Below, piece by piece: positions 1 to 3,978 of a stretch of 3,978 nucleotides of DNA. Under the pieces are notes generated by a model. That model did not search any database, was not told the DNA's origin, and saw nothing but the letters and a program-made list of their open reading frames with translations. The position numbers were made by a program, and so were the translations under genes. Positions within the stretch are counted from its first letter, which is position 1, and the number at the start of each line of letters is the position of its first letter. Source of the DNA: a virus (Duplodnaviria > Heunggongvirae > Uroviricota > Caudoviricetes); IMG/VR virus record IMGVR_UViG_2579778654_000007. One strand, given 5' to 3'.

Positions 1-1164
1 TTACGCCTTCTTTATATCCTCCATAATTCCACAGTGGGACATATTTGGGACATTATCACCAAAAATGTCGTCTATTTTCCTTGCATGCTCTGTCAAATGA
101 TTAGGCGCAAGGTGAGCATACCTACGAACCATTTCTATGGACTCCCATCCGCCCATTTCCTGAAGCACAGATAATGGGACGCCTGACTGGATCAGCCAGC
201 TTGCCCAGGTGTGTCTGAGGTCATGGAAACGGAAATCTTCAATTCCTGCACGACGACAAGCTGATAGCCATGATGTCTTGCTGTCGATGCGCATCTTCCT
301 GACCGCAGGCGTTGATGTTCCATCTGCTCGCTTAGCCGCCTTGGTATGTACAAACACCCATTTGTGATGCTTGCCTATTTGATCACGCAACACTTTACAG
401 GCGGTATCGTTCAGCGCCACACCAATGGCGCGGTTTGATTTGCTCTCTTCTGGATTCACCCAGGCAACTCGTCGCTGCATGTCGATTTGTTGCCATTCCA
501 GATTTATGATGTTCGACTTTCTCAGACCAGTTGCCAGCGCAAACTTGACGACAGATTTCAGTGGTTCGGGGCACTCATCAATAAGGCGTTTTGCTTCCTC
601 CTTTTCCAGCCATCTGACTCGCTTGTTTCTGACCGCTGGTATCTTGATGACAGGCGCTTTTTCCAGCCACTTCCAGTCGCGTTCTGCAGCACGGAGAATG
701 GCCTTTATCATGGCAAGATGCTTTGCCTTTGTCTGAGTTGATACTGGCTTTGGTTCATAAACAGGCGGTTCTTTACCTTTCCTGATGGCGGCCTGAACTT
801 TCTGTTTCCATATTTCTTTCGTCTTTCTGTTATGCATTCTGCTTACAGCAGAGTAAATCTTTGCCTCCGAGATATCTTTAAGCCTTATACCCTCAAAATG
901 TTCAAGCCAGAACTCAATCCGGCTTTTATCTGAATCGAGAGATTTTTTATCAGCTTTTTCCTCAAGCCATCTTAGGCAGGCCTCTTCAAAAGTGACATCA
1001 GGTAAATCCCCTAGCTTTTCTACTCGCCAGAGTTCTGCTTTTCGCTTGTCGTGCAACTCCTGAGCTTGCCGCTTGTCCTTTGTGCCAAGAGATTCCTTAA
1101 TTCGTTTCCCGCCCGGGAGCGAATACGAGGCATACCATATTTCATTTCTGCGGAAGAGTGACAT
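1..1164 (-). CDS. int: Phage tyrosine integrase (site-specific recombinase, lambdoid/Rac IntR-like), 387 aa, complete
   Basis: Full ORF with ATG at 1164..1162 and TAA at 3..1. A GAGGA Shine-Dalgarno lies at 1175..1171, 6 nt upstream of the ATG. The C-terminal catalytic signature of tyrosine recombinases is present: box [15 protein letters not shown] (H-x-x-R), W in GGWESIEM, and the nucleophile Tyr in VRRYAHL (codon at 118..120). A box I-like [14 protein letters not shown] is also present. Resemblance to Rac-type integrases is from memory, unverified. Confidence 0.93.
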
Positions 1165-1391
1165 TTTCTTTCCTCTGTTATGCCATCACCCGCGCTCACC
1201 TGGACAGTATGCAGCGGAGACTGAAGCGCCGCAATGCAAGCTTGCCGTGTTGTGAGGTAAGGAGATTTTGGCTTGGTTGGATCTTTACGTGTTGCCTGTA
1301 GGCGGCCTGTTCGTATCCAGTTGGTGGCGGTTGGTCTGGATATCTTAAGAAACTGACAGGCCTCATCGAGTGTGAGGCTGTATGGCTCCAT
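1020..1391 (-). CDS. xis: Excisionase / AlpA-type HTH recombination directionality factor; the ORF runs 123 aa and its C-terminal part overlaps int
   Basis: ATG at 1391..1389 is preceded by GGTGA (1400..1396) and overlaps the upstream stop as TAATG. The N-terminal approx. 60 aa ([35 protein letters not shown]...) look like a small excisionase-type helix-turn-helix. The gene sits immediately upstream of int, as expected for xis. The ORF-track start at 1475 was rejected (see noticed_but_rejected). The 3' end overlaps int by 145 nt (1020-1164) in another frame. Confidence 0.7.
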
Positions 1392-1696
1392 TATTTCACC
1401 TCTTGCTGTGTCATTGTTGAAAAATGGATACCAGCTCGTTGCTGCCAGACGATCCAACCGAGAGTCATATCCCATGCCATGTATTCGTTATCGCCGTTTT
1501 TTACTCTCCGACGATCTACTAAGTCACCGAAACGCTTTTCCATGAATAATTCATAGGCTTCGCGTTCATCTGGCTCTACTTCCAGAGATACGAGTGCGAT
1601 TTCATAAGCACGGCGCTCAATATCGTCTCGAACCTCTAGGCTGCTGATTCGTTCTTTGATTTCTTTAATCAGTTCTTTATTGGTAAATGTGGTCAT
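1391..1696 (-). CDS. yfdT: Small phage protein of unknown function (YfdT-like), 101 aa
   Basis: ORF with ATG at 1696..1694 and TAA at 1393..1391. The start overlaps the upstream gene's stop (TAATG), with GGAG-like sequence just upstream. Protein is acidic and helical (MTTFTNKELIKEIKERISSLEVRDDIERRAYEIALVSLEVEPDEREAYELF...). The symbol is assigned by synteny and length from memory of the E. coli CPS-53 yfdQRST cluster; treat as tentative. Confidence 0.7.
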   Translation of the reverse strand: MTTFTNKELIKEIKERISSLEVRDDIERRAYEIALVSLEVEPDEREAYELFMEKRFGDLVDRRRVKNGDNEYMAWDMTLGWIVWQQRAGIHFSTMTQQEVK

Positions 1697-2058
1697 TATG
1701 CTCCAGCCTCCGGTGCTTTTGGCATTACTGCCCAGTGAGTGATATTGACGTTTTCAAGGTCCCCGACCTGAAATGTCCACTGCCATTCTCCGGTTTCTTT
1801 TTGTCCCCAGGTGTACCAGAGAGAACGCCAGCCAATCAGCCAGCCTTCTCCATTAGCATCAAATAACAGAACACTTTCATTTGCTGGTGGCAGTTCAGCT
1901 GACACTGGTATTATTTTGTTTTCCAGTGCCGCACATTTAGCTTCAAGCGCGTCGAATTTACGTAACAGGTACTCAGCATTTGTTTCGTTCACTTTCAGAT
2001 CTCGCGGTACACATTTCCCGCGAAGAAACCCTTCCATTTCGAAAACATTCATGCGCAT
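1696..2058 (-). CDS. yfdS: DUF551-family phage protein (YfdS-like), 120 aa
   Basis: ORF with ATG at 2058..2056 (an alternative ATG at 2052..2050 gives an ATGA overlap with the upstream stop). GGAG lies 8 nt upstream. The C-terminal half (ELPPANESVLLFDANGEGWLIGW...WQWTFQVGDLENVNITHWAVMPKAPE) matches the pattern I recall for DUF551 (conserved W/G residues and a THW..MP motif). Function unknown. Confidence 0.78.
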   Translation of the reverse strand: MRMNVFEMEGFLRGKCVPRDLKVNETNAEYLLRKFDALEAKCAALENKIIPVSAELPPANESVLLFDANGEGWLIGWRSLWYTWGQKETGEWQWTFQVGDLENVNITHWAVMPKAPEAGA

Positions 2059-2585
2059 TTGCGTAACTCCGATAAATCGTTAAAACGTTCCATAAACATC
2101 CCGTAGGCATGACCCGGTGCCAGTGGAATCACGTTGAACATCTCTGTTGCCGGGATGCCTTCCAGTACAGGCCAGAAAGAGCCATCATCAAGCCCGAGAT
2201 CGCGGCGTTCGGTTGCCAGCATGATGAGATCGGCATATTTCACGGGTGTACTCATAACTGGGGGTAACCCGTATTTCTCACGGATTACGGCGTCTATTTT
2301 TTCTTCCATCCGTTTATAGTCAGGAAGAAGGCGTTTCAGTGGTGCGGGAATGTCCTGGCAATACGCTTCTGTTGCATCATGCATTAACGCTTCAAAAGCA
2401 AATTCCTGCGGCACCAGCTGGCTGCAAAGAACCGCATGTTGGGCGACGCTGTAGAAGTGCGAAAGATGACCGGCAAAGCGACAGATATTTGAAAGGGAAA
2501 CCGCGATATCGTTAATATCGATGTCGTCTTTATTTATCTTGTCATAATAAAAATGCTTCCCGGAAAAAGTTTTAATAAATGACAT
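2049..2585 (-). CDS. yfdR: HD-domain metal-dependent phosphohydrolase (5'-deoxynucleotidase-like, YfdR-like), 178 aa, full-length copy
   Basis: ATG at 2585..2583 is preceded by GGAG (GTGGAGAACAAAATG); stop TGA at 2051..2049. HD-superfamily motif residues are visible: [25 protein letters not shown] and downstream acidic residues. The ORF-track version (to 2666) begins at a TTG with no RBS, so the shorter ATG start is preferred. The symbol is from memory of the 178-aa CPS-53 YfdR. Confidence 0.85.
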   Translation of the reverse strand: MSFIKTFSGKHFYYDKINKDDIDINDIAVSLSNICRFAGHLSHFYSVAQHAVLCSQLVPQEFAFEALMHDATEAYCQDIPAPLKRLLPDYKRMEEKIDAVIREKYGLPPVMSTPVKYADLIMLATERRDLGLDDGSFWPVLEGIPATEMFNVIPLAPGHAYGMFMERFNDLSELRKCA

Positions 2586-2678
2586 TTTGTTCTCCACGTA
2601 TATGCGCTGCACCGCGCTGAATTCGGGTAAAAGGAAGCCCTCGCTATCAGGCGATTGTTGAGTCAATTACGTTTCCAT

Positions 2679-2700
2679 AAATGCCCCCGCAGGGGCATTT
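2679..2700. other. Perfect 9-bp inverted repeat (stem-loop) in the YfdQ/HD-gene intergenic region, copy 1
   Basis: aaatgcccc-cgca-ggggcattt: 9-bp arms, 4-nt loop, GC-rich core. It lies 12 nt downstream of the YfdQ-fragment stop on the minus strand and is followed on that strand by TTTAT. It may be a weak intrinsic terminator or attenuator, or an RNA processing or protein-binding hairpin. Confidence 0.4.
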
Positions 2701-2712
2701 GCAGCAATGAAA

Positions 2713-2933
2713 TCAGGCGGTGAAAGTACCAATAAAGGTTTCTACTTTGCTGTCTTTGAATTTCTCAACAAGCAGATCACGAAATTCGTTAGCCATTTCT
2801 TCCTGCACCGCTTCCAGCTGAATAATGCGCAGAACCAGTACAGGACGATCGCCAGTGATAATGCTGAGGCGTAATTTAAACGGACGTTCTTTCAGACCTT
2901 CAAACGGAACGCATTTAAATTCAAATGCCACTG
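2713..2933 (-). pseudogene. Orphan 3' fragment of the YfdQ-like gene created by the duplication (C-terminal 72-73 codons, no native start)
   Basis: Its translation is identical to the last 72 aa of the gene at 3508-3966 (..[71 protein letters not shown]). The ORF-track start is a GTG that encodes an internal Val in the intact gene. No RBS is evident. Confidence 0.65.
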
Positions 2934-3380
2934 CATCTCTGTTGCCGGGATGCCTTCCAGTACAGGCCAGAAAGAGCCATCATCAAGCCCGAGATCGCGG
3001 CGTTCGGTTGCCAGCATGATGAGATCGGCATATTTCACGGGTGTACTCATAACTGGGGGTAACCCGTATTTCTCACGGATTACGGCGTCTATTTTTTCTT
3101 CCATCCGTTTATAGTCAGGAAGAAGGCGTTTCAGTGGTGCGGGAATGTCCTGGCAATACGCTTCTGTTGCATCATGCATTAACGCTTCAAAAGCAAATTC
3201 CTGCGGCACCAGCTGGCTGCAAAGAACCGCATGTTGGGCGACGCTGTAGAAGTGCGAAAGATGACCGGCAAAGCGACAGATATTTGAAAGGGAAACCGCG
3301 ATATCGTTAATCACGATGTCGTTTTTATTTATCTTGTCATAATAAAAATGCTTCCCGGAAAAAGTTTTAATAAATGACAT
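2892..3380 (-). CDS. Truncated, chimeric second copy of the HD-domain phosphohydrolase gene (N-terminal 149 aa of the YfdR-like protein plus a 13-aa out-of-frame tail); possibly a pseudogene
   Basis: ATG at 3380..3378 has the same GGAG RBS as copy 1. The protein matches the full copy through ...GIPATEM except for 2 substitutions (KDDIDIND vs KNDIVIND). At the duplication junction it reads into the YfdQ-like 3' sequence in a different frame ([13 protein letters not shown], stop at 2894..2892). The HD motif residues are retained; the last 29 residues of the full-length protein are lost. Confidence 0.6.
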
Positions 3381-3728
3381 TTTGTTCTCCACGTATATGC
3401 ACTGCACCGCGCTGAATTCTGGTAAAAGGAAGCCCTCACCATCCGGTGATTATTGAGTTAATTACGTTTCCATAAATGCCCCCGCAGGGGCATTTGCAGT
3501 AATGAAATCAGGCGGTGAAAGTACCAATAAAGGTTTCTACTTTGCTGTCTTTGAATTTCTCAACAAGCAGATCACGAAATTCGTTAGCCATTTCTTCCTG
3601 CACCGCTTCCAGCTGAATAATGCGCAGAACCAGTACAGGACGATCGCCAGTGATAATGCTGAGGCGTAATTTAAACGGACGTTCTTTCAGACCTTCAAAC
3701 GGAACGCATTTAAATTCAAATGCCACTG
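2934..3728. repeat. Tandem direct duplication, copy 2 (795 bp)
   Basis: Head-to-tail with copy 1; the junction lies between 2933 and 2934. The unique flanks differ on both sides: ...acgttgaa|catctctg at the left of copy 1, and ...tgccactg|gcataatg at the right of copy 2. Confidence 0.9.
3474..3495. other. Same 9-bp inverted repeat stem-loop, copy 2 (downstream of the intact YfdQ-like stop codon)
   Basis: Identical hairpin sequence at offset +795; it is conserved even though nine nearby intergenic positions differ between the copies. Confidence 0.4.
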
Positions 3729-3978
3729 GCATAATGTCTTTGGTCTTCGCTTCGACAGACTCCATCAGGGAGCGTTTGCCGCTGAAGTCATTATCTTCAA
3801 AATCAGCGGTCTGGTTTGCTTCAATCGTGATTTTACGGACTGCCGCAGCCGCTTTTGTTGCTTGAATGGCGTCACCATTAGCATCAAAGCCCACAAGGTA
3901 GTCGGCCCAGTCTTCGATCCATTCTGCCAGTGACTTCTGGGAGTTACGCTCGCCGTTAACAGACAACAGAGCAGAGAA
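3508..3978 (-). CDS. yfdQ: Phage protein of unknown function (YfdQ-like), C-terminal part; the 5' end lies beyond the window edge
   Basis: ORF with TGA at 3510..3508. The reading frame stays open upstream of the first in-window ATG (3966) through to base 3978 (..[24 protein letters not shown]..), so the gene probably starts outside the window. Its position upstream of the yfdR/yfdS/yfdT-like genes fits the CPS-53 yfdQRST order as I recall it; the family assignment (DUF2303?) is unverified. Confidence 0.7.

What the first reader, a model, noticed from the sequence alone, without database searches (positions are those of the whole stretch)
1020..1391. Excisionase ORF is unusually long and overlaps the integrase start by 145 nt
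Typical Xis/AlpA-type proteins are about 60-75 aa. Here the frame stays open for 123 codons, and the last approx. 48 codons overlap the first 48 codons of int in another frame. Either the C-terminal extension is a real dual-coding overlap constraining both genes, or the functional Xis is shorter in relatives and this allele has lost a stop codon. The int RBS (GAGGA, 1175..1171) lies inside the xis reading frame, so ribosomes translating xis pass over the int initiation site, which would couple or occlude int translation.
Basis: seen in the sequence. Interest (0 to 1): 0.4.

Follow-up and report, generated by a model that had tools for sequence, protein, structure and literature searches.

The report
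P22-type long excisionase overlapping integrase
The long excisionase gene that runs 145 bases into the integrase gene is real, but it is the normal, long-documented layout of phage P22-type integration modules, not a damaged or unusual allele.

Summary
On the minus strand, xis is 1391..1020 (123 codons plus TAG) and int is 1164..1. They share 145 nt, and the int Shine-Dalgarno GAGGA (1175..1171) lies inside xis.

It is not unusual. The protein belongs to the P22 Xis family (P22 Xis is 116 aa and overlaps int by 124 nt in GenBank X04052). In 51 related loci (Xis identity 41-100%) the overlap is always 124 or 145 nt, in the same frame. No relative ends near codon 70.

The 145-nt/123-aa form marks a single integrase clade that sits next to tRNA-Arg(UCU). 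In that clade Int residue 41 is Arg instead of Leu, which removes the P22-type stop embedded in Leu41-Lys42.

Dual coding is real for Xis residues about 77-108. Int synonymous sites are constrained there (Leu26 is CTT in 37/37, Asp30 is GAC in 37/37). The encoded Xis motif ELxxLLxQRT also survives in distant relatives that have no overlapping int. The last roughly 15 residues, including the 7 extra ones here, show little or no constraint.

The function of the tail (contact with Int, or Xis-Xis cooperativity) is inferred, not shown. Overall this is an ordinary, already documented arrangement that annotation pipelines often miss.

The parts
1020..1391 (-). xis coding sequence: 123 codons plus TAG stop at 1022..1020. 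It encodes a P22-family excisionase (recombination directionality factor).
   Evidence: Translation. It is 75% identical to P22 Xis over residues 1-122, E=2e-54. It matches PHROG 2907 'excisionase' with E=1e-45 over residues 1-116.
1397..1402 (-). xis Shine-Dalgarno GAGGTG, 5 nt upstream of the xis ATG at 1391..1389. The ATG overlaps the TAA stop of the upstream yfdT-like ORF as TAATG.
   Evidence: Read from the sequence and from the upstream-context table.
1221..1379 (-). Xis residues 5-57: MerR-like winged helix-turn-helix DNA-binding domain.
   Evidence: Pfam HTH_17 matches residues 6-36. The AF2 model has pLDDT 76-90 here. The best Foldseek PDB hit is Pukovnik Xis 4J2N, with TM 0.73-0.75 normalised to the target. 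A profile search of PDB sequences also hits 4J2N.
1..1164 (-). int coding sequence: 387 aa, an IntD/P22-type tyrosine integrase of the argU-integrating clade.
   Evidence: ORF list and Pfam Phage_integrase. RefSeq names it intD and it lies next to tRNA-Arg in NZ_CP027342.
1171..1175 (-). int Shine-Dalgarno GAGGA, inside xis codons 73-74.
   Evidence: Read from the sequence. A GAGG/AGGAG/AAGGA site occurs at the same place in every related locus.
1020..1164 (-). The 145-nt xis/int overlap: Xis residues 77-123 and Int residues 1-48, with int codon position 3 equal to xis codon position 2.
   Evidence: Coordinates.
1066..1161 (-). The part of the overlap with measurable dual-coding constraint: int codons 2-33, which are Xis residues about 77-109.
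   Evidence: Int pS is reduced here. Synonymous-codon entropy is 0.52 here against 0.84 elsewhere in int, Mann-Whitney p=2.8e-4. Leu26 is CTT in 37/37, Asp30 is GAC in 37/37, Ile22 is ATT in 24/24, and Ser25 is TCT in 33/37.
1074..1103 (-). Xis residues 97-106, [10 protein letters not shown]: the conserved C-terminal motif, lying in the predicted helix 91-104.
   Evidence: L98 and L102 are invariant, also in distant relatives that have no overlapping int (contexts). The helix is predicted only at low confidence, pLDDT about 56-62.
1020..1043 (-). The seven extra codons (Xis 117-123, EKQNSGE) plus TAG that separate the 123-aa class from the 116-aa P22 class. Xis codon 117 (GAA, 1043..1041) occupies the position of the P22-type stop. 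Int codon 41 is CGA (Arg, 1044..1042) here and CTA/CTG/TTA/TTG (Leu) in the 116-aa class.
   Evidence: These residues vary between relatives, apart from the terminal Gly-Glu. The Gly is forced by Int Trp46.

Best explanation
This is the standard int-xis module of P22-like lambdoid phages, in the version that integrates at the tRNA-Arg(UCU) gene argU (DLP12/IntD type).

The Xis protein has four parts:
- an N-terminal MerR-like winged-helix DNA-binding domain (residues about 5-57);
- a poorly conserved, probably disordered linker (about 58-90);
- a conserved short helix motif, ELxxLLxQRT (about 91-108);
- an unconstrained basic tail.

How the overlap works:
- The helix motif and the tail are encoded by the same DNA as the first 48 codons of Int, one base out of register.
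- Both reading frames are under purifying selection through about Int codon 33.
- Beyond that point xis simply reads on until the Int sequence happens to allow a stop.
- In thrW- and tRNA-Lys-type phages the stop is T(A/G)A inside Leu41-Lys/Arg42, giving a 116-aa Xis.
- In the argU clade residue 41 is Arg, so the stop is TAG inside Val/Ile48 and the next codon, giving a 123-aa Xis.

Inferred, not shown:
- The protein acts as the recombination directionality factor. It would bind and bend the attachment-site arm and direct Int towards excision, as reported for P22 Xis.
- The conserved C-terminal helix is the protein-protein contact module, either with the Int arm-binding domain (as for the lambda Xis tail) or between Xis monomers.
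- xis and int each initiate at their own Shine-Dalgarno site.
For: Family and layout:
- The window's Xis is 75% identical to P22 Xis over its full length.
- GenBank X04052 and BK000583 annotate P22 xis as 116 aa with a 124-nt overlap with int.
- APSE-2 has a 145-nt overlap and HK446 a 124-nt overlap.
- All 51 loci have either 124 or 145 nt, in the same frame.
- The stop class correlates 100% with Int residue 41, Leu versus Arg.

Clade structure:
- The 145-nt class forms one clade in the Int trees, but is mixed with the other class in the Xis N-terminal tree.
- All 12 class-145 genomic loci, and L053, lie next to tRNA-Arg(tct). Of 19 class-124 loci scanned, 12 lie next to tRNA-Thr(cgt), 4 next to tRNA-Lys(ctt), and 3 had no tRNA within the fetched flank.

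Dual coding:
- For mid-divergence pairs, int pS is 0.35 in codons 2-41 against 0.57-0.62 downstream.
- pS returns to background from codon 34.
- Synonymous-codon entropy is 0.52 in codons 2-33 against 0.84 elsewhere, p=2.8e-4, with CTT, GAC, ATT and TCT fixed at the sites that encode Xis L102, T106, L98 and L101.
- The same motif is kept in 101-113-aa relatives whose tail is not overlapped by any int ORF.

Structure:
- The winged-helix domain is modelled with confidence, and the top structural hit is a known excisionase.
Against: - No experiment on this protein or on its tail was available. The key P22 Xis paper (Mattis 2008) is not in the held library.
- The C-terminal helix is predicted at low confidence, pLDDT about 56-62.
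- Reduced int synonymous variation near the 5' end could in part reflect constraints of the translation-initiation region rather than Xis. However, it extends to codon 33 and tracks specific Xis residues.
- The comparison sequences are related and mosaic, so the p-value is approximate.
- The distant relatives without an int neighbour leave the partner of the tail open, and weaken the idea that it contacts Int.
Confidence: 0.88

Rival explanations
1. The C-terminal 48 codons are a passive read-through. Only Int is selected in the overlap. The Xis tail has no function, and its apparent conservation is a by-product of Int conservation.
For: - Given the Int protein, the xis frame stays open by chance in about 40% of synonymous resamplings.
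- Several invariant Xis residues are forced by Int: C77 by ATG plus Ser2 TCN, and G86 and G122 by Trp codons.
- From int codon 34 onwards, synonymous variation is at background. For the last roughly 15 Xis residues this rival is probably correct.
Against: - Int synonymous positions are fixed exactly where they specify the Xis motif residues: Leu26 CTT 37/37, Asp30 GAC 37/37, Ile22 ATT 24/24, Ser25 TCT 33/37. Background codon entropy is 0.84.
- The ELxxLLxxRT motif is conserved in relatives with no overlapping int.
- Stops never occur earlier in any of 51 loci.
Confidence: 0.07
2. This allele lost a stop codon. The functional Xis in relatives is about 70 aa, and the extension here is a recent mutation.
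For: - Relative to the P22 class, this lineage lacks the stop at codon 117 because Int codon 41 is CGA rather than CTA/CTG.
- Short (61-65 aa) very distant HTH_17 relatives exist.
Against: - No relative at 41-100% identity ends near codon 70. Full-length homologue sizes cluster at 115/116 and 122/123 aa.
- The 123-aa form is shared by a whole Int clade found in Escherichia, Citrobacter, Erwinia, Pantoea, Serratia and Hamiltonella phage APSE.
- Sequence matching the window's xis/int-overlap stretch (1000-1400) occurs in 2672 of 5426 complete E. coli genomes, and in 1435 of them the best match is at least 99% identical.
Confidence: 0.02
3. The true xis product starts at the upstream ATG at 1475 (151 aa), as annotated for SfV and SfII (147 and 144 aa), so the protein is even longer.
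For: - The frame is open from 1475.
- The SfV and SfII records annotate the longer form.
Against: - The extra 28 codons lie inside the yfdT-like gene and are absent where the upstream gene differs. Upstream identity to most loci is about 26%, yet Xis still starts at the same Met.
- A strong GAGGTG site precedes the ATG at 1391.
- P22 Xis is annotated from the equivalent Met.
Confidence: 0.03

Closest known systems
Phage P22 Xis (116 aa; GenBank X04052 and BK000583; purified and characterised by Mattis, Gumport and Gardner 2008, as cited in PMC7498355 and PMC4111918)
   Same: - 75% identical over the full length.
- Same gene order and same reading-frame relation to int.
- Same Shine-Dalgarno-inside-xis arrangement.
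- Same C-terminal motif.
   Different: - P22 xis stops 21 nt earlier, at a TGA inside Int Leu41-Lys42, giving a 124-nt overlap.
- P22 integrates at thrW, whereas this element sits at argU.
Bacteriophage APSE-2 P40 excisionase / P38 integrase
   Same: - Same 145-nt overlap ending in TAG.
- Same Int Arg41.
- attP corresponds to a tRNA-Arg gene.
- Same Int clade.
   Different: - Xis is only 46% identical.
- The record annotates a start 4 codons further upstream.
Phage lambda Xis (72 aa)
   Same: - Functional analogue: a winged-helix recombination directionality factor encoded just upstream of int and overlapping it.
- Lambda Xis promotes Int binding, forms an Xis/Int interface and bends att DNA (PMC7498355).
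   Different: - No detectable sequence family match: Pfam gives HTH_17 only.
- Lambda Xis is much shorter (72 aa, PMC4111918 table).
- From my own knowledge, not tested here: the lambda overlap is only about 20 nt, and the C-terminal tail of lambda Xis is the part that contacts the Int N-terminal domain.
Mycobacteriophage Pukovnik Xis (PDB 4J2N)
   Same: Best structural and profile match for the N-terminal domain: TM 0.73-0.75 normalised to the target, rmsd 1.9-2.7 A over 53-55 alignment columns.
   Different: Pukovnik Xis is 56-58 aa and consists of the domain only. It has no linker, helix or tail, and sequence identity is about 25%.
E. coli K-12 DLP12 intD and the truncated xisD remnant
   Same: - Same integrase (RefSeq name intD) and same argU location.
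- K-12 matches the window's overlap region at 99% identity.
   Different: - K-12 strains match only the first 260 nt of the 1000-1400 probe, so their xis lacks its 5' part (for L018/L020, and 73).
- The name xisD and its pseudogene status are from my own knowledge.

Membership tests
P22 Xis family (PHROG 2907 excisionase) | Full-length sequence homology to P22 Xis | tested here: met
   tblastn gives 75.4% identity over residues 1-122, E=2e-54. phrog_2907 matches with E=1.1e-45 over residues 1-116 of a 117-position profile.
P22 Xis family (PHROG 2907 excisionase) | N-terminal MerR-like/excisionase winged helix-turn-helix | tested here: met
   Pfam HTH_17 scores 35.5 bits against a cut-off of 27. 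The AF2 model has pLDDT 76-90 for residues 1-60. The top Foldseek hit is Pukovnik Xis. NCBIfam TIGR01764 'excise' scores 27.7 bits, just under its 28.8 cut-off.
P22 Xis family (PHROG 2907 excisionase) | Gene lies directly upstream of a P22-type tyrosine integrase and overlaps it by 124 or 145 nt in the same frame relation | tested here: met
   The window has a 145-nt overlap. All 51 loci have 124 or 145 nt.
P22 Xis family (PHROG 2907 excisionase) | Conserved C-terminal motif ELxxLLxQRT | tested here: met
   The window has [10 protein letters not shown] at residues 97-106. L98 and L102 are invariant.
P22 Xis family (PHROG 2907 excisionase) | Recombination directionality activity: binds direct repeats in the attP arm, bends DNA, stimulates excision | not testable with these tools
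   Reported for P22 Xis (Mattis 2008, as cited in PMC7498355). No experiment exists for this protein. The Xis-binding repeats lie outside the window.
Lambda Xis / AlpA-type short excisionases | Match to Pfam Phage_AlpA (PF05930) or to the lambda excisionase family | tested here: not met
   Only HTH_17 is reported at E<=0.01.
Lambda Xis / AlpA-type short excisionases | Length about 55-80 aa, a single domain | tested here: not met
   The protein is 123 aa, with a 66-residue extension beyond the domain.
Dual-coding (overlapping) gene pair with selection in both frames | Depressed synonymous variation in one frame where the other frame is translated | tested here: met
   Met for int codons 2-33. 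Not detectable for codons 34-48. The exception is Arg47, which is xGA in 14/14 class-145 sequences against 7/23 class-124 sequences.

The most novel reading that the evidence does not exclude
The overlap may act as a linkage device. If the conserved Xis C-terminal helix contacts the Int arm-binding domain, as the lambda Xis tail is reported to do (my own knowledge), then the two interacting surfaces are written in the same nucleotides in two frames. They could then never be separated by the mosaic recombination typical of lambdoid phages.

The window shows such a junction. Its xis 5' part and upstream genes are 89-95% identical to SfV, but identity drops to 62-75% from the int start onwards. 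The Xis N-terminal tree also mixes the two classes, whereas the tail always follows Int.
Probability: 0.2. Interest if true: 0.5.

Novelty: already known. Interest (0 to 1): 0.15.

Why it matters
The main value is practical.

**Annotation**
- Gene callers mishandle this overlap. RefSeq/PGAP labels the identical, intact xis as a 22-codon pseudogene 'missing C-terminus'.
- The PhiR49_1 phage record leaves it unannotated.
- A metagenome gene caller moved an int start 108 nt downstream to reduce the overlap.
- Prophages of this very common type could therefore be scored wrongly as lacking an excisionase. Sequence matching this xis/int overlap stretch occurs in 2672 of 5426 complete E. coli genomes.

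**Biology**
- The module is a clean natural example of two-frame coding, with a measurable boundary at about Int codon 33.
- It offers a built-in natural comparison between Xis length classes, 116 and 123 aa, tied to integration-site clades.

None of this changes the current understanding of site-specific recombination.

Tried and rejected
- **Key P22 paper.** Reading the P22 Xis paper (Mattis 2008) by DOI and by PMC id failed because it is not held. Only citations to it could be used.
- **Internal int promoter.** I looked for a lambda pI-like promoter inside xis. The sigma-70 consensus scan found nothing on the minus strand in 900-1800. A cII/C1 box search (TTGC-N6-TTGC, 1 mismatch) gave 2 hits against 6.7 expected, neither near xis. 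So there is no evidence for or against an internal int promoter.
- **RNA structure at the int start.** I tested whether structure could give translational coupling. The minimum free energy was -31.4 kcal/mol against a shuffle mean of -32.4, z=+0.25. Rejected.
- **Open frame as evidence.** I tested whether the open frame itself is improbable given the Int protein. P is about 0.4, so it is not evidence on its own.
- **Age of the overlap.** I looked up contexts of distant homologues. P0134 again has a 124-nt overlap. P0143, P0138, P0141 and P0136 have no int next to them. The P0127 and P0119 contigs show no int-frame ORF over the tail but are too short to show neighbours. P0192, a 65-aa relative, was uninformative. 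It stays unresolved whether the tail predates the overlap or whether these are orphaned copies.
- **Programmed frameshift.** By eye I considered a frameshift that would fuse Xis to Int. I saw no convincing slippery heptamer in the xis frame. The fused database proteins (P0100, P0107, P0108; P0108 aligned) look like sequencing frameshifts. I did not pursue this.

Full report
**What is in the window**

All genes are on the minus strand.
- int runs 1164..1. It is 387 aa and matches Pfam Phage_integrase with E=5.5e-47.
- xis runs 1391..1020: 123 codons plus TAG.
- Upstream lie a yfdT-like ORF (1696..1391), a DUF551 gene, an HD-domain yfdR-like gene and DUF2303 yfdQ-like genes.
- The 900-1700 stretch is 100% identical to Escherichia phage PhiR49_1. 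The window as a whole is 99.7% identical to prophages found in many E. coli chromosomes. In those chromosomes the integrase is named intD and lies next to a tRNA-Arg gene beside fimZ.

**Check of the observation**

The coordinates are right.
- xis and int share 1020..1164, 145 nt, with int codon position 3 equal to xis codon position 2.
- The int Shine-Dalgarno GAGGA is at 1175..1171, 6 nt before the ATG (read).
- The mechanical ORF reaches an upstream ATG at 1475 (151 aa), but the start at 1391 is the real one. It has its own GAGGTG site. Its ATG overlaps the TAA of the upstream gene as TAATG. Homologues with unrelated upstream genes start at the same Met.
- The open frame alone is not remarkable. 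When the Int protein is kept and synonymous codons are resampled, the xis frame stays open that long in about 40% of trials.

**What it is**

- The protein is a P22-type excisionase. It is 75% identical to P22 Xis over residues 1-122 (E=2e-54).
- It matches PHROG 2907 'excisionase' over the whole 117-position profile.
- GenBank X04052, the 1986 P22 int-xis record, annotates 'xis-polypeptide (aa 1-116)' at 296..646 and int at 523..1686. That is a 124-nt overlap, with the int ribosome site inside xis. BK000583 shows the same layout.
- A review table lists P22 Xis as 116 aa and 14 kDa, beside lambda Xis at 72 aa, L5 at 56, HP1 Cox at 79 and P2 Cox at 91 (PMC4111918).
Pfam finds only HTH_17 here and no AlpA-type match.

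**Where relatives stop**

I collected 51 loci from phage records and from one genome per species. I located xis and int in each.
- Across Xis identities of 41-100%, the overlap is always exactly 124 nt (Xis of 114-117 aa) or exactly 145 nt (Xis of 122/123 aa), in the same frame.
- None stops near codon 70. The protein database shows the same two length classes.
- The class is set by one Int residue. With Leu41 (CTA, CTG, TTA, TTG) followed by Lys/Arg42, the xis frame reads TAA or TGA. With Arg41 the frame reads on to TAG inside Val/Ile48 (GTA/ATA) and the next codon.
- In the window, Int codon 41 is CGA (1044..1042) and xis codon 117 is GAA (1043..1041).
- In Int trees, whether built from residues 60-387 or 1-48, the 145-nt class is one clade nested inside the 124-nt diversity. 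It therefore arose once.
- All 12 class-145 genomic loci, and L053, lie next to tRNA-Arg(tct). Class-124 loci lie next to tRNA-Thr(cgt) or tRNA-Lys(ctt), or had no tRNA within the fetched flank.
- The 123-aa Xis is thus the signature of argU-integrating P22-like modules, not a mutant allele.

**Is the overlap really dual coding?**

Three lines of evidence say yes, but only for part of it.
1. Synonymous differences per site (pS) in int codons 2-41 are lower than downstream. For pairs of moderate divergence the values are 0.35 against 0.57-0.62. For closer pairs they are 0.11 against 0.29-0.37. A sliding profile shows low pS for codons 2-33 and background from codon 34.
2. In Int columns with a conserved amino acid, normalised synonymous-codon entropy is 0.52 for codons 2-33. 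It is 0.84 for codons 34-48 and 0.84 for codons 49-387 (Mann-Whitney p=2.8e-4). The fixed codons are those that spell the Xis motif:
   - Ile22 ATT in 24/24, giving Xis L98;
   - Ser25 TCT in 33/37, giving L101;
   - Leu26 CTT in 37/37, giving L102;
   - Thr28 ACA in 31/37, giving Q104;
   - Asp30 GAC in 37/37, giving T106.
3. A profile search of 1.84 billion representatives found more distant 101-117-aa relatives. One of them, P0134, again overlaps int by exactly 124 nt once the miscalled int start is corrected. Several others (P0143, P0138, P0141, P0136) have no int beside them. P0127 and P0119 have no int-frame ORF over the tail, although their contigs are too short to show neighbours. All of these keep [E/K]-L-x-x-L-L-x-x-R-T-K near their C-terminus, with L98 and L102 invariant. 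These proteins end 3-9 residues after the motif.

Together this shows that Xis residues about 77-108 are a selected protein segment. The last 8 residues in the 116-aa class, or 15 in the 123-aa class, are essentially read-on sequence. Some invariant Xis residues are forced by Int: C77 by ATG plus TCN, and G86 and G122 by Trp codons. E73 coincides with the int Shine-Dalgarno.

**Structure**

- AlphaFold2 with a 36-sequence alignment gives a confident winged-helix domain: strands 5-7, 33-35 and 45-48, helices 8-15, 19-28 and 49-57, pLDDT 76-90.
- Residues 58-90 are low-confidence. A helix is predicted at 91-104 (pLDDT about 56-62). The end of the protein is disordered.
- The domain's best PDB matches are Pukovnik Xis (4J2N), BldC, RacA, MerR N-domains and P2 Cox.

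**How it probably works**

- Shown here: the gene layout, family membership, selection in both frames and separate ribosome sites.
- Inferred from the family: Xis binds and bends the attachment-site arm and directs Int towards excision. These properties are reported for P22 Xis (cited in PMC7498355).
- Inferred by analogy: the conserved C-terminal helix is a protein-contact module. For lambda, Xis promotes Int binding and forms an Xis/Int interface (PMC7498355). That its C-terminal tail makes this contact is my own knowledge.
- The relatives without int argue that the partner could instead be another Xis monomer or DNA. I put Int contact at roughly 45%, Xis-Xis cooperativity at 35% and other explanations at 20%.

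**Translation**

- xis terminates 145 nt downstream of the int start, so termination-reinitiation coupling cannot apply.
- The int start region has no stable structure (z=+0.25), and its Shine-Dalgarno is conserved everywhere.
- Independent initiation, with possible interference from xis-translating ribosomes, is the simplest reading. It was not tested.

**Mosaicism**

- The window's upstream genes and xis codons 1-76 are 89-95% identical to SfV, which belongs to the 124-nt class. Identity falls to 62-75% from the int start onwards.
- Against class-145 relatives, the overlap is more conserved (88-98%) than the rest of int (71-77%).
- The Xis tail therefore travels with int, while the DNA-binding domain recombines separately.

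**Verdict**

The 'unusual' label and the stop-loss idea are not supported. The dual-coding idea is supported for about two thirds of the overlap. The arrangement has been on record for P22 since 1986 and is annotated in APSE-2, SfV, SfII and HK phages. It is already known and of low interest, apart from the annotation pitfall and the tidy natural example of two-frame selection.

Noticed in passing
window 2139-2933 and 2934-3728: A 795-bp direct tandem duplication with 12 mismatches. It covers most of the yfdR-like HD-domain gene, the intergenic hairpin and the 3' part of the yfdQ-like gene.

It creates a chimeric 171-aa ORF (3407..2892) and a 72-aa yfdQ fragment (2931..2713).

Closely matching E. 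coli genomes span 3183 bp here, that is, without the duplication. No complete E. coli genome out of 5426 contains the junction (probe 2874-2993).

The mismatch pattern is mosaic: 9 differences are clustered at 2606-2705 in copy 1, and 3 at 3312-3323 in copy 2. This suggests unequal recombination between diverged alleles, or an assembly artefact.
   Followed up: partly
L053 (NZ_CP027342.1) 2826-2891; L003 (PV340568.1) 1037-1405; L059 1475-1598: The overlap defeats gene callers.
- PGAP annotates the identical, intact xis as a 22-codon pseudogene 'missing C-terminus'.
- The PhiR49_1 record leaves it unannotated.
- In a metagenome contig the int start was called at a TTG 108 nt downstream of the real ATG, which shrinks a 124-nt overlap to 16 nt.
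   Followed up: yes
window 1164 (int start), compared with L001 (SfV): There is a recombination junction at or near the int start. The window is 89-95% identical to SfV upstream of this point (yfdT-like gene and xis codons 1-76), but only 62-75% identical downstream of it.
   Followed up: partly
L001 and L002 (SfV, SfII) xis annotations; window 1392-1475: The SfV and SfII records start xis at an upstream ATG (147 and 144 aa), inside the preceding gene. The window has the same upstream-open frame (151 aa from 1475). The conserved start is the Met at 1391.
   Followed up: yes
window 2676-2700 and 3471-3495: A GC-rich hairpin (AAATGCCCC-GCA-GGGGCATTT) lies in the yfdQ-yfdR intergenic space and is present in both duplicated copies. 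It could be a terminator or a regulatory stem-loop between the two genes.
   Followed up: no
L018 and L020 (E. coli chromosomes); K-12 hits H123 and H124: K-12-like DLP12 prophages keep int and the overlapping xis 3' part at 98-99% identity, but lack xis codons 1-42. They are a truncated xis remnant next to an intact intD.
   Followed up: partly
L009 (Chryseobacterium sp. assembly), L012 (Bacillota MAG), L028 (Micromonospora sp. assembly): Enterobacterial-type int-xis modules, 63-86% identical to the window's Xis and next to enterobacterial-type tRNA genes, appear in assemblies labelled as non-enterobacterial taxa. These are probably contaminated or mislabelled contigs.
   Followed up: no

Follow-up and report, generated by a model that had tools for sequence, protein, structure and literature searches.

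A common enterobacterial prophage gene, yfdR, codes for a predicted HD-superfamily phosphohydrolase and proposed DnaA-binding brake on host replication initiation

Introduction

What does a phage gain from YfdR and its companions YfdQ, YfdS and YfdT, and is the catalytic site of YfdR or its contact with DnaA the selected activity? This long-standing question is raised again by a stretch of viral DNA of 3,978 nucleotides (IMGVR_UViG_2579778654_000007, hereafter the window), for which a preliminary description made without database searches had pointed to an HD-domain phosphohydrolase in a small accessory operon beside the integrase gene. That description called the module functionally uncharacterised, which does not hold, since DnaA binding and inhibition of initiation by YfdR have already been studied (PMC4776307).

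The yfdQ-yfdR-yfdS-yfdT cluster of E. coli K-12 was isolated as a multicopy suppressor of hda-185 (Noguchi & Katayama 2016, Front Microbiol, PMC4776307). When yfdQRT or yfdQRS is supplied in multicopy, oriC initiation is inhibited in several backgrounds, the wild type among them, and in vitro the replication of oriC is inhibited by extracts oversupplied with YfdQRST (PMC4776307). Among the proteins of the cluster only YfdR is pulled down by DnaA; with purified protein the binding is direct, and its site lies in DnaA domains I-II and depends on Phe46, in a patch shared with DiaA and DnaB; YfdR alone inhibits either interaction only moderately (PMC4776307). The two statements of the preliminary description, that YfdR binds DnaA and that overexpression of the four genes inhibits replication initiation, are both found in that work. 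In K-12, deletion of yfdQRST gave no phenotype under normal growth, and the authors allowed that the overexpression effect might be an artefact; they also recognised orf29-31 of phage SfV as homologues and proposed, with lambda P as the analogue, that the genes served the ancestral phage in its lytic growth (PMC4776307). A 2025 eLife paper again presents YfdR as a prophage protein that competes with DnaB for domain I of DnaA (PMC12122000). K-12 YfdR is further reported, as far as the work is cited in PMC4776307, to have a nucleotide phosphatase activity with an affinity for nucleotides much lower than that of YfbR. The DnaA-binding phenotype has been published already, as have the gene itself, its annotation and its fold class.

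Results

Identity of the gene

The yfdR gene of the window is located at 2049..2585 on the minus strand and codes, at full length, for an HD-superfamily phosphohydrolase of 178 aa. The product is identical to K-12 YfdR (b2361) at 177 of 178 residues, over the full length and without gaps, which agrees with the CPS-53 homologue named in the preliminary description; the sole difference, V23D, falls at a variable N-terminal position. The start is an ATG at 2585-2583, with GGAG as ribosome-binding site 7 nt upstream; the longest possible ORF begins at a TTG at 2666, and the K-12 and PGAP annotations give the 178-aa form. Judged by its sequence, the flagged gene is yfdR, known and very common in enterobacterial lambdoid prophages of the SfV / CPS-53 / PhiR49-like kind. 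DNA at least 90% identical to yfdR was found in 2971 of 5426 complete E. coli genomes. A single genome has up to four copies, and many of the copies are 100% identical and carry the PGAP product name '5'-deoxynucleotidase'. The yfdR of phage PhiR49_1, deposited as a complete phage genome, also has 100% DNA identity to the window copy.

Compared with K-12 YfdR from the cryptic prophage CPS-53/KplE1, the window protein has the same length, the same flanking yfdQ, yfdS and yfdT and the same PGAP product name. The K-12 module occupies the torI end of CPS-53, which is integrated at argW, whereas in the window xis and int follow directly and, in the matching complete genomes, the prophage sits at argU. 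A truncated second yfdR lies upstream in the window and not in K-12.

The yfdQ-yfdR-yfdS-yfdT operon

Every real gene of the window is on the minus strand. Next to yfdR are yfdS (1696..2058, minus), coding for a DUF551 protein of 120 aa with 119/120 identity to K-12 YfdS (PF04448, 22.1 bits for a cut-off of 22; PHROG 583), and yfdT (1391..1696, minus), coding for a protein of 101 aa with 98/101 identity to K-12 YfdT (PHROG 660). They are followed on the same strand by xis, an excisionase gene with an HTH_17 domain (1020..1475 in its long form, 1020..1391 in its short form; PF12728, E 1.2e-8; PHROG 2907, E 6.8e-46 over the whole profile), and by int (1..1164, minus), coding for a tyrosine integrase of 387 aa (PF00589, E 5.5e-47), as expected from the int-proximal position proposed for the module. 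On the other side of yfdR only the 3' part of yfdQ is present (3508..3978, minus; DUF2303, PF10065, E 1.1e-44), with an ORF of 152 aa at 3508-3966; its 5' part is outside the window, whose end is 1 nt short of the end of the draft contig.

The stop of yfdR and the start of yfdS overlap by 10 nt, a TAATG overlap is present at both yfdS/yfdT and yfdT/xis (with the short xis form, start 1391), and the start of int is overlapped by xis over 145 nt. Because the stops and starts overlap at yfdR/yfdS, yfdS/yfdT and yfdT/xis, the earlier picture of a compact, co-transcribed module is reasonable. The xis of SfV is annotated at the place corresponding to that of the window. In strain 2014C-4587, which carries an identical locus, PGAP gives only a 66-nt 'incomplete' HTH pseudogene at the xis position, probably an annotation miss.

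The intergenic spacer between yfdQ and yfdR (2586..2712, minus) contains a GC-rich hairpin with a 9-bp stem, AAATGCCCC-CGCA-GGGGCATTT, found directly after the yfdQ stop at 2679-2700 and again at 3474-3495. It has no T-run and was absent from the terminator-like sites of a terminator scan. The fold of the spacer (-40.9 kcal/mol, z -1.7) was not significant, and an Rfam search at a permissive E-value returned nothing in the spacer. The hairpin might be a processing or stability element.

These genes make up the early leftward operon of a temperate phage of the lambdoid type, which runs from the repressor region through yfdP-yfdQ-yfdR-yfdS-yfdT to xis and int. An unduplicated version of the window stretch, 3183 bp long, is present in complete E. 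coli genomes with 99.6-99.7% identity; in the genome inspected (H2), int abuts tRNA-Arg (argU) beside fimZ, and a LexA-family phage repressor gene is located upstream of the module. The 3183-bp stretch is also present in the Escherichia phages PhiR49_1, PhiR29 and Kati. In the serotype-converting Shigella phage SfV the order is cI, terminators, orf33, orf32, orf31 (yfdQ), orf30 (yfdR), orf29, orf28, xis and int, so that the window and SfV, as well as SfIV with its homologue, share the operon orf31-orf30-orf29-orf28-xis-int downstream of cI. The DNA of SfV and SfIV is about 94.6% identical to the window from position 896 onward, without the duplication; because the match starts only at this position, their integrase is different from that of the window.

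HD fold and active site of YfdR

The HD superfamily of metal-dependent phosphohydrolases is said to have been delineated by Aravind and Koonin in 1998. YfdR contains the motifs H40-x-x-H43 and H69-D70, in line with the H..H and HD motifs given in the preliminary description. In alignments of 43 close relatives and of 21 distant ones, the latter down to 39% identity, each of the predicted metal ligands H50, H69, D70 and D119 is either invariant or conserved in at least 90% of the sequences, and the His/Asp ligands, whose loss would have spoken against the assignment, are thus retained. H50 is predicted as the first metal ligand from the SVAQH / NVSEH motif similarity and from its invariance. 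Among the 21 distant relatives D78 is invariant and E73 at least 90% conserved. The HD pair of YfdR aligns with H68-D69 of YfbR, and E73 and D78 with E72 and D77 of YfbR in the motif HDAxExxxxD. In YfbR, Zimmerman is said to have found in 2008 that E72 is catalytic and D77 binds the ribose; the R18-W19 pair is reportedly responsible for phosphate binding and deoxyribose selectivity. An invariant R36-F37 is located 14 residues before H50 in YfdR, and R18 of YfbR 15 residues before H33; these segments are left unaligned by MAFFT and by hhalign, and we infer that R36-F37 could be the counterpart of R18-W19.

The structural model of YfdR suggests a single-domain, all-alpha HD fold with a C-terminal helix at 159-177. 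YfdR matched PHROG 318, 'deoxyribonucleoside 5' monophosphate phosphatase', with E 5e-110, and PDB 2gz4 with E 3.7e-14 as a single sequence and E 6.8e-18 as a 43-sequence profile. Alignment of a diverse 21-sequence profile to YfbR by hhalign gave 94% probability across the HDAxExxxxDxPxPxK core. The match to the Atu1052 (2gz4)-like HD clade is significant and full-length, in sequence and in structure. With a real ORF, intact ligands and these PHROG 318, 2gz4 and YfbR profile matches, the reading of 2049-2585 as an HD-domain phosphohydrolase gene is confirmed, and YfdR is, on its residues and profiles, a metal-dependent phosphohydrolase of the HD superfamily whose H...HD...D site is complete.

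The Pfam comparison suggested in the preliminary description gave a more divided answer. The match to PF12917 (YfbR-like) has a significant E-value of 2.9e-5, but its 24.3 bits are below the gathering score of 25.9, and PF13023 (HD_3) reached 17.0 bits, below 22.5; the NCBIfam YfbR equivalog model NF003009 gave 19.9 bits, far below 122. With scores under the cut-offs of all three families, YfdR does not count as a YfbR equivalog; that it functions in the manner of YfbR is nonetheless plausible.

YfdR belongs to the large Atu1052/YfdR clade; of the characterised proteins, the YfbR-type 5'-deoxynucleotidases are closest to it in structure. Atu1052 of Agrobacterium tumefaciens is a chromosomal alphaproteobacterial protein about 20 residues longer than YfdR, and its structure (2gz4) is a structural-genomics entry titled protein of unknown function. 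Compared with the E. coli 5'-deoxynucleotidase YfbR (PDB 2paq/2par), YfdR is predicted by its model to carry 45 additional residues at the N-terminus that include two short strands, and the spacing from the first His to the HD pair is shorter. The nearest characterised folds, YfbR, HDDC2, DatZ and OxsA, are nucleotide mono- and triphosphate hydrolases.

Distribution of the family

The wider YfdR family comprises 22,939 cluster representatives at 50% identity (E up to 1e-3). By tblastn it was found in 333 deposited phage records, among them virulent and jumbo phages that infect Caulobacter, Bacillus, Vibrio, Rhizobium and Stenotrophomonas, and the phage proteins have confident structural matches in BFVD. 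The dNMP phosphatase of the phage T5 type was considered as a possible member of the family, and no T5-like record was present among the 60 matches listed, drawn across the ranking of the 333.

Scans of IMG/VR for distant relatives gave mostly near-identical E. coli loci. Co-occurrence of the four genes, which the preliminary description had proposed to follow across prophages, was seen in part: the core seen most often at 80 near-identical IMG/VR loci is yfdP-yfdQ-yfdR, with its order kept in most, but yfdS and yfdT are mosaic, and none of the six distant viral loci obtained, too few for statistics, has a YfdQ, YfdS or YfdT neighbour. The neighbours at these six loci are ParB-like, Toprim, methylase and DUF5131 genes.

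In a second prophage of E. coli 13TMH22 (L166:53-1648), some 2 kb lie between yfdP-yfdQ-yfdR and a gene with the annotation 'anti-phage dCTP deaminase', which places a nucleotide-pool defence gene close to that of a nucleotide phosphatase.

Role of YfdR and alternative explanations

We consider it very probable that this gene is the yfdR of an early leftward operon, that its product is an HD phosphohydrolase and that this product acts as a DnaA-binding brake on host initiation. The operon would be transcribed early after prophage induction or infection; YfdR would then occupy the patch on DnaA domain I and damp new rounds of initiation on the host chromosome, and the HD site would keep a low-affinity (d)NMP phosphatase activity. 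Binding of DnaA domain I by the V23D allele of the window is expected by analogy with the K-12 protein, one residue apart, and its phosphatase activity would likewise be that of the K-12 protein as reported in the literature cited above.

DiaA, B. subtilis SirA and Dps are functional analogues of YfdR that bind DnaA domain I with unrelated folds. Lambda P, like YfdR a phage inhibitor of DnaA, binds domain III and has an unrelated fold as well (PMC4776307). In contrast to the DnaA regulators DiaA, SirA, Dps and lambda P, the effect of YfdR has been seen only upon oversupply together with its partner proteins. This is the first of the points against the brake: the inhibition phenotype comes from multicopy or overexpression alone, deletion of yfdQRST being without effect (PMC4776307), and YfdR by itself acts only moderately against the interactions of DnaA with DiaA and DnaB. 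The position of YfdR under the curated cut-offs of the Pfam and NCBIfam YfbR models also counts against the reading as a whole, as does the absence of the partners YfdQ, YfdS and YfdT near the six distant viral relatives. From this absence, a role directed at DnaA, if there is one, may be confined to the enterobacterial module, and the ancestral role may be enzymatic.

The last point leads to the main rival, in which YfdR remodels the nucleotide pool during lytic growth and DnaA binding is a side effect of overexpression; its substrates would be (d)NMPs released from host nucleic acid or arising from pool imbalance. We regard it as a tentative alternative. The conservation of the catalytic site across a huge family argues for it, and so does the kind of enzyme found among the nearest folds, together with the artefact conceded by the authors of PMC4776307. 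The presence of the family, without YfdQ, YfdS and YfdT, in virulent and jumbo phages that infect Caulobacter, Bacillus, Vibrio and Rhizobium points the same way, with six loci that are not decisive. On the other hand, the DnaA binding is direct with purified protein and needs a specific residue, Phe46. In an engineered strain, moreover, deletion of yfdR left CMP accumulation unaffected, with no gain in CMP yield, so YfdR contributes little to nucleotide turnover in the uninduced lysogen.

The lack of a phenotype in the K-12 deletion under normal growth could mean that yfdR is a passive, functionless remnant in the lysogen and that the duplication of the window reflects decay. Rearranged, fused or truncated forms of yfdQ/yfdR are numerous in public data, and these, as well as the truncated yfdR copy in the window itself, are in keeping with this. 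We find it improbable: the full-length yfdR is intact and 100% identical in DNA to many genomes and to PhiR49_1, its catalytic residues are conserved to about 39-40% identity, and the order yfdP-yfdQ-yfdR is maintained in most of 80 viral contigs.

A counter-defence role, in which the HD site destroys a nucleotide immune signal or trigger (cyclic nucleotides, m6-dAMP) or offsets defences that target the pool, is very improbable. The closest structures are mono- and triphosphate hydrolases and not HD-GYP or PgpH phosphodiesterases, and no PADLOC family matched YfdR, YfdS, YfdT or YfdQ at E up to 0.01, which counts against it; the speculation in the preliminary description that nucleotide-based signals are degraded finds no support as regards cyclic signals. 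Literature searches on YfdR, Atu1052 and HD-domain anti-defence retrieved no paper that ties YfdR or its clade to anti-defence. Slighter still is the chance that the HD site of the YfdR family removes dNMP danger signals (m6-dAMP, the trigger of PUA-Cal-HAD) or buffers the pool against dCTP deaminase, with DnaA binding secondary or specific to enterobacteria, and a much weaker variant would make the truncated YfdR' a modulator of the full-length protein.

For the brake on initiation as for its rivals, phages deposited as complete genomes with the identical gene (PhiR49_1, Kati, SfV) make the question testable, and the window adds no new lever.

A tandem duplication and a truncated yfdR'

The only non-routine element of the window is a putative tandem duplication, unique in the collections searched. 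This duplication of 795 bp, with a truncated yfdR' 795 bp upstream of yfdR, had gone unmentioned in the preliminary description. Copy A (2139..2933, 795 bp) consists of yfdR codons 1-149, the spacer and the last 72 codons of yfdQ, and copy B (2934..3728, 795 bp) follows head-to-tail, with 12 mismatches in 795 in a comparison at offset 795. At the junction, yfdR codon 149 is joined to the last 72 yfdQ codons without microhomology (...AAATGCCACTG|CATCTCTGTTGCC...). The breakpoint on the yfdQ side is the centre of a perfect 13-nt palindrome, ATGCCACTGGCAT (3720-3732), and a hairpin at this place may have promoted the illegitimate join.

The truncated yfdR' (2892..3380, minus) codes for 162 aa with the same Pfam match as the full copy: residues 1-149 (with D20N and V23 relative to the full copy) and a 13-aa out-of-frame tail. 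YfdR' retains H50, H69, D70 and D119, and in terms of the structural model it would lack the C-terminal helix 159-177. The duplicated 3' fragment 'yfdQ (2713..2931, minus) comprises the last 72 codons of DUF2303 and matches PF10065 at profile positions 203-269 of 269 (E 3.3e-18); it probably does not represent a gene. A match to the STnc310 sRNA inside yfdR' was rejected as chance-level in Rfam (22.9 bits versus 40).

The junction was not found in 5426 complete E. coli genomes, GTDB representatives, JGI metagenome contigs or IMG/VR, and the exact 162-aa YfdR' protein is on record for one contig only (GCA_000511505.1, AYKB01000039.1), which ends 1 nt past the window. Outside the 12 variant sites the window has 100% identity to the unduplicated locus of strain 2014C-4587. 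These sites are 2517, 2518 and 2528 (and +795) and nine at 2606-2705 (and +795). At each of the 12, one copy has the resident allele and the other an allele that belongs to another yfdPQR prophage, co-resident in the nearest complete genomes (e.g. 13TMH22); the foreign alleles are in copy B at the three sites of the yfdR 5' end and in copy A at the nine spacer sites.

Such a pattern of alleles is characteristic of either short gene-conversion tracts or a chimeric assembly. It is possible that a real duplication was followed by short gene-conversion tracts from the paralogous prophage, and the junction, which is non-homologous, favours its presence in some molecule. Alternatively, reads of two or three near-identical units may have been misthreaded near the contig break, and the position at a contig end together with the patchwork of alleles urges caution. 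If not an artefact, the duplication is a small example of illegitimate recombination and gene conversion between co-resident prophages.

The yfdQ-yfdR boundary appears rearrangement-prone from the variant forms present in public data. These include fusions of the YfdQ N-terminus to YfdR through deletions, an internal 33-residue duplication in YfdR and a YfdR::YfdS read-through fusion, and a frameshifted YfdR form of 151 aa is present in 120 sequences. Some YfdR relatives of 350-410 aa are tandem double-HD proteins with two YfdR-like stretches.
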